From: Candidatus Stahliibacteriota bacterium
GTDB lineage: Bacteria; Hydrothermota; Tepidihabitantia; SM23-42
DNA: 64,000 nucleotides
Assembly (NCBI GenBank): GCA_030602565.1
Contig: JAUVZL010000003.1
Span: 4,160-68,159 of the forward strand
Direction: 5' to 3'
Shown here: piece by piece, positions 1 to 64,000 of the stretch
How positions within the stretch are numbered: position 1 is the stretch's first letter
How the letters are laid out: every line of letters starts with the position of its first letter
Made by a program: the position numbers and the translations under genes
Notes under the pieces: generated by a model
What the model was told of the DNA's origin: nothing
Database searches by the model: none
The model's input: the letters and a program-made list of their open reading frames with translations, nothing else

Positions 1-1
1 T

Positions 2-1750
2 CATGCCGAGGATTACGCTGCAGCATCAGAGCATCTATTGCCTTTGACACGCCATTTTGATAATCTTCTTGCCGCGCACAGCAGTTATTTTCTCGGCATC
101 TGTCGTATGCATCTGGGTGATGGGTTAGGTTCGGTAAGTGCTTTCCAGAGGGTGAGAGCGAACTATCCCAATACCCAGATTGCGTCCTTTGCTAATCTTC
201 AATTGACCAACGCTTTATTGGTTTCAGGAGATACTCTGCAGGCACTTGTTTCTGCATCCCAACTGGCGACCATGTTTTCGTCCGGGGAGCTTTCGAGTGT
301 CGGTGAATATCTGACCGGCATGATATACTTCCAGAAAGCCGACTACTACCATGCCGCCACTAATTTCGAATTGCTTTTACAGTATTACCCAAATTCCAGT
401 TTGCGTGAACCGGCAGCAGCTATGTTACTGTGTTCGTTGAACAAGTTGAAACAATATGACCACACAATAACCTTTGGCAGTCGGTACATTATAGATTTCC
501 CGGACGATGAAACTCCATGGCGCGGTAGAACGCTCTATTTCCTTGGTGAAGCCTGTTACTATAGAGATAATTTTGCTGATGCCGAAAAGCACTATCTAAA
601 AGTGACCAGGGCGTTTTTCGGTATTGAGATTACTCCCTATGCCAGATTGGGACTTGCCTATGCCATTTATAACCAAGACCGGACAAAAGAAGCTTTTGAG
701 ATTTTCAATAGCATGGGACAGACACCTTTTGATGATTCTTCATTAGTAATTGCGATTTATCTGGGCATTGGTTATACACGCTATAATCAGGCTGACTACA
801 GATCAGCACTCGATGACTTTGAAGCAGTATACAGCACTTATCCGAAAGACGAGAGAAGTGCGGTCCCTGCCTTATTTTATGCTGGCATGAGTTATTACAA
901 ACTTGAGTACTATGGTCAGGCGATTGAGGCATGGGAAAAACTGTTAGGAACTTTTCCGCTCAGCACAAAATCAGCCGAGGCTGGTTTCCGAGCTGGTGAC
1001 ACTTATTTTAAAGCCATGGAATACGAGAAAGCCCGCGCTCTGTTCAGGTGGGCAGTGGAGAATCACCCGTTGAGTGAGTACGCGCGTTCCAGTCAATTGG
1101 CTATTGGGCAGAGTTATTACAACGAACAGGTTTTTGATGATGCAATCCGTGAATTCCAGAAATTTCTGGATCTTTTTCCAACATCAGATGAAGCGACGAG
1201 TGCACGCAAGAGTATGGCGATGTGCTATTATCGAAAAGGTCTTGAATCTATCGATGATATGAAGTTATTTGTCGCCAAATTCCCCCATGATGAGCTTGCC
1301 GCAGATGGTCAGTACCAGATTGCACGCAATTATTTTGACGAAGAGAATTATATTAGAGCAATTGATGAGTTCCTCAAGGTTACAGTTAACTTCCCGACAT
1401 CTTCCTATGCACCAGATGCCTTGATCTATGCAGCTGAATCCGCCGTGAACATTGAGAACTGGAAAAAGGCGTCAGAGTTATACAAAAGATATCTATCATA
1501 TTTCCCCAAGGCAAAACAAAAAGATGGTGTTTATTTCAACCTTGGGACAGTCTATTATAATTTGAAAGACTACGGCGAGGCATTGGTTAATTTCCAGGCG
1601 GTAATTGATTCGTTCCCTAATTCAACAAACCTTCAGAATGCTCGTCACAACGTTGACATATGTAAGAAGCTACTGGGTGAAGGTGGCGTTGCACCCCCCG
1701 CGCCAGTTACCGAAGAGGTAGTTGCCGATAGTCTTGAAGGAAAAGAGTGA
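2..1750 (+). CDS. TPR-repeat protein; frame is open to the window edge, so the 5-prime end probably lies upstream
   Basis: Many tetratricopeptide-like repeats (recurring Y/F-x-x-A and YYxxG patterns); it is the first gene of the exbB-exbD-tonB cluster. Confidence 0.6.
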   Translation, partial: HAEDYAAASEHLLPLTRHFDNLLAAHSSYFLGICRMHLGDGLGSVSAFQRVRANYPNTQIASFANLQLTNALLVSGDTLQALVSASQLATMFSSGELSSVGEYLTGMIYFQKADYYHAATNFELLLQYYPNSSLREPAAAMLLCSLNKLKQYDHTITFGSRYIIDFPDDETPWRGRTLYFLGEACYYRDNFADAEKHYLKVTRAFFGIEITPYARLGLAYAIYNQDRTKEAFEIFNSMGQTPFDDSSLVIAIYLGIGYTRYNQADYRSALDDFEAVYSTYPKDERSAVPALFYAGMSYYKLEYYGQAIEAWEKLLGTFPLSTKSAEAGFRAGDTYFKAMEYEKARALFRWAVENHPLSEYARSSQLAIGQSYYNEQVFDDAIREFQKFLDLFPTSDEATSARKSMAMCYYRKGLESIDDMKLFVAKFPHDELAADGQYQIARNYFDEENYIRAIDEFLKVTVNFPTSSYAPDALIYAAESAVNIENWKKASELYKRYLSYFPKAKQKDGVYFNLGTVYYNLKDYGEALVNFQAVIDSFPNSTNLQNARHNVDICKKLLGEGGVAPPAPVTEEVVADSLEGKE

Positions 1751-1771
1751 GGTATATAAAAAGGAGGTTGA

Positions 1772-2494
1772 ATGATACTGGGCCAACCACTTATTGAAAT
1801 CTTCAAAGGAAGCATTGTAATGTGTATATTGCTTGTCTGTTCGGTTGTTGCTTTGGCACTCATTATCGAAAGGTTCATATATTTCAGAAAGAAAGGATTT
1901 GACGCGCGTAAAGGATTTATTCAATTCGGTCAAACACTAAGAAACCAGGGCGTAAGTGCTGCCCTCAATTATGCCGCGCAAAAGAAGAATACCTTAAACG
2001 GTTTGTTCACAGTTGCGCTTAATAATCGACATCTGGAATCAGATAATCTGTTTGAGATCCTTTCAAGCTTTATAATAGAGGAAAAAGTGAAATTCGACCG
2101 GTACCTTGGTGGTATGGGTACTCTGGCTAATGCCGCAACATTGCTCGGTCTGCTCGGTACTGTGATGGGTTTGATAAAATCATTTCACAATATCGCAATT
2201 ACCGGCTCGGGCGGCCCAGCCGTGATTTCAGGGGGTATTGCCGAGGCGCTTATGACCACGGCATTTGGTTTATTCATTGGTATTCCAACGCTTTTTTTCT
2301 ACAACTATTTTACCAAAAAAAGCAGCGAAATGGCGATGGCGCTCGATGGCGTAAGCGATCGGATTGTGGTTACGTTCGATAGATTAAAGAAGAAATCGGC
2401 TGGTGCCAAAGATGCAGCGGTGCCAAAACCAGCTGCAAAGCCTGCACCCCAGCAGTTCAGTATGCCTGAAGCAGACGCTGAGTGGAAATTCTAA
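1772..2494 (+). CDS. exbB: MotA/TolQ/ExbB proton-channel protein
   Basis: Three TM helices and the conserved ExbB/TolQ C-terminal region (GIAEALMTTAFGLFIGIP); AGGAGG RBS upstream. Confidence 0.85.
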   Translation: MILGQPLIEIFKGSIVMCILLVCSVVALALIIERFIYFRKKGFDARKGFIQFGQTLRNQGVSAALNYAAQKKNTLNGLFTVALNNRHLESDNLFEILSSFIIEEKVKFDRYLGGMGTLANAATLLGLLGTVMGLIKSFHNIAITGSGGPAVISGGIAEALMTTAFGLFIGIPTLFFYNYFTKKSSEMAMALDGVSDRIVVTFDRLKKKSAGAKDAAVPKPAAKPAPQQFSMPEADAEWKF

Positions 2495-2495
2495 A

Positions 2496-2909
2496 ATGAG
2501 AAAGCGTAAGCGATTGAGATTTGAGCATGAACCGCAAGGACTAATTTTAAATTCTCTCGTTGATATCGCTTTGTCATTAGTAATCGGCTTTATCGTGACT
2601 ATACCGTTGTTTTTTGAATCCGGCATTTTCGTAAATGCACCGGGTGTTGCCAAGGCTGGAGCCAGTGATGTAAGCGACATAAAGGTCAACATTCACTTGC
2701 TCGATGATGGCGCGATATTGCTCAACGAAGAGATCGTTACTTACCAGCGACTTACCGAGCTGCTGCCCGAACTCTTAGCGCGCAGTGTAGAACGTAAGGT
2801 GATTATATCAACCGAAGCACATGTAAGATATGAGCGAGTTATTACCGTCCTTGATCTCGCAAAACAAAAAGGCGCTGGGCAACTTGCTTTGTTAAGGAGT
2901 AGAAGATGA
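2496..2909 (+). CDS. exbD: ExbD/TolR biopolymer transport protein
   Basis: N-terminal basic segment plus a single TM helix and an ExbD-like periplasmic domain; ATG lies 2 nt after the exbB stop (the track ORF start at 2403 is too far upstream). Confidence 0.75.
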   Translation: MRKRKRLRFEHEPQGLILNSLVDIALSLVIGFIVTIPLFFESGIFVNAPGVAKAGASDVSDIKVNIHLLDDGAILLNEEIVTYQRLTELLPELLARSVERKVIISTEAHVRYERVITVLDLAKQKGAGQLALLRSRR

Positions 2910-3298
2910 AAAGAATGGCAAATATCGATATCTTGCCAATGGCTTGTGTCGGCTTGATCTTAGTTTTGACGATGATGATCCTTGCACCATTAGTTATGAC
3001 CCACACTCAGACCCAGGTTGATGTACCCAAGGCACATACTTCAGAGATCAAGACCGAAGAAAACCTGACAATAACTTACACGATTGAAGGCCGTCTGCTG
3101 GTCAATGATATCGAAATCTTGCCTGAAGAATTGGATCAGGTAGTAGCTGAGGAACTGGCAAGAGATCCCTATCAGCTTGTTATTGTTCGGGCTGATAAAG
3201 ATGTTTTACACAATGACGTTCTTGAAATTCTCGCCAGCGTGAAAAAAGTTGGTGCTAAGCGTATCGCTTGCGCCACCAAAAGACCGAAGGATGATTGA
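2906..3298 (+). CDS. exbD: ExbD/TolR biopolymer transport protein (second copy)
   Basis: MKRMANIDILPMACVGLILV-type N-terminus, ExbD fold; ATGA overlap with the previous gene. Confidence 0.75.
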   Translation: MKRMANIDILPMACVGLILVLTMMILAPLVMTHTQTQVDVPKAHTSEIKTEENLTITYTIEGRLLVNDIEILPEELDQVVAEELARDPYQLVIVRADKDVLHNDVLEILASVKKVGAKRIACATKRPKDD

Positions 3299-4203
3299 TG
3301 TTAAAAGATAAAAGACTGGATATCGGTATAGTGTTTTCCATCGTTATCCATATTGCATTATTCATACTTTTATCAGGGTCAAGTAAAACATCTGATATCA
3401 GTTATGATGACATCAAGGAAATCACCTTGATTGATCAATCATATCGCCCTGAAGTTGCTAAAGTTATTGCCAAAGGTTCAGTCTGGAGTGATATTCAGGA
3501 AACATATTCGGATGCCGAGCCGGGTGGTTATGGCAGCGACATTATCACGCCGGCAATAGACCTTGATGCGAAGCTTGATAGAAGCCAGGCTACGATCGAT
3601 CTTGACCGCTATATGGCTAGTGATGTCGGGGTTGGTGATGTGATAAAGATTGGCAGCAGCAAAGACGGGTCAATGAAGAGCACTGCTGAGATTCTTGCTG
3701 AAAAACCCATATCCCTGGCTAAGAATCTTCCAAGAGGAGCCGGTGGTGAAGGCGGTGTTGGAATCGGCAGTTCAGGTGGTATTGGAGTAAAAAAACAGGC
3801 GCCCGCCATAAAGATAAATAAAAAACCGCCGCCGCCAAAAACCTCAGCGATTGCCAAAAAGATCGAGCAAAAAGTCGAACAGAAGCTGAAGGTTGAAGGC
3901 GGTAAGACCAAAATATCCCTTGCTGGACCTATTGCCAATCGTCAGATACTCAACAAAATCCTGCCAAAGTATCCTAGTTGGTGTTTGCGCCAGGGGATAT
4001 CAGGTGTTGTAAAAATCCGGATCTGGGTTGAGGCATCAGGTTCTATTCGAGAAGGCACCTTGATCGAGGTTTCGTCAGGTTATCCAGATTTGGATCAAGC
4101 AGTGATCAACGCCTTAAAATCCTGGAAGTTTGCACCGCTGCCATCGAATGTTGTTCAAGAAAGCCAATGGGGAATAATTACCTTCAGATTCGTATGTGGG
4201 TAG
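3295..4203 (+). CDS. tonB: TonB-family energy transducer
   Basis: N-terminal TM helix, Pro/Lys-rich linker (KKPPPPK) and a C-terminal TonB-C-like domain (GVVKIRIWVEASGSIREGTLIEVSSGYPDLDQAVINALKSWKFAP). Confidence 0.75.
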   Translation: MMLKDKRLDIGIVFSIVIHIALFILLSGSSKTSDISYDDIKEITLIDQSYRPEVAKVIAKGSVWSDIQETYSDAEPGGYGSDIITPAIDLDAKLDRSQATIDLDRYMASDVGVGDVIKIGSSKDGSMKSTAEILAEKPISLAKNLPRGAGGEGGVGIGSSGGIGVKKQAPAIKINKKPPPPKTSAIAKKIEQKVEQKLKVEGGKTKISLAGPIANRQILNKILPKYPSWCLRQGISGVVKIRIWVEASGSIREGTLIEVSSGYPDLDQAVINALKSWKFAPLPSNVVQESQWGIITFRFVCG

Positions 4204-4239
4204 CTAAACATAACCTATGCAATATTAGAGGAGTTTGAA

Positions 4240-5097
4240 ATGGGTTTGTTATTGATAAGCTTTCTTTTTATGCAAGAAGCAAAAACAGGTGAGCATGATA
4301 TCGGTGAAGAGATAATAAAAGGTGAAGCAGAGCTTAAGATTCAAGACAGAAAGATACTTCTCTGGCCAGAATTAAAACCCTTTGCGCCGTTAGATTCAGT
4401 TATATCTCAGGAGAGATACTTATTTGATGAGAAACTTTACTCAACAATCGATGAATTGAACACACCCATCCTGTATCTGCACAGTGAATATTTACGCGTG
4501 CCCCTATTAAGCAGGTTCATGTATAGAAGCATTGCCTTGTTCATTCCAAGATTCGAGAAGACAGTTTCTTCCTGGGAACTAATTATCACTGACACCAAGG
4601 GTGACATTATACGAAAATTTGCGGAACGGGGTTTACCACCTTCATCCATTTCCTGGGATGGCAGAACAGACAACGGTGATATGAGCAATATGGGCGAAAC
4701 ATATAACTATGTGTTCACCGCCTTTGATGCGGTGGGTAACCCGACGAGGATTGCCGGTCGTTCATACAAATTCAACGGCATTGTCTATGATGAAAAGGAT
4801 ACGAAGATCGTGGCGGTTGCTTCCAACGAGCTCTTCAATGAAAAAACATCGACGTTTTCTCGTGATGCACCAGGATATCTTGATGAAGCTGCTAATATTG
4901 TGAAGGAAAATTTCAAAAGAGAGGTCGTTGTTTACTCTTATTCGGAATCTGAAGCCCTTGCCAGAGCGCGGGGCAATGCAGTAATGAATGCAGTAACTGA
5001 ACGAGTTGTTTTACCTGAGGGGGCGATCAAAATCGCACCAAGGTTTATCCCTGGTCTCCAACCAAAATATTCAAAAATAGAAATAGTCATACAGTAG
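4240..5097 (+). CDS. Hypothetical protein with an FlgD-Ig-like segment (SWDGRTDNGD...YNYVFTAFDAVGN) and an OmpA-like C-terminal tail
   Basis: Motif-level resemblance only; it is the last gene of the TonB cluster. Confidence 0.35.
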   Translation: MGLLLISFLFMQEAKTGEHDIGEEIIKGEAELKIQDRKILLWPELKPFAPLDSVISQERYLFDEKLYSTIDELNTPILYLHSEYLRVPLLSRFMYRSIALFIPRFEKTVSSWELIITDTKGDIIRKFAERGLPPSSISWDGRTDNGDMSNMGETYNYVFTAFDAVGNPTRIAGRSYKFNGIVYDEKDTKIVAVASNELFNEKTSTFSRDAPGYLDEAANIVKENFKREVVVYSYSESEALARARGNAVMNAVTERVVLPEGAIKIAPRFIPGLQPKYSKIEIVIQ

Positions 5098-5257
5098 ACA
5101 GATAGCTGCTTCATAATCCAATATTACGAGCACGAAAAACGAATTACGAATACGGATTAATCAGACAATGCCCGATAAACCTGTTCTGCCTGTCCCGAGT
5201 ATATCGTGGACTTTGGTTTATAATGAGTTTCATATGCACGGCCACAATGACTTAGAA

Positions 5258-5770
5258 CTAATATTCTATCAAAGAGAAGATGTCATAGCCCTTTAATTTG
5301 TCTGAGCCTTTTAAAAATGTGAGATTGATAAGAAAAACGCAGCCAATAATTTTCGCGCCTAGTTTTTCTACAAGTTGACACGTGGCTTGGACCGTCCCGC
5401 CAGTTGCCAGGAGATCATCGAATATCAAGACCCTTTCGTCTATCTCGAGTGCATCTTTATGTATTTCAATAGTATTTGTTCCGTATTCAAGCGTATACTC
5501 CATGGTGAGTGTCTCTGAAGGCAGTTTCCCTGGTTTGCGAACCGGTACAAAGCCGCAATTGAGATTATACGCCAGGACACCACCAAATATATAACCGCGC
5601 GCTTCAACCGAAACTACTTTATCAATATCTTTGTTTTTGTATTTGCTGACGATTGAATCAATTGCATATTTAAATGGCACGGGTTCTTTTAGCAGGGTTG
5701 TAATATCTTTGAAAATGATTCCCTTTTTTGGAAAATCCGGGATATCGCGGATATATTGTTTTAGATCCAT
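5258..5770 (-). CDS. apt: Adenine phosphoribosyltransferase
   Basis: PRTase motif VLIFDDLLATGGT and an Apt-like N-terminus (DLKQYIRDIPDFPKKGIIFKDIT). Confidence 0.9.
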   Translation of the reverse strand: MDLKQYIRDIPDFPKKGIIFKDITTLLKEPVPFKYAIDSIVSKYKNKDIDKVVSVEARGYIFGGVLAYNLNCGFVPVRKPGKLPSETLTMEYTLEYGTNTIEIHKDALEIDERVLIFDDLLATGGTVQATCQLVEKLGAKIIGCVFLINLTFLKGSDKLKGYDIFSLIEY

Positions 5771-5786
5771 ATAATCTCCCTCTTTC

Positions 5787-6056
5787 TCAGTATCTTATAT
5801 CAAAATCATCAAATCCAGAGTCAGTATTATCCCACTTTACATTGATACCTGTAACATGAGCAGAGGGAGGACCGATCTTCAATCGCTTGATGAATTCATT
5901 CAACATGCCTTTATCACCCTCGGCAACGACCTCAACATTGCCATCAGGAAGATTACGGCAATAACCTCTAATATTGTATTGCTTTGCCATATCGACAGTG
6001 AAAAATCGATAGTTAACACCCTGAACTATACCCTGGACAATTATTTCGGTCTTCAT
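5787..6056 (-). CDS. acyP: Acylphosphatase
   Basis: VQGIVQGVNYRF and GYCRNLPDGNVEVVAEG signatures; 89 aa. Confidence 0.85.
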   Translation of the reverse strand: MKTEIIVQGIVQGVNYRFFTVDMAKQYNIRGYCRNLPDGNVEVVAEGDKGMLNEFIKRLKIGPPSAHVTGINVKWDNTDSGFDDFDIRY

Positions 6057-6511
6057 GTTAAAAGTTCCTCGAAGATTATTTTTACTGCCTGCGCTGCACT
6101 ACTTGCTTTTTTAATAGGTGCACCAATGTCCCAGGTATTGATACCAACGACCGGGACATTAAACATTAGACAGTATGCTATTTCAGAAAGCGTACCATAT
6201 TTGCCGTTGATCGCTACGGCACAATCGCAGGTTCGGGCGATAATGATGTTCCTTGCTTCGCTCATACCAGTAACAATCGGTATATCAATATAAGGATTGG
6301 CGTGTGCTTTATTGTCAGTTGGCAGAATTCCAATAACCAGACCATTGGCGTTCTTTGCCCCTCTTGAAGCCGCATTCATGACGCCGCCCATGCCGCCGGT
6401 GATAAGCACGGCTCCTTTTTGAGCAATTAAAGAACCAACCTCTTCAGCGATTTTTAGACTTTTCTCGTCAGGCTCTGAACCACCAATGACGGCTATTATT
6501 TTTTTTGCCAT
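6053..6511 (-). CDS. TIGR00725-family / LOG-like Rossmann-fold protein
   Basis: IAVIGGSEPDE...VLITGGMGGVMNAASRGA pattern typical of the LOG/TIGR00725 family; 4-nt overlap with acyP. Confidence 0.7.
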   Translation of the reverse strand: MAKKIIAVIGGSEPDEKSLKIAEEVGSLIAQKGAVLITGGMGGVMNAASRGAKNANGLVIGILPTDNKAHANPYIDIPIVTGMSEARNIIIARTCDCAVAINGKYGTLSEIAYCLMFNVPVVGINTWDIGAPIKKASSAAQAVKIIFEELLT

Positions 6512-6548
6512 TATTGTTCCCTGTATCCTGTTTCCTATTCCCTAATAA

Positions 6549-6622
6549 TCGGGGCGGTGGGATTTGAACCCACGACCTCATGGTCCCGAACCATGCGCGC
6601 TAAACCGCTGCGCTACGCCCCG
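6549..6622 (-). tRNA. tRNA-Pro (anticodon CGG)
   Basis: Cloverleaf reconstructed by hand: acceptor CGGGGCG/CGCCCCG, D-arm GCGC, anticodon loop TTCGGGA, T-arm GTGGG-TTCAAAT-CCCAC; CCA not encoded. Confidence 0.85.
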
Positions 6623-6725
6623 TACGAATTTTACCCAAATCTGTGATTTGGCGCAGTAAAATTCAGTATCCCGAGCCCGCCATGATCTTTGGTGGGTCGA
6701 GGGGTTACATGTGATTTCTTTAATC

Positions 6726-7376
6726 TCACTTCCACCCTCCTTTACCTACTAAAGGGACGAATGTACAACCAAAAAATTCTTTGCGATAGATACGTCCCTT
6801 GTGTTTTTCTACAAAATTAAGCGTTTGGGAAGCCTCATTACCGACTGGGATGACCATTCGACCGTTATTCGCGAGCTGCTCGATCAATGCATCTGGTATT
6901 TCTGGAGCGCCAGCAGTAACGATGATGCCATTATACGGCGCGAACTCAGGCCATCCTAAGGTTCCATCTCTGACAATCAGGTTGATATTACTAAAACCCA
7001 ATTGTTTGAGCGTCAGTCGTGCTTTCCTGGTCAGTTCAGAGATTCGCTCCACTGAGTAGACCTTTGAGCACAAAAGTGCCAATATTGCTGTTTGATAGCC
7101 TGAACCTGTGCCGATTTCAAGAACCCTTTCATCATCCTTTAATTCAAGTAATTCAGTCATGGAAGCAACCATATAGGGTTGAGATATGGTCTGGTTCTGC
7201 CCGATAGGTAAAGGATAATCATTATATGCCTGATGATAGTATGTTTTATCGATGAACAGATGTCGGGGAACCTTCTTCATTGCTTGAATAACCCTTATGT
7301 CTTCAACACCACGTGCCACAATCTGTTCTTTTACCATACGTTCTCGCTCGTGCTTCCATTCACTGACCTCAATCAC
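6726..7376 (-). CDS. pcm: Protein-L-isoaspartate O-methyltransferase
   Basis: SAM-binding motif VLEIGTGSGYQTA; length 216 aa. Confidence 0.9.
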   Translation of the reverse strand: MIEVSEWKHERERMVKEQIVARGVEDIRVIQAMKKVPRHLFIDKTYYHQAYNDYPLPIGQNQTISQPYMVASMTELLELKDDERVLEIGTGSGYQTAILALLCSKVYSVERISELTRKARLTLKQLGFSNINLIVRDGTLGWPEFAPYNGIIVTAGAPEIPDALIEQLANNGRMVIPVGNEASQTLNFVEKHKGRIYRKEFFGCTFVPLVGKGGWK

Positions 7377-7599
7377 TATATTAGGATATTTAAAATGATT
7401 GAAAAGTCAATAATGGAGAATGTAGTTGCCTCTGCCTGAGGCAGACAGGTGATTTACCCACGCCCCTTATGAAGGAGCGGGGTTTATCAGGCTGCTCAAT
7501 GAATCCAGCTCTTTTGTAAAAGGGCGGGATGAATTGAGCAACTACAAAGGGCATAGGACCTATGAACAAGGAAGAAAAAATAGACGGGACAGACAGTAG

Positions 7600-9297
7600 T
7601 TATATTTTTGCAAATATTGATAAATCCAAATCCTGGAAGCAGGAATCCTGCTCAGCTACATCTTTTAAGAAATTCATTGCATCTTCACTGGGCTTTTTTC
7701 TCTCAAGAACTTTTGCCAAATACATGAAGTTCTCAAAATGACGACTAAAGCGCAGTTCTGCGTAATCGCGTGCACTCCACGTGGATATGAGGAACTGCCA
7801 GTCAGAGGACTGCAAAAGCAAGAGCTCACGACCGAGTTGCTTGAGCAAAGTTAATTTGTTTTTGTCTTGCGTATTTGAAAAGCGGTCATAGAGTGCATAG
7901 AATTTATCCTCAGCTTGATAGATTCTTTCCCATGTCCAATCAGTCCATTTGTTCAACCAGATATAATGAAAACCTCCTTCTCCCCATGAACCTTCAGGTA
8001 AAGATATGATTTTTTCAGGGTCATATTCTTTAAGGAGCATATTACCAGTACTCAGTTCAATCTCAGGGTCTTGTTCAACCGCCTTAAGGATATGATACAA
8101 CCAGCGAGGACCCTCAAACCACCAGTGTCCGAATAGTTCGGTATCAAATGGCGTACATATCAGAGCGGGTTTGTTAGTTTTCGCATAATATTGATTTGAC
8201 AACTCTTTTATCAAGGATAGAAAGTGCTGGGCATGTTCTTTTATTTTGTTTTCAACGATATCTGGATCATAATTTTGCTTCATTGCCAAATCAACCTTAG
8301 GATCAGTGACGCGCCAGTATCTTAAACCACTGGGAAATTTCTTTTTGTGAAAATCAAGATACAATGATTCTCCAGGATACCCAGCTCCACCGCTCCAGAC
8401 CTGGAGTGCGGTTTGAGGATCGCGGGTAAATATAGCGACGGGCTTGAACTGAGGGTTTGAGCAAACCAAGTAAACCTCATAAGGGGTTTTGTCAAAATCT
8501 TCCTTGATTTCAACAAAGCCCTTTTCAAAGTGCTGCCAAAGATTTGCCAGGGCTTTAAACCTTGCTAAATAAGCACCGATTGCCTTACCGCCTTTTAAGA
8601 GGTGAGTATCGACTACGAAATAATCAATATTATGTTTGCTTAAAAATTCATCGATACCCTGTCGTGCATAGGTTTTCCTATCCGCGCCAATGACCGGCGT
8701 CCAGTCATAAGCCGGTCGGTAAGCACATTCTGGCAGCCAGATACCGCTCGGTGGTTTATTGAAATTCCTTTTGTAAGTCTGCACCCCGAGTTTGATCTGG
8801 GCATTAACCGAACGGTCGTATTTGAGCAGGGGCAAATAACCATGCGTTGCAGCCGAAGTAATGATTTCAATGCAGCCTTGCTTTTGCAGGCGGCTGAACG
8901 CACTTGTCAAATCCTTTTTGAACGTATCTATGAAATCATGTTCAATATTTACATAAAAATCGCGCCACATCTTTGCTACACCGAGAAATTGCTTTTGACC
9001 CTTGCGCCTGAATTCGGTAATATCATTTTCAGCCGCTTCAATCTTGTGTTCTAAATAAAATTCAAACTCGTTGTGAAAATGGTGCGACTTTAACTGCTCC
9101 TGTAAAATCGGTGTGATACCGATATTAATACGGGGAGAGTAGCCTTGTTCGATTAACCTATTTAACTGATTTAAGATCGGGATATAGGATTCAGCAGCTG
9201 CCTCGCTCAACCAGTCTGTGCCATGAGGCCACCGGCCATGGCCTAAGACCCAGGGCAGGTGGGAATGCAAGGTAAAAGATAAATACCCTTTGGTCAT
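7600..9297 (-). CDS. GH57-family 1,4-alpha-glucan branching enzyme-like glycoside hydrolase
   Basis: N-terminus LSFTLHSHLPWVLGHGRWPHGTDWLSEAAAESYIPIL matches the GH57 branching-enzyme signature; 565 aa. Confidence 0.8.
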   Translation of the reverse strand: MTKGYLSFTLHSHLPWVLGHGRWPHGTDWLSEAAAESYIPILNQLNRLIEQGYSPRINIGITPILQEQLKSHHFHNEFEFYLEHKIEAAENDITEFRRKGQKQFLGVAKMWRDFYVNIEHDFIDTFKKDLTSAFSRLQKQGCIEIITSAATHGYLPLLKYDRSVNAQIKLGVQTYKRNFNKPPSGIWLPECAYRPAYDWTPVIGADRKTYARQGIDEFLSKHNIDYFVVDTHLLKGGKAIGAYLARFKALANLWQHFEKGFVEIKEDFDKTPYEVYLVCSNPQFKPVAIFTRDPQTALQVWSGGAGYPGESLYLDFHKKKFPSGLRYWRVTDPKVDLAMKQNYDPDIVENKIKEHAQHFLSLIKELSNQYYAKTNKPALICTPFDTELFGHWWFEGPRWLYHILKAVEQDPEIELSTGNMLLKEYDPEKIISLPEGSWGEGGFHYIWLNKWTDWTWERIYQAEDKFYALYDRFSNTQDKNKLTLLKQLGRELLLLQSSDWQFLISTWSARDYAELRFSRHFENFMYLAKVLERKKPSEDAMNFLKDVAEQDSCFQDLDLSIFAKI

Positions 9298-9402
9298 TTG
9301 TTATTCTATATATATATTGCCAACGGTCAATACCAATCCCGGATACTTCCTCTTCCTTGACGCCTGTCCGCCTCAGGTGGAGGAGAGGATCCCCAGACAA
9401 TT

Positions 9403-9440
9403 CCCTCTCCCTTGATGGGAGAGGGTAAGGGTGAGGGTGG
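9403..9440. repeat. GA/CT-rich hairpin repeat, copy 1 (CCCTCTCCC-ttga-GGGAGAGGG + TAAGGGTGAGGG)
   Basis: Same family as 17070, 17127, 38171, 41774 and 42454; found by self-comparison. Confidence 0.7.
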
Positions 9441-9729
9441 AATATACAGAGATTGTCATTGTAAGAGAATGGATATATTTCAGACATGGTGAGGCAATTG
9501 AGGATTCAATATCCAAGTGCATATTATCACGTCACCTGCCGTGCTAATGAGCGCAATAGAATATTCGAAGACGATGATGATCGGCGACGATTTCTGACCG
9601 CATGAAAAAGCGGCTTACTCAGGATAATGTATTGCAACTTCAGTATGGTAATATCGAGCAGACAATAAAGGAAAGTGTTGAATGTTGAGATTTGACCCCA
9701 TTTACATTTCTCGGTCACTCTGTCTAACC

Positions 9730-9757
9730 TTGACATCACGCATTGTATTGTTATAAT
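9730..9757 (+). promoter_or_regulatory. Sigma70-like promoter (TTGACA-16 nt-TATAAT) for the downstream GWxTD gene
   Basis: Consensus hexamers followed by a GAGGAGG RBS and a GTG start at 9776. Confidence 0.55.
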
Positions 9758-9775
9758 GATTTTAGAGGAGGATTT

Positions 9776-11020
9776 GTGTTACTTTTAACATACTTATTTT
9801 TTTTATCGGCTCCGGTCGTTGAATTGTACTGTTTTGACGATGATTACATAGAACTCTGGTATCAGATACCGATAAGTTCGGTATTATCAAAAGCTGAACA
9901 GGAAACATTACGGTTAGGTGATTCAGTTTTTGTATCATTCAAATATCAATTTGATATCTATGATGTGTCAAATAATGACTCAGCATACATTGAAGGAACA
10001 AAAGGAGCCTATATTATTGCTGAGCAAGAAGACAAGACTCTGGTTGATTATATTTCAGCATCTTTGTATGCTGGTGATTTCCACTATTCGTTTTCCATAA
10101 ATAATAACGAATACGATACTTCATTTATTGATACCTTTAAAATCCTGCCAGATACGATTACCTTATGGAGTAGTGATATAGTGTTTGGTAGAAAAACAGA
10201 TCGAGATGATGTTCTCTTTCATAATTTTCCTCTCATCCCCGTAGTCCATTCTACTTTTTCTGATCAAGATACTCTGCTCGTATATCTGGAGCTCTATGGT
10301 TTAGTTCCGGACAGTCTCTATTATCAAGTAGAGTATCAGGTTATTGATAGTCTTGAGCATACCGTGTTCGCAAAGAGCGTGCAACGCTTGAAATATGATT
10401 ATTCCCAGGTTGATACGGTGGATATATTGCTGGCTGATTTTATTGAAGGCACGTACTGCTATAGAATCACAGTTCAAGACCCAGCATCTGGTGGATCGTT
10501 TTCATCGACTAAGAAGTTTCACATTGAATATCTATATGATGAAGCATCCCTAATGCCGTTTTACCGGGATATTCAGTATTTGGTTAGCATTGGTGATTAT
10601 GAAAGTTTCAGTCGCCTCAGCCAGTTTGAAAAAAGAGGTTATCTCAAGAAATTCTGGTCAAAGAATGACTACTGGTTGTTCGAAAGAAGACTCCTTGAGG
10701 CGGATGATGAATTTTCAACGCACACTCTACAGGGCAGGGATTCAGAAAGAGGGAAATATTATATCAGAAATGGACCGCCCGATAAAATTGAGGATAAGCC
10801 AATGACTAGTTGGGGTAGACCGTTTGAGATATGGTGTTACTACACAAGGGGTTACCGTGTAGTGTTTTGTGACAAGATGAGTAGCGGTAATCCTGAAGTC
10901 GTGAAAATCTTCAGACCTGGTGACGACATTGGTGATGAGCAGTGGTTGTATGATATTGCGCCGGGAACATACAGCATTGAGACAAAGACACAATTGGAAG
11001 AAGAACTTGAAGAAGAATAG
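9776..11020 (+). CDS. GWxTD-domain-like secreted protein
   Basis: Signal-peptide-like N-terminus; C-terminal ERGKYYIRNGPPDKIED...WGRPFEIWCY resembles the GWxTD domain core (DRG-YI-YGPPD); GTG start after the RBS (track start at 9743 lies inside the promoter). Confidence 0.5.
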   Translation: MLLLTYLFFLSAPVVELYCFDDDYIELWYQIPISSVLSKAEQETLRLGDSVFVSFKYQFDIYDVSNNDSAYIEGTKGAYIIAEQEDKTLVDYISASLYAGDFHYSFSINNNEYDTSFIDTFKILPDTITLWSSDIVFGRKTDRDDVLFHNFPLIPVVHSTFSDQDTLLVYLELYGLVPDSLYYQVEYQVIDSLEHTVFAKSVQRLKYDYSQVDTVDILLADFIEGTYCYRITVQDPASGGSFSSTKKFHIEYLYDEASLMPFYRDIQYLVSIGDYESFSRLSQFEKRGYLKKFWSKNDYWLFERRLLEADDEFSTHTLQGRDSERGKYYIRNGPPDKIEDKPMTSWGRPFEIWCYYTRGYRVVFCDKMSSGNPEVVKIFRPGDDIGDEQWLYDIAPGTYSIETKTQLEEELEEE

Positions 11021-12314
11021 AATAGTAAAAACAGCGGCAGTTATTTCTGCACTTTTAATTATTTACTGTACTGCAGTAAACATATTTGCTGCACGCTACT
11101 ACCGTCTGCTTGAATTTGAAAGAAAGATATTCCTTGGTTTAAAAGCAATCGATACTCTGGCAGCAGAAGAATATATCAATTTACCATCAGCATCTGAGCG
11201 CGGAAAATACTATAACGCCTTTTGGGAAAACAAAGAAGCTGCAGACCGCGAGCAATTTGAAGAGAGGATAGAGTATGCCTTTCGCCAATATGGCAAGCAT
11301 TCGCCAATAAGTGATGAGCGTATACAGATATTTGTTAAATACGGTGAACCTTCAAAGAGAGAAGAAATCTGGCCCCAAAAGAAAATTGCCGTGAAAGTCA
11401 AAGAATCAGTGAAGCCTGCCGAAATATGGACATATAAACGAGAAGGTTTGATTTTTGATTTTGTCAGGTATGCGCGCGCCTATAAGATGATTGCCCGGTC
11501 AGAATTCGGCGAGCATGTGAAAGTACCTCATTTAAAAGAAGTGCATCAGGATAGCTTTATAGAAGTTGAATCGACATCGTTACTCGAATTTGCTATGACT
11601 ACCGGGAGATTTCGACAAAAGAAAAATTTGACCCGTCTTGAAATATATTTATCCGTATTGATTAATGACACAACCGGGATTTCTTTTTCAAGACAGGTAA
11701 AGCTGTTTGATAACCAGGATAATATCGTTAAAGAAAAGAATAGTATTCTAATCCCCGTAGACAGTGACCATGGGGTTTTCTTTGATGAGGTTAATTTCTG
11801 GTTCGATCCGGCAGAGTATCGGCTGGAAATTATAATGAGCGACATCAGTAACCGAACCGTAGGTAAGAAAACACTTTGGGTCAACCTGCTCGATTATCAG
11901 GATGATGCCAAAGAGATTAGTGATCTGGTTCCGATGTGGTTGATCGATAACACTTTTTCGCACGAAAAATTCAACAAACCAGTGGGCCGGGTCATCCCGA
12001 TGACCCAACCAGCATTATTGATCCACACCCCTTTTTACTTCTACGCCGAGGTCTATAACCTCGAAACTAAGAATGGTATGCATCAATTGAAGATGACTTA
12101 TGAAGTCATCAATAAAGCGAAGATGAAAAGAGAAATTGTCGATGTTGTGATCAAAGACCAAATAGAGGCGGGCGATGTCGCCTATTTAGCAGCTCTATAT
12201 CACCCTATGGATCTTGAACCTGGTTTTTATATTATTACTTTACGGACCGCGGATTTGCTAAGTGGTAAAGAACGGACTGCGGTCTGTGAATTTGAACTAC
12301 ACCCAATAGAATAG
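11007..12314 (+). CDS. GWxTD-domain-like protein, paralog
   Basis: N-terminal TM/signal segment (VKTAAVISALLIIYCTAVNIFA); ERGKYYNAFWENKEA and DERIQIFVKYGEPSKREEIW motifs; start uncertain (TTG at 11007 or ATG at 10950). Confidence 0.45.
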   Translation: MKKNRIVKTAAVISALLIIYCTAVNIFAARYYRLLEFERKIFLGLKAIDTLAAEEYINLPSASERGKYYNAFWENKEAADREQFEERIEYAFRQYGKHSPISDERIQIFVKYGEPSKREEIWPQKKIAVKVKESVKPAEIWTYKREGLIFDFVRYARAYKMIARSEFGEHVKVPHLKEVHQDSFIEVESTSLLEFAMTTGRFRQKKNLTRLEIYLSVLINDTTGISFSRQVKLFDNQDNIVKEKNSILIPVDSDHGVFFDEVNFWFDPAEYRLEIIMSDISNRTVGKKTLWVNLLDYQDDAKEISDLVPMWLIDNTFSHEKFNKPVGRVIPMTQPALLIHTPFYFYAEVYNLETKNGMHQLKMTYEVINKAKMKREIVDVVIKDQIEAGDVAYLAALYHPMDLEPGFYIITLRTADLLSGKERTAVCEFELHPIE

Positions 12315-12426
12315 CAAACCCCGTTGGAAAATATCGTCCTTTGAGGGGCAGGTGCTGAAGAATAAATAAATCATGGGTTTCCTACGGGGTTTGTTATCCA
12401 ACGGGGTAAATTCGGTAAGGTAGGTA

Positions 12427-13269
12427 TTACTTTACAGTATACGCAAGGTTGCAGATGACTCTAAGCAGGCGATAGAATTCAATAATATTTTTTGTCCGGA
12501 AAGTTACTTTCCGTGCCGATACCCTTTTCAAACCAGGTACTGGTTCAATAACATCGCCGATTACGGTATTAATAACCTCAATTTCTGCATTTATTGGTGG
12601 GTGGAAAATAAAGGGGTTCAATTTTTTTACCTTTTTCACTGCTAATTCAGCTTTTTTCTCTATTTCCTGTTGGATATCGTGGGGGTGTCGGCATTTTGCG
12701 GCAAAACGCGAGATACCGTACTTGGTGATGATGACTTCTACTTCTTGCCCAAAGAATTTCCTGACTTCCTTAGCCAATTTATCATCACCCGATACAAGAC
12801 CTAAGGGTACTTTGTAGTGGCCTGCGACCGCAGCATTTATTTCAGTTTCTCCGACATACTTGCCATTTAGCTTGATATTGTAGATTGACGAAGAAGAGTA
12901 TGAATGGTCCATACCGGCACCTTTGGTTCCGATCATCGCATGATATCCGATAAAGAACAGGATATCGAACTGTTGATTTATTCCTTCAACCATGTAATAA
13001 TTGCGTGGTGTTCCTTTTACCAGGTGGATTCCAGTTTCAAGCGCGTCGATCAGGAGATTTTCACCTCCGGCGTGTGAATCACAGATAATTATTTCACCAA
13101 TATCCTGGCGTGCGTTTCTTATACCACGAATTGCTGCATTAACTTCTTCGGTAGCAAGTTCTCTTATCTGTGCCAATGAGGGTGACTCTTTTTTCAATTC
13201 TTGCCACGAAGTCAGGCAACCCACGCCCTCCATATCAAAGGAAATAAAGGCATTGAAATGCTTAACCAT
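12427..13269 (-). CDS. Peptidase M55 D-aminopeptidase DppA-like
   Basis: N-terminus FISFDMEGVGCL and overall length match the DppA/M55 family. Confidence 0.7.
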   Translation of the reverse strand: MVKHFNAFISFDMEGVGCLTSWQELKKESPSLAQIRELATEEVNAAIRGIRNARQDIGEIIICDSHAGGENLLIDALETGIHLVKGTPRNYYMVEGINQQFDILFFIGYHAMIGTKGAGMDHSYSSSSIYNIKLNGKYVGETEINAAVAGHYKVPLGLVSGDDKLAKEVRKFFGQEVEVIITKYGISRFAAKCRHPHDIQQEIEKKAELAVKKVKKLNPFIFHPPINAEIEVINTVIGDVIEPVPGLKRVSARKVTFRTKNIIEFYRLLRVICNLAYTVK

Positions 13270-13340
13270 TTTCCATTATACGCCGGGGGTTGAAATTGTC
13301 AATAATATTGACATAAGAGGTAAAATAAATAGAATTAAAT

Positions 13341-14534
13341 ATGAACACAGGACTCTTTGTTCAACTAATCGTTGCCGTATTTTTTCTGGGTGTTCTTATA
13401 ATTCTCATTGTCGCTTTGTCCAAAACGAAGAAAAAGACGAGAGTACTGAATAGCGTTGAAATTCTTGCTGATGAGCTGGACCGGCATAAAAAGGAGAATC
13501 TTCATCTACGCGAAGAACTCAGGCGGATAGCTTCAGTGGATAACTTATTCTTTGCATCTATGATAAGGCTTACTTCAAGACTTAATCCAGAAGAAATTGC
13601 CAAAGAAATCAAGGATTTGTTGATCAATTGCCTTGATCCAAAAGGAACGGCTGTTTTCCTTGCTGATCAGCGAAATAAAAGGCTTACTGTTGTTGCGCAC
13701 CAAGGGCTCAATGACAATTGGTTGCCCAAACTCGTCTATGAACTGGATAATAAAAATAGAATGGGTAAGGTGGGTGTCAGTTTCAATGAAAAACATACCA
13801 TTACCAGACATGAATTTGCCATACTGGGTTTGAGCGAACCCTTCCCGGTATTCGAACCTGACGTCTGTTACCCTATTTTCTTTCAAAAGAAAAGGTTTGG
13901 AGTTATTGCCATTATTCGTAAGAAGGACCTGGATGAACGCGAGAAGAACCTATTAGGTGTTGTTGCAAGTATTGCTGGTGTTGCGCTCAACAATACCAGG
14001 AGTTTTGCAGATATTACATCTACCGCACATACTGATCCACTGACAAAAATATACAATATTGGATACTTCAAGGAATTAATGATCAGCGAACTGGAACGTT
14101 CCAAGAGATTCCAACACCATCTTTCAGTATCCATTATCGACCTTGATAAATTTAAAGAATACAACGATACATACGGACACCAAGCTGGAGACCACCTTTT
14201 AATCCAGTTAGCTCGGATTTTCGAAAAACATTTTGCAGAAACTGATACCGTTGCTCGATACGGTGGTGACGAATTCATTGTTATGTGTCCTGAAATAAAA
14301 AAGCAGGAAGCCGCCAGAATTATTGGAAACCTACTCCATGATCTTGAGATGTATGATTTCACACGTGGCACCGAGGAAATCAAGGTAACGTTCTCGGCAG
14401 GTGTTTCTTCTTATCCAGATGATGCTACATCAACTGTAGAACTCATTAGGTTAGCGGATGCTGCGCTCTATGAGGCAAAGGGAGCAGGTCGCAATACAGT
14501 TAAGGTATACCGTCCAAAGATTGAGAAGATTTAG
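13341..14534 (+). CDS. Membrane-anchored GAF-GGDEF diguanylate cyclase
   Basis: N-terminal TM helix, coiled coil, GAF-like middle, intact RYGGDEF active-site motif. Confidence 0.8.
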   Translation: MNTGLFVQLIVAVFFLGVLIILIVALSKTKKKTRVLNSVEILADELDRHKKENLHLREELRRIASVDNLFFASMIRLTSRLNPEEIAKEIKDLLINCLDPKGTAVFLADQRNKRLTVVAHQGLNDNWLPKLVYELDNKNRMGKVGVSFNEKHTITRHEFAILGLSEPFPVFEPDVCYPIFFQKKRFGVIAIIRKKDLDEREKNLLGVVASIAGVALNNTRSFADITSTAHTDPLTKIYNIGYFKELMISELERSKRFQHHLSVSIIDLDKFKEYNDTYGHQAGDHLLIQLARIFEKHFAETDTVARYGGDEFIVMCPEIKKQEAARIIGNLLHDLEMYDFTRGTEEIKVTFSAGVSSYPDDATSTVELIRLADAALYEAKGAGRNTVKVYRPKIEKI

Positions 14535-14561
14535 TTATTATACCCAATCCGGATTAGCAGA

Positions 14562-15653
14562 TTGATGCACAATATTATCGAGAAAATTATTCAGACGATA
14601 GGCGATTTGAGCGCTAAGCAAATTAGTCTAATGGAAGTCTGCGGTACTCATACTATGTCAATTGCCCGTTCTGGCATTAGAGCAATGATGCCTGGGCAAT
14701 TGAAATTATTGTCAGGCCCTGGCTGTCCAGTCTGTGTTACTGCTCAGGAAACCATAGATTACGCGATCGCGCTTGCTCAGGAGAAGGATATCGTTATCGT
14801 AACCTTTGGCGATATGGTGCGTGTGCCTGGTACTGTATCGAGCTTAGAGCCTTATGCGCCAAAAGTAGTATATTCATCTCTGGATGCTTTAACTATTGCT
14901 GAAGACAATAAGAACAAGGATATTGTATTTATCGGCGTTGGTTTTGAGACCACATCGCCAACTATAGCCGCGACTGTCTTGGCTGCTGAAACAAAAGGAA
15001 TTGGTAACTTTTATGTTTTACCGGCTTTTAAAGTCATACCACCAGCCTTGGACTTCATTGCCCGCTCACCGCGCATAAATGTTCACGGGTTCATTTTACC
15101 CGGCCATGTATCCACGATAATTGGAACTGAACCCTATGAATTTTTAGCCAAGAAATATCACATGCCTGGTTGTGTCACCGGGTTCGAGCCGATCGAGATC
15201 CTGTGCGGTATACTGAACCTCGTAAAACAATTTGCTGACGAGAAAGCCAATATCAGTATTACATATAGTAAAGTTGTGAAACCAGAAGGCAACCAGAAGG
15301 CGCTTGAGATATTATATACTGTTTTTGAACTATGCGATGCAGACTGGCGTGGGATTGGGTTGATTAGAAAATCAGGGCTGGCTTTTAAGGAACAATATCG
15401 CAAGTATGATGCATTGGAAAGATTTTCTGTAGAAGTGCCGAAATCGGTCATTCCCAAGGGGTGTATTTGCGGCAAAGTTCTGCTCGGGATAAGTCTGCCA
15501 GTCAAGTGCAAATTGTTTGGCAAGAAATGTACTCCATTAACTCCGGTTGGTCCCTGCATGGTGTCATCTGAAGGCTCCTGTGCCGCTTACTATAAGTATG
15601 GATATGGTTTAGAGGGCTTAAAGAGGGCGAAGAGAGGGCGGAGAAAGGGCTAA
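14562..15653 (+). CDS. hypD: [NiFe]-hydrogenase maturation factor HypD
   Basis: Conserved CGTH, GPGCPVC and FETT motifs and a C-terminal Cys cluster; no other hyp or hydrogenase genes in the window. Confidence 0.85.
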   Translation: MMHNIIEKIIQTIGDLSAKQISLMEVCGTHTMSIARSGIRAMMPGQLKLLSGPGCPVCVTAQETIDYAIALAQEKDIVIVTFGDMVRVPGTVSSLEPYAPKVVYSSLDALTIAEDNKNKDIVFIGVGFETTSPTIAATVLAAETKGIGNFYVLPAFKVIPPALDFIARSPRINVHGFILPGHVSTIIGTEPYEFLAKKYHMPGCVTGFEPIEILCGILNLVKQFADEKANISITYSKVVKPEGNQKALEILYTVFELCDADWRGIGLIRKSGLAFKEQYRKYDALERFSVEVPKSVIPKGCICGKVLLGISLPVKCKLFGKKCTPLTPVGPCMVSSEGSCAAYYKYGYGLEGLKRAKRGRRKG

Positions 15654-15704
15654 AACTAAGGGTAAAAAAGGGAGAAAGAAGGGTAAACAAGGGATAATAG
15701 ATAA

Positions 15705-16643
15705 GTGCTGAGAAAGATTACAAAAGAATTGATTGAAGAATTTTATAATCTACTCTCGCCTTGTCGGATCTGTCCACGTGCATGCAAGGTTAAAAGGCTG
15801 GAAGGCGAAATCGGTAATTGCAGTGCCGGGATAAAAGTCAAGACTTCATCATTTCATCGACATTTTGGCGAAGAACCGCCGCTTGTAGGGAGACATGGTT
15901 CTGGAACAATTTTTTTCACGAATTGCAATTTGCATTGCGTATTTTGCCAAAATTATCAAATTAGTCAACTCGGCATGGGTCAAGAGACAACACTGGAAGA
16001 GCTTGGCGAAATGATGCTCAAGTTACAGGATCTGGGTTGCCACAACATAAATTTTGTGACACCGACGCCATGGGTGCCGCAGATTGTAAAGGCGCTGGCG
16101 ATTGCACAAGACAAGGGCTTGGACATCCCCATTGTCTATAATTGTGGTGGTTATGAATCTCTTGAAACCCTTAAGTTGCTGGAAGGTATCGTTGATATCT
16201 ATATGCCGGATATCAAGTATGCTGATAACCGACACGCTGAAAAATATTCAATAGTGCAAGATTACTGGGATGTTGTCAGACCAGCGCTGAAAGAAATGTA
16301 TCGGCAGGTTGGTGATTTGAAAGTGGAAAATGGTATTGCCCAGCGAGGTCTTTTGATAAGACATCTTGTATTACCCAACGACATTGCTGGCAGTAGGGGA
16401 TGCTTTGAGTTCATCAGTCAACATCTCTCAGTCCATACGGTCGTGAACGTCATGGCGCAGTACTATCCAACCTATAAAGCCGGTCAGTTTCCTGACATAA
16501 ATCGGCGCATTACTACCAAAGAATACAGACACGCTTTGACCGAATTGGAAAGATGCGGACTTGATGAGGGTTTCAGACAGACCATAGATACGATATTCAG
16601 GGCTGCAGTGCCTGAATGGACTGATGATCTCAGTTTAGAATAA
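15705..16643 (+). CDS. Radical SAM protein, PflX-like (pyruvate formate-lyase activase homolog)
   Basis: CNLHCVFC (CxxxCxxC) cluster near the N-terminus, 312 aa. Confidence 0.65.
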   Translation: MLRKITKELIEEFYNLLSPCRICPRACKVKRLEGEIGNCSAGIKVKTSSFHRHFGEEPPLVGRHGSGTIFFTNCNLHCVFCQNYQISQLGMGQETTLEELGEMMLKLQDLGCHNINFVTPTPWVPQIVKALAIAQDKGLDIPIVYNCGGYESLETLKLLEGIVDIYMPDIKYADNRHAEKYSIVQDYWDVVRPALKEMYRQVGDLKVENGIAQRGLLIRHLVLPNDIAGSRGCFEFISQHLSVHTVVNVMAQYYPTYKAGQFPDINRRITTKEYRHALTELERCGLDEGFRQTIDTIFRAAVPEWTDDLSLE

Positions 16644-16705
16644 AGACATCTTTGCCGGAGTAAAGCCTTCATTAACTTTCTATTATCTCCCAATACAAGC
16701 AAGGG

Positions 16706-16849
16706 CTAAGATAGCACCGCACATTTCATCTCAGCAGATATTTTTTTCAATCCTGCAATAACGGTCTCCACTGCCTTATCAATACCTTTTTTTACTTCTT
16801 CGTGAATTCTTTCAATAAGAATAGGATCATGTAGCGGCTTTATTTTCAT
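16706..16849 (-). CDS. Small ORF (47 aa, MKIKPLHDPILIERIHEEVKKGIDKAVETVIAGLKKISAEMKCAVLS) absent from the ORF track
   Basis: Own TTGACA-16 nt-TAGAAT promoter and a perfect AGGAGGT RBS; N-terminus resembles the GroES start (IKPLHDR). Confidence 0.5.
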   Translation of the reverse strand: MKIKPLHDPILIERIHEEVKKGIDKAVETVIAGLKKISAEMKCAVLS

Positions 16850-16922
16850 TTTACCTCCTGGTTCTCTTTATTCCAAAACATCACTGCCTGATTCTGCTGC
16901 TCAGAAGTACAATCTGAAAATG

Positions 16923-16950
16923 ATTCTACACATTTTCCAGAATTTGTCAA
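16923..16950 (-). promoter_or_regulatory. Sigma70-like promoter driving the 47-aa ORF
   Basis: TTGACA (16945-16950, minus) with a 16-nt spacer and TAGAAT (16923-16928, minus). Confidence 0.5.
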
Positions 16951-17069
16951 GCTGGCGATTGTAGGAGATTTCTGGAAAAATTCAGGGATCTCTGTGCTAA
17001 CAGAAACTTGGACACATCTTTGATAGCAAATTTGAACTGCATCAACATCAATCTAAACCCATCATACTT

Positions 17070-17190
17070 CCCCTCCCTTGACGGGAGGGGGTAAGGGGGA
17101 GGGTGATTTTTTTCATAATTTAATACACCCCTCACCTTTGTCCTCTCCCCTGTCTGCGTGCAACGCACAGGCAGGCGCAAGGGGAGAGGA
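17070..17190. repeat. Two adjacent GA/CT-rich hairpin repeats (copies 2 and 3; copy 3 carries a nested TGCGTGCAACGCACA hairpin in its loop)
   Basis: CCCCTCCC-ttgac-GGGAGGGGG...; CCTCTCCCCT...AGGGGAGAGG. Confidence 0.7.
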
Positions 17191-17332
17191 TTTTATACTA
17201 TTGCAGTTTAAAATTTGTGTCCAAGTTTCTGGTGCTAAGTGTTGACTTTGCCTGAATTATGAATATGCTATGCTGTATTTTTGATATTCGAAAATACTCT
17301 CAAGACTTTTAGGTATTTACCATCAAGGAGGT

Positions 17333-18466
17333 ATGTTGAAGGTCCACGAATATCAGGCAAAAAATATTTTTAATAAATACGGTATTCCAATACCTGAAGA
17401 AAAGATGTGTGTAAGCGTTGACGAGGTTATTGCTGTTTCTGGCGAACTTGGCTTGCCCTGTGTTATCAAAGCCCAGGTGCATGTCGGGGGTCGAGGTAAA
17501 GCAGGTGGCATAAAGGTTGCCAAAACCGAGCAAGAAGTCAAAGAATATGCCAAGCAGATTCTCAGCATGGAGATTAAGGGTCTTCCAGTGAGAAAAGTCT
17601 TGGTATCTGAAGCAGTTTCCATAGCCAGTGAGGCATATCTGGGCATCATAAATGACCGAACTGCAAAAAAAACCGTTATGATGGCATGTAAAGAAGGTGG
17701 TGTTGAGATTGAAGAGGTAGCTCGAAAAAAACCTGAGGCGATATTAAAAGTCTATGCTGATTCTTTAATCGGATTCTTGCCCCACAAGGCGCGCCAAATA
17801 GGTTTGTTTCTGTATGATGACTCTAAAACAGCATTCGTCTGTGCCAAGATTGCTGAAAAACTGTACAAGATGTTCATTGAACTCGATTCATCCCTGGCTG
17901 AAATCAATCCGCTCGTTGTGACTGATTCAGGCGAACTTATTGCCCTTGACGCCAAAATTAATTTTGATGACAATGGCCTCTATCGACATCCGGATATTGA
18001 AGCGATGCGCGACCGTGAAAGCGAAGATGAGAGTGAACAGATGGCGCGAGAATCTGATCTATCTTATGTAAAACTTACTGGCAATATTGGTTGTGTTGTC
18101 AATGGCGCTGGTTTGGCTATGGCAACTATGGATTTGGTGAAACATTTTGGCGGTGAACCCGCAAACTTTCTCGATATTGGCGGGTCTTCTTCACCCCAGA
18201 AAGTCAAAAACGCATTGGATATTTTGCTGCGCGATAAAAATGTAAAGGTAATATTCTTTAACATCTTCGGTGGAATCACACGCTGCGATGATGTGGCTAA
18301 TGGCATATTGGAAGCGAAAAAAGAACTCAAGATAAAACAGCCGATTGTCGCCCGTTTGACTGGTACAAATCAAGAAAAAGCAATGGAAATACTAAAAGAA
18401 GCAGGTCTTATCTTTGCCCAAAGTATGGATGACGGTGCGAAAAAGGCGATTCAACTACTCAAATAG
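17333..18466 (+). CDS. sucC: Succinate--CoA ligase (ADP-forming) beta subunit
   Basis: [20 protein letters not shown]-terminus, ATP-grasp fold. Confidence 0.9.
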
Positions 18467-18484
18467 GCTGAAAGGAGTGATCGA

Positions 18485-19354
18485 ATGAGTATTTTAATTA
18501 ACAAAGACACGAGACTTGTGGTGCAGGGGATAACTGGCCGCGATGGAAGTTTCCACACCAGGCAGATGATAAAATATGGGACCAGGGTTGTTGCTGGAGT
18601 GACTCCGGGTAAGGGGGGTATGGAAGTTGAAAGTGTGCCAGTCTTTAATTCTGTAAACGAGGCGGTCAAGAAAACCGAAGCCAACGCCGCAGTTATTTTT
18701 GTCCCCGCCAAATTTGCGACAAGTGCTATTTATGAAGCGATTGATGCTGGTGTGAAATTGGTTGTGTGTATTGCTGAGGGGCTACCGACAATCGAATTGG
18801 TTAAGATTACTGCTTATCTTAATGGTAAAGACTGTCGTCTGGTTGGGCCAAATTCGCCGGGCATTGTTTCTGCTGGTGAAGCAAAAATTGGTATCTTACC
18901 CGGCCATATCTTTAAGAAAGGTAAGGTGGGCGTCATATCACGGAGTGGGACCCTTACCTATGAAATCGTCGACCATATTACAAAAACCGGACTCGGTCAA
19001 TCAACCTGCCTCGGCATTGGCGGTGATCCGATAATTGGAACCAAATTCATCGATTGTTTAGAACTTTTCGCCAAAGATGACGATACTGAAGCAGTTGTTA
19101 TCGTCGGTGAGATTGGTGGTCGAGATGAGCAGGATACTGCAGAGTATGTGAAGAAATATTTCAAAAAGCCAGTTTTTGGTTTTATTGCAGGTAAGACTGC
19201 ACCGGCTGATAAACGTATGGGTCATGCTGGAGCAATAATATCCGGCACTTCAGGCACCGCGGCAGAAAAGGTTAAGGTGTTGGAGGCATGTGGTATTAAG
19301 GTCGGTGAAACACCTGCTGAGGTTGCCCAGCTTGTTAAGAATAGGTTGGCATAG
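18485..19354 (+). CDS. sucD: Succinate--CoA ligase alpha subunit
   Basis: CoA-binding and His-loop motifs ([26 protein letters not shown]). Confidence 0.9.
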
Positions 19355-19405
19355 TTTTAGATAACATTATTCTTCCTCAGTTTCAATTGCCTTAGCTAAT
19401 TTCCA

Positions 19406-20560
19406 TTAAAGTTCGTCCAGCCAGCCTGCAGTGTAGTTAAGCTTACGTTTGAAAAGCTTACCTAAGTTCTTCGGGTCTCTTGCTTCGTGATATCTGAAAT
19501 ACATTTCATCATCAACAATACCAAGTATCTCGATCTTACCAGTACGGTGTGACATCACATAGCGGAATCTCTTGCTATGACCATTGAGTTTTCGCTTTGC
19601 CTTACTGATAATCATATATCCTTTGTAAAGCGGTACCTGGAAATTCTGTTTGACGCGCTTCACAGGTCTGCATTGAAATATGTAGTAGGGGATGATGCCG
19701 ATGCCGGCTAATTTGTTCTGCAGATCAGCGATAATATCAGGGTCATCGTTCACGCCCTTGAGAAGCACAGTTTGGTTATTTATGATAATACTCCGGCGAA
19801 TGAGTTTATTAATCGCGCGAATTGCTTTTCTGGTCAATTCCCGGGGATGATTAAACTGGGTACTTATGTATAATTTTCTTTCTGGAGTTGAAAATCTCTT
19901 CAGCACAGATAAAAGGTCTTTATCCTGTAATATACGTTCCGGGAAGATCACTGGAACCTTGGAGCCGATTCTCATAAAATGCAAATGTTCTATTTTAGCA
20001 AGTTTCTTGAGGAAATTTTCAATTATTTCAGTCGGCAAGATCAACGTATCGCCGCCGCTGATCAGAACATTTGTGATTTCTTCATGTTCATTTATGTACT
20101 CAACCGCTTCGTCGAACTTGCTGATTATTTCTCCGGTTGATAAACCAACGAGTCTTTTTCTAAAACAGTACCGGCAGTAGGCAGTACACCGGTTAGTTGA
20201 CAAGATCAGGGCAGTGGGTGCGTATTTGTGCTGTAATCCAGGCATTTTTGTTATTTGCAGCTCGCCGCTTGGGTCCCAGGAACCGGACAAGTTCAATTCC
20301 TCGACTGATGGGATTACCATTTTCCGGATAGGGTCATTTGGTTCTTTTTTGTCGATTAGAGACAAATAGTAGCGGGTGATGCTCATGGGATGTTTCTCGA
20401 TAACCCTTTTCAGTTGTCTTTGTTCAAGGGGTGTTAAATCGATATATTCTTTAAGTTGTTCGATGGTGCAAATATTTTTCTTGAGTTCTGCTTCCCACGA
20501 CATATTACCTCCTTCGGCGTGAACGAGAATCCTCGTTCCATTGGAACGGGAAACCCACAT
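19406..20560 (-). CDS. KamA-family radical SAM protein (lysine 2,3-aminomutase-like)
   Basis: CTAYCRYC cluster and overall KamA-like layout. Confidence 0.7.
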   Translation of the reverse strand: MWVSRSNGTRILVHAEGGNMSWEAELKKNICTIEQLKEYIDLTPLEQRQLKRVIEKHPMSITRYYLSLIDKKEPNDPIRKMVIPSVEELNLSGSWDPSGELQITKMPGLQHKYAPTALILSTNRCTAYCRYCFRKRLVGLSTGEIISKFDEAVEYINEHEEITNVLISGGDTLILPTEIIENFLKKLAKIEHLHFMRIGSKVPVIFPERILQDKDLLSVLKRFSTPERKLYISTQFNHPRELTRKAIRAINKLIRRSIIINNQTVLLKGVNDDPDIIADLQNKLAGIGIIPYYIFQCRPVKRVKQNFQVPLYKGYMIISKAKRKLNGHSKRFRYVMSHRTGKIEILGIVDDEMYFRYHEARDPKNLGKLFKRKLNYTAGWLDEL

Positions 20561-20635
20561 TTAAAATTGCTATTGCTTTTTTTGGCCACAGCTGTTCTCC
20601 GATTCACCTCTTCTCCCCTGCTCCGTTTCTAAAAA

Positions 20636-20709
20636 TCGGGGCAGTGGGATTTGAACCCACGACCTCATGGTCCCAAACCATGCGCGCTAAACCGCTGCGC
20701 CACGCCCCG
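20636..20709 (-). tRNA. tRNA-Pro (anticodon TGG)
   Basis: Near-duplicate of the tRNA at 6549-6622; anticodon loop TTTGGGA. Confidence 0.85.
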
Positions 20710-20717
20710 AGTTTTGA

Positions 20718-20746
20718 ATTATACCCGAAATATCGGTACATGTCAA
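20718..20746 (-). promoter_or_regulatory. Consensus promoter TTGACA-17 nt-TATAAT for tRNA-Pro(TGG)
   Basis: Perfect hexamers immediately upstream of the tRNA 5-prime end. Confidence 0.6.
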
Positions 20747-20863
20747 CCCCCACACCTAATCGACCGTTTTCTACATGCGATATTTCGTAAGTCATCCGTG
20801 TTGTTCAAACATAAGCATTTGCTGATAGCACCAGCATAATGAAGGATTAGGTGTGGGGGTTTC

Positions 20864-20891
20864 TTGACACCTTGTATTTATTGTATATAAT
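20864..20891 (+). promoter_or_regulatory. Promoter TTGACA-16 nt-TATAAT; the -10 ends 5 nt before the ATG at 20897
   Basis: Divergent from the tRNA promoter; implies a leaderless or near-leaderless mRNA. Confidence 0.5.
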
Positions 20892-20896
20892 CTCCA

Positions 20897-21967
20897 ATGC
20901 GTATACTCATGCTCAGCGGCAAAGATGCACTAAAACGACAGATTAACAATATTCTGAACCTGGAAAAGGCAGTGCAAAAATACATTAAAAACAAACGAAT
21001 ACATCAGGTGATTTTCTTGTACTATGATAGAAAAAACCGGTTTAAGGTAAAAAAAACAAAAAAAGATGCACGATCAATCAGAAAATTTATCCAACAACTG
21101 GAAACAAAATGGGGCAATATCGACTGCTTGTTGATTCTGGGCGGCGATAAGGTAGTGCCTTTTTTTCGACTTAAAAACCCGTGTGATGACAACGATAAGA
21201 AAGTGCTGTCTGATAACCCATATGCATCACGGGATAATAATTTTCTTATCCCGGAACGTGTTTGTGCACGGCTCCCGGATAATAATGATGCCGGTTTTAT
21301 TATCGGACAATTGAAGAAATACAGCAAGGTTACGCTGAAGTCATTTGGTATAAGTACGAAAGTCTGGAAAAAGGCATCAGAGAATGTATACCAGCAAATC
21401 GGTAAGGTCAGAGATATGAAGGTTTCACCGCCGGTTAAAAGCAAGACATTCAAAGCTCGATGGCTCCAAAATAAGGACTTTTTATACTTCAACCTACACG
21501 GCAGTAAACTCTCAGCGAATTGGTACGGTCAAAAAGGTGGCAAATACCCGGTTGCCATCGGCTTAGAAAATATTAAAAAAGCATCAGGTGTGGTTGGGTG
21601 TGAAGCTTGTTATGGGGCATATATTTTGAACAAATCCCAAGAAAATGCAATGTCCCTCAAGCTTCTTGGTGAAAAAAGAATTTACGGATTTTGTGGTTCA
21701 ACGACAATTGCCTATGGACCAGTTGCCCCACCGTCGAGTGAGGCTGATCTCATGGTAAAATACTTTTTTGAATATGTGAACCAGGGTCTCACATTGGGTG
21801 AAAGCTTTAAGAATGCAAAGCTTGATTTTGCGCGGAAAGTGTTGAGACGTCAAGGGTTTTTAGATGACGATGACCAGAAGACGCTACTCCAGTTCGTCTT
21901 ATATGGTGATCCCACGTTTCGACTGGAGCACAAAATTTTTAAGAAAAAAGGGAAGAAGCAAAAATGA
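20897..21967 (+). CDS. Peptidase C25 (gingipain)-family-like clan CD cysteine peptidase domain protein without a signal peptide
   Basis: YFNLHGS...W (His motif), VGCEACYG (Cys motif) and C-terminal LYGDPTF, the same three motifs as in the 1057-aa C25 protein at 59858. Confidence 0.5.
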   Translation: MRILMLSGKDALKRQINNILNLEKAVQKYIKNKRIHQVIFLYYDRKNRFKVKKTKKDARSIRKFIQQLETKWGNIDCLLILGGDKVVPFFRLKNPCDDNDKKVLSDNPYASRDNNFLIPERVCARLPDNNDAGFIIGQLKKYSKVTLKSFGISTKVWKKASENVYQQIGKVRDMKVSPPVKSKTFKARWLQNKDFLYFNLHGSKLSANWYGQKGGKYPVAIGLENIKKASGVVGCEACYGAYILNKSQENAMSLKLLGEKRIYGFCGSTTIAYGPVAPPSSEADLMVKYFFEYVNQGLTLGESFKNAKLDFARKVLRRQGFLDDDDQKTLLQFVLYGDPTFRLEHKIFKKKGKKQK

Positions 21968-22242
21968 TTAATAAGAAAACAGTCAATAGAATAAAAAGGA
22001 TGGTTTCTAAACAATTCCCGGAGTTTAAAGGGATTGACCCGAAAATACTGGAGAGGAAAGTTAAGCCGCAGAGTGCAATCTACAGAAAACTGTTACTTGG
22101 TACACCGAAGATATTGGGAAAAGTCTTTCGATTGAAGTTCGAAAAGAAAGTGACAACTGTTGATGAGATGGAGATTGACCGGATTTTGACCGTGACCCTC
22201 AATGAGGCGGGTAAAATAATAAAGATAACTGAATCACGATGA
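21964..22242 (+). CDS. Hypothetical basic 92-aa protein overlapping both neighbours by 4 nt (ATGA)
   Basis: ATGA overlaps with the upstream C25-like gene and the downstream atpC. Confidence 0.45.
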   Translation: MINKKTVNRIKRMVSKQFPEFKGIDPKILERKVKPQSAIYRKLLLGTPKILGKVFRLKFEKKVTTVDEMEIDRILTVTLNEAGKIIKITESR

Positions 22243-23153
22243 TAACAGGAACTGACGATACAAGGTATGCATATGTAAATGGTATCATACGCGCACGCGA
22301 GGCTCGGTTACTGACGAAAAGTCATTTTGACCGACTCATCGCCAGTACCTTAAGCAATTTTGCGACAATACTATCAGATTCACCTTATATTGGGCATGAA
22401 GATGTTACCGCAGGTTTTGATTTGGAGGAGAATCAGATTGGGGATTTATTCAGAAAATACTGCCAGCACAGTGAGATCCAACAGTATATTGACTGGCCTC
22501 AGCAGATTCATAATATAAAGGTGAAATTGAAAGGGGGTAGTGATTCTTTACTTTATGCACAGCCCGGCACGGAAATCGAAGACTGGCCTGAAACTATTGA
22601 AGAGATTGAAAGATTTACGGTGGACAAAGACCCGTTTATACTCTCGGCAAACCTCGATAAAATTTTGTGCAAATACCTGTACCAAACTGCCCGGACAATG
22701 CCGTTTTTTAAAGGCTATTTTCAGATTTATTTTGACCTTGAAAATATCCGTAGTTTTTTTAGAGCACGTCACTTTGAAAACGCGCGCGAAATATTTAACC
22801 AGGTATTTATAGAATACGGCAGCCTTGGTCGAGAAATATTTGTCGATAATTTGACGAGTGGGTATGATGTACTGGGTAAAAATTTCTTTACAACACCTTA
22901 TGCTGGAGTAATGGATAAAGGAGGAGCATATTTTGAGCAAAATAGATCCTTTCTGAAACTGGAAAGGATGTGCGAAGAGCTGAGGTTAGAATTCTTGCGC
23001 CAGGCACGTAAGATGACTTTTGGCGTCGAACCATTGTTTACGTATTATCAATTTAAGCTTGCAGAAATAAAAAAACTGCGGCAAGTTTATTGGGGTAAGT
23101 TGAACGAAGTCCCGGTTGATGATTTGAAGGAGAGTATCCCTGATGTCTGGTAA
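22239..23153 (+). CDS. atpC: A/V-type ATPase subunit C
   Basis: YAYVNGIIRAREARLL N-terminal signature, 304 aa. Confidence 0.8.
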   Translation: MITGTDDTRYAYVNGIIRAREARLLTKSHFDRLIASTLSNFATILSDSPYIGHEDVTAGFDLEENQIGDLFRKYCQHSEIQQYIDWPQQIHNIKVKLKGGSDSLLYAQPGTEIEDWPETIEEIERFTVDKDPFILSANLDKILCKYLYQTARTMPFFKGYFQIYFDLENIRSFFRARHFENAREIFNQVFIEYGSLGREIFVDNLTSGYDVLGKNFFTTPYAGVMDKGGAYFEQNRSFLKLERMCEELRLEFLRQARKMTFGVEPLFTYYQFKLAEIKKLRQVYWGKLNEVPVDDLKESIPDVW

Positions 23154-23466
23154 AGCAATGGCAATAATCGGGCAAAGAGAAACAATAATGCCATTTCTGG
23201 CAACTGGGGCACATGTCGTCTATATTAAAGAGGGCGAAAGTGTTAATATTGTTGAGGAACTTGTTGCTCAAGGCTTCAAGATTATCTTTTTTACTGAAGA
23301 GTTTATCGATGAATTAGATAGTGTTTTGATGAAATACCGTAATCAAACCATTCCTTGTTTGATTCCCATCCCGACTGGAAGGGGTAAGACAAAACTTGCT
23401 ATTGAAAGGATAAGAGGTGTGATTAAAAAAGCTGTTGGAGTTGATGTCTTCTTGGAGGAAAAATGA
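23143..23466 (+). CDS. atpF: A/V-type ATPase subunit F
   Basis: 107 aa, IAVIGDRDT-like N-terminus ([12 protein letters not shown]); operon position. Confidence 0.7.
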
Positions 23467-25253
23467 GGAAAGGTGAAATTACCAAAGTATCAGGACCACT
23501 TGTTGTAGCGAAAGGCATGAAAGGCAGCAAGATGTACGATGTGGTTCGGGTGAGTGAAGAGCGTCTGGTCGGCGAAATAATCGGGCTTTCTGGCGATACC
23601 GCGTCAATTCAGGTATATGAGGAAACATCTGGTATTGGTCCTGGTGAGCCGGTTTACATAACTGACAAACCCCTCTTTGTTGAGCTTGGACCTGGTCTTA
23701 TTGAATCAATTTATGATGGTATTCAGCGACCTTTGGATATTATCAGAGATCAAACTGGTGATAATATTGCTCGTGGTGTGGAAATCCCTGCATTGGAACG
23801 CGACGTGAAGTGGGTGTTCAAGCCACTTGTTAAAAAAGGTGATGCAGTATCCAGTGGTGATATTATAGGTGAGGTGAAAGAGACCGTACTTGTTTTACAC
23901 AAGATAATGGTTCCGCATAATATCGAAGGCAAAATAAAGAACATTAAACAAGGTGAGTTCCTGGTAACTGATACGGTGTGTGAGATTGAGACCAAGGATG
24001 GGGTTGTTAAACTTACAATGATGCAGCATTGGCCAGTACGTTTACCGCGTCCTTATAAGAAGCGGCTTGCGCCATCACTCGTACTATCGACTGGGCAGCG
24101 GGTGATTGATACATTTTTTCCAATTGCTAAGGGTGGTACGGCTTGCTGTCCTGGTCCTTTTGGAAGCGGCAAGACTGTGATTCAACACCAATTAGCTAAA
24201 TGGGCAGATGCGGAGATAATAGTTTACATCGGGTGTGGTGAACGAGGTAATGAGATGACCGATGTGCTTATGGAATTCCCCGAGTTAAAGGATCACAGGT
24301 CCGGTGAATCACTGATGAAACGGACCGTACTGATCGCCAATACGTCGAATATGCCGGTCGCGGCACGAGAAGCTTCAGTTTATACTGGTATTACGATAGC
24401 TGAGTATTTTCGAGATATGGGGTATTCAGTGGCGGTTATGGCTGATTCAACATCGCGTTGGGCTGAAGCGATGAGAGAAATATCAGGTAGGTTAGAAGAG
24501 ATGCCCGGAGAAGAGGGGTACCCTGCTTATCTCAGTGCAAAAGTCAGTTCATTTTATGAAAGAGCAGGTAGGATCGAGGCAATTGGCAAACCAGACCGAG
24601 AAGGTGCCCTGAGTGTAATCGGTGCGGTATCGCCGCCAGGCGGAGATTTGTCTGACCCGGTTGTTCAGGCGACGCTGCGTGTTGTGAAGGTTTTCTGGAG
24701 TCTTGAGGATAGATTGGCATATCAGCGTCATTTCCCGGCGATTTCATGGTTAAACTCTTATTCTCTTTATATCGACGACATCAGTGAGGAATTGAATACG
24801 ACTATTGCAAAGGATTTTACAGATCTAACAAAGGAAGCCATGCGTCTCTTAGAACAGGAAGCTGAGCTTCAGGAGATCGTAAGGCTCATTGGGGTTGATG
24901 CTTTATCTCCAGAAGATCGCTTGATTCTCGAGGGCGCGAAGTCTATTCGCGAGGATTTCTTGCATCAAAATGCATTCCACGAAGTTGATACGTATGCTTC
25001 TCTTGAGAAACAATACAAAATGCTTGCGGTGTGTTTGTTTAACTACAATAAGGCAAAAGAGGCGTTATCACGCGGTGCTGCATTTAACGACATCATCAAA
25101 ATGAAAGTTCGAGAGAAAATATCGCGTATGCGGTACTTGTTAGAATCAGAGCTATCAATTATCGATCGGTTGCAGGATGAGGTGACAGAGGAATTCAAAA
25201 AACTCGCAAATCCAGGAGGAAGAAATGATAAAGGAATACAGCAGCATTCTTAA
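23463..25253 (+). CDS. atpA: A/V-type ATPase catalytic subunit A
   Basis: Walker [10 protein letters not shown], 596 aa, non-homologous insert region typical of A subunits. Confidence 0.9.
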
Positions 25254-26613
25254 TGTATCCGGTCCACTCTTGCTTATTGAAGGTGTTGAAGGCGCAAAGT
25301 ATCAAGAATTGGTTGAAATCTACACACGAGATGGTGAAAAGAAACGTGGCAGGGTTCTGGAGGTAGATAAAGACAAGGCTTTGGTTCAGATTTTTGAAGG
25401 GTCCACAGGTATTGATGTACAGGATTGCCGTGTTAGATTTCTCGGTCGGACACTGCACATTGGTGTATCATCTGATATGTTAGGCAGGATCTTTGACGGA
25501 CTGGGTAGGCCTAAAGATGGTGGTCCTGAAATCATCCCTGAAGCAATGCTTGACATAAACGGCGCACCGATCAATCCAACTGCCCGGGATTACCCAAATG
25601 AATTTATCCAGACCGGGATTTCTTCAATCGATGGCATCAACACGTTGGTAAGAGGTCAAAAACTGCCGATCTTTTCAGGTTCTGGTTTACCCCACAACCG
25701 GGTTGCCGCTCAGATTGTGCGGCAGTCAAAGGTTCTTGGTGGTAAGGAGGAATTCGCAGTTGTGTTTGGCGCAATGGGCATCACTTTTGAAGAAGCGAAT
25801 TTCTTTATTCAGGATTTTACCAAATCAGGGGCATTGGAAAGAGTCGTGCTTTTCTTAAACCTGGCTGATGATCCGGCAATTGAACGTGTTTCCACACCCC
25901 GCGTTGCCTTCACCGTTGCCGAGTATCTTGCCTTTGAAAAAGGTTTGCACATCCTTGTTATCCTTTCTGATATGACTAATTATGCTGAGGCGCTCCGGGA
26001 AATATCTGCGGCGCGTAAGGAGATTCCAGGACGACGTGGCTATCCTGGGTATCTGTACACTGATTTGGCAAGTGTCTATGAACGTTCCGGCAGAATAAAG
26101 GGTAAGAAAGGCTCGATCACACTGATACCTATCCTTACGATGCCTGAGGATGACAAAACTCACCCGATACCGGATTTGACCGGTTACATAACTGAAGGTC
26201 AGGTAATTCTTTCAAGGTCGCTTTATCGAAAAAAGGTTACCCCGCCGATCGACGTGCAGCAGTCATTGTCCCGTCTAAAAGATAAAGGTATTGGTAAAGG
26301 TAAAACGCGTGAAGACCATGCTGATTTATTTAACCAGTTAATCGCGTGTTATGCACGAGGTAAAGAGGCTGCTGAACTATCCGTAATATTAGGTGAGGCA
26401 TCTCTGTCTGATTTAGATAGGATATTTCTTAAATTCTCAAACCAGTTTGAAGAACGTTATATTTCTCAAGGTGAAAAAGAGAATAGAACGATCGAGCAAA
26501 CTCTGGATCTTGGTTGGGAACTACTGCGTATGGTACCGCGAGCTGAAATGAAGAGAGTGAGGGATGAATACCTGGAGAGATACTATGACCACACAGATGA
26601 CACAGAAAAATAA
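25225..26613 (+). CDS. atpB: A/V-type ATPase subunit B
   Basis: 462 aa, a P-loop-containing A/B-family fold without a canonical Walker A, as expected for subunit B. Confidence 0.9.
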
Positions 26614-26623
26614 GGATGCACAG

Positions 26624-27007
26624 ATGAACCACGATGATAATTTCCCCCACAAAGAGGTTACATACAACATTATCGGTATTGCTATGAGAATCCACAGGGA
26701 ATTGGGTTCTGGTTTCTTGGAAGCAGTCTATGAAGAAGCTTTGATCGCTGAATTTAATGAAAACAACATTTCTTACAGAAACCAAATCCCTCTCGAGATA
26801 CATTATAAAAGTACGAGGCTAAAGAAAAAGTATCGTGCTGATTTCGTAATAGATGGGAAAGTTCTTGTTGAAATAAAGAAAACAAAAGACCTTACTAAAA
26901 TAGATGAAATGCAAATGATAAACTATTTAAAGGCTTCGAACCTAAAAGTAGGGCTGTTATTGAATTTTGGTATGGGGAGCTTACAATGGAAAAGGATAAT
27001 ATATTGA
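26624..27007 (+). CDS. GxxExxY protein (PD-(D/E)xK nuclease-like), inserted between atpB and atpD
   Basis: GFLEAVYEEAL motif, about 127 aa, own AAGGA RBS. Confidence 0.7.
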   Translation: MNHDDNFPHKEVTYNIIGIAMRIHRELGSGFLEAVYEEALIAEFNENNISYRNQIPLEIHYKSTRLKKKYRADFVIDGKVLVEIKKTKDLTKIDEMQMINYLKASNLKVGLLLNFGMGSLQWKRIIY

Positions 27008-27053
27008 ATAATCTGAGTAATCGATTTATCACAAAATCTGTGGAATCAGTGCT

Positions 27054-27674
27054 ATGAAGCTGGATATTCCACCGACCAGGATGCAGTTGCTGCGTTTGAA
27101 GCGACGTGGTACAATTGCCCGGCGTGGCCATAAATTGCTCAAGGATAAACAGGATGAATTAATGCGCAGGATTCTTGAACTCGTTGGCAAAATACGGGAT
27201 TCCCGTTTAAAGATTGAACAGGAGTTGAAAAGCGCGTTTGGCTATTTCTACTTTGCTTCGAGTAAACAGTCTCCCAAAGCCACTGACGAAGCGCTTTTGG
27301 CAACGACCAAAGCTATTGATGTGGACTATACCACAGAACGTATTTTGAACTTGAAAATCCCCAAGTTTAAACAAACGATATCAGGTGGTTTGATCGGCTA
27401 TGGTTTCATGACCACATCAGGTGATTTGGATCTCGCCCTTTTGAAGATCGACCAGCTCATTTCGAGATTACTTGAGCTCGCCGAGCTGGAAAAAGCACTT
27501 GAGCTTCTTGCTACGGAAATTGAGAAAACCCGTAGGAGAGTTAATGCATTAGAATATATCCTAATACCGTCTATTTACGAGACGATCAAGTTTATTAAGC
27601 TGAAAATGTCAGAAATGGAACGGGGAGACCTCACTCGGCTTATGCGGGTAAAAGAGATAGTGAGGGGAAAATAA
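27054..27674 (+). CDS. atpD: A/V-type ATPase subunit D
   Basis: PTRMQLLRLKRRGTIARRGHKLLKDKQDELM signature, coiled-coil, 206 aa. Confidence 0.85.
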   Translation: MKLDIPPTRMQLLRLKRRGTIARRGHKLLKDKQDELMRRILELVGKIRDSRLKIEQELKSAFGYFYFASSKQSPKATDEALLATTKAIDVDYTTERILNLKIPKFKQTISGGLIGYGFMTTSGDLDLALLKIDQLISRLLELAELEKALELLATEIEKTRRRVNALEYILIPSIYETIKFIKLKMSEMERGDLTRLMRVKEIVRGK

Positions 27675-27745
27675 GAAGGCTCAAAGAGAGAGAAAAGAAT
27701 AAGAGAATAGAAGATTTTTTAGGTATTTTGGCATTTAGGCATTTA

Positions 27746-27785
27746 CCCAAGCCCGTTGCAAATGGGCTGGGTTTAGGTATTTGAT
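27746..27785 (+). terminator. Possible intrinsic terminator after atpD (AGCCC-loop-GGGCT then T-rich tract)
   Basis: Hairpin plus TTTAGGTATTTGATTT. Confidence 0.3.
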
Positions 27786-27802
27786 TTGTACAAGGAGGTA
27801 TC

Positions 27803-28033
27803 ATGATTGAAGGTTTAGTGAGTGTTTTGATATTGGCTTTCCTTACCTTAATCTTTGGTTTAATAAAAGATCTGCTTATTGTCATTATCCCACAGATTAT
27901 TTTAATCCTCGTAGTAATCTATCTCTTGGTCCGTGTACGCGTAAAAATCTCCAAAGCTGAAAAGGAAAAACTAAGAACCAAGATAGATGAATTGGAAGCA
28001 AAGATTGGGACTATAGGAACAAAGAAAGAGTAA
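27803..28033 (+). CDS. Small membrane protein (2 TM helices plus a charged coiled-coil tail)
   Basis: Strong AAGGAGGT RBS; not a proteolipid (no Gly-rich helices, no TM carboxylate). Confidence 0.5.
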   Translation: MIEGLVSVLILAFLTLIFGLIKDLLIVIIPQIILILVVIYLLVRVRVKISKAEKEKLRTKIDELEAKIGTIGTKKE

Positions 28034-28101
28034 CCAGAACTGAAAACATAGCAGCCGTGCTGTTATGATGTCCTTATGTTATACAATAAGGGTTTGATTT
28101 C

Positions 28102-29307
28102 ATGAAAAAACTCCTCGGGATTATTGTTTTTGTTATCATCGCCACCTTATCCTATATCTTGGTAAGTAAAGCCGTGTTCGTTTCTAATGAGTTGGGTCTT
28201 GGTTTGGCGTCAAGCATATTAGACCAAGAAAACAAGTGTTTTGATCGATCATATAAGCAGATTTCCGATTCTTTATTGTCAATATGGGATACTCTATTTA
28301 AGACATCAGGGGTTAGAGATAACCCCTTTGCGATGATGCTTTATTTCATTGAATATTTCAGAGCCATGGACCAAACAGATAGTGATGAGTGTTTTTCTCT
28401 CCACGAGATAATAGCTAATAATAACACTAATTTAGTAAGCTCAGTGATCGCAACGTGTGCCATCATGCAGAAAATGGGCTGGGATTTTCAGTCCTTTTTC
28501 AGTGAAAATGAATGTTACCTGGGCATTCATTTTACTGGAGATTGGCAGGTAAGAAAAGGCAATTGGGTTGAAAAAGATGGAAAGAGTTATTTCTTGAAAG
28601 AGTTTGATTATGAAACACCAATTGGTGAATTGAAGAACGATAACCCTGCTTCAACATATCAGTGCCTCAGGAGTTCTAAGGTGGATCTGGAGCCAATGCC
28701 TTTGGTTAATGGTCTCCCAGTATTTCACGGTCCGAGTAATGAAAAACACTTGGTGTGGTTTTATCAAGGTAAGAAGTATGCTGTTTCTGTTTGGATTCCT
28801 CAAGGACAAGCTGAATTTACCAGGAATCTACCGGCAAGCCTATTTGGTACTATTGCATCAGGGGTTTACGAATTCAGCAATATGGGCTTGATCGATAATT
28901 TGAAATATCTCGTAGAAGATTTTGAAGAATATGATAAAGTCAATTTCCTTTTTAAATTAAGTCAGTCAGAAAGCATTTTTGTTTACGATAATAAGAAGCC
29001 TATAAAAAGCGTTACCAATCAATTGATTGAAGGACATAATGACTGTGATGGCAGGAGTATTTTTCTTTATTGTTTACTTGACGCTGTTCTTGGCTATGAC
29101 AGTACAGATATAGTTTTTATCAACTGGACAAATCATCTGGCGATCGGGTTGAGACCCAGGACCAGAACAGCTGAAGAAATTTTAAAGGAACAAGATGCCG
29201 TATATGTCGGTGATAAATACTACATACTTGATCCTGCTTATGTTGGCGATACACATTGGGGCAGCAAGATGGAACGGCTCTCAGGTGAGTGTGAGATAAT
29301 TAAGTGA
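28102..29307 (+). CDS. Membrane-anchored protein with a transglutaminase-like Cys-His-Asp core (CDGRSIFLYC...NHLAIGL...YILDP)
   Basis: N-terminal TM segment; motif-level match to transglutaminase-like cysteine peptidases. Confidence 0.4.
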   Translation: MKKLLGIIVFVIIATLSYILVSKAVFVSNELGLGLASSILDQENKCFDRSYKQISDSLLSIWDTLFKTSGVRDNPFAMMLYFIEYFRAMDQTDSDECFSLHEIIANNNTNLVSSVIATCAIMQKMGWDFQSFFSENECYLGIHFTGDWQVRKGNWVEKDGKSYFLKEFDYETPIGELKNDNPASTYQCLRSSKVDLEPMPLVNGLPVFHGPSNEKHLVWFYQGKKYAVSVWIPQGQAEFTRNLPASLFGTIASGVYEFSNMGLIDNLKYLVEDFEEYDKVNFLFKLSQSESIFVYDNKKPIKSVTNQLIEGHNDCDGRSIFLYCLLDAVLGYDSTDIVFINWTNHLAIGLRPRTRTAEEILKEQDAVYVGDKYYILDPAYVGDTHWGSKMERLSGECEIIK

Positions 29308-29308
29308 T

Positions 29309-29517
29309 GGGGTCAACAGGCTGACCGAGAATTAGGAGTAGGGGCTTTAGCCCCGTCAAAAATTGTCGAAATATCAATCGGATTAACGAACCCCGTTTAA
29401 ATACTTATTCCAGTATACCAAAAACATTTTTCTATACCTTTATTTAACGGGGCGAGCCTAAAGGCTCTACTCCAAGAAATTTCGACATTCTCGATCAGCC
29501 TATCAAGATTTGACCCC
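29309..29517. mobile_element. MITE-like element, copy 1 (about-30-bp terminal inverted repeats GGGGTCAA..CAGGCTGACCGAGAAT / ATTCTCGATCAGCC..GATTTGACCCC)
   Basis: Same termini as the element at 40777-41001; fills the whole gap between two convergent genes; internal nested palindromes. Confidence 0.55.
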
Positions 29518-29519
29518 AA

Positions 29520-30887
29520 CTACTCAACTACCGGAGACCAGTCCGGGGCATTGGCAGCAATGCCGTCAGTTAATTTGCGCTCCCGGGAACCATCCCAGTT
29601 CATTGTATACAACTCATATATGCCGGTCCGGTTTGATGTAAAAACGATGTGTAAACCATCAGACGACCAGGACGGTTCTTCATTGTTCCCATCATAAGTC
29701 AAACGGACTGGTGAAAAATCATAAGGGTCAGTAACGTATATTTGTTGTGAATGGTCGTTCTCTCGGGAAACATAGGCGATTATGTCGCCGCGCGGGGACC
29801 AGGCTGGCGACGTATTATAGTCACCGTGGAACGTAAGCCGTCTCAGGTTGCCGCCATGAATATCCATCACATAGACCTGCGGATTGCCGGTTCGGTCTGA
29901 TACAAAGGCGATTTCCCGGCTGTTTGGTGAGAACGCAGGTGATGTATCAATCGCCCAGTTATAGGTAAGCCGATTTAGTTTCTTCGTAGCCAGGTCCAGG
30001 ATATATATTTCAGCATTACCGTCTTTTGTTAAACTCAGACAGATTTTCGAAGCATCAGGCGACCAGCAGGGGGCAAAATTCAAGCCCTTGAAGGAAGATA
30101 TGACCTTAATTTCTTTTCTAACTAAATCGAACAAGTAAATACATAAACGGTGCTTTGTGTGGGTTGAAAAAAGTATCCTTCTACTGTCTGGAGCCCAGGC
30201 TGGGAAAAGGTTTAAGCGACCGTTTTTTGTGAGCGGTGTGAAGTTAAAACCATCATAATCGACTATTGCTAATTCCTTGTTGTTACCAGTTCGGTAGGAG
30301 AACACTATCTTGGTTGAGGCGATGCCTTTTTCACCGATAATATATTCGACAACCTCGTCTGATATTTTGTGGGCAGTCTTGCGCAGTGCATCTTTGAGTG
30401 GGTAGCTTTGTTCGAAGATCACTTCATGGGATGCGAGATCCTCGCAGATAATGGAAAGCTGCGTCATGTCTGCTTTGCCCTTTAGGAGAATCCCCTGTTT
30501 ATTAGAATCGCTGAGTGCTGAAGTGTCGTGAAAGACATCGAAATAAAGGGAGTACTCAAGGTCCTTAGCTATAACGATTTCGACATTCTTAACTTTGGTC
30601 AGTAGTTCATAAGAAATCACCTGGGTGGTGAAAGGTTCAATTACGAGGTTAGTCTTGCCGCCCCCGTAGTCCGTAAGCCGGAGATAGATATCCTGACCAA
30701 GAGCAAGACCGTTGAATGCGAACAGTAAGAGAAACAACGTCATTACGAGGTGGGCGTGTAAATGTTTAGAAGATTCGAATTTGATGTTTTGAATTTGTTC
30801 CGTGAAACGAGGATCCTCGTTTTTCAGATCTGAAAAACGGGATTCAGGATTTCGTGCTTTGTATTTAGAGATTATATATAAATTCAC
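29520..30887 (-). CDS. tolB: Tol-Pal system beta-propeller protein TolB
   Basis: Repeated SP-x-WSPDG/AFSPN...I.F beta-propeller blades, N-terminal signal peptide. Confidence 0.85.
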   Translation of the reverse strand: MNLYIISKYKARNPESRFSDLKNEDPRFTEQIQNIKFESSKHLHAHLVMTLFLLLFAFNGLALGQDIYLRLTDYGGGKTNLVIEPFTTQVISYELLTKVKNVEIVIAKDLEYSLYFDVFHDTSALSDSNKQGILLKGKADMTQLSIICEDLASHEVIFEQSYPLKDALRKTAHKISDEVVEYIIGEKGIASTKIVFSYRTGNNKELAIVDYDGFNFTPLTKNGRLNLFPAWAPDSRRILFSTHTKHRLCIYLFDLVRKEIKVISSFKGLNFAPCWSPDASKICLSLTKDGNAEIYILDLATKKLNRLTYNWAIDTSPAFSPNSREIAFVSDRTGNPQVYVMDIHGGNLRRLTFHGDYNTSPAWSPRGDIIAYVSRENDHSQQIYVTDPYDFSPVRLTYDGNNEEPSWSSDGLHIVFTSNRTGIYELYTMNWDGSRERKLTDGIAANAPDWSPVVE

Positions 30888-31504
30888 TGTGCGGTGAGGA
30901 ATTCCAAATGGACCTTGAGATAATCATCAGCAAATTCCTTGGGAAGCGGCGGTAGCTTCTTAGCGAGAGTTACCGCGCGGATTGTAGTTTCGTTGTACAT
31001 GTTATCGCCGGAACTCTCTTCCAATCGTACATTATAAATCTTGCCTTTTTTATCAACTTCGAAATACACTGTACTATTCAGGACGATGTCCTTTCCTTTG
31101 TATGGGTTATGCCAGTTTTTGTTTATTTTATTTAAGAGGATATTCAAATAATATGAATAGGTAAAACCCCGACCACTGCCCGTGTAAATCTTGGGTTTGA
31201 TATCAGGCAGCCCTTTTTTTATTATCTTTTCGGATTTTTCTAGTTTCTTTTTTTCCGTCTTTACCGGGGATGATTTTTCTTTTGGTGGTGCCTTTTCCTT
31301 GGGTATTTCTTTCTTCTTTTCTTTCTCTATTTCCTCTTCTTGTACTGGTTCTTCAATGTTTAGTATCTTGGGCTGGGGTAAAGGAGCGATACTTACTTTG
31401 TAGACCTCAACCTTGGGGATGGGTTTGACGCTGCGGCTTGCTATTAGCAATACCGAAAAAAGCAAAACGTGTACGAAAGCGGAGATAAAATGAAATCGAT
31501 TCAT
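30884..31504 (-). CDS. tolA: TolA / TonB-family energy transducer
   Basis: TM helix, Lys/Glu/Pro-rich linker, C-terminal TonB-C-like domain; sits between tolR and tolB. Confidence 0.65.
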   Translation of the reverse strand: MNRFHFISAFVHVLLFSVLLIASRSVKPIPKVEVYKVSIAPLPQPKILNIEEPVQEEEIEKEKKKEIPKEKAPPKEKSSPVKTEKKKLEKSEKIIKKGLPDIKPKIYTGSGRGFTYSYYLNILLNKINKNWHNPYKGKDIVLNSTVYFEVDKKGKIYNVRLEESSGDNMYNETTIRAVTLAKKLPPLPKEFADDYLKVHLEFLTAQ

Positions 31505-31896
31505 TCCAGGGGTATTTCAGCTACTAATCCTAATTCCTTGACCCCCGCTTTTCTCATTCTGCCGACGATTTCTATCGCATAACCATAATCAACTTTCTTG
31601 TCCGCACGCAAATAGACGATAACGCCTGGTGGTTTACTCTCCAGACTTTTTTTCAGCACACTTTCAAAGTCTTCAATAGCAACTTTGTCATTGTCGATGT
31701 AAATCTCGCCGGTATTTTTTATTGAAACAGTAATTCCTTCTTCGTCATGTGGTAACGAAGCGTCGGTGCGCGGCAGGTTTACATCAATACCAGGTGTCAT
31801 CATGGGCGCGGTAATCATGAATATCACGAGCAAGGTGATGCTGACATCAGCCAGCGAGGTCATGTTTATTTCTGAAATCAACCCTTTAGTTTTCAC
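31501..31896 (-). CDS. tolR: TolR/ExbD
   Basis: 131 aa, single TM helix, ExbD fold; ATGA coupling. Confidence 0.8.
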   Translation of the reverse strand: MKTKGLISEINMTSLADVSITLLVIFMITAPMMTPGIDVNLPRTDASLPHDEEGITVSIKNTGEIYIDNDKVAIEDFESVLKKSLESKPPGVIVYLRADKKVDYGYAIEIVGRMRKAGVKELGLVAEIPLE

Positions 31897-32594
31897 CGCT
31901 GGAAAAGTAATTCTTTACGAAGCCTGGCAAATACTTCGTTAATAAACTGATCGAGCTCAGCACCGTAGCTGTTGACCCGCGTCCTGAAAATATTATAGAA
32001 GATCAAAGCAGGTATGGCAACAAGGAGTCCGTAAACAGTAGTAATCAATGCATCTGATATCCCTGGTGCAACGATAGTAATATGGGCTGAGCCGCGCAAT
32101 CGGATGTCCAGGAATGCTTGCATGACACCCCAAACAGTCCCCAGCAACCCAAGGAAAGGACTGACACTGACAAAGGTACTGAGTGTAGGTAGAGATCTCT
32201 CCAGTTCGGCAAGCTCACTAATCTTTGTGCGTTCCATTGCCAGACGAATATTATCAGAAAGCTCTTCCATTACTGAACCAGGTGAACTTTGAGGGTTTTG
32301 TTCTGGTGCCGTGAGTCTTTTTCCGACCTTTAACCTTTTGAATTCTTCTACACCATTTCTCAAGATTCTACCGTATGGATTGTCATTTAGCAAAGGACCC
32401 ATGTTTTCTAATTCTTTAGTATGTTGATGAAAACGATAAGTGGACATGAACCGTTTGCTCATCTTTTTGACCTTTGAAAAATCGAAGAGTTTCTTCAAGA
32501 ATATTGCCCAGGACCATATGGAAAATATGGCAAGTAATGCCATGATGATCTGGGCGGCAATGCTCGATTCCAGGAATGTCCTAAAGATATTCAT
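31893..32594 (-). CDS. tolQ: TolQ/ExbB
   Basis: MotA/TolQ/ExbB channel motifs (GLLGTVWGVMQAF; ISDALITTVYGLLVAIP). Confidence 0.85.
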   Translation of the reverse strand: MNIFRTFLESSIAAQIIMALLAIFSIWSWAIFLKKLFDFSKVKKMSKRFMSTYRFHQHTKELENMGPLLNDNPYGRILRNGVEEFKRLKVGKRLTAPEQNPQSSPGSVMEELSDNIRLAMERTKISELAELERSLPTLSTFVSVSPFLGLLGTVWGVMQAFLDIRLRGSAHITIVAPGISDALITTVYGLLVAIPALIFYNIFRTRVNSYGAELDQFINEVFARLRKELLFQR

Positions 32595-32597
32595 ACA

Positions 32598-33287
32598 TTA
32601 CTTCGTAATGTGGTCTTTGGCTAAGGCGGCTTCAGCAGAATTTGGGAAATCCTTTACTATTTGATTGTAGTAGTATTTTGCACTTTTTAAGTCGCCGGTC
32701 TCTTCATGGATGATCGCGATTTTATAAAGTGCGGTTGGTCGTTTATTACTGATTGGATACCGCTTAATCATTTCATTGAAGATGTCCACAGCACGTTGGC
32801 TTTTACCCATGGCAGTATAGGATTCGCCTATCCAGTACAGGGCATTATCAGACAGTGGAGAATCGGGCGATATCTTTAAGTAGTTTTCAAAACCACTTAT
32901 TGCTTCATTGTAATTGCCTTTTACATAATTGAGGTAAGATGATTCATAGATCATACGTGCTTCAGGGCTGATTTTTGAGATGTCTTCAGAATCAACTGGG
33001 GCACCGTGTTGCGGTCCAATCCGTTCATATATACGCGTCAATTGGGATTCCGTATCAGCGAGTCGCGAATTGAGTATTTCGATCTTATCGCTGAGTTCAT
33101 TAGACTTAGTGTAGAAATCAATACGTAAATGGTTTATTTCTTCATTCTGATACTCAAGCACGCTGTCGAATTTTACAGTATAGTATTTCAGGCTATCCAA
33201 CTGCCAGTTGAAATTATTGAATCTAGTGCGGTTAAAACAGCCGCAAATGACCAGACAGCATAGCAAGAAACTTAGTTTCTTGGGCAA
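32598..33287 (-). CDS. ybgF: YbgF/CpoB-like protein (lipoprotein signal, coiled coil, C-terminal TPR)
   Basis: Coiled-coil N-terminal half and TPR C-terminal half; position in the Tol-Pal operon. Confidence 0.65.
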   Translation of the reverse strand: MPKKLSFLLCCLVICGCFNRTRFNNFNWQLDSLKYYTVKFDSVLEYQNEEINHLRIDFYTKSNELSDKIEILNSRLADTESQLTRIYERIGPQHGAPVDSEDISKISPEARMIYESSYLNYVKGNYNEAISGFENYLKISPDSPLSDNALYWIGESYTAMGKSQRAVDIFNEMIKRYPISNKRPTALYKIAIIHEETGDLKSAKYYYNQIVKDFPNSAEAALAKDHITK

Positions 33288-33359
33288 CTTAAGATTCAGG
33301 GTTTTTAGTTTTACCCCGTTGGAATACCTCGCTTTTTATGGCGGGGTTTCCTACGGGGT

Positions 33360-33848
33360 TTATTCAACGACGAATTCGCAGCGCCGATTGCGTTCGAGGT
33401 TAGTTCGGTCCAGGGGTCTTTCTTCGCCGTAACTTACAGTGCTGAGTCGGTCCGGGGTAATCCCTAAGATTAATAGGTAGTCACGGGTAGCTTTGGCACG
33501 GCGTTCGCCTAATGCTAAGTTATACTCGGCAGTGCCTATTTCGCAGCAATGACCTTGGACAACTGTTCTTATTTCTGGATAAAGCTTAAGCATTTCTGAA
33601 TTCCCCTGGAGAACCTCTGCAGCATCAACGCGGATGTCTGATTTATCAAAATCAAAGAAGACAGTTCCTAATACGAATTCAGGTTTTGGTGGTTCTTCGG
33701 GAATTTCTTCGGGTATTTCTACTTCTTCAAACGGTATTTCTTCCTCGACCGGGATTTCTTCGACCGGTTGGACTACTTGTTTTTTTGCACAACCCAGGCA
33801 AAGCACGAGGATCAACAATGCTGGTATAGTTAGTTTAAAATAACGCAT
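33360..33848 (-). CDS. pal: Peptidoglycan-associated lipoprotein Pal (OmpA-family)
   Basis: Lipobox LGCAKK; OmpA-like domain (NLALGERRAKATRDYLLILGI). Confidence 0.85.
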   Translation of the reverse strand: MRYFKLTIPALLILVLCLGCAKKQVVQPVEEIPVEEEIPFEEVEIPEEIPEEPPKPEFVLGTVFFDFDKSDIRVDAAEVLQGNSEMLKLYPEIRTVVQGHCCEIGTAEYNLALGERRAKATRDYLLILGITPDRLSTVSYGEERPLDRTNLERNRRCEFVVE

Positions 33849-33880
33849 AATACCTCCATTTTTCTTAATTATAGTTATAA

Positions 33881-36800
33881 TTATAGTAATGTCAAGGATG
33901 GAGAAAATTTCTGTGAGTAGTTTCTTGCCTGGCTCACAAATGTTTCAAGGCGCATTGCCTCAACCGCATGTTCTAATCCATCGAGTGAGAGTACGAAAAG
34001 CGGGAAGTCTGGATATTCATCTTTTATTCCCTTATAAAGCGTAGTTACGATATTACCCGGCATGCACGTGAAGGGCATAACATTGACCACCCCAGAAAAA
34101 TTATCGTGGATGCATTCAATCGTCTTGCCGATAGTTAATATTGTCTCACCTTCAAATGAAGGGTGGACATATTTCTCGGCAAGGTTTAGCAAGGTAATGA
34201 TATCTGCTTCTGAATTCACCCCTAAAACCTTGTAGATTTTGTTCTGACGCCATTTCATGTATCGATCGAATAGCTTGGTAAAAATTAACCTTCGATACTG
34301 GTTAAACCACCGGCAGTTCATTACTCTCGTGAAATTCGTATAAAAGATCCATTCACCGATTGAAGGCATTGATACTTCGCAACCAAGTTCCTCAAGCTTT
34401 TCAATCAGATAATTGTTGCTGAATTTTTGGGACCGTACATATATTTCACCCGCGATGCCAATTTTTGGCTTGGAGTTGTTCCTATCTATTTTTACAGCAT
34501 CAAGCTTTTTGCGCACGCGTTTGAGAAACGGCAATACCGGCTTGCCGTGTTCTATCATATTACAAATTGTATCAAGGGCGTTGTCATAGACCTTGTCGGT
34601 TTCACCAGCTTTCTTTTCGTAGGGTCTAATCATACGTACTCTGGCTTCCAATCCGTCAACCACGCACATGCCATCCCAGGCCGAAATGAGAAATCTCAAG
34701 CCTATTGTTCCCAGGTCATCAAACAGACTGGGTCCTTGATTTGGAGCGTAGATCGGCACCTCAGACAAGCCCAAATCGTCGAGGATTATTCTATGGAGCT
34801 TATAGTACTGGCCGAAACGACACGGACCAGAACCCTGGGCCATGAAAAAAGCACTCTTTGCCGGGTCAAAATTTGGTTCATTAGCTTTCTTGACCATATC
34901 ACCAGCTGTGATAATAGCCGGGAGACATTCTTTTCCAGATGTAAATTGGCGACCAATGGTCACTGATTCTTCGTCAGGTGATGGTAATACCTTTGCATCA
35001 ATGCCGGCGTACCGCATTGCCGCAGCAAAAACCTTAGCCGTATCACACATATCAGGTACATATATAGTTCTATCCTTGCGGATTTCGCTTTTTGCCTTTA
35101 TCTTTCTTGATGTTCCTATATTTTTTGCGCCTTTGATGCTATCATAGAATGCTTCACATCTTGTGATGAATCCAGCATCACCTGAGTGCTCGTCGATTTC
35201 AATAAGGAGAAATGGTTTCTCACCGAGTTTTTCCTTGAAAAAACGCGTTAGAAAGGAATCAGGACCGCAAGCGAAATTAGAAAGATAGACAGCAAATAAA
35301 TTTTTGTTCTTGCTGATGGTTTCAGCGGCACCTAAGATACGTTGACCATAGTGCCAATACATATTGTAAAAATCTTCCTTAAGCGCTTGATAATCCATTG
35401 GTATGAAATCAATAGGTAGTGCATGTACACCGAGATCTCTGATTTTCTTGGGAATGTCCAAGTTCAACCCAAGGTCATAGCCATTATAGGGTCTTGAGCA
35501 AACGACAAAAGCAAGGTCTTTGATATTAGCTAATGCCTGTTGCCCTAAATCACTGATCTTTTCGCTTGTTTTTTGATAATGGATAGTTGCCTGCTTTATC
35601 GCATTTCTTACTTGTTTTGCAGTTTTACCAAATTGCTTACCGAATTCGATAAGCGATTCCTCAACACCAGATTTGCCGCGGTCAAAATAGACGCTCGGTG
35701 AAAGGACGCTGATTTTACTACCAAAGATTGCCCTTGCCATACAAGGGATAGTCTGCACATAGGGGCAGACAAAACATCGAGTAAATTTTTCATCCTTTTG
35801 TTGCATAGAAATGATGCTGGGCAGGAATACTTGATTGACCCCTTTGTTTAACAGATTACGAATATGCCCGAGCGCAACTTTTATTGGTAAACATGTATCG
35901 GCGACCGAGAGTTCAGCGCCGCTCTCAATGGTTTTGCGGTTTGTCGACTCTGAAAGAACTGGTTTGAAACCGAGCGTGGTGAGGAACCTGTAGAAAAAAG
36001 GAAAAAGCTCATAGAATCCAAGGCAGCGCGGCATACCGATCTCAATCCCTTCTATATTTTCTGTTTTAAAAAAAATCTCATTGCGCAGCCTAAAATAATC
36101 AGGTAACTTAGATCCTGTTTTCTTTTTTTCTTCATATCTTTCACAACGACCGCCATAAAATATCGGATTTTCGCCTTTGATAACGATCTTGTTTAGTTCA
36201 CATTCATTGCTACAATGCTTACATATAAATGATTCTGAAGTGTATTGCCGGGTACCAAGATCAAACCCCCGGAATTTTGTCTTTTCAAGGTTTGCTTCAC
36301 GGGCAAGCAGAGCAATGCCAATGGCACCGGTTATGTCATAGTTGGTCGGCACGGTGATTTTTTTCTTCAAGACCTGTTCAAAAGCTGAAACAACGGTTTT
36401 GTTCGCGGCAACACCACCCTGAAAGAATATTCTATTACCGATCCGTTTACCATTAACCACACGATTGATATAGTTAAAGACAATAGAGTAACCGAGTCCA
36501 GCAAGGAGGTTTTCTCGTTCTGTAGTATCACTTTGGTGATGGATCACCTCAGAGCCAATGAATACAGTACAGCGGTCGCCGAGATTTATCGGTGATTTCG
36601 CATTAAGCGCTATATCACCGAAATCTTCAAGTTCAATACCAAGCACTTCTGCCTGTTCTTCTAAGAAAGAACCTGTACCAGCGGCACAGACCTTATTCAT
36701 TTCAAAATCAACGATTGTCTTGTTGCGCAGGCTTATGTATTTTGAATCCTGTCCGCCGATTTCAAAGATCGTGTCAACTGTTGGATCTATTTCAATGGCA

Positions 36801-37963
36801 GCTCTTGCCTGCGCTGATATTTCGTTCTTTATAATGTCGGCGCCAATGAATTCACCGATCAAATAGCGACCAGAGCCAGTCGTACCAACACCGGCGATCT
36901 CGACTTTAGTGCCGATTTCTTTTGCCAGTTCTCTTAAACCCTGGAGTACAATATCAATGGGTCGTCCTTGTGTCCACATATATCTTCGGGCAAGGACATT
37001 GCCGTTATCGTCGATGAGAACCAGATTTGTCGATATCGAGCCTACATCAACACCAAGGTATGTTTTTGTCTTACGCGCGGGTGATGAGAATTCAGTTATG
37101 GGGTGCCATTTTTTATAGCCATCCAAGGGTGCCAACCGTTTGACAACCCGGGGCTGGGTGAGCCATTGTTCAAAAGCTTTAAGACCCTTGAATTTTTTTG
37201 TACCATCAGTTTTCCTTGTACTGAGCACCGCGCCGATTGCACCGATGCAATTGTAGTTTTTTGGGATAATAAGGTCACTTGGAGATATATCGAGGATTTC
37301 CTGGAATGCTCTGATCATCCCCTGATTTCCAGCCACACCACCGACAAATACAACGGGTTTTGATATCGGTTTGCCTTTTGCAATAACGCTCTTGAAATTG
37401 CGCGCCAGAGCAAAACAGAGTCCAGACATTAGATCCTCGGGTTTTGTACCTATCTGCTGGAGATGGATCATGTCGCTTTTTGCGAATACTGAACATCGAC
37501 CGGCAATCCTTGCCGGATTTTTTGAACGCAGAGCAACTTGACCAAAATCTTCAATATTAAAACATAGTCGGCGTGCTTGCTGGTCAAGAAAAATACCTGT
37601 GCCCGCTGCGCATATTGTATTTGAAGCGAAATCTTTAATTATTTTATTGCTTATATTTATCAACTTAGAATCTTCACCGCCGATTTCTATTATCGAACGT
37701 ATTTCAGGATGGAAATAGAGTACGCCTTGGGTTGTCGCTTCGACTTCATTGACATAGGCAGCACCGAGTATATTATGCAGATGTTTAGCACAACTGCCGG
37801 TCAGTACAAGCCGATCAACCTCAGTGAATGTTTTCAGAGTCTCGAAGAGTAGATTATACGGTTTGCCGTGATGTTTTATATATCTGGTTTTGATGAGTTT
37901 TTCATCAATGAATTCAGCAAGCTTCAGGCTTACTGACCCGATATCCATACCGTATTCGTGCAT
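33881..37963 (-). CDS. Fused CoA-substrate-specific enzyme activase (two BadF/BadG/BcrA/BcrD-type ATPase modules plus a DUF2229-like region), 1360 aa
   Basis: Duplicated acetate/sugar-kinase-fold ATPase motifs (ICAAGTGIFLDQQA, VCAAGTGSFLEEQA) and multiple Cys ligands. Confidence 0.7.
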   Translation of the reverse strand: MHEYGMDIGSVSLKLAEFIDEKLIKTRYIKHHGKPYNLLFETLKTFTEVDRLVLTGSCAKHLHNILGAAYVNEVEATTQGVLYFHPEIRSIIEIGGEDSKLINISNKIIKDFASNTICAAGTGIFLDQQARRLCFNIEDFGQVALRSKNPARIAGRCSVFAKSDMIHLQQIGTKPEDLMSGLCFALARNFKSVIAKGKPISKPVVFVGGVAGNQGMIRAFQEILDISPSDLIIPKNYNCIGAIGAVLSTRKTDGTKKFKGLKAFEQWLTQPRVVKRLAPLDGYKKWHPITEFSSPARKTKTYLGVDVGSISTNLVLIDDNGNVLARRYMWTQGRPIDIVLQGLRELAKEIGTKVEIAGVGTTGSGRYLIGEFIGADIIKNEISAQARAAIEIDPTVDTIFEIGGQDSKYISLRNKTIVDFEMNKVCAAGTGSFLEEQAEVLGIELEDFGDIALNAKSPINLGDRCTVFIGSEVIHHQSDTTERENLLAGLGYSIVFNYINRVVNGKRIGNRIFFQGGVAANKTVVSAFEQVLKKKITVPTNYDITGAIGIALLAREANLEKTKFRGFDLGTRQYTSESFICKHCSNECELNKIVIKGENPIFYGGRCERYEEKKKTGSKLPDYFRLRNEIFFKTENIEGIEIGMPRCLGFYELFPFFYRFLTTLGFKPVLSESTNRKTIESGAELSVADTCLPIKVALGHIRNLLNKGVNQVFLPSIISMQQKDEKFTRCFVCPYVQTIPCMARAIFGSKISVLSPSVYFDRGKSGVEESLIEFGKQFGKTAKQVRNAIKQATIHYQKTSEKISDLGQQALANIKDLAFVVCSRPYNGYDLGLNLDIPKKIRDLGVHALPIDFIPMDYQALKEDFYNMYWHYGQRILGAAETISKNKNLFAVYLSNFACGPDSFLTRFFKEKLGEKPFLLIEIDEHSGDAGFITRCEAFYDSIKGAKNIGTSRKIKAKSEIRKDRTIYVPDMCDTAKVFAAAMRYAGIDAKVLPSPDEESVTIGRQFTSGKECLPAIITAGDMVKKANEPNFDPAKSAFFMAQGSGPCRFGQYYKLHRIILDDLGLSEVPIYAPNQGPSLFDDLGTIGLRFLISAWDGMCVVDGLEARVRMIRPYEKKAGETDKVYDNALDTICNMIEHGKPVLPFLKRVRKKLDAVKIDRNNSKPKIGIAGEIYVRSQKFSNNYLIEKLEELGCEVSMPSIGEWIFYTNFTRVMNCRWFNQYRRLIFTKLFDRYMKWRQNKIYKVLGVNSEADIITLLNLAEKYVHPSFEGETILTIGKTIECIHDNFSGVVNVMPFTCMPGNIVTTLYKGIKDEYPDFPLFVLSLDGLEHAVEAMRLETFVSQARNYSQKFSPSLTLL

Positions 37964-38170
37964 TTGATTAACTATTGAACCCGAGTTTTATCCTAATAAT
38001 CATTAGTATCTTTTTCATAGAATCTCCAAGATGAGTATTATACTTTGATTTGAGGGAAAGTCAACCATTCCTCACTCGTTACTGCGAGCGTAAGCGCCTG
38101 CCCCATCAGTTAGTAAACATACGGGGAAGCAATTTCTGGTAATACTATAGTTATAGAGCTTGCGAGATAC

Positions 38171-38225
38171 CCCCTCACCCTCACCCTCTCCCCCTTATAG
38201 GGGGAGAGGAAAAAGGAGAGGGGGA
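38171..38225. repeat. GA/CT-rich hairpin repeat, copy 4 (CCCCTCACCCTCACCCTCTCCCCC-ttat-AGGGGGAGAGGAAAAAGGAGAGGGGG)
   Basis: Nearly identical to the copies at 41774 and 42454. Confidence 0.75.
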
Positions 38226-38253
38226 TGTATTGAATTGGGCGACTACATCCAAC

Positions 38254-38284
38254 AAAAAAGGCGGGCAAAGCCCGCCTTTTTTTA
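38254..38284. terminator. Bidirectional rho-independent terminator (A-run, GGCGGGC-aaa-GCCCGCC, T-run)
   Basis: Perfect 7-bp GC stem flanked by A7 and T8; directly downstream of the minus-strand lipoprotein gene. Confidence 0.8.
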
Positions 38285-38299
38285 TAAGCCGTTCGTAAA

Positions 38300-39091
38300 T
38301 TAATGTTCTAGAATACGCAGACCCTGAACTGGTTGGAAAGCAACTCGAACTTCAACTTCACCGGTTCCAGTATTGATGCTTTTTACCTCAACCATACCAA
38401 AGTAGTCGTCGCCAGTATACACACCATAAGCAGCACTTGTTGCTGTTACCTCTGTGTGATTGTAATAACCTGATGCAGGAAGAACTGTTACGTCATCAAA
38501 AGGATCCGGGAGAACCTCAGTAAAGCTGCATGAATTCCAGGTACCTGACATAGGCCATGTAACACCAGGATCAGTCTCAACAAGGTCTGGTGTGTAGAAT
38601 TCATAGGTACCAGCATAACCAGCAGCCCAATCTGAGAAATAGAAATCAATCAAAGCTGCATTAGTTGCATCTGCCATTGTGTATGTTGTCGCTGAACCAT
38701 CGGTTCTATCCCAACCCAGACCACTATTCCCTGTTGCATTAATTTCGGCAAGAGTGATATTGTCAGCAATGACCGGTGCTGTACTTTCGGTTGTGCTGGG
38801 GTCACTTTCGTCCTCATCAAGATATGCTGTTACATAATAAGTACCTGTTTCCTGTGGGTCAACATGTGTGTAGCCGGCAGTTGTAAGTGTACCTATTGCA
38901 GCCGTATTGAAATAGACGTAGTAACCATCTATTTCTTCTGTAACCACATCCCAGTCGAGAACAACATCAACTTCATTGGTTGCAGCAGCGATGGTAAAGT
39001 TGCCTGGCGCGACTAAGGTAACTTCGTCACCACAACCTACCATGACTAATAGAGCTGTAAAAGCAAGTGTTAAGCCTAATAGTTTCTTCAT
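38300..39091 (-). CDS. Acidic secreted lipoprotein (hypothetical)
   Basis: Lipobox MVGCGDE; Thr/Asp/Gly-rich composition. Confidence 0.5.
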   Translation of the reverse strand: MKKLLGLTLAFTALLVMVGCGDEVTLVAPGNFTIAAATNEVDVVLDWDVVTEEIDGYYVYFNTAAIGTLTTAGYTHVDPQETGTYYVTAYLDEDESDPSTTESTAPVIADNITLAEINATGNSGLGWDRTDGSATTYTMADATNAALIDFYFSDWAAGYAGTYEFYTPDLVETDPGVTWPMSGTWNSCSFTEVLPDPFDDVTVLPASGYYNHTEVTATSAAYGVYTGDDYFGMVEVKSINTGTGEVEVRVAFQPVQGLRILEH

Positions 39092-39100
39092 CTTTCCTCC

Positions 39101-39373
39101 TTACTTTACCTTTACTTTTGGTGGTTTGCTTGGTGCTGGTGGTTTGGGTACAGGAGCTGAGCCTTTATCAACTTTTGCTTTCAGAGCATTATAGTCTTCG
39201 ATTAGCTGGTCCAGGGACGCATGGACATTATCAAGATCAGTCTGCATGGTTTCGACCTGTGTTTTGAGCTCATCAAATGCCTCTTGAGAGACTCCACCCA
39301 TTCCTTCTGGCGGTTGACAACCGATCACCATTAATGCAACGACGGCAATCAGCAATATTGCCATTTTTCTCAT
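39101..39373 (-). CDS. Small Lpp-like lipoprotein: lipobox VIGC, coiled-coil core, Pro/Lys tail ending in a C-terminal Lys
   Basis: MRKMAILLIAVVALMVIGC...KPPKVKVK; strong AAGGAGGA RBS; the track ORF start at 39439 is too long. Confidence 0.6.
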   Translation of the reverse strand: MRKMAILLIAVVALMVIGCQPPEGMGGVSQEAFDELKTQVETMQTDLDNVHASLDQLIEDYNALKAKVDKGSAPVPKPPAPSKPPKVKVK

Positions 39374-39565
39374 TGTTTCCTCCTTATTTTCGTAGGGCGC
39401 CATGAATGGCGCGACTACAGTTCCATTATTTACGAACAAAGAATTGCAGCTTCACAATATCTTCATTCCTTATTTCAAAAAACATCTTCAAGATAACCTC
39501 GCCATCGCTCGGTTATCATGCTAATTCTCTCCTCTTGTTCACTCTTATAGGAGAGTATAAAAACG

Positions 39566-39639
<74 letters not shown>

Positions 39640-39814
39640 AGATAAGGTTGTGAATTATAGTCACTAATATAGATTTGTCAATAGTCAATATCGAGCTTTC
39701 TGAGGAACTCAGAAATCTTTGATTTCAGTGATTTTGGAAAGATTATCCCGGTCTATCATATTCAATATAGTGATATTGGAAGACCGAGGATCCCGCAAAG
39801 CGGAACAGCGATGG

Positions 39815-40576
39815 TCATTTATTAAGGGTTTTCTGATCGAGGTCATTGAAGCACATCTTCTTCATCTGGTCAAGCCATGTTTGTCGTGATTTTTCATTAG
39901 TTTTTTCTGCTGATTCCTGGGCATTATGAATTGAGCCAAGGTAGAAACGGTTGAAAAGAAGGCTAAAAACAAGGACTGCGTCAATATACTTTTTTTGCTT
40001 CACAGCATTATATATCAGGTATCCAGAGCCGAGATTCAGAAGAAAATCCTGGATACCGAGCCGAGCATTACCGGCATAAATTTCACCAGCTCCAGGGCAT
40101 ACTAAAGATAATAGCACAGCGGTTCGCAGCGATTTTTTTGGCATTTCAAGGTGGGTATTAATTTCGTCTACTATCACTGAATCTCCGATCGAGCCAAATA
40201 CATCACGGGCACTGTATAGTCTATTATCGAAAAGAAAGGTATAAGCCAATAATCTCTTTTCACCGGTTTGAATGAATAATCCACTTGCTTCATGGGCATA
40301 GCCTGAATCAAGATAACAGCAAGCGATATCGATTTTTAGCTCAGGAGCAAGGTCTGGTTTGTTCTGCAATATGTCATGGAATTCTCTTATACCTCGATAT
40401 TGATCTGAATGAAAAAGCGAAATTGCATATCTTATCCTTTTTTGCAGATTTGATTCCAATTCCGGATAGAAGAAAAAGGTTCTTTTATATTCTATATATG
40501 CAAGGTCATAATGGTGATGATTGTATAATGAATCGGCGAGAGCAAATTGGGTGAAGACAAGGAGTGTTATAAGCAT
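39815..40576 (-). CDS. Hypothetical membrane protein with a CPGAGEIYAGN motif (DUF5683-like?), paralog A
   Basis: Paralogous to 41018-41734; the shared upstream sequence ACAACGAGGGGACT is also duplicated. Confidence 0.4.
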   Translation of the reverse strand: MLITLLVFTQFALADSLYNHHHYDLAYIEYKRTFFFYPELESNLQKRIRYAISLFHSDQYRGIREFHDILQNKPDLAPELKIDIACCYLDSGYAHEASGLFIQTGEKRLLAYTFLFDNRLYSARDVFGSIGDSVIVDEINTHLEMPKKSLRTAVLLSLVCPGAGEIYAGNARLGIQDFLLNLGSGYLIYNAVKQKKYIDAVLVFSLLFNRFYLGSIHNAQESAEKTNEKSRQTWLDQMKKMCFNDLDQKTLNK

Positions 40577-40776
40577 TTAATACAAAAATGGGAAAAGCAA
40601 CGAGGGGACTGCCCGTATGTTTAGTGACTGACGTGGCAGGTATGACTGGATTGCCCGATCAAGTCGGGCAATGACAGGGAGGAGTGATCGGGCAATGACG
40701 CAGGTGTATGGATTAGGCACTGATTTCTCTATTGTCATTATCCAACTTGATTGGATAATCCAGAGGAGTAGTAAGT

Positions 40777-41001
40777 GGGGTCAAATCTCTACATTGAACA
40801 AGACAATTCAAATAATGTTGGTGCATGAGTTCCGGCTGATGCTTGTTCAATGTAGACAGGCTGACCGAGAATACCGGAATTTAGCCTTTAGGCTTTCACA
40901 AATAAACAAAAAGTCTTGAAATTTCATTGTTCTTTTTGCGCGAGACAAGTCTCGCTACTCCATTTTTTGAATTCTCGGTCAGCCTGTAGAGATTTGACCC
41001 C
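40777..41001. mobile_element. MITE-like element, copy 2 (GGGGTCAAATCTCTACA..AGGCTGACCGAGAAT / ATTCTCGGTCAGCCTGTAGAGATTTGACCCC)
   Basis: About-31-bp terminal inverted repeats matching copy 1; lies between the two paralogous genes. Confidence 0.55.
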
Positions 41002-41017
41002 AGACGGTACCCAAAAC

Positions 41018-41734
41018 TCACTCGATGATTCTCTGCAAATATTTCTCATTTTGATAGTAATTGTAATTTCGCACGGCATTGATACCGCCATAGATATTCG
41101 CGATATAGAAAAGCCCGGTTGCTCCGAGACAAATACCGTATTTTATATCTTCATTCTCATGAAGGTAGTAGTAGGAGAGGAGCGCTGAGGTACCAATAAG
41201 AAAAAAGGAGAACATACCGTCACCGAACCTGCCGCAGTACCAATGCCCGCCGCCCGGGAACAAAGCACAGAGTGCACCTAAACCAGGTTTCTTGTAGGTC
41301 GGTTTGTCTGGAGGAAGACTTAGATACTCTTCTGCCTTTTGGAATCGAAATTCAAATGCATAGCTCAAACCGATGATTTTATTAGCTTCTTTATTATAAG
41401 GTTCTCTAATATCAATAAGATGAGTGCGTGAGGAGTCGTATTGTTGAGCCACAAAGAAGACAGTGCCCTTAGTGAATTCCCTTTGCACTTCATCTTTGAT
41501 ATCATTACATTTAACTAATGCTTCATCGTACCTTTGTAAATTGATCAGGCAGTCAACGATTCTTGCCGGGATATCGCTGCGCATTGAATCAGTAAGAAAC
41601 TGGTACCTTTGATACTCATTTAGCGCTGCTGCATAGTCTTCCTGAATATATAGGTGATCGGCAAATGCCAGGATATTCTCTTCGGAAAAGGTGTTTATAG
41701 GCTGGGCATAAAGTAATAGCAAAAGCAGGGTCAT
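41018..41734 (-). CDS. Hypothetical membrane protein with an FPGGGHWYCG motif, paralog B
   Basis: See paralog A. Confidence 0.4.
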   Translation of the reverse strand: MTLLLLLLYAQPINTFSEENILAFADHLYIQEDYAAALNEYQRYQFLTDSMRSDIPARIVDCLINLQRYDEALVKCNDIKDEVQREFTKGTVFFVAQQYDSSRTHLIDIREPYNKEANKIIGLSYAFEFRFQKAEEYLSLPPDKPTYKKPGLGALCALFPGGGHWYCGRFGDGMFSFFLIGTSALLSYYYLHENEDIKYGICLGATGLFYIANIYGGINAVRNYNYYQNEKYLQRIIE

Positions 41735-41773
41735 TTTTCTAGCAACACTCTATAGTACGACAACGAGGGGACT

Positions 41774-41829
41774 CCCCCTCACCCTTACCCTCTCCCCCTA
41801 TAAGGGGGAGAGGAAAAAGGAGAGGGGGT
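41774..41829. repeat. GA/CT-rich hairpin repeat, copy 5
   Basis: CCCCTCACCCTTACCCTCTCCCCC-tata-AGGGGGAGAGGAAAAAGGAGAGGGGG. Confidence 0.75.
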
Positions 41830-42042
41830 GAATGGAGATCGCAATGACAAGAAAGAGTATATCGTGATAACACAGGAGAGAATATTTCATGATGACCAAC
41901 TTTTTTTGTCATTGCGAGGTCGCTGAAAGCGGTCGCGGCAATCTCACAAATTATTATTGAGATTGCTTCGTCACTTCGTTTCTCGCAATGACAGAAAGGG
42001 GAAAATTCCTCGCAATGCTTTATCATTATTTGCACACCACAA

Positions 42043-42399
42043 CTAGTCATCGAGCGTGGTATCCGTTATCCTGCGTTTTTTGAATATAAAATTATTCTCA
42101 ACTGGGTCATAGATCTTGCCGTTCTTTATGCCGGAGTAATAGGTGTTAAAATGCTCTACAGCCCAGGGGTTGCAGCGCATAAGCCGATCAACTGCCATTA
42201 ACGATCCGCAGATGACACCATATTTTTTTAACGCTTTTTTACTGAATCTTGAGCATGATGGCGTGAAATTGCAGACATCACCCTGGGTTGGTGCCACAAC
42301 TTTTTGATGGATAGTAATGCCTGTATTAATCACTATTTTCAGTGGGTTGGTTTCTCTGGGGGGTTGCATGAGGAGTAATGCACAAAATAAAATATGCAT
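42043..42399 (-). CDS. yidD: Membrane protein insertion efficiency factor YidD
   Basis: NFTPSCSRFSKKALKKYGVICGSLMAVDRLMRCNPW matches the YidD signature. Confidence 0.8.
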   Translation of the reverse strand: MHILFCALLLMQPPRETNPLKIVINTGITIHQKVVAPTQGDVCNFTPSCSRFSKKALKKYGVICGSLMAVDRLMRCNPWAVEHFNTYYSGIKNGKIYDPVENNFIFKKRRITDTTLDD

Positions 42400-42453
42400 A
42401 TAGTATTTTAAGCATTTATTTTAGAAAATCAAGTAGCCTGCAACCAAGGACTT

Positions 42454-42508
42454 CCCCTCACCCTTACCCTCTCCCCCTTACAGGGGGAGAGGAAAAAGGA
42501 GAGGGGGT
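42454..42508. repeat. GA/CT-rich hairpin repeat, copy 6
   Basis: CCCCTCACCCTTACCCTCTCCCCC-ttac-AGGGGGAGAGGAAAAAGGAGAGGGGG. Confidence 0.75.
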
Positions 42509-42550
42509 ATTTGTAGCTTGATTTTTTCGCAGGATTCAATATGCTAAGAT

Positions 42551-43219
42551 ATGATACGACAATATATCAAGGAAATCAAACAGTTGGATCTTGAAACTGT
42601 CATTATTGTTATTTACTCGACTTTTGTACTTCTGTTTGGTATATATCTACGTCGTATGCATTTTATCTTTTCGACGCGTGAAGAGATCTTCCTTGATAGA
42701 TTAATTATTATGGGTATATTATACGGCATTTCACCGTTGCCATTATTTTTCTTGTTCAAACGCAAGCCCAGAGATTATGGGGTCAGTCTGGGTAGGGTTA
42801 GGCAATGGCTAAGAGAAGTCGCGGTTTTTTATCTTATAATGGTATTCATTCTCTTGGTGGTATTCAAATTCACCGGCATGAAAGATTATTACCCTTTATA
42901 CCGCAAGGCGGCAAGAGGTATGAACTATTTTCTGCTGTATCAAGGCATACAACTATTCCACATGTTCACCTGGGAGTTCTTTTTCAGAGGGTTTATGCTA
43001 TTCGGACTGGAGAAGAAGTTTGGCAAGGCGAGTATCCTTGTTCAAACAATCCCTTTCGCCATTATGCATTACAGAAAAAAACCTTTAGAAGCCTATGGAT
43101 CGATATTTGCCGGCATATTTTTGGGTATCCTTGGTTTACGTTCCCGAAGCTTCTTACCCTGCGCTCTACTACATTTTCTGGTCGCTCTAAGTGCGGATTT
43201 ACTGGGGATAGTGTTTTGA
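42551..43219 (+). CDS. CPBP-family (CAAX/Abi) intramembrane metalloprotease
   Basis: EFFFRGF and AIMHY motifs with multiple TM helices. Confidence 0.75.
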   Translation: MIRQYIKEIKQLDLETVIIVIYSTFVLLFGIYLRRMHFIFSTREEIFLDRLIIMGILYGISPLPLFFLFKRKPRDYGVSLGRVRQWLREVAVFYLIMVFILLVVFKFTGMKDYYPLYRKAARGMNYFLLYQGIQLFHMFTWEFFFRGFMLFGLEKKFGKASILVQTIPFAIMHYRKKPLEAYGSIFAGIFLGILGLRSRSFLPCALLHFLVALSADLLGIVF

Positions 43220-43369
43220 GTAATTTATTTTCTTGATCTGATTTATATTATCGTGGCTAAACAAGGGTATTTTGGCTTCAAGGTGAATAGAAAAGATTAT
43301 TTCAACTGGTCAAAGGAGGATTTAATCCAAAGGCAATGCATAAACGATAAAACCGAAGGATTAACCTTC

Positions 43370-43397
43370 TTGACATAAATCATGAGAAAGATATAGT
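43370..43397 (+). promoter_or_regulatory. Promoter TTGACA-16 nt-TATAGT ahead of the AlbA_2 fragment and fic
   Basis: Consensus hexamers followed by a GGAGG RBS and an ATG at 43426. Confidence 0.5.
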
Positions 43398-43425
43398 TCA
43401 TACATGGAGGTAGTGAAATAAGTGC

Positions 43426-43626
43426 ATGAAAAAATTGACTGAATCAGAAGTAGTCGAATTAAAACCAAGTTTATCACAGGCTGATAGGATTGTGGAGACG
43501 GTGGCGGCGATGGCGAACAGAAATAAGGGTGTTTATTGTTTCTGTCTACAGAACTTGACAAGACGTCTATTTCTGTTTATAATGAAAAACAGAAATAGCG
43601 AAGTGCCTTATTTCTGTTTCAAATAG
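43426..43626 (+). pseudogene. 5-prime fragment of a COG2865-type gene (AlbA_2/Schlafen N-terminus, about 44 aa), truncated
   Basis: ESEVVELKPSLSQADRIVETVAAMANRNKG matches the AlbA_2 start; the remainder of the ORF is unrelated and runs into the palindrome. Confidence 0.55.
43567..43626. promoter_or_regulatory. Perfect 12-bp inverted repeat (CTATTTCTGTTT-ataatgaa-AAACAGAAATAG) plus a third half-site, 13 nt ahead of the fic RBS
   Basis: AT-rich palindrome without a GC stem or T-tract; reads as an operator rather than a terminator. Confidence 0.45.
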
Positions 43627-43638
43627 AGGAGGCTCGAA

Positions 43639-44820
43639 ATGCGCAGTGGCTGGTGGCTTAAACAACTTTCCGGTGAATTGGGATATCAAGCATTTGTGCC
43701 TAATAAGTTGCCCTATGAAAGCACACCACAAATTGATGAGCTTATTCTGGATCTGCTTTCCGAGGCAAGCATATTATTGGGACGCCTTGATGGTATTACT
43801 GAACTCTTACCTGACCCAAATTTTTTTATCTTAATGTATATAAAGAAAGAAGCAACATCTTCAGCACAAATAGAGGGAACACAGGCTACCTTTGCTGATT
43901 TGTTAAAGCATGAAGCAAAAATTAAGGATCCAAAGATTCCAGATGATGTTAAGGAAATTGTTAATTATATAAATGCAATGAATTATGGTGTAAGAAGATT
44001 GGAAACACTGCCATTGTCACTACGACTTATTAGAGAAATACATAAGATTCTTCTAAAAGATGTCAGAGGACAAGAGCGATATCCTGGCGAATTCAGAAAA
44101 TCACAAAATTGGGTTGGAGGTAGGACAATAAATCTCGCGACCTATGTTCCACCACCTGCCCATGAATTACCGGGACTTCTTGATAATTTCGAGAAATTCT
44201 TGCATCTAAAGACGAAGATGCCAATTCTCATTAAAACTGCTTTAACTCATGCACAGTTTGAGCTCATTCATCCTTTTTTGGATGGAAATGGCAGGACTGG
44301 AAGACTTCTTATAACTTTTTATCTATACCATGAGAAAAAATTAAACAGACCTCTGCTTTATCTTTCAGATTATTTTCATAGATACAGACAGGAATATTAT
44401 GATCATTTGAATGCTATTTCCAAACGCGACGATATTGAAGGCTGGATAAAATATTTTTTGGATGGCGTCATCACTGTCTCCAAGGATGCTATAATTCTCG
44501 CTCAAAAAATAATCAATCTGAGAAAAGAAGACGAGAAAAAAATAATGACCTCAGGGAAAGCGGCGAAAAGCGGAATTAAACTCTTAGATTATCTATACAC
44601 AAACCCGATTGTAACAGGAAATCTCACTGAGGAAATTACCGGTTTATCTCCCTCTAATGCAAGAAATTTGATAAACAAATTTATTAAGATGGCTATTTTA
44701 AGACAAATGGATAAAAGACAGCGGGGAAAACGGTTTGTCTATGAACGATATATGGCATTATTTTCTGATGAATCACAGAATTCTAGCGAGAGGTTAATCA
44801 GAAAACAGAAAGAAGAATGA
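43639..44820 (+). CDS. fic: Fic-family protein (class II, with inhibitory S-x-x-x-E-G helix and C-terminal wHTH)
   Basis: HPFLDGNGRTGR active-site motif; SSAQIEG inhibitory motif; 393 aa. Confidence 0.85.
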   Translation: MRSGWWLKQLSGELGYQAFVPNKLPYESTPQIDELILDLLSEASILLGRLDGITELLPDPNFFILMYIKKEATSSAQIEGTQATFADLLKHEAKIKDPKIPDDVKEIVNYINAMNYGVRRLETLPLSLRLIREIHKILLKDVRGQERYPGEFRKSQNWVGGRTINLATYVPPPAHELPGLLDNFEKFLHLKTKMPILIKTALTHAQFELIHPFLDGNGRTGRLLITFYLYHEKKLNRPLLYLSDYFHRYRQEYYDHLNAISKRDDIEGWIKYFLDGVITVSKDAIILAQKIINLRKEDEKKIMTSGKAAKSGIKLLDYLYTNPIVTGNLTEEITGLSPSNARNLINKFIKMAILRQMDKRQRGKRFVYERYMALFSDESQNSSERLIRKQKEE

Positions 44821-45233
44821 TAATGATGCTTGAACGTCAGTCAAGATCTTTTAATCCACTGATAGCAAAGGCTTTTTTCTGGATAAAATATATCGAGGAA
44901 GTCGGCACCGGGACAAATAAGATAATTGAGTGGTGTAAGGATTGGGGCATTGCGGAACCGGATTTTGAGTGTGCAGGGTCAAGCATTGTGATTACAATTA
45001 GAAAATCCAAACTGACAGAAGAATATTTAACGAATCTGGGCTTAAATGAACGAGAATTGGAAATTATTGAGCAAATAAAAGCAAATAAAAAGACGACAAG
45101 TGGTGAGATTCAAAAATTGTTTAATGTAAGGAGAAAAGCAGCAAATAGTTATCTAAAAAGATTGATTGATTTGAAACTTATTAAGAGGATGGGAACAGGC
45201 AAGGCGGTTTACTATGTTCTCACGGCTAAATAG
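44817..45233 (+). pseudogene. 3-prime fragment of a COG2865-type gene (end of HATPase_c_4 plus wHTH), overlapping the fic stop by 4 nt
   Basis: NPLIAKAFFWIKYIEEVGTGTNKII is the conserved HATPase_c_4 tail; C-terminal wHTH; may still be expressed as a 138-aa protein. Confidence 0.5.
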
Positions 45234-45527
45234 TTTTCACAGTCTTGCGTTTCCCTTGCGTTTCCTTTGCGTCAAATATGCGTCAATTTTGTATCAGATT
45301 TTGCGGTGCATATACGGGGAATCTACGACATATGCGTACGATTGACGGACAATTATGCATTATAGGAATAACCATGCTTGAGCGGCAGACTTTTCAGAAT
45401 AAAGATTTGGTTCTTAAAGTATCACCAAATTATAGCCCAAAGAAATTTGACCCGAATAATAAGGAGAAAATTAGTAAAAAAGATTATAGCAATTGGTCAG
45501 ATTTAGAATAATGAAAAATGAAAAGCG

Positions 45528-45832
45528 GTGTATGAGAAGTATAATAATGATAATGAAGGCAGAAATAAACAAGGGCTGGATGGGGGTGAAGAACAAATTT
45601 GGTGACGGCATTTATAAGATGATATGTTATAAGATTCTGGATTCCCGCCTCCGCGGGAATGACAATGTCGGAAATGAACACGGGAATGAACCTGTACAAC
45701 TTCGTTTTACGGGGCAGGCATAAGGTGTTAGGGAATGACCCGGGATAACTTCGTTTTACGGGGCAGGCATAAGGTGCCAGGGAATGACAGTCCTCCCTTT
45801 TCCGTCATTCCTGCGAAAGCAGGAATCTAAAG
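45528..45832. repeat. Repeat segment A: about-120-bp unit, palindrome CTGGATTCCCGC-ctc-GCGGGAATGAC, two tandem 49-bp units (ACTTCGTTTTACGGGGCAGGCATAAGGTGCCAGGGAATGAC) and palindrome GTCATTCCTGC-gaaa-GCAGGAAT
   Basis: Duplicated at 47815-48110 with about 95% identity. Confidence 0.75.
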
Positions 45833-45844
45833 AATAGATAGTAG

Positions 45845-46132
45845 ATGACAAAATTTTATGTCTACATTTTAGCCAATAAGAGAAATGGAACCTTGTACAT
45901 CGGCGTAACCAATAATTTGATTAAAAGAGTATATGAGCACAAAAATAATTTAGTTAAAGGCTTTACTCAAAAATATAATGTCCATAAATTGGTATGTTAT
46001 GAAGTATTTGATAATGCGTACGATGCCATTACAAGAGAAAAACGGATAAAAAAGTGGAAAAGACAATGGAAAGTAGCGTTGATCGAAAAGGAGAATCCTA
46101 ATTGGGAAGACTTATTTGAGACACTATTGTAA
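45845..46132 (+). CDS. GIY-YIG nuclease-family protein (COG2827-like), 95 aa
   Basis: FYVYILANKRNGTLYIGVTNNLIKRVYEHK motif. Confidence 0.8.
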   Translation: MTKFYVYILANKRNGTLYIGVTNNLIKRVYEHKNNLVKGFTQKYNVHKLVCYEVFDNAYDAITREKRIKKWKRQWKVALIEKENPNWEDLFETLL

Positions 46133-46407
46133 GGATCCTGGATTCCTGCTTTCGCAGGAATGACAAGGAGGAAAAGACAGGAATGCTAAGGAGGGCAGGA
46201 ATGACCCCGTACAACTTCGTTTTACGGGGCAGGCATAAGGTGCCAGAGAATGACAAGTAGATAAACCAATGATTGATAATTATTTCGCTATTTCAACAAT
46301 CCTTTTTTCCTAAAGCAGTGTAAAATAGGTAATGTCGTATGCAGTAGTTCAATTACCATTGATTAGAAAGTGGGGCATAACATAATGTAAGAAAATAAAA
46401 CATCATA

Positions 46408-46435
46408 TTGACAAATTATCTAACATGAATATAAT
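46408..46435 (+). promoter_or_regulatory. Promoter TTGACA-16 nt-TATAAT for the antitoxin-toxin operon
   Basis: Consensus hexamers, AAGGAGATG RBS, flanking ATTAT/ATAAT dyad. Confidence 0.5.
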
Positions 46436-46452
46436 AACTAAAAGGAGATGAA

Positions 46453-47241
46453 ATGTCTAAAGTTGGTGAAAGAATAAAGAAATTACGAAAAACTGCCGGT
46501 TTTACCCAGGAAAGACTTGCTAAATTACTGGGTATTTCAAGGCCCGCAATTTCGCAGATTGAAAATAGCGAACGAAAAATCTGTGCTGAGGAATTGCAGA
46601 AATTGGCAGAGATTTTTAATGTCTCGGTTGATAGTTTGCTAAATCCTGAGAAAGAGCCAGCAGTGATTATAAGAGAGAACCGAGCAAATTATAAACCAAG
46701 AGTGGCTAAACAACGAATTAGAGTCAATGTACCTCAGAAGAACCTTGAAAAATTCAAGGAAGTTTTTCTCTATATTCTCTCTAAGGTAGGTTCAAAACCG
46801 AATGTTGGCGAAACCGTAATTTACAAGCTACTCTATTTTCTTGATTTCGATTATTATGAAAAATATGAAGAGCAGCTAATTGGTGCAACCTATATCAAAA
46901 ATCGCCACGGTCCTACGCCTTTAGAATTCAAGAAGATAGTTGAAAAGATGATAAAAGAAAAAGAGATTGAAAAGGTTGATAGCAAATATTTTGAATATCC
47001 TCAGACAAAATACTTACCACTGCGAAAACCTGATTTTTTGAAGTTGAAAGCAACTGAAATTGAGGTCGTTGATGAAGTTCTGAATAAGCTTTCGGATATG
47101 AACGCAAATCAGATAAGCGAATATTCTCATAATGATGTGCCCTGGTTAACAACCGGAGAAAATAAAGTCATTGAATATGAATCCGTGTTCTATAGAACAC
47201 CGCTTTATTCAGTAAGAGAGTATAGTGGAAATATTCAATGA
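46453..47241 (+). CDS. HTH_XRE plus Panacea (DUF4065)-domain antitoxin, PanA-type
   Basis: N-terminal LRKTAGFTQERLAKLLGISRPAISQIEN HTH; C-terminal KLLYFLDFDYYEKYEEQLIGATYIKNRHGPTP Panacea/SocA-like core. Confidence 0.65.
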   Translation: MSKVGERIKKLRKTAGFTQERLAKLLGISRPAISQIENSERKICAEELQKLAEIFNVSVDSLLNPEKEPAVIIRENRANYKPRVAKQRIRVNVPQKNLEKFKEVFLYILSKVGSKPNVGETVIYKLLYFLDFDYYEKYEEQLIGATYIKNRHGPTPLEFKKIVEKMIKEKEIEKVDSKYFEYPQTKYLPLRKPDFLKLKATEIEVVDEVLNKLSDMNANQISEYSHNDVPWLTTGENKVIEYESVFYRTPLYSVREYSGNIQ

Positions 47242-47596
47242 GATATTCATACTTCCGGAATTTGCGAAAGATTTAAAGCACCTTCTTAAAAGATTTGGAA
47301 CTCTTGAAGACGACCTGAAAATATTCATTGAAAAAGAATTGTATCTATACCATAAATTAAAAATAGATAACAAAGGCGTATTTCGAATTGAAGGTTTAGG
47401 ATATGAAAAATTTAAAATCTATAAAGCAAAGAAATTCGCCTGCCGTTCCCTCCGCGGTAAGGGCGTACATTCGGGTATCCGAGTAATATATTCGTACGAT
47501 GAGGAATCAGATAAAGTTGAGCTAATTGAAATCTATTATAAAGGTGACAAGAAAATTGAGGACCGGAACCGGATACACAAACACTATGAAAAATGA
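47225..47596 (+). CDS. RelE/ParE-superfamily toxin-like protein
   Basis: GIRVIYSYDEESDKVELIEIYYKGDKK matches the RelE/ParE C-terminal beta-sheet motif; 17-nt overlap with the antitoxin gene. Confidence 0.6.
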   Translation: MEIFNEIFILPEFAKDLKHLLKRFGTLEDDLKIFIEKELYLYHKLKIDNKGVFRIEGLGYEKFKIYKAKKFACRSLRGKGVHSGIRVIYSYDEESDKVELIEIYYKGDKKIEDRNRIHKHYEK

Positions 47597-47814
47597 GTTA
47601 AATTTCAATCTTACAACAAAAATTTAACATGAATAAAAGAAATACGAGACGAAAGTGGAAGAGGTGGTTAAAGAAAGACCTGTTTTCTGAATTTGGATAT
47701 CTGGTAAAATTGAAAGTGGTGTTGCAATGATTTTCAACATTTTGAAAGAAAAAGAAAATGGTTTATGACATCTGCAACGTCCTCGGCGCGGCAGGGTTTG
47801 AGTATTTGAGAGAA

Positions 47815-48110
47815 GTGTATGAGAAGTATAATAATGATAATGAAGGCAGAAATAAACAAGGGCTGGATAGGGGTGAAGAACAAATTTAGTGGCGGCATTT
47901 ATAAGATGATATGTTATAAGATCCTGGATTCCTGCTTTTGCAGGAATGACCCGGGATAACTTCGTTTTACGGGGTAGGCATAGGGTGCCAGGGAATGACC
48001 CGGGATAACTTCGTTTTACGGGGCAGGCATAGGGTGCCAGGGAATGACAAGTAAGATAAAGCAGTAAAAATTCAGCTGGATTCCCTGGTCAAGCCAGGGA
48101 ATGACAGTTT
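47815..48110. repeat. Repeat segment A-prime (second copy of segment A, plus palindrome variant CTGGATTCCCTGG-tcaag-CCAGGGAATGAC)
   Basis: Self-comparison with 45528-45832. Confidence 0.75.
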
Positions 48111-48188
48111 ACCTTTTTTAGATTGTAATCCGTATTCTAATAATTGATAACTTTTCTCAATCTTAAATCTGCAATCTAAAGTCTGAAA

Positions 48189-49748
48189 TTACTTCGCTAT
48201 CTCAACTACTCTTTTTTCTCGTATTAGCGTGACTTTGATCTGTCCAGGGTATTGCGTTTCTTTTTCGATACGACGGGCAACTTCCTGAGCAAGATTTTCA
48301 GCTTCAATATCAGATATTTTTTCGGGCTGGACAATTACTCTAATTTCTCGTCCTGCCTGTATGGCAAAGACCCTTTCCACACCATCGAAAGAAGACGCAA
48401 GTTCTTCCAGTGTATTCAAGCGTTTGACGTACGCCTCAATGCTTTCGCGTCTCGCGCCAGGTCTGGAACCAGAGATTGAATCAGCTATTTCCACGATCCC
48501 CGCATATGGTGAGGTGGGCTTGATCTCTTCGTGGTGTGCTTCAATTGAATTGACAATAACTTCAGTTTCGCCAAATTTACTTGCAATTTCAGCACCTACG
48601 TGAGCGTGTGAACCTTCGATGTTTTTGTCAGCCACTTTGCCCAAGTCATGAAGCAATCCAGCCCGTTTCGCAACCGTTGCATCCAAACCTAATTCCTGAG
48701 CAAGGAGTGCCGAGAGATTGGCGACTTCTTTGGAATGCTGAAGAAGATTTTGACCGTAACTCGTACGGTATTTCATTCTGCCAAGGTAACTGATGATCTC
48801 TTGGGCAATACCGATAATGCCCATTTCCATAATCACATCTTCCCCCGTGTTCTTTATTAGCGTATCAAGTTCAGTGCGTGATGCTTTGACGACTTCCTCA
48901 ATTCTGGTTGGGTGTATCCGACCGTCAGAGATTAGTTTCTCCATTGCCATACGGGCGATTTCACGCCGGATTGGATCAAAGCATGAAAGAGAAATGCTTT
49001 CAGGTGTATCGTCAATAATAACTTCAACTCCAGTAAGGTTCTCAAACGATCTGATATTCCTGCCTTCCCGACCGATAATGCGCCCTTTCATTTCATCCGA
49101 AGGGATACCAACTACTGAAATCGTTGTTTCTGCAGTATGGGAAGTAGCACAGCGTTGGATTACCTGCAAGATTATTTCGCGCGCAGTGATTTCGGCTTTA
49201 GCCTTAGCTTCATCTTTGATTTGATTTATCAATGCCGCAGCTTCGTGTCTTGCTTCTGCTTCAAGGTTCTTCTTTAGTGCATTTTTGGCTTCTTCCTTTG
49301 ATAGATTGGCGATTTTTTGGAGGGCGGTATTCTGTTCTTTTATCATCTGGTCAAAACGCTCTGATTTTGCGTGGATGATCCGCTCTTTGTTTTGAAGGTT
49401 GTGTTCTTTTGTCAGAAGCTCTTTCTCTTTATCAACGATGAGGTGCTCACGCCGTCCTAAAACTATTTCTTTTTCAACAAAGCGCTTTTCGGCTTTTTCA
49501 ATTTCTTTTCTTTTGGAAGCAGTTTCTTTCTCAAACCTTAGCTTTTCCTGATACCACTGTTCTTTGGCAGTTATTTCAGAGGATTTTTTGTAGTTCTCCG
49601 CTTCTTTTTTTGCCTCTTCGATCATTTTTGATGCTTCGAGAGAGGCATTACTCAATTTGGTTTTACCAAATTTTATGTAAAAGTAAATGACTAAAGCAAC
49701 GGCAAGAAAAGCAATGCCGATGCCGATGAATATTTCTGGTAATATCAT
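48189..49748 (-). CDS. rny: Ribonuclease Y
   Basis: N-terminal TM helix, coiled coil, KH domain, HD domain (HSKEVANLSALLAQELG...LLHDLGK). Confidence 0.9.
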   Translation of the reverse strand: MILPEIFIGIGIAFLAVALVIYFYIKFGKTKLSNASLEASKMIEEAKKEAENYKKSSEITAKEQWYQEKLRFEKETASKRKEIEKAEKRFVEKEIVLGRREHLIVDKEKELLTKEHNLQNKERIIHAKSERFDQMIKEQNTALQKIANLSKEEAKNALKKNLEAEARHEAAALINQIKDEAKAKAEITAREIILQVIQRCATSHTAETTISVVGIPSDEMKGRIIGREGRNIRSFENLTGVEVIIDDTPESISLSCFDPIRREIARMAMEKLISDGRIHPTRIEEVVKASRTELDTLIKNTGEDVIMEMGIIGIAQEIISYLGRMKYRTSYGQNLLQHSKEVANLSALLAQELGLDATVAKRAGLLHDLGKVADKNIEGSHAHVGAEIASKFGETEVIVNSIEAHHEEIKPTSPYAGIVEIADSISGSRPGARRESIEAYVKRLNTLEELASSFDGVERVFAIQAGREIRVIVQPEKISDIEAENLAQEVARRIEKETQYPGQIKVTLIREKRVVEIAK

Positions 49749-49943
49749 GGCTACCCCTAACTTTCATAAATAAAACTATCAAATTAAACGTCCCCGCCTG
49801 TGTCGTGTGGGCAAAAGTCTCTGAACCCAGGTTAAAGGTGGGAGCCTGTCGACTACGAGAAATTCCCATAGCCGAACCGAGCTCCCTACAGATGGGTGTT
49901 GGCTCAAGACTAAATACCCATCACGAGCACGGCAGAGAACGAA

Positions 49944-50231
49944 TTAAGGAACAGCTTCGTCCAGTTTCAGGATTAGTGATCTAATCCTTTCTTCTGTTTC
50001 GCTAATCTTCTTTGTCTGCTGATCCTCACGCTGCAGAAAGTCATCCACCAAATTCAAACAAGCCAAAACAGCGATTTTCGTTGTTGATGGCAGAGGAAAC
50101 TCGCGGTGGATTTCTTTCATCTTACTATCCACTATTTCAGCAACTTCCTTTATTCGTTCAGGGTTCAAATCGTCAGAAATGACTCGATAATCATTTCCAA
50201 AGATTGTTACGACAACCTCCGTTTTTTTCAA
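49944..50231 (-). CDS. zapA: Cell division protein ZapA
   Basis: VVVTIFGNDYRVISDD...IAVLACLNLVDDF pattern; apparent TTG start. Confidence 0.7.
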   Translation of the reverse strand: MKKTEVVVTIFGNDYRVISDDLNPERIKEVAEIVDSKMKEIHREFPLPSTTKIAVLACLNLVDDFLQREDQQTKKISETEERIRSLILKLDEAVP

Positions 50232-50240
50232 AATATCCCC

Positions 50241-50417
50241 TTAAATGAGAAGGTTGTCGATTTTTCCAATCAACAGATCAACCTTCTCTTTTATTTGCTG
50301 ATCGCAAGACCTAAGCTGGTTATTTTTTTTCTCAAAATCTTCAACCTTTTGCTTAAGTTCGTTAATTAAAGAAATTAGTGTATCTAATTTCTCTTCAAGT
50401 TTGCTTAACTCGTCCAA
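50241..50417 (-). CDS. Small coiled-coil protein (58 aa, TTG start, AGGAGT RBS), ZapB-like, missed by the ORF track
   Basis: LDELSKLEEKLDTLISLINELKQKVEDFEKKNNQL...; ends 10 nt before zapA. Confidence 0.45.
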   Translation of the reverse strand: MDELSKLEEKLDTLISLINELKQKVEDFEKKNNQLRSCDQQIKEKVDLLIGKIDNLLI

Positions 50418-50419
50418 TC

Positions 50420-52738
50420 TTACTCCTTTTTTCGCAATCTGGCGGCAAATTTTTCAGCGACGTCGTTTTCGATCTTACTAATGAAACTATCGACTTCTTT
50501 ATCAGTGAGTGTTCGATCTGGTGATCTAAAATAGAGGCGAAAACCAAGGTTCTTTTTGTCTGAAGGTAGATTCTTGCCCTTGTAATAGTCGAAAAGAATG
50601 ACTCTTTCCAGAATGGGACCGCCAACTTTTGTAATCAAGTTGAAAATGTCTGGCACCTCAATATGTTCGTCGACCAAGAATGAAAGATCGCGGATACTGG
50701 CGGGAAATTTGGCTGGTGGTATATAGAATGGTTCTGAGATGTGGGGTAATAGTCTGTCCCAGGATAGTTCAATATAATAATAGAGTTCCTTGCACAGTTT
50801 GTTATCTATGCAGCCAATATAGCCCAGTTTTTTACCCGATAAGATGATATTAACCGCCTGACTGAATCCGTGTTTTTCGGTTGTTTTAAAGTGAGCTTTC
50901 TTTATATGGAGTAGATCGAAGATACTTTCCACTACACCTTTTGCGTCAAAGTAATCCATCGATTTATTGTTTTGGTCCCACGAATCCGGATACTGCTCAC
51001 CACCGAGAACAATGCCTATTTTCTTTTCCTGAAAGGGTGCATCGATGAGCAGAATATTTCCGATTTCGAATAGTTTCAGGGACCTATTTCCCTTTGATAG
51101 ATTGTAATTTACGCAGTCTAAGAGACCTAAAAAGAGCGTTGGTCTGAGTGCATTAAAACGCTCGTTTAAAGGATTTTGTATTCTTACAAATTTCTTGAAT
51201 CCGAAATCCGAAAGCCTTTCACTGGCGGTTAAAGATAAGTTATAAGTTTCGCTGAAACCTTGACCTATCAGGTGGTTACGTATTGCTTTTTCATGTACAC
51301 GGTCTTTGTTTATTGTTATACGCCCTCCCCATCTTTGAGGTGTTATTTCGGGGATCTGCATATAACCATAAATCCTTGCAACCTCTTCATAGATGTCTTC
51401 TTCAATCTTCAGATCGCGGCGATAATGCGGTACCTTTGCAACAAGTGTCTTATCACCAGTTGCCAATATTCCGGTTTTTTTAAGAATAGTTTTTATTTGT
51501 CGAGCCGTTAAATCAGTCGATAATATCTTGTTCAATCGATCGGTTGTAAAGTTGATACTTATGGTTTTGCCTTTCTTGCCTTCACTGACAAAGTCTTTTT
51601 CGCGCGCACCAGCATATTTTGTGAATAACTCACCGGTAATCAATGATGTGCTATCGACTATTGCAATATCTGCACCACGTTCAAACCGGGTTGATGCTTC
51701 AGTTAGTAGTCCAAGACGTCTTGATGTGTGAGCAATGCGTTTCGGATCAAAATAGGCACTTTCCAGAAGAACTCTTTTTGTTGAGTTTGAGATATGAACA
51801 CGTTGTGCTCCGATAATGCCAGCAAGAGCAACAGCGCCTTGATTGTCAGCGATGACACAGTCGTTTTTGCTCAATTTCAATTCAGTGCCTTCCAACGTGA
51901 TGAATTTCTCGTCGGTTCGCGCTTTTCGTACAATAATATGATCCTTTAGTAGATCAAAGTCAAATGGATGCAGAGGTTGGCCAGTCAGCAACATGATGAT
52001 ATTTGTTATATCAACGATGTTATTAACTGGGTTCATTCCTAAACAATGCAGACGCCACTTTATCCAGAAAGGCGATTCTTTGATCGATATATTATCGAAA
52101 ATCCGGGCGGTATATCTCGGGCAACCTTGGAGGTCTTTGAGTTTTATCCTAAACCGGCCGGTTCGATTTACTTGTTTTAAAATTGGTGATTGAGATGCAG
52201 CTTTTCGAATATCTAAACCAGTTCCTATTTCACGTGCAATACCCTCAATAGAAAGCCAATCCGGACGATTTGGCGTACTGCTCATATCCAGGACCAAGTC
52301 ATCAAAGAAGTTCTTGAACAGGGTACCTGGTTTACCTTTTTCCAAAGTGATAACCCCAACAGATTTCTCGGCCAATCCTAATTCTTCTTCGCTAATCAAA
52401 ACACCATGCGATTCGACGCCGGCAAAATTCTTCTCCACTATTTTCTGACCATTAAAGGTCTTGCCAGCTGGAACAAGCAGGACATTATCACCGGCCCCAA
52501 GATTTTTCGCGGCCGTTACAATTCTAAAGTCACGGTTGGTCTTTACTTGCAAAATACTCAAATTCTTGAGTTTGGGATGTGGAGCAATTGAGCTAACTCT
52601 TCCAATGATAACATGTTTAGGTGCGAGGCTTTTTTCCTCTTCAACCTCAAGCCCTAAATCCAGGGAACATCGTTTAATATCCTCTGGATTTAATTGTGTT
52701 CCAGTAAGTTCTTCAAGCCATTTCACTGTAACTAGCAT
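50420..52738 (-). CDS. pheT: Phenylalanine--tRNA ligase beta subunit
   Basis: 772 aa with tRNA-binding, B3/B4, B5 and FDX-ACB-like regions; adjacent to pheS. Confidence 0.9.
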   Translation of the reverse strand: MLVTVKWLEELTGTQLNPEDIKRCSLDLGLEVEEEKSLAPKHVIIGRVSSIAPHPKLKNLSILQVKTNRDFRIVTAAKNLGAGDNVLLVPAGKTFNGQKIVEKNFAGVESHGVLISEEELGLAEKSVGVITLEKGKPGTLFKNFFDDLVLDMSSTPNRPDWLSIEGIAREIGTGLDIRKAASQSPILKQVNRTGRFRIKLKDLQGCPRYTARIFDNISIKESPFWIKWRLHCLGMNPVNNIVDITNIIMLLTGQPLHPFDFDLLKDHIIVRKARTDEKFITLEGTELKLSKNDCVIADNQGAVALAGIIGAQRVHISNSTKRVLLESAYFDPKRIAHTSRRLGLLTEASTRFERGADIAIVDSTSLITGELFTKYAGAREKDFVSEGKKGKTISINFTTDRLNKILSTDLTARQIKTILKKTGILATGDKTLVAKVPHYRRDLKIEEDIYEEVARIYGYMQIPEITPQRWGGRITINKDRVHEKAIRNHLIGQGFSETYNLSLTASERLSDFGFKKFVRIQNPLNERFNALRPTLFLGLLDCVNYNLSKGNRSLKLFEIGNILLIDAPFQEKKIGIVLGGEQYPDSWDQNNKSMDYFDAKGVVESIFDLLHIKKAHFKTTEKHGFSQAVNIILSGKKLGYIGCIDNKLCKELYYYIELSWDRLLPHISEPFYIPPAKFPASIRDLSFLVDEHIEVPDIFNLITKVGGPILERVILFDYYKGKNLPSDKKNLGFRLYFRSPDRTLTDKEVDSFISKIENDVAEKFAARLRKKE

Positions 52739-52853
52739 TTAACCCCGCTGTGCGACGTGGTCGCATCGATGGCAGTGATTAAAAGCCGATTACGGTGATG
52801 AGTAATCGGTGTTGTCTTTTTTAGCATCTTTGTAATCACATTAACGAAGTTAA

Positions 52854-53855
52854 TCAAAATTGCTCCAAAAATCTAATATCATTGTTAAAAAATACTCTTA
52901 TATCGTCAATAACATATTTTATCATTGCGACTCTTTCAATACCTATACCCAATGCATATCCTGAATACTCTTTTGTTGATATCTTGACATTTTTTAGAAC
53001 CTGAGGATGGACCATACCACATCCTCCGAGCTCAAGCCATCCACTATTGCCACATACTGAACAGCCTGAACCACCACAAACCGCACAGCTGATAACCAAT
53101 TCACCAGAGGGTTCAGTAAAAGGGAAGAATGACGGTCTTAGTAGATATTTTGTCTTAGGACCGAAGAGGAATTTCACGAATTTACTTAATAACCATTTCA
53201 GTTCACCAAAAGACACACCTTTGTCCACGTACAAAGCCTCGATTTGATGGAAGACAGGTGCGTGGCTTGCATCAAATGCATCATATCTGTAGCATCTTCC
53301 TGGACACATTATTTTGATTGGAGGCTTTTGATTCTCCATTACCCTTATTTGTACTGGTGAAGTATGACTGCGTAGAAGGAGGTCATCCTTGATATAAAAG
53401 CTCGAAAACATATCACGTGCTGGATGGTCTCGTGGCATATTTAGTGCCTTGAAGTTATACCAGTCATATTCTATTTCTGGACCAGTGGCAATGGAAAAAC
53501 CGAAATTAGTGAAGAACATTATCAGCTCATCAAAGATTTTGGAAAGCGGATGGATATGTCCAATATAAGGCTTTTTGCCGGGTAAGAGAAGGTCTATCTT
53601 TTCTTTGTCTTTGGGTTGAAACTTCTGTAACCGCGCCTTTAAAGCCTGATTGATGTCTTGCTTTAGTTGGTTGATTTTATTGCCGTAGGTCCTCTTTTGC
53701 TCAACTGGAAGTTGCGCAATATCTTTGAAAAGTTTGTTTATTTCACCTTTTCGACCCAGGTACTTTATTCTCAAACTTTCTAATGCATCTTTGTCTCTTG
53801 TTTTTTCGAACAAGGCTTGTATTTGCTTCCGTAGTATTCTGAGTCGTTCTTCCAT
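52854..53855 (-). CDS. pheS: Phenylalanine--tRNA ligase alpha subunit
   Basis: Class II aaRS motifs (FFPFTEPS, GLGIERVAM). Confidence 0.9.
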   Translation of the reverse strand: MEERLRILRKQIQALFEKTRDKDALESLRIKYLGRKGEINKLFKDIAQLPVEQKRTYGNKINQLKQDINQALKARLQKFQPKDKEKIDLLLPGKKPYIGHIHPLSKIFDELIMFFTNFGFSIATGPEIEYDWYNFKALNMPRDHPARDMFSSFYIKDDLLLRSHTSPVQIRVMENQKPPIKIMCPGRCYRYDAFDASHAPVFHQIEALYVDKGVSFGELKWLLSKFVKFLFGPKTKYLLRPSFFPFTEPSGELVISCAVCGGSGCSVCGNSGWLELGGCGMVHPQVLKNVKISTKEYSGYALGIGIERVAMIKYVIDDIRVFFNNDIRFLEQF

Positions 53856-53873
53856 GGATACCTCTACCGGTTA

Positions 53874-54221
53874 TTAGCTCTTGCACAGTTGGACAAGATT
53901 ATTGAACTCATCCGGATACTCATATGCAAGAGCAGCCAAAGTCTTTCTATTCAGTTCAATATCGTGTTTTTTCAGGGCGTGGATAAACTGTGAGTATTTC
54001 ATATCCTGATCTTGCAAAGCAGCATTGATTCGGATGATCCAGAGGGCGCGAAAAACCCTTTTTTTCCGCTTTCTTTCCCGGTAAGCTGAAACCCATGCTT
54101 TCATAACTGCCACTCGAGCAGTCTTATACAGCTTGTGTTTTGCTCCCCAGTACCCCTTTGCCGCCTTCAGCCACTTTTTCCGCCTCTTTCTTGTATACGG
54201 TACATTTCTAGTTCTAGGCAT
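53874..54221 (-). CDS. rplT: 50S ribosomal protein L20
   Basis: MPRTRNVPYTRKRRKKWLKAAKGYWG. Confidence 0.9.
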   Translation of the reverse strand: MPRTRNVPYTRKRRKKWLKAAKGYWGAKHKLYKTARVAVMKAWVSAYRERKRKKRVFRALWIIRINAALQDQDMKYSQFIHALKKHDIELNRKTLAALAYEYPDEFNNLVQLCKS

Positions 54222-54275
54222 TGTAATATCTCCTTTGTCAAATTATAATCATTTTACAAATTTTGTCAACGGTTG

Positions 54276-54464
54276 CTAAATTATGCCTTTTACCCGCTTT
54301 TTGTCACCTTTTGCCAGCGTGGTTGATTGGCGAAGTCTCCTTTTTCTTTTTTTTGATTTTGAGGTGAGTAGATGACCTTTGCCAGCTCTCCTCCTTGAAA
54401 TCTCCCCACTTTTTCTCTTTTTTACCCTTTTTGCTAAACCTCTCTTTGTTTTCTGCTTAGCCAT
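54276..54464 (-). CDS. rpmI: 50S ribosomal protein L35
   Basis: MAKQKTKRGLAKRVKKRKSGE...; start taken at the internal Met. Confidence 0.8.
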   Translation of the reverse strand: MAKQKTKRGLAKRVKKRKSGEISRRRAGKGHLLTSKSKKRKRRLRQSTTLAKGDKKRVKGII

Positions 54465-54468
54465 TAGC

Positions 54469-54993
54469 TCATCTCCTTTTCTTTTCAGCAAGAAATGTAA
54501 GGTGTAGTATATTATGCTCTTGTTTTGGTGGTTTTTCCACTTTGCCTAATCCCTCAACGTCAACTATTACTCTTTCCAGCACTTTTCTTCCCAAATCAGA
54601 ATGCAGCATCTCTCGGCCACGTAGACGTAGAGTTACCTTGACTTTATCACCATCTTCAAGCAATTCCTTTATTTTTCCTAACTTAACCTGATAATCGTGT
54701 TCACTAATCTTTAAAGACATTCTCATACCTCGAACTGCGGTTCGATGTTGATGCTTACGTGCTGCTCGTTCTTGTCGCTTTTTCTCATATAAATATTTGC
54801 CAAAATCCAACAATTTACAGACTGGAGGTCTGGCATTTGGTGCGACTTCAACAAGGTCTAATTTCTTTTCTTGAGCCATACGCATGGCTTCTCTTATATT
54901 AAACTCACCCAGCACTTCACCATCAGCATTTATCAACTTAACTATCTGAGCCCTTATTCTTCTATTTACTCTTGGAATTTGTTTGATCGTCAC
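54469..54993 (-). CDS. infC: Translation initiation factor IF-3
   Basis: RVNRRIRAQIVKLINADGEVLG...; the true start may be a downstream non-ATG codon (overlaps the thrS end). Confidence 0.8.
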   Translation of the reverse strand: MTIKQIPRVNRRIRAQIVKLINADGEVLGEFNIREAMRMAQEKKLDLVEVAPNARPPVCKLLDFGKYLYEKKRQERAARKHQHRTAVRGMRMSLKISEHDYQVKLGKIKELLEDGDKVKVTLRLRGREMLHSDLGRKVLERVIVDVEGLGKVEKPPKQEHNILHLTFLAEKKRR

Positions 54994-56881
54994 CTCCTAG
55001 TTCTGTTTTTGTGATATTCAAAAAATCCTTTAATTTCATTACACCAATATCTCCCTTACCATGTTTTCTTACTGAAACAGTATTGTTCTCAACTTCCCGT
55101 TTACCAACAATTATGATATATGGGACTTTCTGCACTTCAGCTTCTCGAATTCGATAATTTATTTTCTCGGATTTATCGTTCAATTCTACCCTTAACTTTC
55201 GTTTCAGCAATCTTTTTAGCACTTTATCCGCGTACTTACTCTGTTTGCTGGTAATAGACATAACGACAATCTGGACTGGTGATAACCACAAGGGAAAAGC
55301 GCCCTTGTAATGTTCAATGAGACAACCAATGAACCGCTCTAACGAGCCATATATAGCCCGGTGAATAGCAACGACTTCTTTATGCTGACCATCTCTGTCC
55401 ATGTATTCGATTTTGAAGCGTTTGGGCAGATTGAAATCGAATTGAATTGTTGTGGCTTGCCACTCCCGGCCGAGTGCATCAAGCAATTTTATATCAATTT
55501 TTGGTCCATAGAATACTGCTTCACCTTCTTCTTTTGTATAGTCCAGGCGCATTTTGTTCAATGCTTTGATAAGCCCTTGTTCAGCACGCTCCCATTTCTC
55601 ATCACTGCCTAAGTATTTTTCTTTATCATGCTGCCCACGTACTGAAAGGTCGATCTTGTAATGGTTAAAGCCGAATTTCTTCAGGATTTTTAAGGTCAGT
55701 TTCAAAACTTCACAGAGTTCTTCCACGATCTGATTTGGCTGACAGAAGATATGCCCATCATCAATGGTAATCCCTCGTACGCGCAAAAGGCCATGGAGGG
55801 TTCCTGAAAGCTCATTTCTGTAGACTTGACCCAGTTCTGCGTACTTGAGTGGTAAATCCTTATAGCTTCTTACCTTTGATTTGTATATTAAGATATGCCC
55901 AGGGCAATTCATCGGTTTGAGGATATAATCTTCGTTTTCCAAAGGTAGGATAAACATATGCTCGCGATAGAAGTCGTAGTGGCCTGATTGATGCCAGAGA
56001 TGGGCACGTGCGATATGGGGCGTGGAGACTATTTGATAACCTGCATCAATATGTTCCTGTAGCCAATATTCTTCGATGAGCCTTTTAAGCAATGCTCCTT
56101 TAGGGTGCCAGTAGACCAAACCTGAGCCAGCCTCTTCAAAAATCGAGTAGAGTTCCAATTCCGTACCTAGTTTGCGATGGTCACGTTGCTTAGCTTCTTC
56201 AAGTCTCTTAAGGTAATCGTTTAACTCTTTTTTGTCTGGGAATGCAATTCCGTAGATTCTTGAAAGCATTGGTTGGTCGACATCGCCCCGCCAATAAGCA
56301 CCGGCAATACTCAGTAGTTTGAATGCCTTAATATAGCCAGTGCTTGGAATATGAGGACCAAGGCACAGGTCAATAAAGTCATTATTTCGGTAAAGACTGA
56401 CATCTGGGGCAGGAATATCCTTGACTAACTCAACTTTATATGGTTCTTCTCTTCTATTGAAGAATTCGATCACTGCCTCTTTTTTCATGGTAATGCGCTC
56501 AAAAGGTATGTCTTGGGTGACTATTTCAACCATTTTTTTCTCAATCTTTCCGAGATTTTCTGGAGAAAAAGGCTTTTTAGTATCAAAATCATAATAAAAA
56601 CCTTGATCGATTGCTGGTCCGATGGCGTATTTTGCCTTTGGAAACAATGATTTGACCGCCATTGCCATGACATGGGAGGCAGAATGCCAGTAGATCTTCT
56701 TGCCAATATCTGATGAGAAATCAATGAGTTCGAGCTCACAATCACTGGTAATTTCCTTTGAGAGGTCACAAAGTTCACCATTCATCAGTGCTGCAATAGC
56801 CTTCTTGTCTTTGACAAAATCCCTGATGCGCGAGCCTTTTTCGACCTTAAATTTCTTCCTATTCAGCTTGACTTTAACCAT
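54962..56881 (-). CDS. thrS: Threonine--tRNA ligase
   Basis: TGS domain, class II catalytic core, anticodon-binding domain; 639 aa. Confidence 0.9.
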   Translation of the reverse strand: MVKVKLNRKKFKVEKGSRIRDFVKDKKAIAALMNGELCDLSKEITSDCELELIDFSSDIGKKIYWHSASHVMAMAVKSLFPKAKYAIGPAIDQGFYYDFDTKKPFSPENLGKIEKKMVEIVTQDIPFERITMKKEAVIEFFNRREEPYKVELVKDIPAPDVSLYRNNDFIDLCLGPHIPSTGYIKAFKLLSIAGAYWRGDVDQPMLSRIYGIAFPDKKELNDYLKRLEEAKQRDHRKLGTELELYSIFEEAGSGLVYWHPKGALLKRLIEEYWLQEHIDAGYQIVSTPHIARAHLWHQSGHYDFYREHMFILPLENEDYILKPMNCPGHILIYKSKVRSYKDLPLKYAELGQVYRNELSGTLHGLLRVRGITIDDGHIFCQPNQIVEELCEVLKLTLKILKKFGFNHYKIDLSVRGQHDKEKYLGSDEKWERAEQGLIKALNKMRLDYTKEEGEAVFYGPKIDIKLLDALGREWQATTIQFDFNLPKRFKIEYMDRDGQHKEVVAIHRAIYGSLERFIGCLIEHYKGAFPLWLSPVQIVVMSITSKQSKYADKVLKRLLKRKLRVELNDKSEKINYRIREAEVQKVPYIIIVGKREVENNTVSVRKHGKGDIGVMKLKDFLNITKTELGGDDQTNSKSK

Positions 56882-56887
56882 GTGACA

Positions 56888-56915
56888 ATTATAGATTATT
56901 TTTCTAATTTGTCAA
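56888..56915 (-). promoter_or_regulatory. Consensus promoter TTGACA-16 nt-TATAAT whose -10 ends 6 nt before the thrS ATG (leaderless transcript predicted)
   Basis: Perfect hexamers on the minus strand at 56910-56915 and 56888-56893. Confidence 0.5.
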
Positions 56916-57150
56916 GAGTAAGACAGGAGAGCTCTGAAAAAGTATTCATCGCTCTCTTGACTTCCAGTCCTCATTAATTATAATCACTTGTGGATTACAT
57001 TAAATATACGTTTATCGCTCTTATTGGCTGGGGATTTTGGGCAATTGGTAGTAAAATGATGACCCGCCATTTCAACACCTCAAGTACGTCATTTTGGATA
57101 TCCCTGTCAGGGATTATTTTTGCTGTCCTGGCGACTATTTTTCTATCTTT

Positions 57151-58305
57151 ATGAAAGTAATAATTTACGAAGACAACTTTGAGCAGTTTCAGCCGTTGAT
57201 CAATTTATATCCACAATTTTTCCTGCGGGTGGGCATGAAAACAATCAGCGAAAACACAGCATACTTTTTCAAGCGAGCGGAAATAAGTTATATAACACGT
57301 AAACTGTTTAACAACAAAAAAAATGGGATTACTGGTCCAGCCCTGTATATTTCAGCCCGAGCCATAATTAGCAAGCGTATTACCTTTCTTAGTAAAGACA
57401 CGAAATTCTTGATTGATTCCCAACCGATTGGTTTTTTCAAACAAAAACCACCTTTCCCAAAAAACTTAAAGGAAATCAAAAAAACTCTTAAAGAAATAAA
57501 AACGACGCGGGAAATAGATGGTTTTCTCGTGGATAAATTGTGGGATTTGATAAAACTAAATAGTGTTATTCTCACCCATCAGTTCGAATGCGTAAAAGCA
57601 AAACATGAAATCCCCAAACATATCTATATAATTGGCCAAAAAAGCAAGGTGTTCATTGCGCAAAAAGCTCATATCCATAAGCTTGTTACTATTGACGTTT
57701 CCAGGGGTCCTGTATACATCGATGACGACGTCATAATCAGACCTTTTTCATTTATCGCAGGTCCTTCGTATATCGGTCCTGGTTCAATCATTGATCGCGC
57801 AAAGATTATAGAATCGAGCATCGGTCCATCATGTCGTATTGGTGGCGAAGTTGAGTCCTGCATATTTCAGGGTTACAGCAATAAGTATCACGAAGGGTTT
57901 ATCGGGCATTCATTCATCGGAGAATGGGTGAATTTGGGTGCTTTGACAACAAATTCTGACCTCAAAAACAATTATGGTTCAGTACGTACCAGGATAGGTA
58001 CGAAAGAACTCGATTCAGGGATGATAAAATTAGGATGTTTTATTGGTGATCATACAAAAATAGGTATTGGAACCTTAATTCCCACCGGTGCAGTAATTAG
58101 TAGTTTTGTAAACTTTTTTGGCGGTGGGATGATGCCGGGATTTATTCCCGGCTTTAAATGGTTGACTGCAGAAAAACAAGAGGATTATAAGCTTGAAAAG
58201 GCAATAACTACGGCAAAGATAGTAATGAAGAGAAGAAATATAAAGATGTCAAAACAGTATGAAGACTTAATCAGAATGAATTATAAATGGCGAAATTTGT
58301 TGTAG
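57151..58305 (+). CDS. Putative sugar nucleotidyltransferase with a C-terminal left-handed beta-helix (hexapeptide repeat) domain
   Basis: MKVIIYEDN start; hexapeptide-like repeats (GEWVNLGALT, GDHTKIGIGT); the track start at 57094 is probably too far upstream. Confidence 0.5.
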   Translation: MKVIIYEDNFEQFQPLINLYPQFFLRVGMKTISENTAYFFKRAEISYITRKLFNNKKNGITGPALYISARAIISKRITFLSKDTKFLIDSQPIGFFKQKPPFPKNLKEIKKTLKEIKTTREIDGFLVDKLWDLIKLNSVILTHQFECVKAKHEIPKHIYIIGQKSKVFIAQKAHIHKLVTIDVSRGPVYIDDDVIIRPFSFIAGPSYIGPGSIIDRAKIIESSIGPSCRIGGEVESCIFQGYSNKYHEGFIGHSFIGEWVNLGALTTNSDLKNNYGSVRTRIGTKELDSGMIKLGCFIGDHTKIGIGTLIPTGAVISSFVNFFGGGMMPGFIPGFKWLTAEKQEDYKLEKAITTAKIVMKRRNIKMSKQYEDLIRMNYKWRNLL

Positions 58306-58973
58306 CAATTGACGGTGGTGCAGGATCAGGTAAGAGTACAACAGCAAAAGCAATTGCTGAAAGATTAAATTTTTTCTATCTCGATACTGGTGCAATGTAT
58401 CGTGCAGCTACATTAAAATATTTACAGTGCCGGGGTAGTACAGATAATATTGACAGGGCACTCGTAAGAGAAATCATAAGGCAGACAAGGATCGACCTGC
58501 GACAGCAGAATTCTGAAAACCATGTGTTTCTGGATAACAAGGATGTTACACTTGAAATTAGAACTACACCAGTGAATAATTTCGTTTCGCCGATTTCTGC
58601 TCTTCCTGAAATACGTGAGTGGATGGTGGAAAAACAACGAGAGGTTGCTGAGGGTAAAAATGTCGTGTGTGAGGGTAGGGATATTGGAACTGTTGTATTC
58701 CCTGATGCACAGGTGAAGATTTACATGCAGGCTGATTTAAAAATGAGAGCACAGAGGAGGCAGAAGGAATTAGACGTGAAGAACATAAAGGCAGATTTAG
58801 ATAAAGTTATAGAAAACCTGAAATTCCGGGACAAGTATGATTCAAGCCGCGAGCATTCACCATTAAAAAAAGCCGCGGATGCTATTGTTGTTGACACAAC
58901 AAATATCACCATTGAGCAAGAAGTCGATCTTGTTGAGAAAATAGTACGGGAGAGGTTAGACAAAAATACCTAA
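58287..58973 (+). CDS. cmk: Cytidylate kinase
   Basis: IDGGAGSGKST P-loop and Cmk-like layout. Confidence 0.9.
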   Translation: MAKFVVAIDGGAGSGKSTTAKAIAERLNFFYLDTGAMYRAATLKYLQCRGSTDNIDRALVREIIRQTRIDLRQQNSENHVFLDNKDVTLEIRTTPVNNFVSPISALPEIREWMVEKQREVAEGKNVVCEGRDIGTVVFPDAQVKIYMQADLKMRAQRRQKELDVKNIKADLDKVIENLKFRDKYDSSREHSPLKKAADAIVVDTTNITIEQEVDLVEKIVRERLDKNT

Positions 58974-59208
58974 AATACCCATACCAATATACTCCTACAC
59001 CACCACATCGTTGAGGATTCATTGCAAATTTTCTACAAAATCGAAGTTCAAATTAACCATTAAAAGACCTAAAAAATATCCAATAGGTTATCCGACAAAC
59101 CTAAAACTCTTGGTGAAAAGATAAGAAAGCACAGAATGGATAATGGATTGTATCAGAAGGATTTTGCTAAATTTGTAGGTGTTGCGAAAATCAATAATAT
59201 AACAAAAA

Positions 59209-59278
59209 TTGGGGTATTGACATCTGGTGTCGAGGGTCATAAAAATTCCCCAGTGGTAGGGTCATAATATTCCCCACC
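59209..59278. mobile_element. IS21-family terminal region with direct-repeat subterminal sites (GGGTCATAAaAATTCCCCA x2)
   Basis: Directly below the istB fragment; also truncates a plus-strand HTH_XRE start (LGEKIRKHRMDNGLYQKDFAKFVGVA). Confidence 0.5.
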
Positions 59279-59287
59279 CCTTTTTAA

Positions 59288-59599
59288 TTACTTCCGTTTC
59301 TCATCATACCCCTTTTTTACTACTGTGTCAAGCGATCGATTACGCACCGAAGACCGTTCCTTACGATACGATTTTCCTTTTGTCACAATAATTTTATGAG
59401 CCCCAGAAACCAGACGATCCAAAATAGCACCACCCATCACCATATCAGGAAAGATATTAATCCAATCCTGGGGCGGGCGGTTCGAGGTCACAATCGTTGA
59501 GCCATTCCCTAAACGTTCGTCAACCAATGTATAAAACAGCTCCGCCTCTTTCGTCTCTAAACGCCGAAATCCAAAATCATCAAGAATTAGTAAATCCAT
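59288..59599 (-). pseudogene. IS21-family IstB helper ATPase, C-terminal about-100-aa fragment
   Basis: LLILDDFGFRRL...LFYTLVDERLGNGSTIVTSNRPPQDW...AILDRLVSGAHKI matches the IstB C-terminal half; no istA or istB N-terminus. Confidence 0.7.
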
Positions 59600-59857
59600 T
59601 TTTACACAAAGAGGTATCTTGACATGAGTAAAATTCCTAATAAAATATATTATAAGTTAATAAATCCTAATGGTGAAGTTATTGCCGGCTAAGCTGCCTT
59701 GAGGGAGTGAAATAATTCCAATCCCTCAAGGTGCAATTGGATTGAGGAGTATTTCATGGCTAAGTCTATACTACTAATCATAGCCATGATTTGATGTAAA
59801 AAATGATGTTTATTTGTAAGATAAAGTGTAATAAACAAGAGTAGTAAGGAGGAAAAG

Positions 59858-62800
59858 ATGCGTAAAATATGGGCATTCTGTATTATATTGGTAATATTCG
59901 GCTCTCTTTTTGGTCAAGAAGGTGCTGAATATCTTATCATTACACATAATAATTTTGCTCAAACTATTAATAGTTTGACAGAATGGAAATATATGAAGGG
60001 GGTACAGACAAAGGTCGTAAAATTATCAGAGATCGGTGAGGATCCATCTAATGAGGATATTAGAAATTTTATTATTACAGCATATAACACCTGGGATCCA
60101 CAACCTGAATATGTGCTCCTTGTGGGTGACATCGGATTCTTGCCGGTGGGGCAGTCTTCTCCGTGTAGGAGTGATAATTATTATGCCAATATGGAAGGTG
60201 ATTTTAAAGCAGAGCTAAGTGTCGGCAGATTTCCATGTCAGACCGCTTGCGAATGTAGCACCATGGCAAATAAAATCATGGCATATGAACGGACTCCATG
60301 GTTGGAAGATACCATGTGGTTTAAAAAGAGCACGATTGTCATCAGATTTGATGATCTTGGTGATACTCTGGGCTATTATGTCCAAGACCTTCGTTATATT
60401 CGTGATACTTGTATGATTCCTGCCGGTTTTAACGTTGATTCGTTATTTAATCGAGCTGGTCAGGGTTGGCATAATCAGGGACCAGATAGTGCTCGCCATG
60501 TTATTAACGTGCTCAATAATGGACGGGGATTTCTTGTCTATCGCGGCGAGTCTGCTCATGATTGGTATTCACCCTTTAACGGAATTCCAGATTCAGTACG
60601 GCTATCAAACGGCTCCAAACTCCCGATAATTTTTGCCGGCGCTTGCACATCAGTTTTAACCGGCAGTAGCGTTGGAGAAAAGTGGCTGAGTGCCGGAACA
60701 CCGGATATGCTCAAGGGTGCAGTTGCTTATATTGGCAATTCTCAAGCTGGTTCTTCTAGTTGGCGGCATCATGTTAATCGTGCTTTCTTTAAAGCAATTT
60801 GCTTAGAGGATAGCCTTATATTAGGGCACGCATTCCTTAGAGCCAAAGACAGTCTTTATGCTAATTATCCAAACTATGAAGCATATTATGTTGAATGTAA
60901 TCTTCTGGGTGACCCCACTCTACAATTGTGGACTGAGGTTCCCAAATCTATGACTGTTCAGCATCCAGATGTAATTGAAATGAATGTTCCTATTGACCTT
61001 GTGATTACAGTTTATGACACAGAATCTCAGTTACCGATTCAGGGTGCCCTGGTTACTCTTTATAAACCTAATGGTTCTGGCCCTGAAATATATGAATCAA
61101 CAATTACTGATGATGAAGGAATGGTTGTTTTTGAAAATCTTACGGTTCCAACATCTGGTATAATGTATGCAACCATTACTTTCCAAAACTGTGTACCGTA
61201 TCAAGGCGAAATTCAGGTTTACCAGATGATGACTGACGACCCATTGGCTTTGGCTTATAATGGTAACCGTCATCTCGTGCGGAAGCCGAACAGTGAAGAA
61301 TTATATCTGGTTTATACAAATGAAGACGAAATAATTTACCGCTATTCATCAAACGGCGGCAATGACTGGTCTTCACCCCTGATTATTGGCGATGGTAAAT
61401 TCCCGGCAATCACCTTAAGCTCTGATTATTTGCCTTCAGTATCCTGGACTGATGATGATGGTGGTTTGTGGTATAGAAGACAAACTGGAGCCGGGCAGTG
61501 GAGCGATATATATCATCTTTGGAATCCTGTAGGCGTTGACCCCTTACGTCTTAACTCACCGCCTTCTATTGCGATTCATGCATCCAATCCAAATACAGTG
61601 CACATTCTTGTTACACGCACTGGAGGACCGCCCCGGGATGTAAACCACAGGGTCGAAGACTATACCTTCACTATTACCATACCTATGCAGGGAACGTTTG
61701 TGCTGATCGAGCAAGCACATGGTCCTCACGATCCACCGCTCCGAACTTTCCCCTCAATTGCACGATGCGAGGTGAACAACTCGCTCCACGCGGTCTGGCA
61801 ACGCAGTGATACAATCTGTTATGCAACAAAACCAAGAAATGATCCGTGGGTGAATTGGGGCCCAGAGTTTGAATTGGATGGTCTTCAATCAGCCCATCCT
61901 TTTGTTGAGACCTATGGGGATTCAATCTTCGTGGTCTGGCAGAGAAAAGAAGGCTTTTACAATTATGAAGAAGTCTATCGAGCAGCGAGACATCTTTCTT
62001 ATACTTTTGGTTGGCGCAACTTCAGTCTAACCCCTGCGACTAAATCTCTCTATCCTGTTAATGCCTCAGGCTTTTTCACGGTCTTTGTTGATTTACCCAG
62101 TCCATATATGAATACCTGGTGGGAAATCTATTATAAAACTCGTCCTCAAGAACCTCTTTATAATATCAGCCGAGCACCTTACACCTGGTCACACTATCCA
62201 CATTCAGCTGCAAGATTCTGTGCCATTAGTGGTTCTAATCTCTACACTGCATGGCTTGAGAAACCAGGGGCTGCATATGCAATACGATTCAAAAGGATTC
62301 ACCATATGCCACGCGATATGGCTTATCTGACCTCTTCTAATGGTCATAACCCTTCCTCTCCTTATCTAATTGCCCGTGACAGTTGCATATCCGAGTGGCA
62401 AATTCCTGTTGATATAGGCTATGAAACAATTACCTATCAATTCCCACTTGAGCCCGGTTATGAGTATAAGCTGAAAGCCGTTGCTTATCATGAGCGTGCA
62501 GACAAGTGGAAGGTGAAGATTAGCATTGATGGCGAAGAGGTCGGAGAAATCGAATATGAGACATACGAACCCGAGACCCTGGAACTCTGGATTCCTGCAG
62601 CATTTTATGCGGATGGTGTCATTAATGTTATTTTCGAGTGCGATGATGGTGATTTTGCCGCAGTAGGTCCAATCTTTATTTATCAGTATGAATACGAAGA
62701 AGGCGAAGGTGGATTCCCGGGCGGACCAATGACGCAGGAAAATCAACCCATAAATAAATTTTCTTTTATGATTACGCCAAATCCATTTATCCAAAACTTA

Positions 62801-63031
62801 AACATTAAATTCCAGAATCAGACTGAAAAAGGGATTAGTGTTAAAGTTTATGATGTTTCTGGTAGGTTGGTAAAGAATCTTTATAAGGGTGTGATAAAAG
62901 GAACCAGCATATTAAAGTGGGATAGTAAAGATGAAACTGGCGGGTCTGTGGCTCAAGGTGTATATTTCTTACAAGTTGAAAATTTTACTTCTGGTGACAC
63001 CTTCTGTAGAAAAATTATTAAGGTAAGGTAG
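59858..63031 (+). CDS. Secreted peptidase C25 (gingipain)-family protein with a type IX secretion C-terminal sorting domain
   Basis: Signal peptide; AGACTS Cys motif, LLGDPTL; C-terminal KVYDVSGRLVKNLYKG...GVYFLQV T9SS CTD. Confidence 0.7.
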   Translation: MRKIWAFCIILVIFGSLFGQEGAEYLIITHNNFAQTINSLTEWKYMKGVQTKVVKLSEIGEDPSNEDIRNFIITAYNTWDPQPEYVLLVGDIGFLPVGQSSPCRSDNYYANMEGDFKAELSVGRFPCQTACECSTMANKIMAYERTPWLEDTMWFKKSTIVIRFDDLGDTLGYYVQDLRYIRDTCMIPAGFNVDSLFNRAGQGWHNQGPDSARHVINVLNNGRGFLVYRGESAHDWYSPFNGIPDSVRLSNGSKLPIIFAGACTSVLTGSSVGEKWLSAGTPDMLKGAVAYIGNSQAGSSSWRHHVNRAFFKAICLEDSLILGHAFLRAKDSLYANYPNYEAYYVECNLLGDPTLQLWTEVPKSMTVQHPDVIEMNVPIDLVITVYDTESQLPIQGALVTLYKPNGSGPEIYESTITDDEGMVVFENLTVPTSGIMYATITFQNCVPYQGEIQVYQMMTDDPLALAYNGNRHLVRKPNSEELYLVYTNEDEIIYRYSSNGGNDWSSPLIIGDGKFPAITLSSDYLPSVSWTDDDGGLWYRRQTGAGQWSDIYHLWNPVGVDPLRLNSPPSIAIHASNPNTVHILVTRTGGPPRDVNHRVEDYTFTITIPMQGTFVLIEQAHGPHDPPLRTFPSIARCEVNNSLHAVWQRSDTICYATKPRNDPWVNWGPEFELDGLQSAHPFVETYGDSIFVVWQRKEGFYNYEEVYRAARHLSYTFGWRNFSLTPATKSLYPVNASGFFTVFVDLPSPYMNTWWEIYYKTRPQEPLYNISRAPYTWSHYPHSAARFCAISGSNLYTAWLEKPGAAYAIRFKRIHHMPRDMAYLTSSNGHNPSSPYLIARDSCISEWQIPVDIGYETITYQFPLEPGYEYKLKAVAYHERADKWKVKISIDGEEVGEIEYETYEPETLELWIPAAFYADGVINVIFECDDGDFAAVGPIFIYQYEYEEGEGGFPGGPMTQENQPINKFSFMITPNPFIQNLNIKFQNQTEKGISVKVYDVSGRLVKNLYKGVIKGTSILKWDSKDETGGSVAQGVYFLQVENFTSGDTFCRKIIKVR

Positions 63032-63088
63032 TAATAATAAAAGATGGGGGTGAGGCTGTATGCCTCACCCCCATCCTAAAGGAGGAAA

Positions 63089-64000
63089 ATGATTATTTTA
63101 TTAATGTTACCATTCTTATTTAGTAACTTCGTGCAGAAGTGGTATATTCCTCAGGGAGTAAGTGGTTTTGGCAATACGATAATTCAGATTTTGGATACTG
63201 ACCGGGATGGTAATTTAGAATTCGTTTTCACTACATACGGAAGCTGGCCTGCTTATCTTCATTTTTACGAACTACATCTACCTGATGTATGGGAAATAGA
63301 TTCAGTGCCACTTCCTGGTGGAGATCTTCTATGGGATTCAGGAGACTTTGATGGAGATGGACTTTATGATCTTGCTCTGCAATTTCACATTGAGAATCCA
63401 TCATTGGCGGATGGGATAATGGTTTTTGAATCCCCTGATTCTTTTTCATATCCTACAGATGAGGTATGGCGGGATACGGTGGGCTCTGCGTTGGTCACAC
63501 CGATTTGTGCATATGATATCGATCAAGACGGGATACCCGAGATTGTCAAAGTGCTCGGTGACTATATTCATCTGCACATCTATGAGACTATCGGCAATAA
63601 TATATACGATAAAATTGCTGAAATTACCACGTCTTCAACACATAATTCTTCATCAACACTTGCCTTTGGCGATTTTGATTCAGACAATCAAAACGAATTT
63701 GTGTGGGGCTATTCTGCAGGTGAGTATAGCATTTGGGAGTGTACAGGCAATAACTCATATCAGGAAATTCTTCTTCAACAACTACCTACCGTCAACATCA
63801 AGGACTGTTTTTCTGTACCTGATGCTGATTTAGATGGCAAGATGGAGTTTATTGTTAAGGGTTATTGGGTTTATGGCACAATTGATGCTTTTATATTTGA
63901 AGCAACTGGTGATAATACATACGAAATAATTAAGACCTTCACACTGCCTGGTGGTGATTATTATGGTGGTTATTCTGATGCTGGAGATGTGGACGGAGAC
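63089..64000 (+). CDS. FG-GAP/VCBS-repeat secreted protein, 3-prime-partial (runs off the window)
   Basis: Open frame to the window end with AGGAGG RBS; repeated D-x-D-G-D calcium-binding-type motifs (DFDGDGLYDL, DIDQDGIPEI, DADLDGKMEF). Confidence 0.6.
   Translation, partial: MIILLMLPFLFSNFVQKWYIPQGVSGFGNTIIQILDTDRDGNLEFVFTTYGSWPAYLHFYELHLPDVWEIDSVPLPGGDLLWDSGDFDGDGLYDLALQFHIENPSLADGIMVFESPDSFSYPTDEVWRDTVGSALVTPICAYDIDQDGIPEIVKVLGDYIHLHIYETIGNNIYDKIAEITTSSTHNSSSTLAFGDFDSDNQNEFVWGYSAGEYSIWECTGNNSYQEILLQQLPTVNIKDCFSVPDADLDGKMEFIVKGYWVYGTIDAFIFEATGDNTYEIIKTFTLPGGDYYGGYSDAGDVDGD

Follow-up and report, generated by a model that had tools for sequence, protein, structure and literature searches.

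A V/A-type ATPase probably split over two loci, with its catalytic half lodged in a C25-like peptidase module, in candidate division WOR-3

The V/A-type ATPase operon has the gene order atpGILECFABD in Thermus thermophilus and ntpFIKECGABD in Enterococcus hirae. Among the cysteine peptidases of clan CD, MEROPS family C25 includes RgpB, Kgp, and PorU; secretion is typical of the gingipains and does not define the family. In staphopain–staphostatin operons, the gene for a cysteine peptidase is followed by that for a small dedicated cytoplasmic inhibitor. Here we describe a locus from WOR-3 (Ca. Stahlbacteria), a candidate division whose first cultured member is strain sy37 (PMC12285271), in which the genes for half of a V/A-type ATPase lie behind those for a C25-like peptidase and a small partner.

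The window, by which we mean the whole 64-kb stretch of DNA that was analyzed, carries on its plus strand a promoter followed by the genes for the C25-like peptidase and p92, atpC-F-A-B, a GxxExxY gene, atpD, and p76 (Table 1). Our gene calls and coordinates agree with those of an earlier, sequence-only reading, as do the ATGA overlaps at the C25/p92 and p92/atpC junctions; atpF and atpA are joined in the same way. The single consensus promoter that had been reported ahead of the locus is matched at every position of both hexamers. Its end lies 5 nt from the ATG of the C25-like gene, so that the mRNA, from the inferred transcription start site, is predicted to be leaderless or nearly so. The same geometry of TATAAT, 5 nt, and ATG recurs at about 33 WOR-3 loci, and these orthologous promoters provide a clean set predicting leaderless translation. 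The arrangement as a whole is found in about 22 species-level genomes, as well as, with 100% identity, on an independent Logan contig. Repeats inside the locus are at chance level except for one inverted repeat flanking the promoter, and an Rfam scan returned a tRNA as its sole match.

Table 1. Positions of the features discussed, counted from the first nucleotide of the window
Feature	Coordinates	Strand	Length	Description
Sigma-70-type promoter	20864..20891	+		TTGACA-N16-TATAAT; 12/12 consensus match
C25-like gene	20897..21967	+	356 aa	predicted cytosolic cysteine peptidase with gingipain fold
p92	21964..22242	+	92 aa	basic; ATGA overlap at either end
atpC	22239..23153	+	304 aa	PF01992, 106.6 bits
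atpF	23143..23466	+		central-stalk subunit F; PF01990, 52.7 bits
atpA	23463..25253	+		catalytic subunit A; NF003220, 890.6 bits (cut-off 470); TIGR01043, 917 bits
atpB	25225..26613	+		subunit B; NF003235, 777 bits (cut-off 349)
GxxExxY / PD-(D/E)XK_3 gene	26564..27007	+		TIGR04256, 141.8 bits (cut-off 35); PF13366, 132.8 bits
atpD	27054..27674	+		central-stalk subunit D; PF01813, 168.9 bits; TIGR00309, 150 bits
p76	27803..28033	+	76 aa	two TM helices
p401	28102..29307	+		N-terminally anchored; just beyond the span of the sequence-only reading
Second C25 protein	59858..63031		1057 aa	Peptidase_C25, 182 bits; Por_Secre_tail

The catalytic subunits A and B are of the V/A type, with model scores of 777–917 bits that exceed the cut-offs, and the translation of atpA contains the Walker A motif GPFGSGKT. 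The central rotor subunits D, F, and C(d) are all present (PF01813, PF01990, and PF01992, respectively). The atpC product is V/A-ATPase subunit C, the equivalent of eukaryotic d and the socket of the rotor, and it has the same length as its counterpart in a contiguous operon (L061). Subunits A, B, and D are 72–84% identical to the counterparts encoded by contiguous full operons, and atpB is 89–98% identical among the genomes that share the arrangement. As the sequence-only reading had it, the window holds the soluble-sector genes atpC-F-A-B-D without I, K, E, or G: tblastn searches of its 64 kb with WOR-3 G, I, K, and E proteins did not find these subunits, the best hit of the nearest relative's own proteins having an E value of 0.65, and the window contains no ORF of 480–800 aa with at least five hydrophobic segments.

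Four genomes with the arrangement of the window, among them the nearest relative and a chromosome-level metagenome-assembled genome (MAG), carry the genes absent from the window at a second locus. This locus is established in close relatives, the window's own genome having been read over the 64 kb of the window. In the nearest relative (JBARXC01, with 91–96% nucleotide identity to the window), genes for a G-like protein, I, K, and E (106, 695, 158, and 187 aa, respectively) precede fusA and lgt on a different contig from that of the C25-atp locus. In CP070664.1, the C25-atp locus lies at 2.62 Mb and I-K-E at 2.14 Mb, 475 kb apart, and the two loci occupy contigs 38 and 97 in LJNI01 and contigs 78 and 86 in MEUM01. 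The position of the second locus is between archease/MFS genes and fusA-lgt. Its subunit I matches NF004428 (E = 1e-99) and keeps the arginine of LSYVRLMALGM, and its subunit K matches NF005124 at 168 bits (cut-off 127) and keeps the glutamate of VEFYA. The putative subunit E scores 24 bits with PF06188 (gathering score 23.5) and has an E value of 5e-9 with NF003049, while the G-like protein is assigned from a weak match to V-ATPase_G_2 (E = 0.04) together with its position, size, and coiled-coil character.

Sister WOR-3 lineages carry contiguous C-F-A-B-D-G-I-K-E operons, and one WOR-3 lineage has the contiguous order G-I-K-E-C-F-A-B-D. The presence of the missing half at a second locus, alongside these contiguous sister operons, points to an ordinary holoenzyme whose operon is divided. 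We therefore consider it highly probable that the locus is a composite operon, in which one of the two parts of an ordinary V/A-ATPase is combined with a separate C25 module. Once the second locus of the relatives is counted, the complement of nine subunits would be the same as in the Thermus and Enterococcus operons, and C-F-A-B-D and G-I-K-E each have exactly the internal gene order of the matching half of a Thermus-type operon. In contrast to those operons, the WOR-3 halves are encoded away from each other, at a distance of 475 kb in CP070664.1 and on separate contigs in the other genomes; in addition, the C-F-A-B-D half lies within an unrelated operon and apparently lacks its own promoter. 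The atpC-F-A-B-D block would supply the catalytic head and central rotor, and the holoenzyme would be assembled from both loci and work in the standard manner, with D-F-C turned by A3B3 against the K ring and the stator held by I and the E-G stalks. We propose that its function would be the usual one of V/A-ATPases, namely ion-coupled ATP synthesis or hydrolysis.

The 356-aa protein had been described as C25-like and as lacking both a signal peptide and a type IX secretion system (T9SS) domain, and our results bear this out. It scores 36.1 bits with Pfam Peptidase_C25 (PF01364; gathering score 23), the match being confined to residues 259–343 and profile positions 294–374. The predicted structure has the two-subdomain fold of the gingipains, as had been anticipated, and its N terminus forms strand 1 of that fold (pLDDT 97), which argues against a signal peptide; a domain scan did not find Por_Secre_tail. 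The residue pairs H201-G202 and A237-C238 are invariant in all 28 C25-like sequences compared and follow predicted strands 195–198 and 230–235. A putative catalytic His-Gly and Ala-Cys dyad would thus sit at the ends of adjacent strands, in loops modeled with low confidence (pLDDT <50 for both the His and the Cys loop). A search of PDB sequences with the profile of the C25-like protein did not find gingipains, and hhalign gave a weak local match (probability 8%) with the second C25 protein of the window, so the family assignment rests on Pfam and the fold. That second protein, unlike the 356-aa protein, has a signal peptide and a T9SS C-terminal domain; the window therefore does contain, as noted earlier, one C25-family protein of the T9SS type and one predicted to be cytosolic.

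Like RgpB, Kgp, and PorU, the C25-like protein has His-Gly and Ala-Cys after hydrophobic strands. It differs from them in its low identity (15–16%), in always being paired with p92, and in lacking a signal peptide, prodomain, Ig-like domain, and T9SS C-terminal domain, from which a cytosolic location is predicted. In being cytosolic it would resemble the TPR-CHAT and separase-type proteases of clan CD, and many of its subfamily relatives carry N-terminal TPR repeats; it differs from these proteases in being a bare catalytic domain, and gingipains are a far closer match than CHAT proteins. We propose that it is a cytosolic clan-CD cysteine endopeptidase. Literature searches returned no description of this subfamily, and its locus shows no CRISPR or defense context, with no match in PADLOC.

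The gene for p92, a basic protein as reported (23 K+R versus 10 D+E), lies directly 3′ of the C25-like gene at about 45 loci, which belong to WOR-3/TA06 and to uncultured lineages related to them. The order of a peptidase gene followed by that of a co-conserved small partner of about 90–110 aa, here translationally coupled, recalls the staphopain–staphostatin operons by analogy only; staphopains belong to another peptidase clan and are secreted. Comparisons by profile against PDB, by model, and by Foldseek revealed no sequence or fold link between p92 and inhibitor families. The protein has no match in Pfam, NCBIfam, or PADLOC or, using a 42-sequence profile, among PDB sequences, and Foldseek with a single-sequence model (pLDDT 61) returned nothing below E = 1; a PepSY-like or inhibitor fold would be a guess. 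The third member of the module, p76, has a conserved charged C-terminal helix (RVRVKISxAEKEKLRxKIxELE). A frequent fourth member, p401, follows p76 at 10 loci and has no Pfam match when each p401 sequence is scanned and no PDB match by profile; in the alignment, Cys315, His345, and Asp377 are invariant, and on these residues alone p401 may be read as transglutaminase-like. The C25-like endopeptidase would be made in a fixed ratio with p92, which could be an inhibitor, chaperone, or adaptor, and the two may act with p76 on the cytoplasmic side of the membrane. In the lineage of the window, the atpCFABD block lies within the module, flanked by p92 and p76, and its transcription probably starts at the strong promoter of the module.

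If the C25-like protein, p92, and p76 served the V/A-ATPase as lineage-specific factors in an accessory, assembly, or regulatory role, controlling V1–Vo coupling by proteolysis, for example, this would explain why the V1 genes lie inside their operon. The ATGA coupling of p92 to atpC, kept in all of the about 22 loci, accords with such a role, as do the position of p76 directly 3′ of atpD in those genomes and the single, conserved, strong promoter upstream. Moreover, ATPase-free loci nest inside ATPase-bearing ones in the C25 tree (G1 monophyly in 3/60 bootstraps), so the embedded state may be old and retained, possibly even ancestral; in the ATPase tree, the contiguous operons fall outside the embedded group. 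Against this role, C25, p92, and p76 genes are adjacent, with p76 directly 3′ of p92 and no ATPase genes, at about 13 WOR-3 loci. The closest complete operons (L061, L072–74, and L079) carry pyruvate:ferredoxin-oxidoreductase (POR) or serine-dehydratase genes upstream of atpC rather than a C25 gene. Elsewhere, the C25 and p92 pair adjoins mnmG/prepilin-peptidase genes or a TauE-like gene, C25 alone stands beside pilus genes in Cloacimonadota, and distant homologs have no ATPase within 10 kb. The same domain also occurs in TPR fusions of about 900 aa, in a family of about 2000 representatives. An accessory role is on balance unlikely, and we hold it improbable indeed that the three proteins are functionally tied to the ATPase, for instance as a proteolytic or chaperone device for V1 assembly or V1–Vo coupling, although such a tie would explain how, across more than 20 species, a V1 half-operon has remained translationally coupled within the module, downstream of a conserved promoter predicted to be leaderless. 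The C25 module is independent of the ATPase, the constant partners of the C25-like gene being p92 and p76, not atpC. The proposal in the sequence-only reading that Vo, E, and G are encoded elsewhere thus stands, given the second locus in four genomes, whereas its suggestion of a new accessory pair is not supported, and the linkage of the C25-like gene to atpC, kept in about 22 genomes, is missing from the ATPase-free modules.

The other option raised by that reading, a soluble V1-like ATPase without a membrane sector that was repurposed in the manner of the FliI/type III secretion ATPases, draws on the local absence of I, K, E, and G within 64 kb, and we regard it as very improbable. Four genomes of the same arrangement contain intact genes for I and K as well as for the putative E and the G-like protein. 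The ATPase has also kept subunit C, which is known to dock the rotor on the K ring, and the close identity of A, B, and D to the proteins of contiguous full operons likewise speaks against it. FliI/SctN models score the ATPase subunits at about 160–207 bits, far under their cut-offs of 380–630 bits, and distinct A and B genes are present together with atpC. The chance that the locus is a metagenomic assembly chimera of two unrelated loci is slimmer still. Nothing in favor of a chimera was found, the scaffold gap inside atpC at one locus (L023) serving as a reminder that some MAGs are scaffolded, and what counts against it is that the junction of p92 stop and atpC start is identical in about 22 assemblies produced independently in different studies, as well as in the Logan contig. 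The composite operon, with an ordinary ATPase split over two loci, remains the reading that we prefer. A cluster of V1 genes alone on a stretch of metagenomic DNA should accordingly not be taken as a sign of a rotary ATPase that is soluble and repurposed, and the split has a bearing on pipelines that score the completeness of ATPases in MAGs automatically. The remaining value of the locus lies in a well-defined, widespread, and as yet unstudied peptidase subfamily, with a gingipain fold and a predicted cytosolic location, that is accompanied by a small, fixed partner and a small membrane protein.

The overlap of p92 with atpC and the single strong promoter could also be accounted for if the module were functionally linked to V1. 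At L023, what seemed to be 57 nt of residual atpC suggested a deletion scar; this idea was rejected, since the sequence there is an assembly gap filled with N. The GxxExxY gene reported between atpB and atpD is clearly identified by TIGR04256, and its true start is probably downstream of 26564. Among the about 22 loci, it occupies this position in the window, at L001 and L008, and as a fragment at L002, the locus of JBARXC01; it is a sporadic insert, and at L044 a copy lies between C25 and p92.

Ten close-set genes on the + strand make up the locus (table), and profile searches unambiguously assigned five of them to V/A-type ATPase subunits. AtpA scored 890.6 bits on NF003220 and AtpB 777 bits on NF003235, and AtpD, AtpF and AtpC were above their Pfam thresholds; FliI/SctN models gave 160–207 bits on the locus ATPase, far below their cut-offs. 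ATGA overlaps join the C25-like peptidase gene to p92 (its 92-residue neighbour) and p92 to atpC, with a third at atpF/atpA. No gene for the membrane subunits I and K or the stalk subunits E and G was detected in the 64-kb window, where tblastn with WOR-3 versions, including those of the nearest relative, gave a best E value of 0.65. The sequence-only reading had described the C25-like, p92, ATPase and GxxExxY genes, the first two of these overlaps, the absences, the promoter and a second C25 protein, and as an observation was right in every particular. AtpA has 596 residues in the window and in the homologous locus L003 and about 625–628 in several close relatives (L002:14318-14422, L005, L006, L007), which carry about 100 nt of additional sequence towards the 3′ end of the gene.

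Genomic positions of the features and of the paired ATPase loci
Source	Feature	Position	Second (G-like/I/K/E) locus	Description
Window	Ten-gene locus (+)	20897-29307		C25-like (356 aa), p92, atpC, atpF, atpA, atpB, GxxExxY/PD-(D/E)XK_3, atpD, p76, p401
Window	p401 (+)	28102-29307		401 aa
Window	C25 promoter	20864-20891		12/12 TTGACA-N16-TATAAT
Window	Inverted repeat	20745-20761 and 20845-20861		GATTAGGTGTGGGGGTT, perfect, 17 nt
Window	Second C25 protein	59858-63031		1057 aa, secreted; full Peptidase_C25 domain and T9SS C-terminal sorting domain
Window	Fusion protein (-)	33881-37963		1360 aa; BcrAD_BadFG ATPase domains and DUF2229
JBARXC01 (MAG of L002, nearest relative)	C25-atpCFABD	contig 152	contig 229	
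CP070664.1	C25-atpCFABD	2.62 Mb	2.14 Mb	
TA06 DG_78, LJNI01	C25-atpCFABD	contig 38	contig 97	
RBG_13_43_14, MEUM01	C25-atpCFABD	contig 78	contig 86	

Homologues of the 356-residue protein and of AtpB are labelled candidate division WOR-3, Ca. Stahlbacteria or TA06. The closest ATPase relatives outside the group with the C25-atpCFABD arrangement, on WOR-3 contigs L061/62, L072-74 and L079 (AtpB about 84% identical), have a single contiguous operon of atpC-F-A-B-D and genes for a 106-residue coiled-coil protein, I (677 residues), K (159) and E (187); in a more distant WOR-3 lineage the genes follow the canonical order G-I-K-E-C-F-A-B-D. A search with the L061 K subunit returned matches from genomes with the C25-atpCFABD arrangement, in which a second locus encodes G-like, I, K and E proteins, followed by fusA and lgt; further instances occur on Logan contigs. 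There, I matches NF004428 (E = 1e-99), K exceeds the NF005124 cut-off at 168 bits, E matches PF06188 at the gathering score and NF003049 at E = 5e-9, and the G-like protein gives only a weak G-family match. The Arg of LSYVRLMALGM is kept in I and the Glu of VEFYA in K. From this second locus and these residues we infer that the V1-only locus is one half of a split operon encoding a normal holoenzyme. The earlier proposal that Vo, E and G lie elsewhere thus stands, on the evidence of four C25-atpCFABD genomes; its novel readings, a new accessory pair or a V1-like ATPase repurposed like FliI, were not supported. Combining ATPase gene sets from separate clusters is often necessary (PMC11738941).

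In the chromosome-level MAG CP070664.1, at about 2.13–2.15 Mb (L065:1-9923), only AtpI residues 372–697 adjoin K-E, and about 9 kb of small ORFs with a terminase gene lies upstream; Logan read-set contigs with a K identical to that of L065 hold an intact G-I(697)-K-E. The difference points to either a mis-join or a phage-like insertion that interrupts atpI. The 158-residue K of the nearest relative (L077:6001-6477) has PGTQG, the Gln in AIWQGK and the Glu in VEFYA, residues that match those binding Na+ in Enterococcus hirae NtpK, so the enzyme may be Na+-coupled.

Gene neighbourhoods were compared at 59 genome loci that carry a homologue of the 356-residue protein. About 22 WOR-3/Stahlbacteria/TA06 species, including that of the window, have C25-p92-atpCFABD-p76, often with p401 next (G1). 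About 13 WOR-3 loci have C25, p92 and p76 adjacent, then a ribosomal-protein operon on the opposite strand, with ATPase genes absent within 10 kb (G2). In ATPase-free loci L015, L018, L024-L026, L028, L030, L032, L033 and L075, C25-p92-p76 is convergent with S14-L5-L24-L14-S17-L29-L16-S3. Another WOR-3/TA06 group has mnmG-C25-p92-prepilin peptidase, a further one C25 with a p92-like gene and a TauE-like membrane protein, and Cloacimonadota pilB-pilT-pilC-sensor-regulator-C25-sigma/anti-sigma; no ATPase genes were found near the homologues from Chloroflexi, Acidobacteriota, Anaeromyxobacter and Micrarchaeota. What stays together is C25 and p92, with p76 added in WOR-3, and the ATPase block fills the p92–p76 gap in a lineage-specific manner. 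The C25-like gene is therefore no companion of atpC. The sequence-only reading had named two findings that together would tell against it, and both were made: I-K-E at a second locus, and a C25-like gene not tied to atpC.

We consider it very probable that an ordinary rotary V/A-ATPase is encoded at two loci, its soluble half carried within a peptidase operon to which it is unrelated. A genuine functional link between peptidase module and ATPase, favoured by a coupling conserved in more than 20 species, is unlikely, since the module is independent elsewhere. A membrane-free, repurposed V1 is contradicted and highly improbable. The window is collinear with contig JBARXC010000152.1 (L002) at 91–96% nucleotide identity, and all ten genes recur at 100% protein identity on an independent Logan contig. 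An assembly chimera is likewise contradicted, and we give it almost no credence. Beside an ordinary two-locus ATPase, what is new comes down to a subfamily member within a known peptidase family and a conserved promoter predicted to be leaderless.

The WOR-3 C25-like protein consists of the catalytic domain alone. It belongs to a large, unstudied subfamily of C25, for which an exhaustive profile search gave 1968 representatives at 50% clustering. Many relatives are about 900 residues long with N-terminal TPR repeats, recalling TPR-CHAT proteases in architecture, and others have PPC or FG-GAP domains. Most relatives span about 850–940 residues with the domain at about 530–790, and those scanned have N-terminal TPRs. 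The N terminus of the 356-residue protein forms strand 1 of the predicted fold, and the protein accordingly lacks a signal peptide. The predicted structure is weak exactly at the His and Cys loops, and in a profile search of the family against solved gingipains similarity was too low to detect. The secreted T9SS C25 protein shows only a weak local match to it, and defence-system models gave none.

The basic p92, predicted to form a helix and then four strands, has no detectable relative of known function. The 76-residue p76 has two hydrophobic helices and a strongly conserved C-terminal helix, RVRVKISxAEKEKLRxKIxELE. The 401-residue p401 has a single N-terminal anchor and, in 10 homologues, invariant Cys315 (NDCDGRS), His345 and Asp377; to the eye these resemble a papain/transglutaminase-like triad, and searches of Pfam and the PDB matched nothing. 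Tentatively, the module might serve regulated intracellular proteolysis, the enzyme being a putative clan-CD endopeptidase, p92 possibly its stoichiometric inhibitor, chaperone or adaptor, and p76 conceivably its membrane partner.

In both arrangements, about 33 WOR-3 loci in all, the promoter upstream of the C25-like gene recurs as TTGACa/t-N16-17-TATAAT, the -10 element ending exactly 5 nt before the C25-like ATG; this spacing leaves no space for a ribosome-binding site and predicts that the mRNA is leaderless. The geometry (window 20864-20899; L002-L033, L055) is constant though the proteins are only 59–95% identical. No comparable promoter was seen before atpC. Together with the ATGA overlap, this makes it probable that transcription of the V1 genes starts at the C25 promoter. 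The inverted repeat abuts the -35 hexamers of two divergent 12/12 promoters that it flanks, for tRNA-Pro (- strand) and the C25-like gene (+ strand). The repeat is also present in L001/L002 but not in L003, and may act as a shared upstream element or as the site of a regulator.

In a concatenated A+B+D tree the contiguous operons fall outside all embedded ones, consistent with one move of atpCFABD into the C25 operon. In the C25 tree the ATPase-free G2 is nested in G1, consistent with an embedded ancestor from which the ATPase genes were lost; the searches linked no G2 genome to an ATPase locus. G1 and G2 together are monophyletic in 60/60 bootstraps, G2 in 56/60 and G1 in only 3/60.

Among the roughly 22 loci, a GxxExxY gene between atpB and atpD is confined to the window, the Logan contig identical to it and L008, with a fragment in L002; another copy lies between the C25-like gene and p92 (L044:4263-4655). 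The gene behaves like an occasional insertion and not like an ATPase component, and GxxExxY genes seem to land within otherwise tight operons. Elsewhere in the window, the - strand fusion protein is of the CoA-enzyme activase type.

Follow-up and report, generated by a model that had tools for sequence, protein, structure and literature searches.

The window analysed here, a 64-kb stretch of DNA from an uncultivated candidate-division WOR-3 bacterium, carries a family of short hairpins that keep their flanking bases while their stems change, which raises the question of what these hairpins are. The first-pass annotation had likened them to REP elements or to a small structured RNA. We consider it very probable that they are Ssn-related motifs (SRM) of the NTS type, that is, predicted recognition sites of the Ssn protein encoded at 45845-46132, in an NTS-ssn-NTS arrangement. 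This kind of element is already known, the Ssn/NTS system having been described recently (Chenal et al. 2025, Nat Commun 16:2388; PMC11893778), and the window is a further case of it.

Oriented hairpins in the window

Scanning all 64 kb for flanks plus stem, we find seven clean hairpin copies, every one at 40.6-48.1 kb and none outside. The six copies on which the first-pass annotation had based its count of at least six were all recovered in place, and the scan added a seventh, at 40734-40760, whose sequence is found identical in a WOR-3 relative (L083). Read in the recognised orientation, the copies have the form YGTC-ATT[stem]-loop-[stem]AAT-CCAG:

40649-40675, minus strand, full SRM hairpin of the 27-nt class, GTC-ATTGCCCGA-CTTGA-TCGGGCAAT-C, then CAG; single-stranded DNA fold -11.1 kcal/mol, z = -5.8
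40734-40760, plus strand, full SRM hairpin of the 27-nt class, GTC-ATTATCCAA-CTTGA-TTGGATAAT-C, then CAG; fold z = -3.3
45640-45663, minus strand, full SRM hairpin of the 24-nt class, GTC-ATTCCCGC-GGAG-GCGGGAAT-C, then CAG; fold z = -3.3
45804-45827, plus strand, full SRM hairpin, left bracket of ssn, GTC-ATTCCTGC-GAAA-GCAGGAAT-C; fold z = -5.3
46141-46164, minus strand, full SRM hairpin, right bracket of ssn, stem ATTCCTGC, perfect inverted copy of 45804-45827; fold z = -3.5
47927-47950, minus strand, full SRM hairpin, GTC-ATTCCTGC-AAAA-GCAGGAAT-C, then CAG; fold z = -5.4
48079-48105, minus strand, full SRM hairpin of the 27-nt class, GTC-ATTCCCTGG-CTTGA-CCAGGGAAT-C, then CAG; fold z = -4.6

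The copies fall into two size classes: those of 24 nt have a stem of 8 bp and a loop of 4 nt, those of 27 nt a stem of 9 bp and the loop CTTGA. GTC-[palindrome]-C is present in all seven, with CAG next in six of them, and as single-stranded DNA every full copy folds into its hairpin at z = -3.3 to -5.8 relative to shuffles. The string GGAATGAC occurs 11 times in the window against 2.0 expected, a count of at least 11 being reached in 0 of 100 shuffles. Watson-Crick pairing holds for 59 of 59 stem pairs, and all six variable stem-pair positions show compensation. The conserved flanks of the original description have to be redrawn in part: the GTC (5') and CCAG (3') sides are conserved and form the true unpaired flanks, but the ATT and AAT that had been included with them belong to the stem, as its three outermost base pairs. 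Every copy is intergenic, with both orientations relative to neighbouring genes represented, and the sites are concentrated in two intergenic hot spots that bracket accessory genes (Fic, HTH-SocA/Panacea toxin-antitoxin).

A GIY-YIG nuclease gene between inverted hairpins

45845-46132, plus strand, ssn, the window's sole GIY-YIG nuclease gene, with a single-domain product of 95 aa

The ssn product matches Pfam PF01541 (GIY-YIG) at E = 1.2e-17 over residues 3-76, its other Pfam match being one sub-threshold overlap with the related T5orf172 family, and tblastn finds a single ssn copy in the window. Its homologues number more than 7,900 and are mostly 94-100 aa long; in an alignment of 21 sequences, Y7, Y18, R28, H32 and E65 do not vary. 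The spacings of Y7, Y18 and E65 (11 and 47 residues) are identical to those of Y6, Y17 and E64 of N. meningitidis SsnA, the catalytic residues mutated in that enzyme (PMC11893778).

The two hairpins that bracket the gene, 45804-45827 and 46141-46164, are complementary at 24 of 24 positions, the left one lying 17 nt upstream of the start codon and the right one 8 nt past the stop codon, with a size of about 360 bp for the whole NTS-ssn-NTS element. The first-pass annotation lacked this decisive feature, a GIY-YIG gene between two inverted hairpin copies.

In the published family, GIY-YIG proteins of about 94 aa (cd10448) with flanking hairpins are site-specific nucleases specific for single-stranded DNA, as assayed for four homologues, and relatives of N. 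meningitidis SsnA are delimited by tblastn E < 1e-10 (PMC11893778). Binding of Ssn to the hairpin requires single-stranded DNA, and the cut falls a few nucleotides to its 5' side, while RNA and duplex DNA are not substrates; the critical NTS positions are GTC directly 5' of the palindrome (cleavage) and C directly 3' of it (binding), which makes the site directional (PMC11893778). The window shares with this system a single-domain GIY-YIG protein of about 95 aa, a gene set within inverted, oriented hairpins, the motif GTC-ATTCC[C/T]GC-loop-GC[G/A]GGAAT-C-CAG, intergenic copies clustered around accessory genes, and a family of broad phylogenetic range. It differs in its WOR-3 host, which the main text of PMC11893778 does not mention, in its dominant stem CCTGC/GCAGG, which the published search pattern excludes, in the additional 27-nt class, whose loop is CTTGA and whose inner stem varies freely, and in the arrangement of 5' half-sites in 49-nt tandem arrays.

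Homologous loci, consensus and covariation

We compared 80 homologous ssn loci from more than 15 phyla. An outward-facing hairpin is found on both sides of the gene in 59 of them, on one side in 20 and on neither in 1, and hairpin density is 4.3 per kb adjoining the gene versus 0.35 per kb more than 500 nt off. The consensus of 303 copies, YY-GTC-[hairpin]-C-CAG, is the published NTS, CGTCATTCCCGCGMAVGCGGGAATCYRG, with Y at position -1 and with C, A and G at 80%, 88% and 54% after the final C. The proteins of L041 (Methylomonas) and L007 are 62-67% identical to the window protein, and the flanks of both loci fit the NTS consensus, as does the TCATTCCCGCGAAAGCGGGAATCCAG found in them, at 28 of 28 positions in the case of L041. 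The N-terminal extensions of two homologues, P0007 (MSFLRRQES...) and P0107 (MSSPRKRGS...), are the translated upstream hairpin.

The published SRM search pattern, HGTCWYN(0-2)YYVSBRHN(0-5)WNVSBRGN(0-2)RNCYNB (PMC11893778), has 0 matches in the window and does match canonical NTS strings. The absence of matches arises because the pattern excludes the T-A pair of the CCTGC/GCAGG stems and the GGAG loop. Since many Ssn homologues have hairpins with the CCTGC stem beside them (58 of 192 copies in the 24-nt class) and the canonical NTS is matched, we conclude that the pattern is too narrow, and not that the element is foreign to the system.

Compensatory covariation had been proposed as the mark of selection on the hairpin, and the larger comparison bears this out. 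Copies picked in the 80 loci by their flanks alone are 96.4% paired versus 86.4% in 500 shuffles, and contain 44 doubly changed cells versus 11.5, both observed values being reached by 0 of 500; under this flank-only ascertainment, 44 compensatory cells stand against 4 one-sided and 14 broken ones. Here, the free stem pairs are mainly 3 and 6, with pairs 1, 2, 4, 5, 7 and 8 nearly fixed. Such covariation would mean that the hairpin must persist while a few of its pairs may change.

Half-sites, tandem units and degenerate copies

Around the full hairpins, the window contains partial and repeated forms of the motif:

40686-40699, minus strand, 5' half-site (GTCATTGCCCGATC), 5' of the full hairpin 40649-40675
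41839-42018, degenerate ATTGC-type cluster, with a half-site (41839-41848), a forward copy (41908-41947), a reverse copy (41959-41994) and a fragment (about 42009-42018)
45528-45663, 136-nt direct repeat (family D2), copy 1, ending in SRM 45640-45663
45682-45690, degenerate half-site
45691-45788, minus strand, two 49-nt tandem units, each a 5' half-site (GTCATTCCCTGGCACC / GTCATTCCCTAACACC) plus a spacer
46198-46254, minus strand, one 49-nt unit (46206-46254) and an extra half-site GTCATTCC (46198-46205); fold z = -4.8
47815-47950, 136-nt direct repeat (family D2), copy 2, ending in SRM 47927-47950
47951-48048, minus strand, tandem pair of 49-nt half-site units sharing 98% identity

In the 49-nt tandem units, 5' half-sites are arrayed on the 5' side of a full site, and the units do terminate in GGGAATGAC, as had been observed. 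In this regard, the half-sites of 46198-46254 are situated 5' of the full SRM 46141-46164, and the same polarity is found elsewhere too. The spacer of the units at 45691-45788 contains, on the minus strand, a small hairpin of the CCCCGTA/TACGGGG type, and the two 136-nt direct repeats are 93% identical. In NIMEs (Neisseria intergenic mosaic elements), repeat units of 50-150 bp, bounded by dRS3, form arrays that adjoin variable genes, and the window units ending in GGGAATGAC look analogous, although they are bounded by single-orientation half-sites (5' arm only) and not by complete dRS3 palindromes. Neisseria dRS3 itself, ATTCCC-N8-GGGAAT (PMC11893778), has the same palindrome core as the window hairpins.

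The ATTGC...GCAATGAC variants reported previously are indeed present at 41839-42018, but they are degenerate and fold no better than shuffles (z = -1.2 and -0.7). No cognate gene for them was found in the window, where tblastn with Ssn gives a single copy only; in the relatives L085 and L086, the ATTGC-type motif flanks a second Ssn subtype.

Polymorphism among WOR-3 relatives

In WOR-3 relatives, the RNase Y/Rce1 intergenic site is empty, occupied by a hairpin only, or occupied by ssn, alone or together with other genes. In the window and L081, but in none of L083-L086, ssn is the neighbour of RNase Y. Window and L081 have ssn at the same chromosomal site, and the identities between them (91% for Ssn and 90% for RNase Y) are compatible with vertical inheritance. 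The window SRM 48079-48105 is 83 nt from the RNase Y stop codon, and an SRM of L083 begins at an equal offset from that codon; a different, hybrid SRM of L083, about 200 nt away, has the 3' arm and flank seen in the window copy. The second ssn subtype is present in L085 and L086 and missing from L084, where hairpin remnants persist. Both hot spots vary between close relatives.

Alternative explanations

It is conceivable, although we regard it as rather unlikely, that NTS-ssn-NTS is an autonomous selfish unit, a minimal IS-like element using the GIY-YIG nuclease as its 'transposase', and no host system. Its non-autonomous derivatives and scars would be represented by the solo hairpins, the doublets and the half-site arrays, like REPINs or MITEs for RAYTs; this explanation and the one we prefer agree on what the parts are and differ on why they are present. 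The idea, also raised in the discussion of PMC11893778, would account for inverted terminal hairpins with their cleavage sides outward, for a gene-less ATTGC-type doublet at 41908-41994, and for the variable presence of ssn at two sites among WOR-3 relatives, with the remnants left in L084. Moreover, Ssn proteins are 56-72% identical over more than 15 phyla, one archaeal MAG contig included, which suggests frequent horizontal transfer. However, target-site duplications are absent, at least 3 nt being shared in 0 of 58 units, the left and right stems are identical in only 24 of the 59 doubly bracketed loci, which is unexpected for freshly transposed copies, and ssn occupies one chromosomal site in the window and L081. 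Subterminal hairpins recognised on single-stranded DNA and the lack of target-site duplication are also features of IS200/IS605, but there both ends are on one strand, where TnpA (HUH) cleaves them, whereas the window element is only about 360 bp long, has another nuclease, and would be cut on opposite strands. To our knowledge, no strand-transfer or ligation activity and no covalent intermediate are known for the 95-aa nuclease.

That the hairpins act as RNA, be it as a small structured RNA, as a 3' stem-loop that stabilises a transcript or as an intrinsic terminator, is very improbable. The stems are G+C-rich and covary, and some copies are found shortly downstream of genes, such as those 8 nt from the end of ssn and 83 nt from that of RNase Y, but both orientations relative to adjacent genes occur, one copy precedes a start codon by 17 nt, the stem has no T-run behind it, and an RNA would leave unexplained the asymmetric GTC/CCAG flanks conserved across phyla together with the nuclease gene. 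No Rfam family matches any hairpin at E <= 1, a sub-threshold FtrB match overlaps one copy (45784-45871; 31 bits versus a gathering score of 66), and Neisseria SsnA fails to bind its site in RNA form (PMC11893778). Since the Ssn family acts only on the single-stranded DNA hairpin, the suggestion of a structured RNA finds no support and that of a REP-like element is apt, in that the DNA hairpins are dispersed and oriented and have a nuclease gene of their own.

Even so, the identification of the hairpins as classical REP/BIME sequences with a RAYT (IS200/IS605-type Y1 HUH transposase), or as integron attC sites bounding cassettes, is likewise very improbable, for despite the dispersed intergenic palindromes in mosaic arrays and the small accessory genes (Fic, toxin-antitoxin) between clusters, a scan of ten ORFs at 39.8-47.6 kb revealed no domain of a Y1 transposase or an integrase, the consistently bracketed gene is GIY-YIG, and the hairpins are only 24-27 nt long, with no attC core sites noted by eye, whereas attC sites measure about 57-141 nt. 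The window has in common with REP/BIME and RAYT systems and with REPINs a short oriented extragenic palindrome, a nuclease recognising single-stranded DNA, and copies that flank its gene and are grouped in mosaics and doublets. It departs from REP/RAYT in the GIY-YIG fold and chemistry instead of HUH Y1, in the absence of a known covalent intermediate or strand-transfer activity, and in that, the flanking hairpins being inverted, the cuts would fall on opposite strands.

Predicted action and role of Ssn

Under the preferred explanation, in which the hairpins are the sites of the Ssn encoded among them, the SRM hairpins would form once the DNA is single-stranded. Judging from the literature on characterised homologues, the window Ssn is predicted to bind the strand 5'-GTC-ATT..stem..loop..stem..AAT-C-3', where binding would depend critically on the C after the palindrome and cutting on the GTC before it, and it would cleave this strand a few nucleotides 5' of the motif, leaving duplex DNA and RNA untouched; GTCATTCCTGCGAAAGCAGGAATCCAG is the site predicted as the single-stranded target of the 45845-46132 protein. 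Since a structure-preserving change of the palindrome abolished cleavage by the Neisseria enzyme (PMC11893778), the cutting of all five stem variants by the single window Ssn is putative, above all for the 27-nt class with the CTTGA loop.

Beyond the system as published (PMC11893778), this locus adds hairpin copies that the search pattern misses throughout, half-site arrays 5' of a full site, and a polymorphic RNase Y/Rce1 site. As for the biological role in this organism, we infer that Ssn and its sites may cut single-stranded DNA intermediates (incoming, replicating or recombining DNA), and that such cutting would shape recombination at the two hot spots, a role that fits both the clustering of sites around accessory genes and the variation of the hot spots among relatives.

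Hairpins in the window

A whole-window scan for ATT...AAT-GA stems returned seven clean hairpins, all within 40649-48105, and the same seven were recovered by an oriented scan for GTC, palindrome and C; the few matches elsewhere are long-looped and attributable to chance. They include all six copies listed in the first-pass annotation, which had missed the seventh (40734-40760, opposite strand, stem ATTATCCAA/TTGGATAAT). The string GGAATGAC occurs 11 times against 2.0 expected, a count reached in none of 100 shuffles. The hairpins are oriented and read GTC-ATT..AAT-C-CAG. Conserved flanks had been noted before; the ATT and AAT among them are in fact the outer three stem pairs, and the true unpaired flanks are GTC on the 5' side and CCAG on the 3' side. 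Two size classes occur:

Hairpin classes
24 nt: 8-bp stem; loop GAAA, GGAG or AAAA
27 nt: 9-bp stem; loop CTTGA

In the window, Watson-Crick pairing holds for 59 of 59 stem pairs, changes at the six variable positions are compensated in every case, and a single-stranded DNA hairpin is significant for each of the seven copies (z = -3.3 to -5.8). The ATTGC-type copies reported earlier are also present (41839-42018), in a degenerate state, and fold no better than shuffled sequence.

Other elements lie close by. A tRNA-Ile(GAT) gene (39565-39639, minus strand) is located at a distance of about 1 kb from the first pair of hairpins, and a MITE-like element of 227 nt (40776-41002), whose perfect terminal inverted repeats of 18 nt (TGGGGTCAAATCTCTACA) enclose two further, nested inverted repeats, directly adjoins the hairpin pair at 40649-40760. 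A second family of repeats, unrelated to the hairpins and consisting of an imperfect palindrome roughly 57 nt long (GGACT(C/T)CCCCTCACCCTTACCCTCTCCCCC...GGGGGAGAGGAAAAAGGAGAGGGGGT), has three intergenic copies (38169-38225, 41769-41829 and 42448-42508), 93% identical where compared, for which Rfam returned spurious sub-threshold microRNA matches only.

A GIY-YIG gene between inverted hairpins

The decisive feature of the locus is an open reading frame for a single GIY-YIG domain (95 aa; Pfam E = 1.2e-17), here called ssn, that lies between inverted hairpins: perfect 24-nt copies bracket it at distances of 17 nt on the upstream and 8 nt on the downstream side. The region is organized as follows.

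Features around ssn
42551-43219: Rce1-like gene
45528-45788: duplicated module, first copy
45691-45788: half-site array, 49-nt units
45845-46132 (+): ssn
46206-46254: half-site array, single 49-nt unit
47815-48048: duplicated module, second copy
47951-48048: half-site array, 49-nt units
48189-49748: RNase Y gene

The remaining genes between the Rce1-like and RNase Y genes are accessory, encoding Fic, a truncated winged-helix protein, an HTH-SocA/Panacea antitoxin and a 123-aa protein that is the partner of this antitoxin. The duplicated modules, of approximately 235-260 nt, consist of a 136-nt repeat with a hairpin at its end followed by two 49-nt units, and they flank ssn together with the toxin-antitoxin pair. 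No second ssn gene, of either subtype described below, was found across the window. The RNase Y protein shares 84% identity with its counterpart in candidate division WOR_3 bacterium SM23_60, and WOR-3 makes up the majority of the named relatives, which identifies the host as a WOR-3 bacterium. A 6S RNA gene (49787-49941, minus strand; 68 bits, above the gathering score) is situated just downstream of RNase Y.

An exact-sequence look-up of the window's Ssn, the ssn product, gave no match, and a 91% identical relative (P0001) was taken as stand-in. Searching the PDB by sequence gave no Ssn structure, the sole match being the distant UPF0213 protein 1zg2 (E = 1e-3), and NCBIfam has no specific model for the window Ssn.

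Identification as a probable Ssn/SRM system

In Neisseria, half of the copies of the dRS3 palindrome ATTCCC-N8-GGGAAT are found within a 28-nt oriented hairpin, the NTS (CGTCATTCCCGCGMAVGCGGGAATCYRG), and NTS-like motifs, termed SRM, lie across bacteria beside homologues of the 94-aa single-domain GIY-YIG enzyme SsnA (CDD cd10448), 71% of which have at least one motif and 42% motifs on both sides (Chenal et al. 2025, PMC11893778). SsnA binds the NTS as single-stranded DNA only, with cleavage a few nucleotides to its 5' side, and is inactive on the reverse strand, on double-stranded DNA and on RNA; binding depends critically on the C that follows the palindrome and cutting on the GTC that precedes it, while the identity of the loop is dispensable and the two halves work when supplied in trans (PMC11893778). 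Three further Ssn homologues cut their own motifs, and in N. meningitidis transformation by NTS-bearing DNA is lowered about five-fold through SsnA (PMC11893778).

The window motif, GTC-ATTCC[C/T]GC-loop-GC[G/A]GGAAT-C-CAG, is, as judged from its sequence, the same motif as the published NTS/SRM. A profile of 303 copies from related loci reads YY-GTC...C-CAG, two such loci (L007 and L041) carry TCATTCCCGCGAAAGCGGGAATCCAG, which fits the NTS consensus, and the invariant Y7, Y18 and E65 of the window Ssn have the spacing of the catalytic Y6, Y17 and E64 of SsnA. Because these lines of evidence agree, we file the repeats as SRMs and the reading frame 45845-46132 as a probable Ssn.

Applied literally to the window, the published degenerate SRM pattern gives no match; the canonical NTS does match. 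The misses are caused by the T-A pair of the CCTGC stems and by the GGAG loop, both of which the pattern forbids. As CCTGC hairpins rank second in abundance next to Ssn genes (58 of 192), the pattern is too narrow, missing common natural variants in stem and in some loops, and surveys that use it therefore undercount.

Spurious reading frames cross the hairpins at 45493-45723 (+), 46098-46256 (-) and 47819-47959 (+), with peptides such as LDSRLRGND and SFLRKQES. These peptide strings recur as false N-terminal extensions of the database Ssn homologues P0007 and P0107, an annotation artefact that provides a useful text signature of SRM repeats.

Stem covariation

For covariation, a set was chosen without regard to pairing, namely the GTCAT-N16-ATC matches within 250 nt of the genes (132 instances, 48 distinct sequences), and pairs were counted on the gapless alignment A2. 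Paired cells make up 96.4%, where shuffles give 86.4% and slid partners no more than 47%, and double changes occur at five of the six unconstrained stem pairs. With 44 compensatory cells versus 4 one-sided and 14 broken, a level that none of 500 shuffles attained, the compensatory excess is clear, and the earlier reading of the covariation as selection on structure was correct. Pair 3 (T-A, C-G, G-C) and pair 6 (C-G, T-A) are the variable ones. Pairs 1, 2, 4, 5, 7 and 8 are nearly fixed, which indicates that sequence as well as shape is recognized. The division into free and fixed pairs charts the positions that the enzymes probably read, which is of use in engineering Ssn as single-stranded DNA tools.

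Association of ssn and hairpins across phyla

The window Ssn has more than 7,900 homologues, mostly of 94-100 aa. A scan with one genome per species yielded 80 loci, with proteins 56-72% identical to it, whose hosts span more than 15 phyla; among these are Planctomycetota, Nitrospirota, Omnitrophota, Patescibacteria and Bacteroidota, as well as Pseudomonadota, Chloroflexota, Ignavibacteria and others, and one locus lies on a contig binned as a Halobacteria MAG, which calls for caution. An outward-facing hairpin is present on both sides of the gene in 59 of the 80 loci, on one side in 20 and on neither in 1, at median distances of 28 nt upstream and 24 nt downstream. Hairpins number 4.3 per kb close to the gene and 0.35 per kb at distances above 500 nt.

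Half-site arrays

On the recognized strand, each 49-nt unit consists of a 5' half-site (GTCATTCCCTGGCACC...) and a spacer with a small hairpin of its own (CCCCGTA/TACGGGG; z = -4.8 for the single unit at 46206-46254). The units at 45691-45788 and 47951-48048 end in GGGAATGAC, as the first-pass annotation had it for the tandem unit; the single unit at 46206-46254 ends in GAGAATGAC. The arrays contain GTCATTSC and the 5' arm, with the 3' arm missing, and are thus made of incomplete sites; in the window every array has a full site 3' of it on the same strand. In locus L085, ten 27-nt units (13669-13912) precede a full ATTGC hairpin, shorter arrays occur in L009, L021 and L079, and units outside the window and L085 measure about 20-25 nt. 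Taking the 80 loci together, 51 half-sites are on the 5' side of a nearby full site and 8 on its 3' side. The main text of PMC11893778 makes no mention of such arrays. The NTS tolerates an extended loop and separately supplied halves (PMC11893778), so pairing of the single 3' arm with one half-site or another could displace the cut. A second possibility is that the arrays are footprints of repair.

Variable sites among WOR-3 relatives

The intergenic site between the RNase Y and Rce1-like genes (43220-48188) is a variable hot spot among WOR-3 relatives.

Content of the RNase Y/Rce1 site
L085, L086: empty 74-nt spacer; RNase Y 86% identical
L084: unrelated short repeat
L083: 487-nt cluster of hairpins and half-sites, no gene; 90%
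L081: ssn next to RNase Y, and hairpins; Ssn 91%, RNase Y 90%
Window: 5-kb island with Fic, ssn and a toxin-antitoxin pair

The first SRM of L083 has the same offset from RNase Y as the window copy 48079-48105, and its 27-nt ATCCAA hairpin is identical to 40734-40760. A hybrid hairpin in this locus (11834-11893) combines a GCCCGA-type 5' arm, an insertion of approximately 35 nt, the 3' arm CCAGGGAAT and a 3' flank that matches the one of 48079-48105; this arrangement places a breakpoint inside the hairpin and suggests recombination, with the break in the loop. Another short repeat, GATACTGC(G/A)AG..., has several copies adjoining RNase Y in L081 (660-780) and L084 (11690-11710) and is absent from the window at the RNase Y site.

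At a second intergenic site, p253/TPR238, the window has two hairpins. Here L085 (13959-14246) and L086 carry a second Ssn subtype, 57% identical to the window Ssn, in which IKAGSRQKK replaces KKWKRQWK and which is flanked by ATTGC-type hairpins (GTCATTGCGAGGAGCGAAGCGACGAAGCAATC); L084 has lost the gene and kept hairpin remnants. The presence of this subtype and its hairpins in relatives accounts for the orphan, decaying ATTGC copies in the window. The states of the RNase Y/Rce1 site, namely empty, hairpins only, and hairpins with ssn and with or without further cargo, offer a clean natural series at a single chromosomal position for studying how the element spreads.

Discussion

Building on the observed parts, their orientation, the conserved hairpin and its association with ssn, an action can be proposed from the characterized homologues. 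When either strand turns single-stranded, the strand reading GTCAT... would fold, and Ssn would bind it and place a nick a few nucleotides to the 5' side of GTC. At the two hairpins that bracket ssn, the predicted cuts lie outward and on opposite strands.

The unit of NTS, ssn and NTS might be a selfish IS-like element, an idea raised by the authors of the Ssn paper (PMC11893778), which would explain origin and spread and is compatible with the identification of the parts. Its inverted ends, its spread across phyla and its presence/absence polymorphism are as expected of such an element; however, simple transposition fits poorly with the lack of target-site duplication in the 58 units examined, with left and right stems that are identical in only 24 of 59 loci, with predicted cuts on opposite strands and with an enzyme that has no known joining activity. 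As an account of origin and spread we regard this reading as possible, but less likely than not. It is rather doubtful that SRM clusters are recombination landing pads, free of target-site duplications, at which single-strand breaks made by Ssn cause accessory cassettes, and ssn too, to be captured, duplicated and lost; the polar half-site arrays would then be the footprint of repeated cleavage with repair or template switching, or else a supply of alternative 5' arms by which the cut site is shifted.

An RNA structure or terminator is rejected on the grounds of the mixed orientation of the hairpins, the lack of T-runs and of any Rfam match, and the specificity of the family for single-stranded DNA; the small structured RNA offered as an alternative in the first-pass annotation was thus wrong, and Rfam at a permissive threshold returned only tRNA-Ile, 6S RNA and noise in 38-50 kb, none of it on the hairpins. 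REP/RAYT, integron attC and CRISPR are rejected as well, as the bracketed gene is GIY-YIG, the ten reading frames scanned at 39.8-47.6 kb include no Y1 transposase or integrase, associated genes are lacking, and the hairpins are too short for attC.

The locus involves no new principle: it is a typical, apparently intact case of a system published in 2025 and characterized so far in Neisseria and Wolbachia only, here present in the uncultivated candidate phylum WOR-3, previously unstudied for Ssn. The comparison suggests that SRM sites mark recombination-prone spots in WOR-3, a role at the level of the organism being inferred only. If the landing-pad view were true, NTS-ssn-NTS would be a minimal module for mobility or recombination, belonging to a new class and spreading across phyla.

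Follow-up and report, generated by a model that had tools for sequence, protein, structure and literature searches.

A SoFic-type fic unit with its own promoter and candidate operators, inserted into a short COG2865-family regulator gene of an uncultured bacterium

The Fic protein most instructive for this locus is CccR of Yersinia pseudotuberculosis, at once a Fic toxin and a transcription factor. It carries a C-terminal HTH and, as a dimer, represses its own transcription via palindromic inverted repeats located at its −35 and −10 boxes (PMC9755527). Autorepression is experimentally established for CccR (PMC9755527) and indicated for SoFic of Shewanella oneidensis, whose dimer is reported to bind the 100 bp that precede its start codon (bioRxiv 10.64898/2026.07.09.737422). 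AMPylation activity, toxicity, and protection against phages are on record in the literature for SoFic and EcSofic. SoFic, also known as the single-gene anti-phage defence Sofic, is built from an N-terminal helix with S-x3-E-G, a Fic core HPFxDGNGRxGR, and, at the C-terminus, a winged helix-turn-helix (wHTH). In E. coli H397, a small ORF directly downstream of a Sofic-type gene forms a toxin/antitoxin pair with it, Sofic-AS1 (PMC12249575). The other family concerned here comprises the COG2865 proteins, typically of 440–490 aa with an AlbA_2 (Schlafen-like) N-terminal domain, HATPase_c_4, and a wHTH.

We analyzed a 64-kb stretch of DNA from an uncultured bacterium (the window), in which a variable slot adjoining an Rce1-like gene appears to have received foreign DNA. 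All comparisons of the locus were made with metagenome contigs. In our reading (probability about 0.8), a SoFic-type fic unit replaced 133 bp within a short 205-aa regulator gene of the COG2865 family, brought its own promoter and operators, and spread recently. A putatively self-regulating SoFic-type toxin or anti-phage gene sits inside the gene of a small DNA-binding regulator, which is a well documented and ordinary insertion by a known kind of defence gene. The foreign unit would comprise about 1.26 kb (promoter, operators, and fic). All features named in an earlier sequence-only reading were recovered, including fic flanked on either side by a piece of a single COG2865-family gene. The features of the locus are as follows.

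43253..43378, plus strand: 3′ remnant of a small gene ('MLERQ...KKDY.NW.KEDLI', reading ...KDYFNWSKEDLIQRQ...), which precedes the interrupted gene and is host DNA, from comparison with a small ORF of contig L006
43370..43397, plus strand: native promoter TTGACA-16-TATAGT (11/12 in the promoter scan)
43426..43518, plus strand: N-terminal fragment, codons 1–31 of the 205-aa gene (AlbA_2 start, ...VAAMAN; tblastn, blastn, Pfam)
43517..43545, no strand: candidate operator O1, ACAGAAATA-N11-TgTTTCTGT (repeats D1, I1, I18)
43555..43583, plus strand: fic's own sigma-70 promoter TTGACA-17-TATAAT (12/12 in the promoter scan)
43567..43619, no strand: 12-bp palindrome (43567–78 / 43587–98) and candidate operator O2 (inverted repeats I6, I9)
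43639..44820, plus strand: fic, SoFic-type class II Fic AMP-transferase of 393 aa (Pfam, PADLOC, SoFic PDB chains)
44783..44840, plus strand: right junction; other fic loci are homologous as far as 44765–44782 (direct repeat D5)
44841..45233, plus strand: C-terminal fragment, last two thirds of HATPase_c_4 and wHTH (blastn, tblastn, Pfam, AlphaFold2)
45375..45511, plus strand: small 'MLERQ' gene, 5′ part (homology to L006, L007, L017)

The fic product shares the domain order of SoFic. Pfam reported Fic_N (E=6e-26) and Fic (E=3e-22), the PADLOC SoFic model was covered from position 5 to 359 of 361 (E=2e-119), and SoFic PDB chains aligned to aa 38–380 (E about 1e-31). The active-site motif HxFx(D/E)GNGRxxR is present as HPFLDGNGRTGR at aa 211–222; across 20 homologues, H211, P212, F213, D215, G216, N217, G218, R219, G221, and R222 are invariant. 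The inhibitory motif [ST]xxxE[GN] was found within the Fic_N match, N-terminal to the Fic core (S75-A-Q-I-E79-G80), where it aligns with the SoFic inhibitory segment; E79 and G80 are invariant. Both motifs lie on one polypeptide, as in class II Fic proteins. Pfam reported no separate SoFic-like_C match on the product, but both the extension of the SoFic chain alignment to aa 380 and the coverage of the PADLOC model include the C-terminal winged helix. The score against the equivalog NCBIfam NF046030 was 160.9 bits, below the cut-off of 550, so the product is a family member and not a SoFic orthologue. Compared with SoFic it is only modestly similar, lies inside another gene, and has an additional C-terminal tail. 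Homologues of 374–384 aa cover 95–96% of the query, and the last 16–18 or so residues (about aa 376–393, ...SDESQNSSERLIRKQKEE) are read-through into junction DNA. The protein would act as a self-inhibited AMP-transferase; once released, for instance in the course of a phage infection, it would modify a host target (EF-Tu, for example) by AMPylation and halt growth.

That fic interrupts one gene follows from an uninterrupted allele that occupies this chromosomal position elsewhere, again beside the Rce1-like gene. This allele, P0157, is a single 205-aa ORF downstream of the Rce1-like gene on contigs L017 and L018, which derive from two other metagenomes, and supplies the intact relative without fic that had been asked for. 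It runs from 31 aa of AlbA_2 start through HATPase_c_4 to the wHTH and contains both fragments of the window: aa 1–31 match 43426–43518 (84% identity, E=4e-11) and aa 74–205 match 44835–45230 (94.7% identity; both tblastn). At the nucleotide level, the match of the N-terminal fragment to L006 and L017 stops at 43517, and that of the C-terminal fragment to L017, L018, and L006 resumes at 44841 (both blastn). The Rce1-like genes of the filled contig L001 and the empty contig L017 are identical (dS=0), and the two contigs are about 99% identical as far as the junction. Since the 133 nt unique to the empty allele encode conserved HATPase_c_4 residues, alignable to aa 286–331 of the full-length relative P0171 (471 aa), the direction of the event was insertion of fic.

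The extent of the loss differs from the roughly 200 aa first attributed to fic. No more than 133 nt (about 44 codons) gave way to the insertion, in an allele of just 205 aa that was already short of about 246 aa relative to full-length proteins such as P0171, namely the middle region in its entirety and most of AlbA_2. Against the typical COG2865-family protein, the window gene is additionally split and has lost 44 HATPase_c_4 codons. Aligned to P0171, the fragments and P0157 correspond to its extreme N-terminus (aa 11–43 for the N-terminal fragment) and its last 175 or so residues (59% identity). Profile searches placed the C-terminal piece above the Pfam gathering score (HATPase_c_4 on the 138-aa ORF, profile positions 32–89 of 89, E=1.3e-9), the domain being incomplete there and nearly whole in P0157 (positions 3–89, E=1.5e-22). 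The N-terminal piece scored below it (SLFN_AlbA_2 on aa 6–36 of a 66-aa ORF, profile positions 1–34 of 118, E=8e-4), though this stretch aligns to the N-terminus of P0171. A full AlbA_2 or Schlafen-like domain was absent from the window ORF and from P0157 (positions 1–30 of 118) in the Pfam search. The 66-aa ORF (43426–43626) does begin as AlbA_2, as had been proposed, but 31 and not 44 of its residues come from the COG2865 gene; past codon 31 it reads through fic regulatory DNA. Upstream of it, the hexamers of the native promoter are unchanged in all filled and empty alleles that cover them (L001, L008, L019, L017, L018), with one substitution in the spacer. The promoter thought to drive this ORF is there; the supposed ribosome-binding site, GGAGGT at 43405–43410, stands rather far from the ATG, at a distance of 15 nt.

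On the right-hand side, the junction is complex. Homology to other fic loci is followed by about 37 nt without assigned origin, including the half-site-like AAACAGAAAGAAG at 44803–15, and then by the duplicated start of the adjoining small gene (ATAATGATGCTTGAACGTCAG, 44820–40; direct repeat D5 with 45368–88). It is this copied start that provides the start codon of the 138-aa ORF (44817–45233), which overlaps the fic stop by 4 nt (ATGA) and carries, as had been noted, the HATPase_c_4 tail and the wHTH. The wHTH is covered by sub-threshold Pfam matches to HTH_24, MarR_2, and TrmB (aa 71–135) and was predicted by AlphaFold2 as helix-helix-helix-hairpin with pLDDT around 90; residues 1–30 remained below 50. 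A sequence search of the PDB returned nothing resembling the HATPase_c_4 part.

The ORF had been proposed as a separately translated partner of Fic, and an elaboration of this idea deserves consideration: the translationally coupled wHTH protein might have been recruited to regulate the SoFic-type protein or to act as its antitoxin, in the manner of AS1 in E. coli. We regard this as unlikely. The ATGA overlap is kept in most filled alleles, the ORF is intact in the window and in L001, L008, L180, L182, and L183, its wHTH is confidently folded in the AlphaFold2 model and bears a weak resemblance to the C-terminal domain of SoFic (PADLOC positions 282–350, E=2e-5), and a downstream antitoxin has a precedent in AS1 (PMC12249575). 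Contig L019, the only one wholly without the ORF, has an inactivated fic as well, which would fit a protective role. Yet in L181 a 23-nt deletion shifts the frame of the ORF next to an intact fic, in L008 and L180–183 its wHTH is swapped for an unrelated one while the operators stay essentially constant, and the closest fic homologues elsewhere have no such neighbour. Moreover, the start of the ORF is a copied piece of another gene, disorder is predicted for its first 30 residues, and its HATPase_c_4 is truncated. The likeness to Sofic-AS1 is one of position: AS1 has 47 aa, whereas the window ORF is a 138-aa gene remnant that is not kept beside close fic homologues. The 138-aa ORF is dispensable for fic. 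Its dN/dS is low (0 to 0.17), but as the insertion is far younger than the divergence of the flanks, this ratio is uninformative on present constraint; the few nonsynonymous changes in this flank probably reflect its history before the insertion.

We thus favour the view that both flanking ORFs are remnants of the interrupted gene, the 138-aa ORF being a presumably fortuitous fusion of the copied small-gene start with the C-terminal two thirds of that gene, not needed by fic. For annotation, the lesson is that a short ORF labelled 'ATP-binding protein' or 'RecG-like' next to a defence gene may be left over from an interrupted gene and be no partner. That short COG2865-family genes are preferred landing pads for SoFic-type genes, the coupled wHTH tail possibly serving as a modulator (antitoxin or co-repressor), is very improbable; if true, the three ORFs would represent a two-component defence module at the moment of its birth. 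A general pairing of fic with COG2865 was rejected: among about 155 unrelated fic loci, just 4–5 or so had a COG2865-like gene within 3 kb, a proportion fitting shared residence in defence islands and not specific pairing.

The fic cassette was at first read as having kept the host gene's promoter. That promoter persists, but fic has a perfect promoter and candidate operators of its own, which are kept upstream of homologues (80–84% aa identity) in unrelated gene contexts. The fic promoter, overlooked in the sequence-only reading, is positioned between half-sites and is conserved in L009, L013, and L014. Five 9-bp half-sites are associated with it: two pairs of the form ACAGAAATA-N11-TATTTCTGT, 72 bp apart, and a single TATTTCTGT at 43568–43576 in the promoter spacer. 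The upstream pair, O1, had likewise been missed; it coincides with the left end of the imported unit and is conserved in alignment A2. The downstream pair, O2 (ACAGAAATA at 43589–97, N11, TATTTCTGT at 43609–17), sits between the −10 box and the ribosome-binding site GAGGAGG (43626–32). The perfect 12-bp palindrome at 43567–43578 / 43587–43598 with a third half-site at 43609–43619, described before, is present. All four exact ACAGAAATA matches in the window lie within 101 nt (43517–43617), with 0.85 expected window-wide; the half-site cluster is far above chance.

The same layout was seen upstream of Fic homologues with 53–72% identity and of the tandem paralogue Fic-A, with different half-sites; those of other Fic groups, Fic-A included, are CGTAGATAA, CGTAATTAA, ACAGAACG, and GTTGACA. 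In those groups for which the C-termini could be compared, the half-sites pair with distinct recognition helices of the wHTH: (i) SPSNARN with ACAGAAATA, (ii) SKSNAYN with ACAGAACG, and (iii) KNPNALA with CGTAGATAA. The exact motif is restricted to the fic group of at least 80% identity, and what is shared more widely is the layout only. Consistently, the exact window half-site was not enriched upstream of 78 Fic homologues of 41–58% identity on genome contigs (7 loci against 4 in the background).

The palindrome had also been considered as a binding site of the 138-aa protein. Its half-sites accompany fic and change in step with the Fic recognition helix, and in L008 and L180–183, where the ORF has a different wHTH, the operator is nearly constant, with two substitutions, both at the imperfect upstream half-site. 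Based on this co-variation and on the match to the autoregulation of CccR and SoFic, we infer that the palindrome is the putative operator of Fic itself and not a site of the 138-aa protein. By analogy, the regulatory logic would be that of CccR: a Fic dimer most likely represses its own transcription through the ACAGAAATA/TATTTCTGT half-sites bracketing the −35 and −10 boxes. The two systems differ in detail. The CccR operator consists of one pair of 10-bp repeats 26 bp apart, in contrast to the five half-sites of the window, and CccR is exported through a type VI secretion system, of which there is no indication for the window fic. Formally, a host factor could bind the half-sites in place of Fic. 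In SoFic-type genes, the consensus promoter seems to be set within a conserved operator of several half-sites, whose sequence co-varies with the wHTH recognition helix. This would extend the autoregulation findings on CccR and SoFic and makes concrete operator/helix pairs available, including two tandem paralogues with different operators.

At fic loci of other genomes (80–84% aa identity), nucleotide homology is confined to the stretch from 43516/43536 to 44765/44782, and the neighbouring genes are unrelated. Within the filled alleles, synonymous divergence of fic was 0.008 (window vs L001) and 0.067 (window vs L180), compared with 0.287 and 1.05, respectively, for the Rce1-like gene. The cassette is therefore 15–35 times less diverged than the host backbone, which points to recent spread. 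The complex junctions common to all copies indicate a single origin of the filled allele. From there, it passed from one diverged lineage to another, apparently through homologous recombination in the flanking fragments: these are mosaic among alleles, and the tract imported into L001 includes about 170 nt of the flanking C-terminal fragment. The left recombination endpoint in L001 lies some 40–170 nt from the junction, which is short for homologous recombination and counts against it. With filled and empty alleles in the same strain background, junctions resolved to a few nucleotides, and measurably recent spread across diverged lineages, the locus offers a clean natural case of defence-gene acquisition.

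Alternatively, the unit could be a site-specific (homing) element with this codon of short COG2865-family genes as its target, hit anew in every lineage. Its junctions are indeed identical across backbones whose Rce1-like genes differ by dS values of 0.29 to 1.05, identity between the window and L001 falls within about 10–30 nt of both junctions, and half-site-like direct repeats mark both ends (43514–28 and 44803–17; D6). These repeats are only about 76% identical, and the unit encodes no recombinase, transposase, or nuclease, fic being the only ORF longer than 62 aa wholly within 43518–44840; by this measure it is no autonomous IS, transposon, or integrative cassette. A right junction of filler and copied small-gene start, common to all copies, argues for a single event, and the flanking sequence imported into L001, the demonstrably mosaic flanks, and the position of related fic units outside COG2865-family genes speak against homing as well, so that we consider it very improbable. 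As to what carried the cassette, searches of viral contigs and plasmids yielded no close relative.

A chimeric contig could in principle mimic such an arrangement, given that the data are metagenome assemblies throughout and that L006 starts exactly at the N-terminal fragment. An assembly artefact is nevertheless extremely improbable: identical junctions recur in 10 or more contigs that were assembled independently and come from NCBI, JGI, and Logan (the window, L001, L008, L019, L100, and L180–184), and two independent assemblies (L017 and L018) show the empty allele.

The small 'MLERQ' gene is the usual downstream neighbour of the COG2865-family gene. Pfam gave no match for it, and the idea that it is an N-terminal fragment of a DNA methyltransferase was dropped. 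In the window it is curtailed from about 45497 by a repeat element with further copies elsewhere in the window, and direct repeat D3 links the upstream remnant at 43253–43378 with 45475–45499. In L019, the copied start sequence continues into the small gene, i.e. fic is joined directly to it. We considered whether the L019 arrangement preceded that of the window; were the order the reverse, deletion between the 21-nt repeats at 44820–40 and 45368–88 would be the simplest route.

Three ORFs lie at the locus, as the sequence-only reading had described them.

ORFs at the locus and their Pfam matches (window coordinates)
43426-43626: 66-aa ORF; SLFN_AlbA_2, profile positions 1-34 of 118 only, E = 8e-4, below the gathering score
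43639-44820: fic, 393 aa; Fic_N (6e-26) and Fic (3e-22)
44817-45233: 138-aa ORF, its start overlapping the fic stop in ATGA; HATPase_c_4, positions 32-89 of 89, 1.3e-9, above the gathering score

After HATPase_c_4, the 138-aa ORF also matched a number of wHTH families, all below threshold.

That fic interrupts a COG2865-family gene was confirmed by an uninterrupted allele, P0157 (205 aa), which forms one 90%-identity cluster with the 138-aa protein. P0157 reads MRELTESEVVEFKSSLSQTDRIVETVAAMAN-ALAHRDY...KEKHESKP-FNPLIAKAFFW... and spans both window fragments, so that a single ORF contains both. The intact gene was found on two contigs (L017 and L018), without fic and downstream of an Rce1-like gene also present in the window (93.6% nt identity). 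By blastn and tblastn, the N-terminal fragment (43426-43517/8) corresponds to P0157 aa 1-31 and the C-terminal fragment (44835/41-45230) to aa 74-205. Window positions 43518-44840 (1323 nt) occupy the place of 133 nt in the empty allele (L017 1435-1567). Because conserved residues of HATPase_c_4 are encoded in these 133 nt, what happened was an insertion with replacement and not an excision.

A loss of roughly 200 aa had been attributed to fic, which proved too large. When 1.8 billion representative proteins were searched, P0157 aa 28-203 aligned to residues ~270-457 of full-length relatives (440-490 aa). In the numbering of one of these, P0171 (471 aa, 59% identity), aa 11-39 match the N-terminal fragment, ~N39 is fused to ~A286 in the 205-aa allele, and the stretch displaced by fic is the equivalent of aa 286-331. 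As the 205-aa allele is already short compared with P0171, about 246 'missing' residues were gone before fic, which removed about 44 codons. Short HATPase_c_4 plus wHTH proteins were common among the matches, and some of them, at least, are what is left of decayed genes. On contig L002 (4802-5561), P0005, a 188-aa 'ATP-binding protein', is preceded in another frame by a match to aa 206-271 of full-length relatives; a longer gene has thus been frameshifted here, and the short form is its remnant.

The filled allele was found in at least 10 independent assemblies (the window, L001, L008, L019, L100, and L180-184), with identical junctions in all, which argues for one origin. Between the window and L001, dS was 0.008 for fic and 0.287 for the Rce1-like gene; between the window and L180, the values were 0.067 and 1.05. 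L001 consists of an L017 background with an imported tract (~L001 1570-3108) that includes ~170 nt of the flanking C-terminal fragment. The flanking fragments are mosaic: the N-terminal fragment is L006-like in the window and L017-like in L001, which also carries an L006/L007-type patch at 44970-45010. Recent spread via homologous recombination through the flanking fragments fits these patterns.

The nearest Fic homologues beyond this locus (L009/L101, 84% aa identity; L013-16, 80%) lie amid unrelated genes, and their nucleotide homology to the window is limited to 43516/43536-44765/44782, i.e. fic with its upstream promoter and half-sites. The proposed dependence of fic on the promoter of its host gene is thus not borne out, as the imported span brings its own. 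An ORF survey detected no recombinase encoded in the unit, and no close relative of it was found in viral contigs or plasmids. SoFic structures align to Fic over its full length (query aa 38-380, E about 1e-31). Fic also gave a PADLOC match to the SoFic defence model (E = 2e-119); its active-site motif is HPFLDGNGRTGR, and the class II inhibitory motif S75-x3-E79-G80 is present. Family members typically have 374-384 aa, and the last ~16-18 residues of the window protein represent read-through into junction DNA. Judged by sequence, the element appears to be a self-repressing Fic toxin or defence gene of the SoFic/CccR type. Signs of inactivation recur: in L019 (1213-1975), a 419-nt deletion between AAAAATTAA repeats removes part of fic including the catalytic motif, and the 138-aa ORF is absent; in the variant P0164, the Fic motif reads HPFLDDNGR (G to D). 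Each change is compatible with the toxin being costly to its carrier.

The 12-bp palindrome (43567-78/43587-98) and third half-site (43609-19) were recovered. Absent from the sequence-only reading were a 12/12 consensus promoter, TTGACA-17-TATAAT (43555-43583), between the half-sites and an additional half-site pair at 43517-43545. ACAGAAATA has four exact copies in the 64-kb window, against 0.85 expected for the whole of it, and every one of them lies within 43517-43617. We compared the 150 nt upstream of each fic in L102-L135, L160, L173, and L120, as well as L180:2047-2199. The layout, built around a sigma-70 promoter, recurs upstream of metagenomic Fic homologues of 53-72% identity: (i) a half-site pair upstream of the -35 box, (ii) a single half-site within the promoter spacer, and (iii) an inverted pair placed after the -10 box and before the RBS.

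Half-site pairs upstream of fic
Window group (at least 80% identity): TATTTCTGT / ACAGAAATA
Homologues of ~60% identity: TTATCTACGATT / AATCGTAGATAA
L160: TTAATTACGATT / AATCGTAATTAA
L120: CGTTCTGTTT / AAACAGAACG

Each lineage has a half-site sequence of its own (CGTAGATAA, CGTAATTAA, ACAGAACG, GTTGACA). In L180, the half-sites of Fic-A, a tandem paralogue that shares 47% identity with the window Fic, are of the GTTGACA type, and the two L180 paralogues differ in their operators. In lineages whose C-terminus could be compared, the wHTH recognition helix co-varies with the half-site.

Recognition helices and half-sites
GLSPSNARNLINKF: ACAGAAATA
KLSKSNAYNLQKKL: ACAGAACG
GLKNPNALALINKL: CGTAGATAA

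The only gene common to the compared loci is fic. CccR represses its own promoter via inverted repeats at both the -35 and the -10 box (PMC9755527), and the SoFic dimer binds the 100 bp that precede its own start codon (bioRxiv 10.64898/2026.07.09.737422); the co-varying operator of the window Fic agrees with both. The 138-aa protein had been considered as another ligand of the palindrome, but in L008 and L180-183 its wHTH is swapped for an unrelated one while the operators stay essentially as they are in the window (two substitutions, both in the imperfect upstream half-site). From these observations together we infer that the palindrome serves Fic as its autoregulatory operator. This conserved and co-varying SoFic-family operator architecture is the most reusable outcome of the analysis.

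The 138-aa protein had also been proposed as a possible partner of Fic. AlphaFold2 predicted a confident wHTH (pLDDT about 90) with low confidence for residues 1-30, and dN/dS is low in the flank holding this ORF; as the insertion is much younger than the divergence of the flanks, this value is uninformative on present constraint. The first codons of the ORF (ATGATGCTTGAACGTCAG, MMLERQ) duplicate the start (compare 45368-88) of the small 'MLERQ' gene, whose normal place is after the COG2865-family gene, and in L019 the ATGATGCTTGAACGTCAG sequence continues directly into this small gene. In L181, a 23-nt deletion at the right junction frameshifts the ORF beside an intact fic. A dispensable remnant is the best reading, and a co-opted role seems improbable.

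The 'MLERQ' gene (MLERQ/K..QNK..V.SPNY...KKDY.NW.KEDLI...; 115 aa in L006, 669-1016) follows COG2865-family genes on several contigs and has no Pfam match. The interrupted gene is flanked on either side by pieces of it (45375-45511 and 43253-43378), and others are located at the fic junction and at L019:1981-2070.

The slot next to the Rce1-like gene is a hot spot in which fic genes have landed repeatedly. In several relatives, an inserted second SoFic paralogue (378 aa, 47% identical) separates the Rce1-like gene from the interrupted gene (L008:68-1204, L180:2197-3333, L019:2-811); contigs with this paralogue in the slot are L180-183, L008, and L019. Among other neighbouring genes, relatives have RadC, AbiEi_2, and HEPN_AbiU2, and the window has a Panacea-type antitoxin. 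There, an HTH_3 plus SocA_Panacea antitoxin-type gene (46453-47241, 4.6e-19) overlaps by 17 nt a downstream 123-aa ORF (47225-47596) without Pfam or PADLOC match; the two are a candidate Panacea toxin-antitoxin pair. On L047 (1258-4439, uncultured Atribacterota), a 48%-identity Fic homologue is followed by a short HATPase_c_4 plus wHTH ORF and a full-length COG2865-family gene, a separate, independent case of the two families adjoining.

A MITE-like short repeat element (45497-45845; copies at 47815-48049, 46198-46255, and L001:4120-4306) truncates the 'MLERQ' gene at about 45500, sits at another position in L001 (97% identity), and yields spurious ORFs on translation, e.g. MRSIIMIMKAEINKGW.... 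Between its copies lies a 95-aa stand-alone GIY-YIG nuclease-domain ORF (45845-46132, 1.2e-17). Spurious ORFs at 41739-42050 and 42378-42539, with PLPL.GGE.KGEG translations, represent further short G+C-rich repeats between a YidD-like gene (42043-42399) and its neighbours.

What the first reader, a model, noticed from the sequence alone, without database searches (positions are those of the whole stretch)
45528..48220. Accessory island bounded by duplicated segments and a second copy of the rny 3-prime end (att-like direct repeats)
A 33-bp sequence at 46278-46310 is about 80% identical to the last codons and stop of rny at 48187-48220 (AATTAYTTCGCTATYTCAAC...CTTTTTTC). Together the two copies bracket the 1.9-kb TA module plus repeat segment A-prime. 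Segment A (45528-45832) and A-prime (47815-48110) are about 95% identical, and each carries conserved palindromes and two tandem 49-bp units. The GIY-YIG gene lies between the first segment A and the rny-like repeat. The pattern fits serial site-specific insertions at the rny 3-prime end that regenerate the gene end, although no integrase is present.
Basis: seen in the sequence. Interest (0 to 1): 0.55.

Follow-up and report, generated by a model that had tools for sequence, protein, structure and literature searches.

The report
Hairpin-repeat gene islet beside rny
The duplicated segments are real, but they belong to a known system: a small GIY-YIG single-strand DNA nuclease (Ssn) with its hairpin repeats, forming a strain-variable 5-kb islet of toxin-antitoxin and defence genes after the rny gene of an uncultured WOR-3 bacterium, and the evidence does not point to an integrase-type insertion.

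Summary
All the repeats are confirmed. Segments A and A-prime share a 111-nt head (107/111), a hairpin and 49-bp units. The 33-nt copy at 46280-46312 is a true rny 3' end (EKRIVEIAK*).

The palindromes are Ssn-related motifs (NTS/dRS3-like hairpins). The GIY-YIG gene is an Ssn-family member in the published hairpin-ssn-hairpin arrangement (Chenal 2025).

In about 25 related candidate division WOR-3 loci, rny is followed within 85-250 nt by a convergent Rce1-like gene. So all of 43220-48188 is an accessory islet: SoFic, a broken regulator, ssn, a PanA-type toxin-antitoxin pair and repeat arrays.

The two "duplications" are one collinear unit present twice (rny end, UTR, 49-bp units, hairpin, head).

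A 99.3%-identical strain lacks exactly 46256-48106 (1,851 bp). That indel is bounded by a 14-nt hairpin half-site repeat, not by the rny ends. The rny-like copy lies inside it and matches another lineage's rny end better (31/33 against 27/33).

No integrase is present, and no other related locus has a second rny end.

Best reading: two versions of a recombination hot spot stacked in tandem, in a Neisseria-NIME-like array. This is a new member of a known kind.

The parts
42551..43219 (+). Rce1-like CAAX protease, the core gene on the left flank. In relatives it lies 85-250 nt from the rny stop, convergent with rny.
   Evidence: Pfam PF02517; synteny in L082-L085, L089-L094 and others
43220..48188 (.). 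Whole accessory islet (4.97 kb) between the convergent core genes rce1 and rny. GC is 34-38% against 40-46% in the flanks.
   Evidence: Empty sites in about 25 related loci; composition
43639..44820 (+). SoFic-type Fic protein (defence cargo). It lies between a weak N-terminal AlbA_2 fragment (43426-43530) and a C-terminal fragment (44817-45233) that look like one broken regulator gene.
   Evidence: Pfam Fic_N and Fic; PADLOC SoFic E=2e-119; AlbA_2 E=8e-4
45528..45638 (.). Head module H, copy 1 (111 nt). It has no homologue in any of the 135 fetched loci.
   Evidence: 107/111 to 47815-47925; BLAST against all loci
45639..45663 (-). SRM/NTS-like hairpin P1 (GTCATTCCCGCGGAGGCGGGAATCC on the minus strand)
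45664..45788 (-). Degenerate half-site module x (27 nt) plus 49-bp units U1 and U2. On the minus strand each starts with the hairpin left half GTCATTCCC.
45804..45827 (+). SRM hairpin P2, upstream of ssn. It is the only one oriented on the plus strand.
   Evidence: single-strand DNA fold -7.8 kcal/mol, z=-4.1
45845..46132 (+). ssn: 95-aa single-domain GIY-YIG protein of the Ssn family (site-specific single-strand DNA nuclease)
   Evidence: PF01541 E=1e-17; more than 8000 homologues at 55-91% identity across phyla; hairpin flanks conserved; family described in PMC11893778
46141..46164 (-). SRM hairpin P3, downstream of ssn. It is the perfect inverted copy of P2.
   Evidence: I1: 24 nt, 100%
46165..46254 (-). 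Two degenerate half-site modules (z) and 49-bp unit U3
46242..46255 (.). 14-nt direct repeat GCCAGAGAATGACA, the distal boundary of the indel relative to L088
46280..46312 (-). Displaced rny 3'-end remnant (last ~10 codons plus stop, EKRIVEIAK*), followed by a shortened UTR and tail at 46255-46279
46386..47612 (+). Mobile two-gene TA cassette: consensus promoter 46408-46435, HTH-XRE+Panacea antitoxin 46453-47241, and an overlapping 123-aa partner 47225-47596 (probably HigB-2/RelE-like)
   Evidence: Pfam; 75-82% nucleotide identity to the same cassette in unrelated contexts L128, L132, L133; promoter; weak HigB-2 profile hits, E 0.04-0.07
46256..48106 (.). 1,851-bp block present in the window but absent from the 99.3%-identical strain L088
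   Evidence: a simulated deletion reproduces the L088 junction
47815..47925 (.). Head module H', copy 2
47926..48048 (-). SRM hairpin P' and 49-bp units U4 and U5
48079..48105 (-). SRM hairpin P4 (9-bp stem variant GTCATTCCCTGGCTTGACCAGGGAATC). Its left arm is the proximal copy of the 14-nt indel repeat (48093-48106).
48106..48188 (-). Resident rny 3' UTR, 100% identical in L001 and L088 and 90% in L084
48189..49748 (-). rny (RNase Y), the core gene on the right flank. 6S RNA (49787-49941) and zapA lie upstream of it.

Best explanation
**What it is.** The region is a strain-variable islet in the convergent rny/rce1 intergenic gap of a candidate division WOR-3 bacterium. It is built on an array of Ssn-related hairpin motifs (SRM; NTS/dRS3-like), and the resident ssn gene sits in the canonical hairpin-ssn-hairpin arrangement. 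This is the same kind of structure as the Neisseria intergenic mosaic (NIME) arrays.

**The repeats.** The two repeats are one collinear unit present twice. In the rny direction the unit reads: rny end, UTR, tail, 49-bp units, hairpin, 111-nt head.
- Copy D2 (48221 down to 47815) is contiguous with rny.
- Copy D1 (46312 down to 45528) is interrupted by the ssn unit and starts with a foreign-looking rny end.

**Proposed mechanism.** Alternative versions of this locus are exchanged between strains by recombination anchored in the flanking core genes, with crossovers reaching into the last ~50 nt of rny. One such event was one-sided: a homologous anchor on one side and an illegitimate joint at 46312/46313 on the other. 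It stacked two versions in tandem (a TA version next to rny, then an ssn/SoFic version) instead of replacing one with the other. That left a stranded rny end.

Within the array, modules are gained and lost at the short GTCATTC.. half-sites. The 1,851-bp TA block that differs from strain L088 is one example.

By analogy with the Neisseria enzyme, Ssn would bind these hairpins on single-stranded DNA and cut just upstream. This chops incoming DNA at module boundaries and favours such joints.

**Shown:** the anatomy, the empty sites, the indel boundaries, the affinity of the stranded rny end to other lineages, the crossover in the rny 3' end (L084 against L134), and the absence of an integrase.

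**Inferred:** the one-sided recombination, the direction of the L088 difference (insertion or deletion), and any role of Ssn cleavage.
For: - **Ssn/SRM identity.** The gene encodes a 95-aa single-domain GIY-YIG protein. Y7, Y18 and E65 are invariant in the family alignment; Y6, Y17 and E64 are the catalytic residues mutated in the 94-aa Neisseria SsnA. Of 84 homologous genes from nearly all bacterial phyla, 61 have an upstream GTCAT-hairpin, 64 a downstream inverted one and 50 both. At control positions 2 kb away the counts are 1/120, 1/120 and 0/120.
- **Island.** rny and rce1 are adjacent in about 25 related loci. The same gap holds only a 480-bp repeat array in L084, an array plus ssn in L088 and L134, and two ssn genes plus an ORF in L086.
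- **One collinear duplicated unit.**
- **Indel against L088.** It is bounded by the 14-nt half-site repeat, and a second 263-bp indel also ends at GTCATT.
- **Stranded rny end.** It matches L082/L083 at 31/33 and its own gene at 27/33.
- **Crossover in rny.** L084 and L134 show 0-4 mismatches per 60 nt along rny, 7 in the last 60 nt, and no similarity after the stop.
- **Other points.** The TA cassette occurs as a self-contained 1.2-kb unit in unrelated contexts elsewhere. No integrase was found. GC is low across the island. NIME arrays are described as dynamic, as recombination end-points and as possible gene-insertion sites in PMC1797815.
Against: - Only one near-identical strain (L088) is available, and its contig ends inside ssn. 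The direction of the change rests on outgroups (L084, L134) whose arrays are themselves fluid.
- The illegitimate joint at 46312/46313 has no recognisable donor. The 73 nt at 46313-46385, the 202 nt at 47613-47814 and the head H have no homologue in any fetched locus.
- The five hairpins do not match the published degenerate SRM search pattern literally: 0 hits, because of a compensated C-to-T stem variant.
- Nothing here shows that this Ssn cuts these sites, that the organism is transformable, or that Ssn takes part in rearrangement.
- The link from rny to the TA block runs through 234 nt of repeats that only the source assembly spans.
Confidence: 0.6

Rival explanations
1. **Integrase-type site-specific integration.** Elements carrying a mimic of the rny 3' end integrate serially into the rny end. 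They regenerate the gene and leave the old end as the distal att site. The integrase has been lost or acts in trans, as with a cis-mobilisable element.
For: - Two direct copies of the last ~10 codons of rny bracket 1.9 kb of cargo.
- The resident rny end carries two synonymous changes (GAG, AAG) not seen in most relatives, while the stranded copy has the common form.
- A recombination boundary lies in the rny 3' end in L084 against L134.
Against: - There is no integrase in the island or nearby.
- The strain-level indel is bounded by hairpin half-sites, with the rny-like copy inside it.
- L088 lacks the block yet has the supposedly element-borne rny end and UTR at 100% identity, and L084 shares that UTR.
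- The duplication extends far beyond 33 nt, covering the whole 0.4-kb unit.
- No second rny end occurs in about 20 related loci.
- No third rny-end copy occurs at the Rce1 side, which serial insertion would predict.
Confidence: 0.1
2. **Hairpin-directed cassette capture.** A circular or linear intermediate carrying the TA block was inserted at an SRM half-site. The agent would be an SRM-specific activity: Ssn-generated ends, or a dRS3-type IS110/Piv recombinase encoded elsewhere. The array would then act as a gene-capture platform. The rny end was part of the donor molecule, which was excised from another strain's rny-downstream island.
For: - The 1,851-bp indel has a 14-nt half-site repeat at both ends, and a circular permutation of the block gives a natural order: rny end, UTR, hairpin, units, head, TA.
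- A second indel also ends at GTCATT.
- On the rny strand every array module starts with GTCATTC.
- In L132 the same TA cassette sits 74 nt from an SRM hairpin.
- Neisseria dRS3 repeats are integration sites of filamentous phages through a transposase, and gene insertion into arrays was proposed there.
Against: - A deletion between two 14-nt repeats explains the L088 difference equally well.
- No such recombinase is found in the 64-kb window.
- Ssn is known only as a nuclease.
- Only 1-2 of 4 TA-cassette contexts have an adjacent SRM-like hairpin.
- This is a single example.
Confidence: 0.2
3. **Assembly artefact.** The tandem arrangement is a chimera of two strain haplotypes, one with TA after rny and one with ssn after rny, joined through the shared repeats during metagenome assembly.
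For: - The window seems to come from a metagenome-assembled contig: the PanA protein is on an 80.7-kb NCBI contig.
- Independent short contigs of the same run break exactly at the repeats (L001 ends at 48078, L127 spans 46217-47844).
- A strain without the block coexists in nature (L088).
Against: - The unusual junction (rny-like end to TA upstream region) and the spacer-to-H' junction are confirmed at 100% by L127.
- D1 and D2 differ every 20-30 nt, so ordinary k-mers can tell them apart.
- The longest exact match between the two rny ends is 8 nt, too short to cause a false join.
Confidence: 0.07

Closest known systems
Ssn/SRM system (NTS-ssnA-NTS; Chenal et al. 2025, Nat Commun, PMC11893778)
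   Same: - A single-domain GIY-YIG protein of about 95 aa.
- It is flanked on both sides, in inverted orientation, by hairpins of the form GTC-ATTCCnGC-loop-GCnGGAAT-C.
- More hairpins cluster around neighbouring genes.
- The family is found across bacterial phyla.
   Different: - The host is an uncultured WOR-3 bacterium.
- The stem carries a compensated C-to-T/G-to-A variant that escapes the published degenerate search pattern.
- Most sites in the array are half-sites heading 49-bp units.
- Activity and any role in transformation are untested here.
Neisseria intergenic mosaic elements (NIME: dRS3 hairpins separating 50-150-bp RS units) and minimal mobile elements (Bentley et al. 2007, PMC1797815)
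   Same: - Arrays of hairpin-delimited short units in an intergenic gap.
- Array length and content differ between close strains.
- Different cargo genes sit between the same two conserved genes in different strains.
- Recombination end-points fall in or beside the array.
   Different: - NIME arrays were reported as Neisseria-specific.
- Here the units are bounded by hairpin halves rather than by complete dRS3 repeats.
- The cargo is TA and defence genes rather than surface antigens or restriction systems.
REP/BIME repeats with RAYT (IS200/IS605-like HUH) transposases
   Same: A small nuclease gene is flanked by the same hairpins that are scattered or clustered elsewhere, and the enzyme recognises the hairpin on single-stranded DNA.
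   Different: The enzyme fold is unrelated (GIY-YIG, not HUH). No strand-transfer activity is known for Ssn.
Integrase-mediated islands at gene 3' ends, and tandem accretion of cis-mobilisable elements
   Same: - Cargo sits at the 3' end of a housekeeping gene.
- A direct repeat of the gene end is present.
- Two modules lie in tandem.
   Different: - No integrase is present.
- The repeat is part of a 0.4-kb duplicated unit.
- The strain indel does not end at the gene-end repeats.
- The arrangement is not recurrent in relatives.
PanA (Panacea-domain) type II toxin-antitoxin modules
   Same: An HTH-XRE plus SocA/Panacea antitoxin gene overlaps a small downstream partner gene, with its own strong promoter. 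The pair is found as a portable two-gene unit in many phyla.
   Different: The partner has no family assignment, only weak HigB-2/RelE-like profile hits.

Membership tests
Ssn nuclease family (cd10448) | Single-domain GIY-YIG protein of about 94 aa | tested here: met
   95 aa; PF01541 covers residues 3-76, E=1.2e-17, with no other domain
Ssn nuclease family (cd10448) | Catalytic Tyr, Tyr and Glu (Y6, Y17, E64 in N. meningitidis SsnA) | tested here: inconclusive
   Y7, Y18 and E65 are invariant in a 24-sequence family alignment, a one-residue offset from the 94-aa SsnA. I had no Neisseria sequence for a direct alignment.
Ssn nuclease family (cd10448) | Gene flanked 5' and 3' by inverted SRM hairpins | tested here: met
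   P2 (45804-45827) and P3 (46141-46164) are 24 nt and 100% complementary. The same arrangement is found in 50 of 84 homologues against 0 of 120 controls.
Ssn nuclease family (cd10448) | Hairpins match the published degenerate SRM pattern HGTCWYN(0-2)YYVSBRHN(0-5)WNVSBRGN(0-2)RNCYNB | tested here: not met
   There are 0 hits in the window. My implementation does match canonical NTS sequences and 45 of 84 homologue flanks. The hairpins agree with the 28-nt NTS consensus at 24-26 positions, by my own count from the sequences. They keep the GTC before the palindrome and the C after it, which the paper found critical.
Ssn nuclease family (cd10448) | Assignment to CDD cd10448; tblastn E below 1e-10 to N. 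meningitidis SsnA | not testable with these tools
   No CDD library or Neisseria sequence is available. Only a distant hit to the UPF0213 structure 1zg2 was found (E=1e-3).
Ssn nuclease family (cd10448) | Sequence-specific cleavage of single-stranded DNA next to the hairpin | not testable with these tools
   This needs biochemistry. The hairpins do fold as single-stranded DNA (-7.8 to -10.6 kcal/mol, z -2.8 to -4.5).
NIME-like mosaic array | Arrays of short repeat units separated by the hairpin repeat | tested here: met
   Five 49-bp units, several degenerate modules and five full hairpins lie in 45639-48105. The units are headed by half-sites rather than by full hairpins.
NIME-like mosaic array | Array length and content vary between close strains at a syntenic position | tested here: met
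   Compared: the window, L088 (99.3% identical), L084 and L134 (97.6% to each other), and L086
Integrase-type genomic island at a gene 3' end | Tyrosine or serine recombinase in or next to the element | tested here: not met
   No such domain in any island ORF or neighbouring ORF
Integrase-type genomic island at a gene 3' end | Presence/absence polymorphism ends at the att (gene-end) repeats | tested here: not met
   The indel against L088 is 46256-48106 and is bounded by a 14-nt hairpin half-site repeat.
Integrase-type genomic island at a gene 3' end | Recurrent use of the same att site in related genomes | tested here: not met
   Only the window has a second rny-end copy among the related loci scanned.
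Type II TA, PanA class | Panacea-domain antitoxin adjacent to a toxin gene in one operon | tested here: inconclusive
   SocA_Panacea E=4.6e-19 and HTH_3 E=2.3e-16. The two genes overlap by 17 nt. The partner has no Pfam, NCBIfam or PADLOC hit, only HigB-2 profile hits at E 0.04-0.07. The pair is conserved in L128, L132 and L133.

The most novel reading that the evidence does not exclude
Ssn-related hairpin arrays may be gene-capture platforms found across bacterial phyla. In this reading, cassettes such as this PanA toxin-antitoxin pair or SoFic are inserted and removed at hairpin half-sites. The ends would come from Ssn cutting single-stranded DNA, or from a hairpin-specific recombinase. The 1,851-bp half-site-bounded block, which still carries a stray rny end from its donor locus, would be a caught-in-the-act example.
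Probability: 0.2. Interest if true: 0.65.

Novelty: new member of a known kind. Interest (0 to 1): 0.38.

Why it matters
**What it adds.**
- It places the recently described Ssn nuclease/hairpin system, and a NIME-like mosaic array, in an uncultured candidate phylum (WOR-3). NIME arrays were once thought specific to Neisseria.
- It gives a natural strain-to-strain polymorphism in which a 1.85-kb cargo block begins and ends at hairpin half-sites.
- That is the kind of evidence needed to test the old Neisseria hypothesis that these arrays promote insertion and exchange of neighbouring genes.

**Use for annotation.** It shows that small GIY-YIG genes with GTCATTCC..GGAATC hairpins mark recombination hot spots rather than integrase-type islands.

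**What it does not do.** It reveals no new kind of system.

Tried and rejected
**Searches that found nothing**
- An exact look-up of the Ssn protein found no record.
- The U-unit and H-segment patterns are absent from viral contigs. H, the 73-nt pre-TA segment and the 202-nt spacer have no homologue in any of the 135 fetched loci.
- The published degenerate SRM pattern gives 0 hits in the window. I therefore used a generic GTCAT-hairpin test with position controls.
- Rfam finds only a sub-threshold FtrB match over hairpin P2 (31 bits against a gathering score of 66). I treated it as chance.
- The 49-bp units and H do not fold better than shuffled sequence (z -0.7 to +1.2), so I dropped the idea that they are structured RNAs or extra hairpins.

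**The toxin partner**
- It has no hit in Pfam, NCBIfam or PADLOC. A profile of four homologues gives only HigB-2 at E about 0.05.

**Tests of the att model**
- I looked for a third rny-end copy near rce1, as serial insertion would predict. None exists.
- I looked for second rny ends in related loci. None exists.

**The TA cassette and hairpins**
- I checked whether the TA cassette is regularly next to SRM hairpins elsewhere. This was clear in only 1 of 3 other contexts, so I make no claim.

**Other**
- A REP/RAYT-like new transposon was my first thought for the hairpin-flanked GIY-YIG gene. The literature search showed that the system is already described.

Full report
**1.

Segment A (45528-45832) and segment A-prime (47815-48110) share three kinds of module:
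- a 111-nt head, identical at 107/111;
- a 25-nt hairpin, identical at 20/25, with stem changes that keep the pairing;
- 49-bp units, identical at 42-48/49.

Tandem Repeats Finder reports 2.2 copies of the 49-bp unit in each segment. A fifth unit lies at 46206-46254.

The "95% identity" applies to about 235 nt. Segment A has an extra 27-nt module, and the distal ends are different hairpins.

The 33-nt copy at 46280-46312 matches the rny end at 27/33. An 18-mer search with up to 3 mismatches finds only these two sites in the window, with 0.11 expected. On the minus strand the copy reads EKRIVEIAK-stop, against EKRVVEIAK-stop for rny. It is a real fragment of an rny 3' end.

**2. The palindromes and the GIY-YIG gene are a known system**

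The gene at 45845-46132 encodes a 95-aa protein that consists only of a GIY-YIG domain. Perfect 24-nt inverted hairpins flank it: GTCATTCCTGCGAAAGCAGGAATC and its complement.

More than 8000 homologues exist at 55-91% identity. I fetched 80 genome loci covering nearly all bacterial phyla. Nearly all show the same layout: a GTCATTCCnGC-loop-GCnGGAATCCAG hairpin upstream and the inverted hairpin downstream.

| Test | ssn homologues (84 genes) | Control positions 2 kb away (120) |
|---|---|---|
| Upstream hairpin | 61 | 1 |
| Downstream inverted hairpin | 64 | 1 |
| Both | 50 | 0 |

(All counts.)

A literature search led to Chenal et al. 2025 (PMC11893778):
- SsnA of Neisseria meningitidis is a 94-aa GIY-YIG enzyme.
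- It binds the NTS hairpin, CGTCATTCCCGCGMAVGCGGGAATCYRG, an extended form of the dRS3 repeat. It does so only on single-stranded DNA and cuts a few nucleotides upstream.
- It lowers transformation by DNA that carries these sites.
- Its homologues across phyla are flanked by "Ssn-related motifs" (SRM).

The window's hairpins agree with the 28-nt NTS consensus at 24-26 positions, by my own count from the sequences. They keep the critical GTC before the palindrome and the C after it. They carry a compensated C-to-T stem variant, so the published degenerate search pattern finds none of them. I report that as a feature tested and not met in the literal sense.

All five full hairpins of this type in the 64-kb window lie in 45640-48105. 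Hairpins with other stems occur at 40.65-40.76 kb and 41.84-42.0 kb.

**3. It is an island, and the hot spot is the rny-rce1 gap**

RNase Y homologues place the organism in candidate division WOR-3. In about 25 related loci, rny is followed after 85-250 nt by a convergent Rce1-like gene. In the window that gene is at 42551-43219, so the whole of 43220-48188 (4.97 kb, GC 34-38% against 40-46% in the flanks) is accessory.

The islet carries:
- a SoFic-type Fic gene (PADLOC E=2e-119), sitting inside a broken regulator gene;
- the ssn unit;
- a Panacea-type toxin-antitoxin pair;
- the repeat arrays.

The same gap is variable elsewhere:

| Locus | Content of the rny-rce1 gap |
|---|---|
| L084 | a 480-bp hairpin/unit array only |
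| L088, L134 | an array plus ssn |
| L086 | two ssn genes plus an ORF |

**4. The two duplications are one duplicated unit**

Read in the rny direction, both copies run in the same order: rny end, UTR, short "tail", 49-bp units, hairpin, 111-nt head.
- Copy D2 is contiguous with rny.
- Copy D1 has a shortened UTR and is interrupted by the hairpin-ssn-hairpin unit between units U3 and U2.

On the rny strand, every module of the array begins with the hairpin left half, GTCATTC.

**5. Strain comparison**

Contig L088 is 99.3% identical to the window over 9 kb. It lacks exactly 46256-48106 (1,851 bp). That block contains hairpin P4, U5, U4, P', H', the TA pair, the rny-like end and the tail.

The block is bounded by a 14-nt direct repeat, GCCAG[A/G]GAATGACA, at 46242-46255 and 48093-48106. 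Deleting the block in silico reproduces the L088 junction. A second 263-bp difference also ends at GTCATT.

So the rny-like copy lies inside the polymorphic block rather than at its boundary.

The resident rny end and its 83-nt UTR are 100% identical in L088 and 90% identical in L084. The stranded copy resembles the rny end of another lineage (31/33 to L082/L083).

L084 and L134 carry rny–array arrangements like that of L088 (in L134 and L088 followed by ssn), which favours insertion in the window's lineage. A deletion between the 14-nt repeats in L088 is not excluded.

**6. The rny 3' end is nevertheless a recombination boundary**

L084 and L134 are 97.6% identical through rny, with 0-4 mismatches per 60 nt. 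They have 7 mismatches in the last 60 nt and no similarity after the stop.

Versions of the downstream island are therefore exchanged with crossovers reaching into the last codons of rny.

Three points argue against an att/integrase mechanism:
- no integrase;
- no second rny end in about 20 related loci;
- no third copy near rce1.

**7. The TA cassette**

Nucleotide similarity to other genomes (75-82%) is limited to 46386-47612. This stretch holds the promoter (a perfect TTGACA-16-TATAAT), the HTH+Panacea gene and the overlapping 123-aa gene. In those genomes the cassette sits in unrelated housekeeping contexts.

It is a portable two-gene unit. The partner gives only weak HigB-2/RelE-like profile hits.

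**8. Explanation**

Best supported (about 0.6):
- This is a NIME-like Ssn/SRM array at a recombination hot spot.
- Two versions of the locus are stacked in tandem by a one-sided recombination: a homologous anchor in a core gene and an illegitimate joint at 46312/46313.
- Modules are gained and lost at hairpin half-sites.

This fits the Neisseria literature, in which such arrays are dynamic, mark recombination end-points, and were proposed as sites where array-flanked genes are inserted (PMC1797815).

Rivals:
- hairpin-directed capture of a circular or linear cassette (0.2);
- integrase-type serial insertion (0.1);
- assembly chimera (0.07). This is weakened because L127 independently confirms the odd junctions, but the 234-nt repeat link to rny is spanned only by the source assembly.

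**9. Verdict**

The feature is a new member of a known kind. Interest is moderate. Its value lies in the half-site-bounded cargo polymorphism and in extending Ssn/NIME-type arrays to an uncultured phylum.

Noticed in passing
window 43426-43530, 43639-44820, 44817-45233: A regulator gene of the AlbA_2 + HATPase_c_4 + winged-helix type appears split. A weak N-terminal fragment and a C-terminal fragment flank a SoFic-type Fic gene (PADLOC E=2e-119), as if the Fic gene had replaced the regulator's middle.
   Followed up: partly
window 40647-40700, 40734-40763, 41838-41995: Further hairpins with the same GTCAT..ATGAC frame but different stems (GGATTGCCCG.., GGATTATCC.., GTCATTGCGAGG..) lie in two other intergenic gaps. 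The same stem variants occur next to rny in L084 and L088. No second ssn gene is present in the window.
   Followed up: partly
window 41768-41830 and 42452-42510 (also 38169-38195): A second, unrelated palindromic repeat family (CCCCTCACCCTTACCCTCTCCCCCT..AGGGGGAGAGGAAAAAGGAGAGGGGGT) flanks the YidD gene region.
   Followed up: no
window 40777-41005: A long inverted repeat (GGGGTCAAATCTCTACA ... TGTAGAGATTTGACCCC, with inner arms as well) encloses about 200 nt. It could be a miniature inverted-repeat element.
   Followed up: no
window 49787-49941 (-): A 6S RNA gene lies between zapA and rny (Rfam RF00013, 68 bits).
   Followed up: yes
L084 against L134 (rny 3' end): Two contigs with 97.6% identical rny genes diverge over the last ~45 nt of rny and completely downstream. 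One has only a repeat array before rce1; the other has an array plus ssn. This is a within-species polymorphism at the same hot spot.
   Followed up: yes
L090, L093, L098, L126 (about 2.4-2.7 kb past the rny stop): In several relatives whose rny-rce1 gap is empty, an ssn homologue with tandem half-site arrays lies beyond rce1/yidD. The ssn cluster therefore occupies different intergenic sites in different lineages.
   Followed up: no
window 45518-45545 and 47806-47835 (+): Both copies of the head module H begin with a promoter-like site (TATAAT / AATAAT). In copy 1 it points through the array towards ssn. In copy 2 it points antisense into the rny 3' end.
   Followed up: no
P0007 and P0107 (Ssn homologues): Some database Ssn proteins carry N-terminal extensions such as MSFLRRQES or MSSPRKRGS. 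These are translations of the upstream hairpin, so the gene starts were called too early.
   Followed up: no
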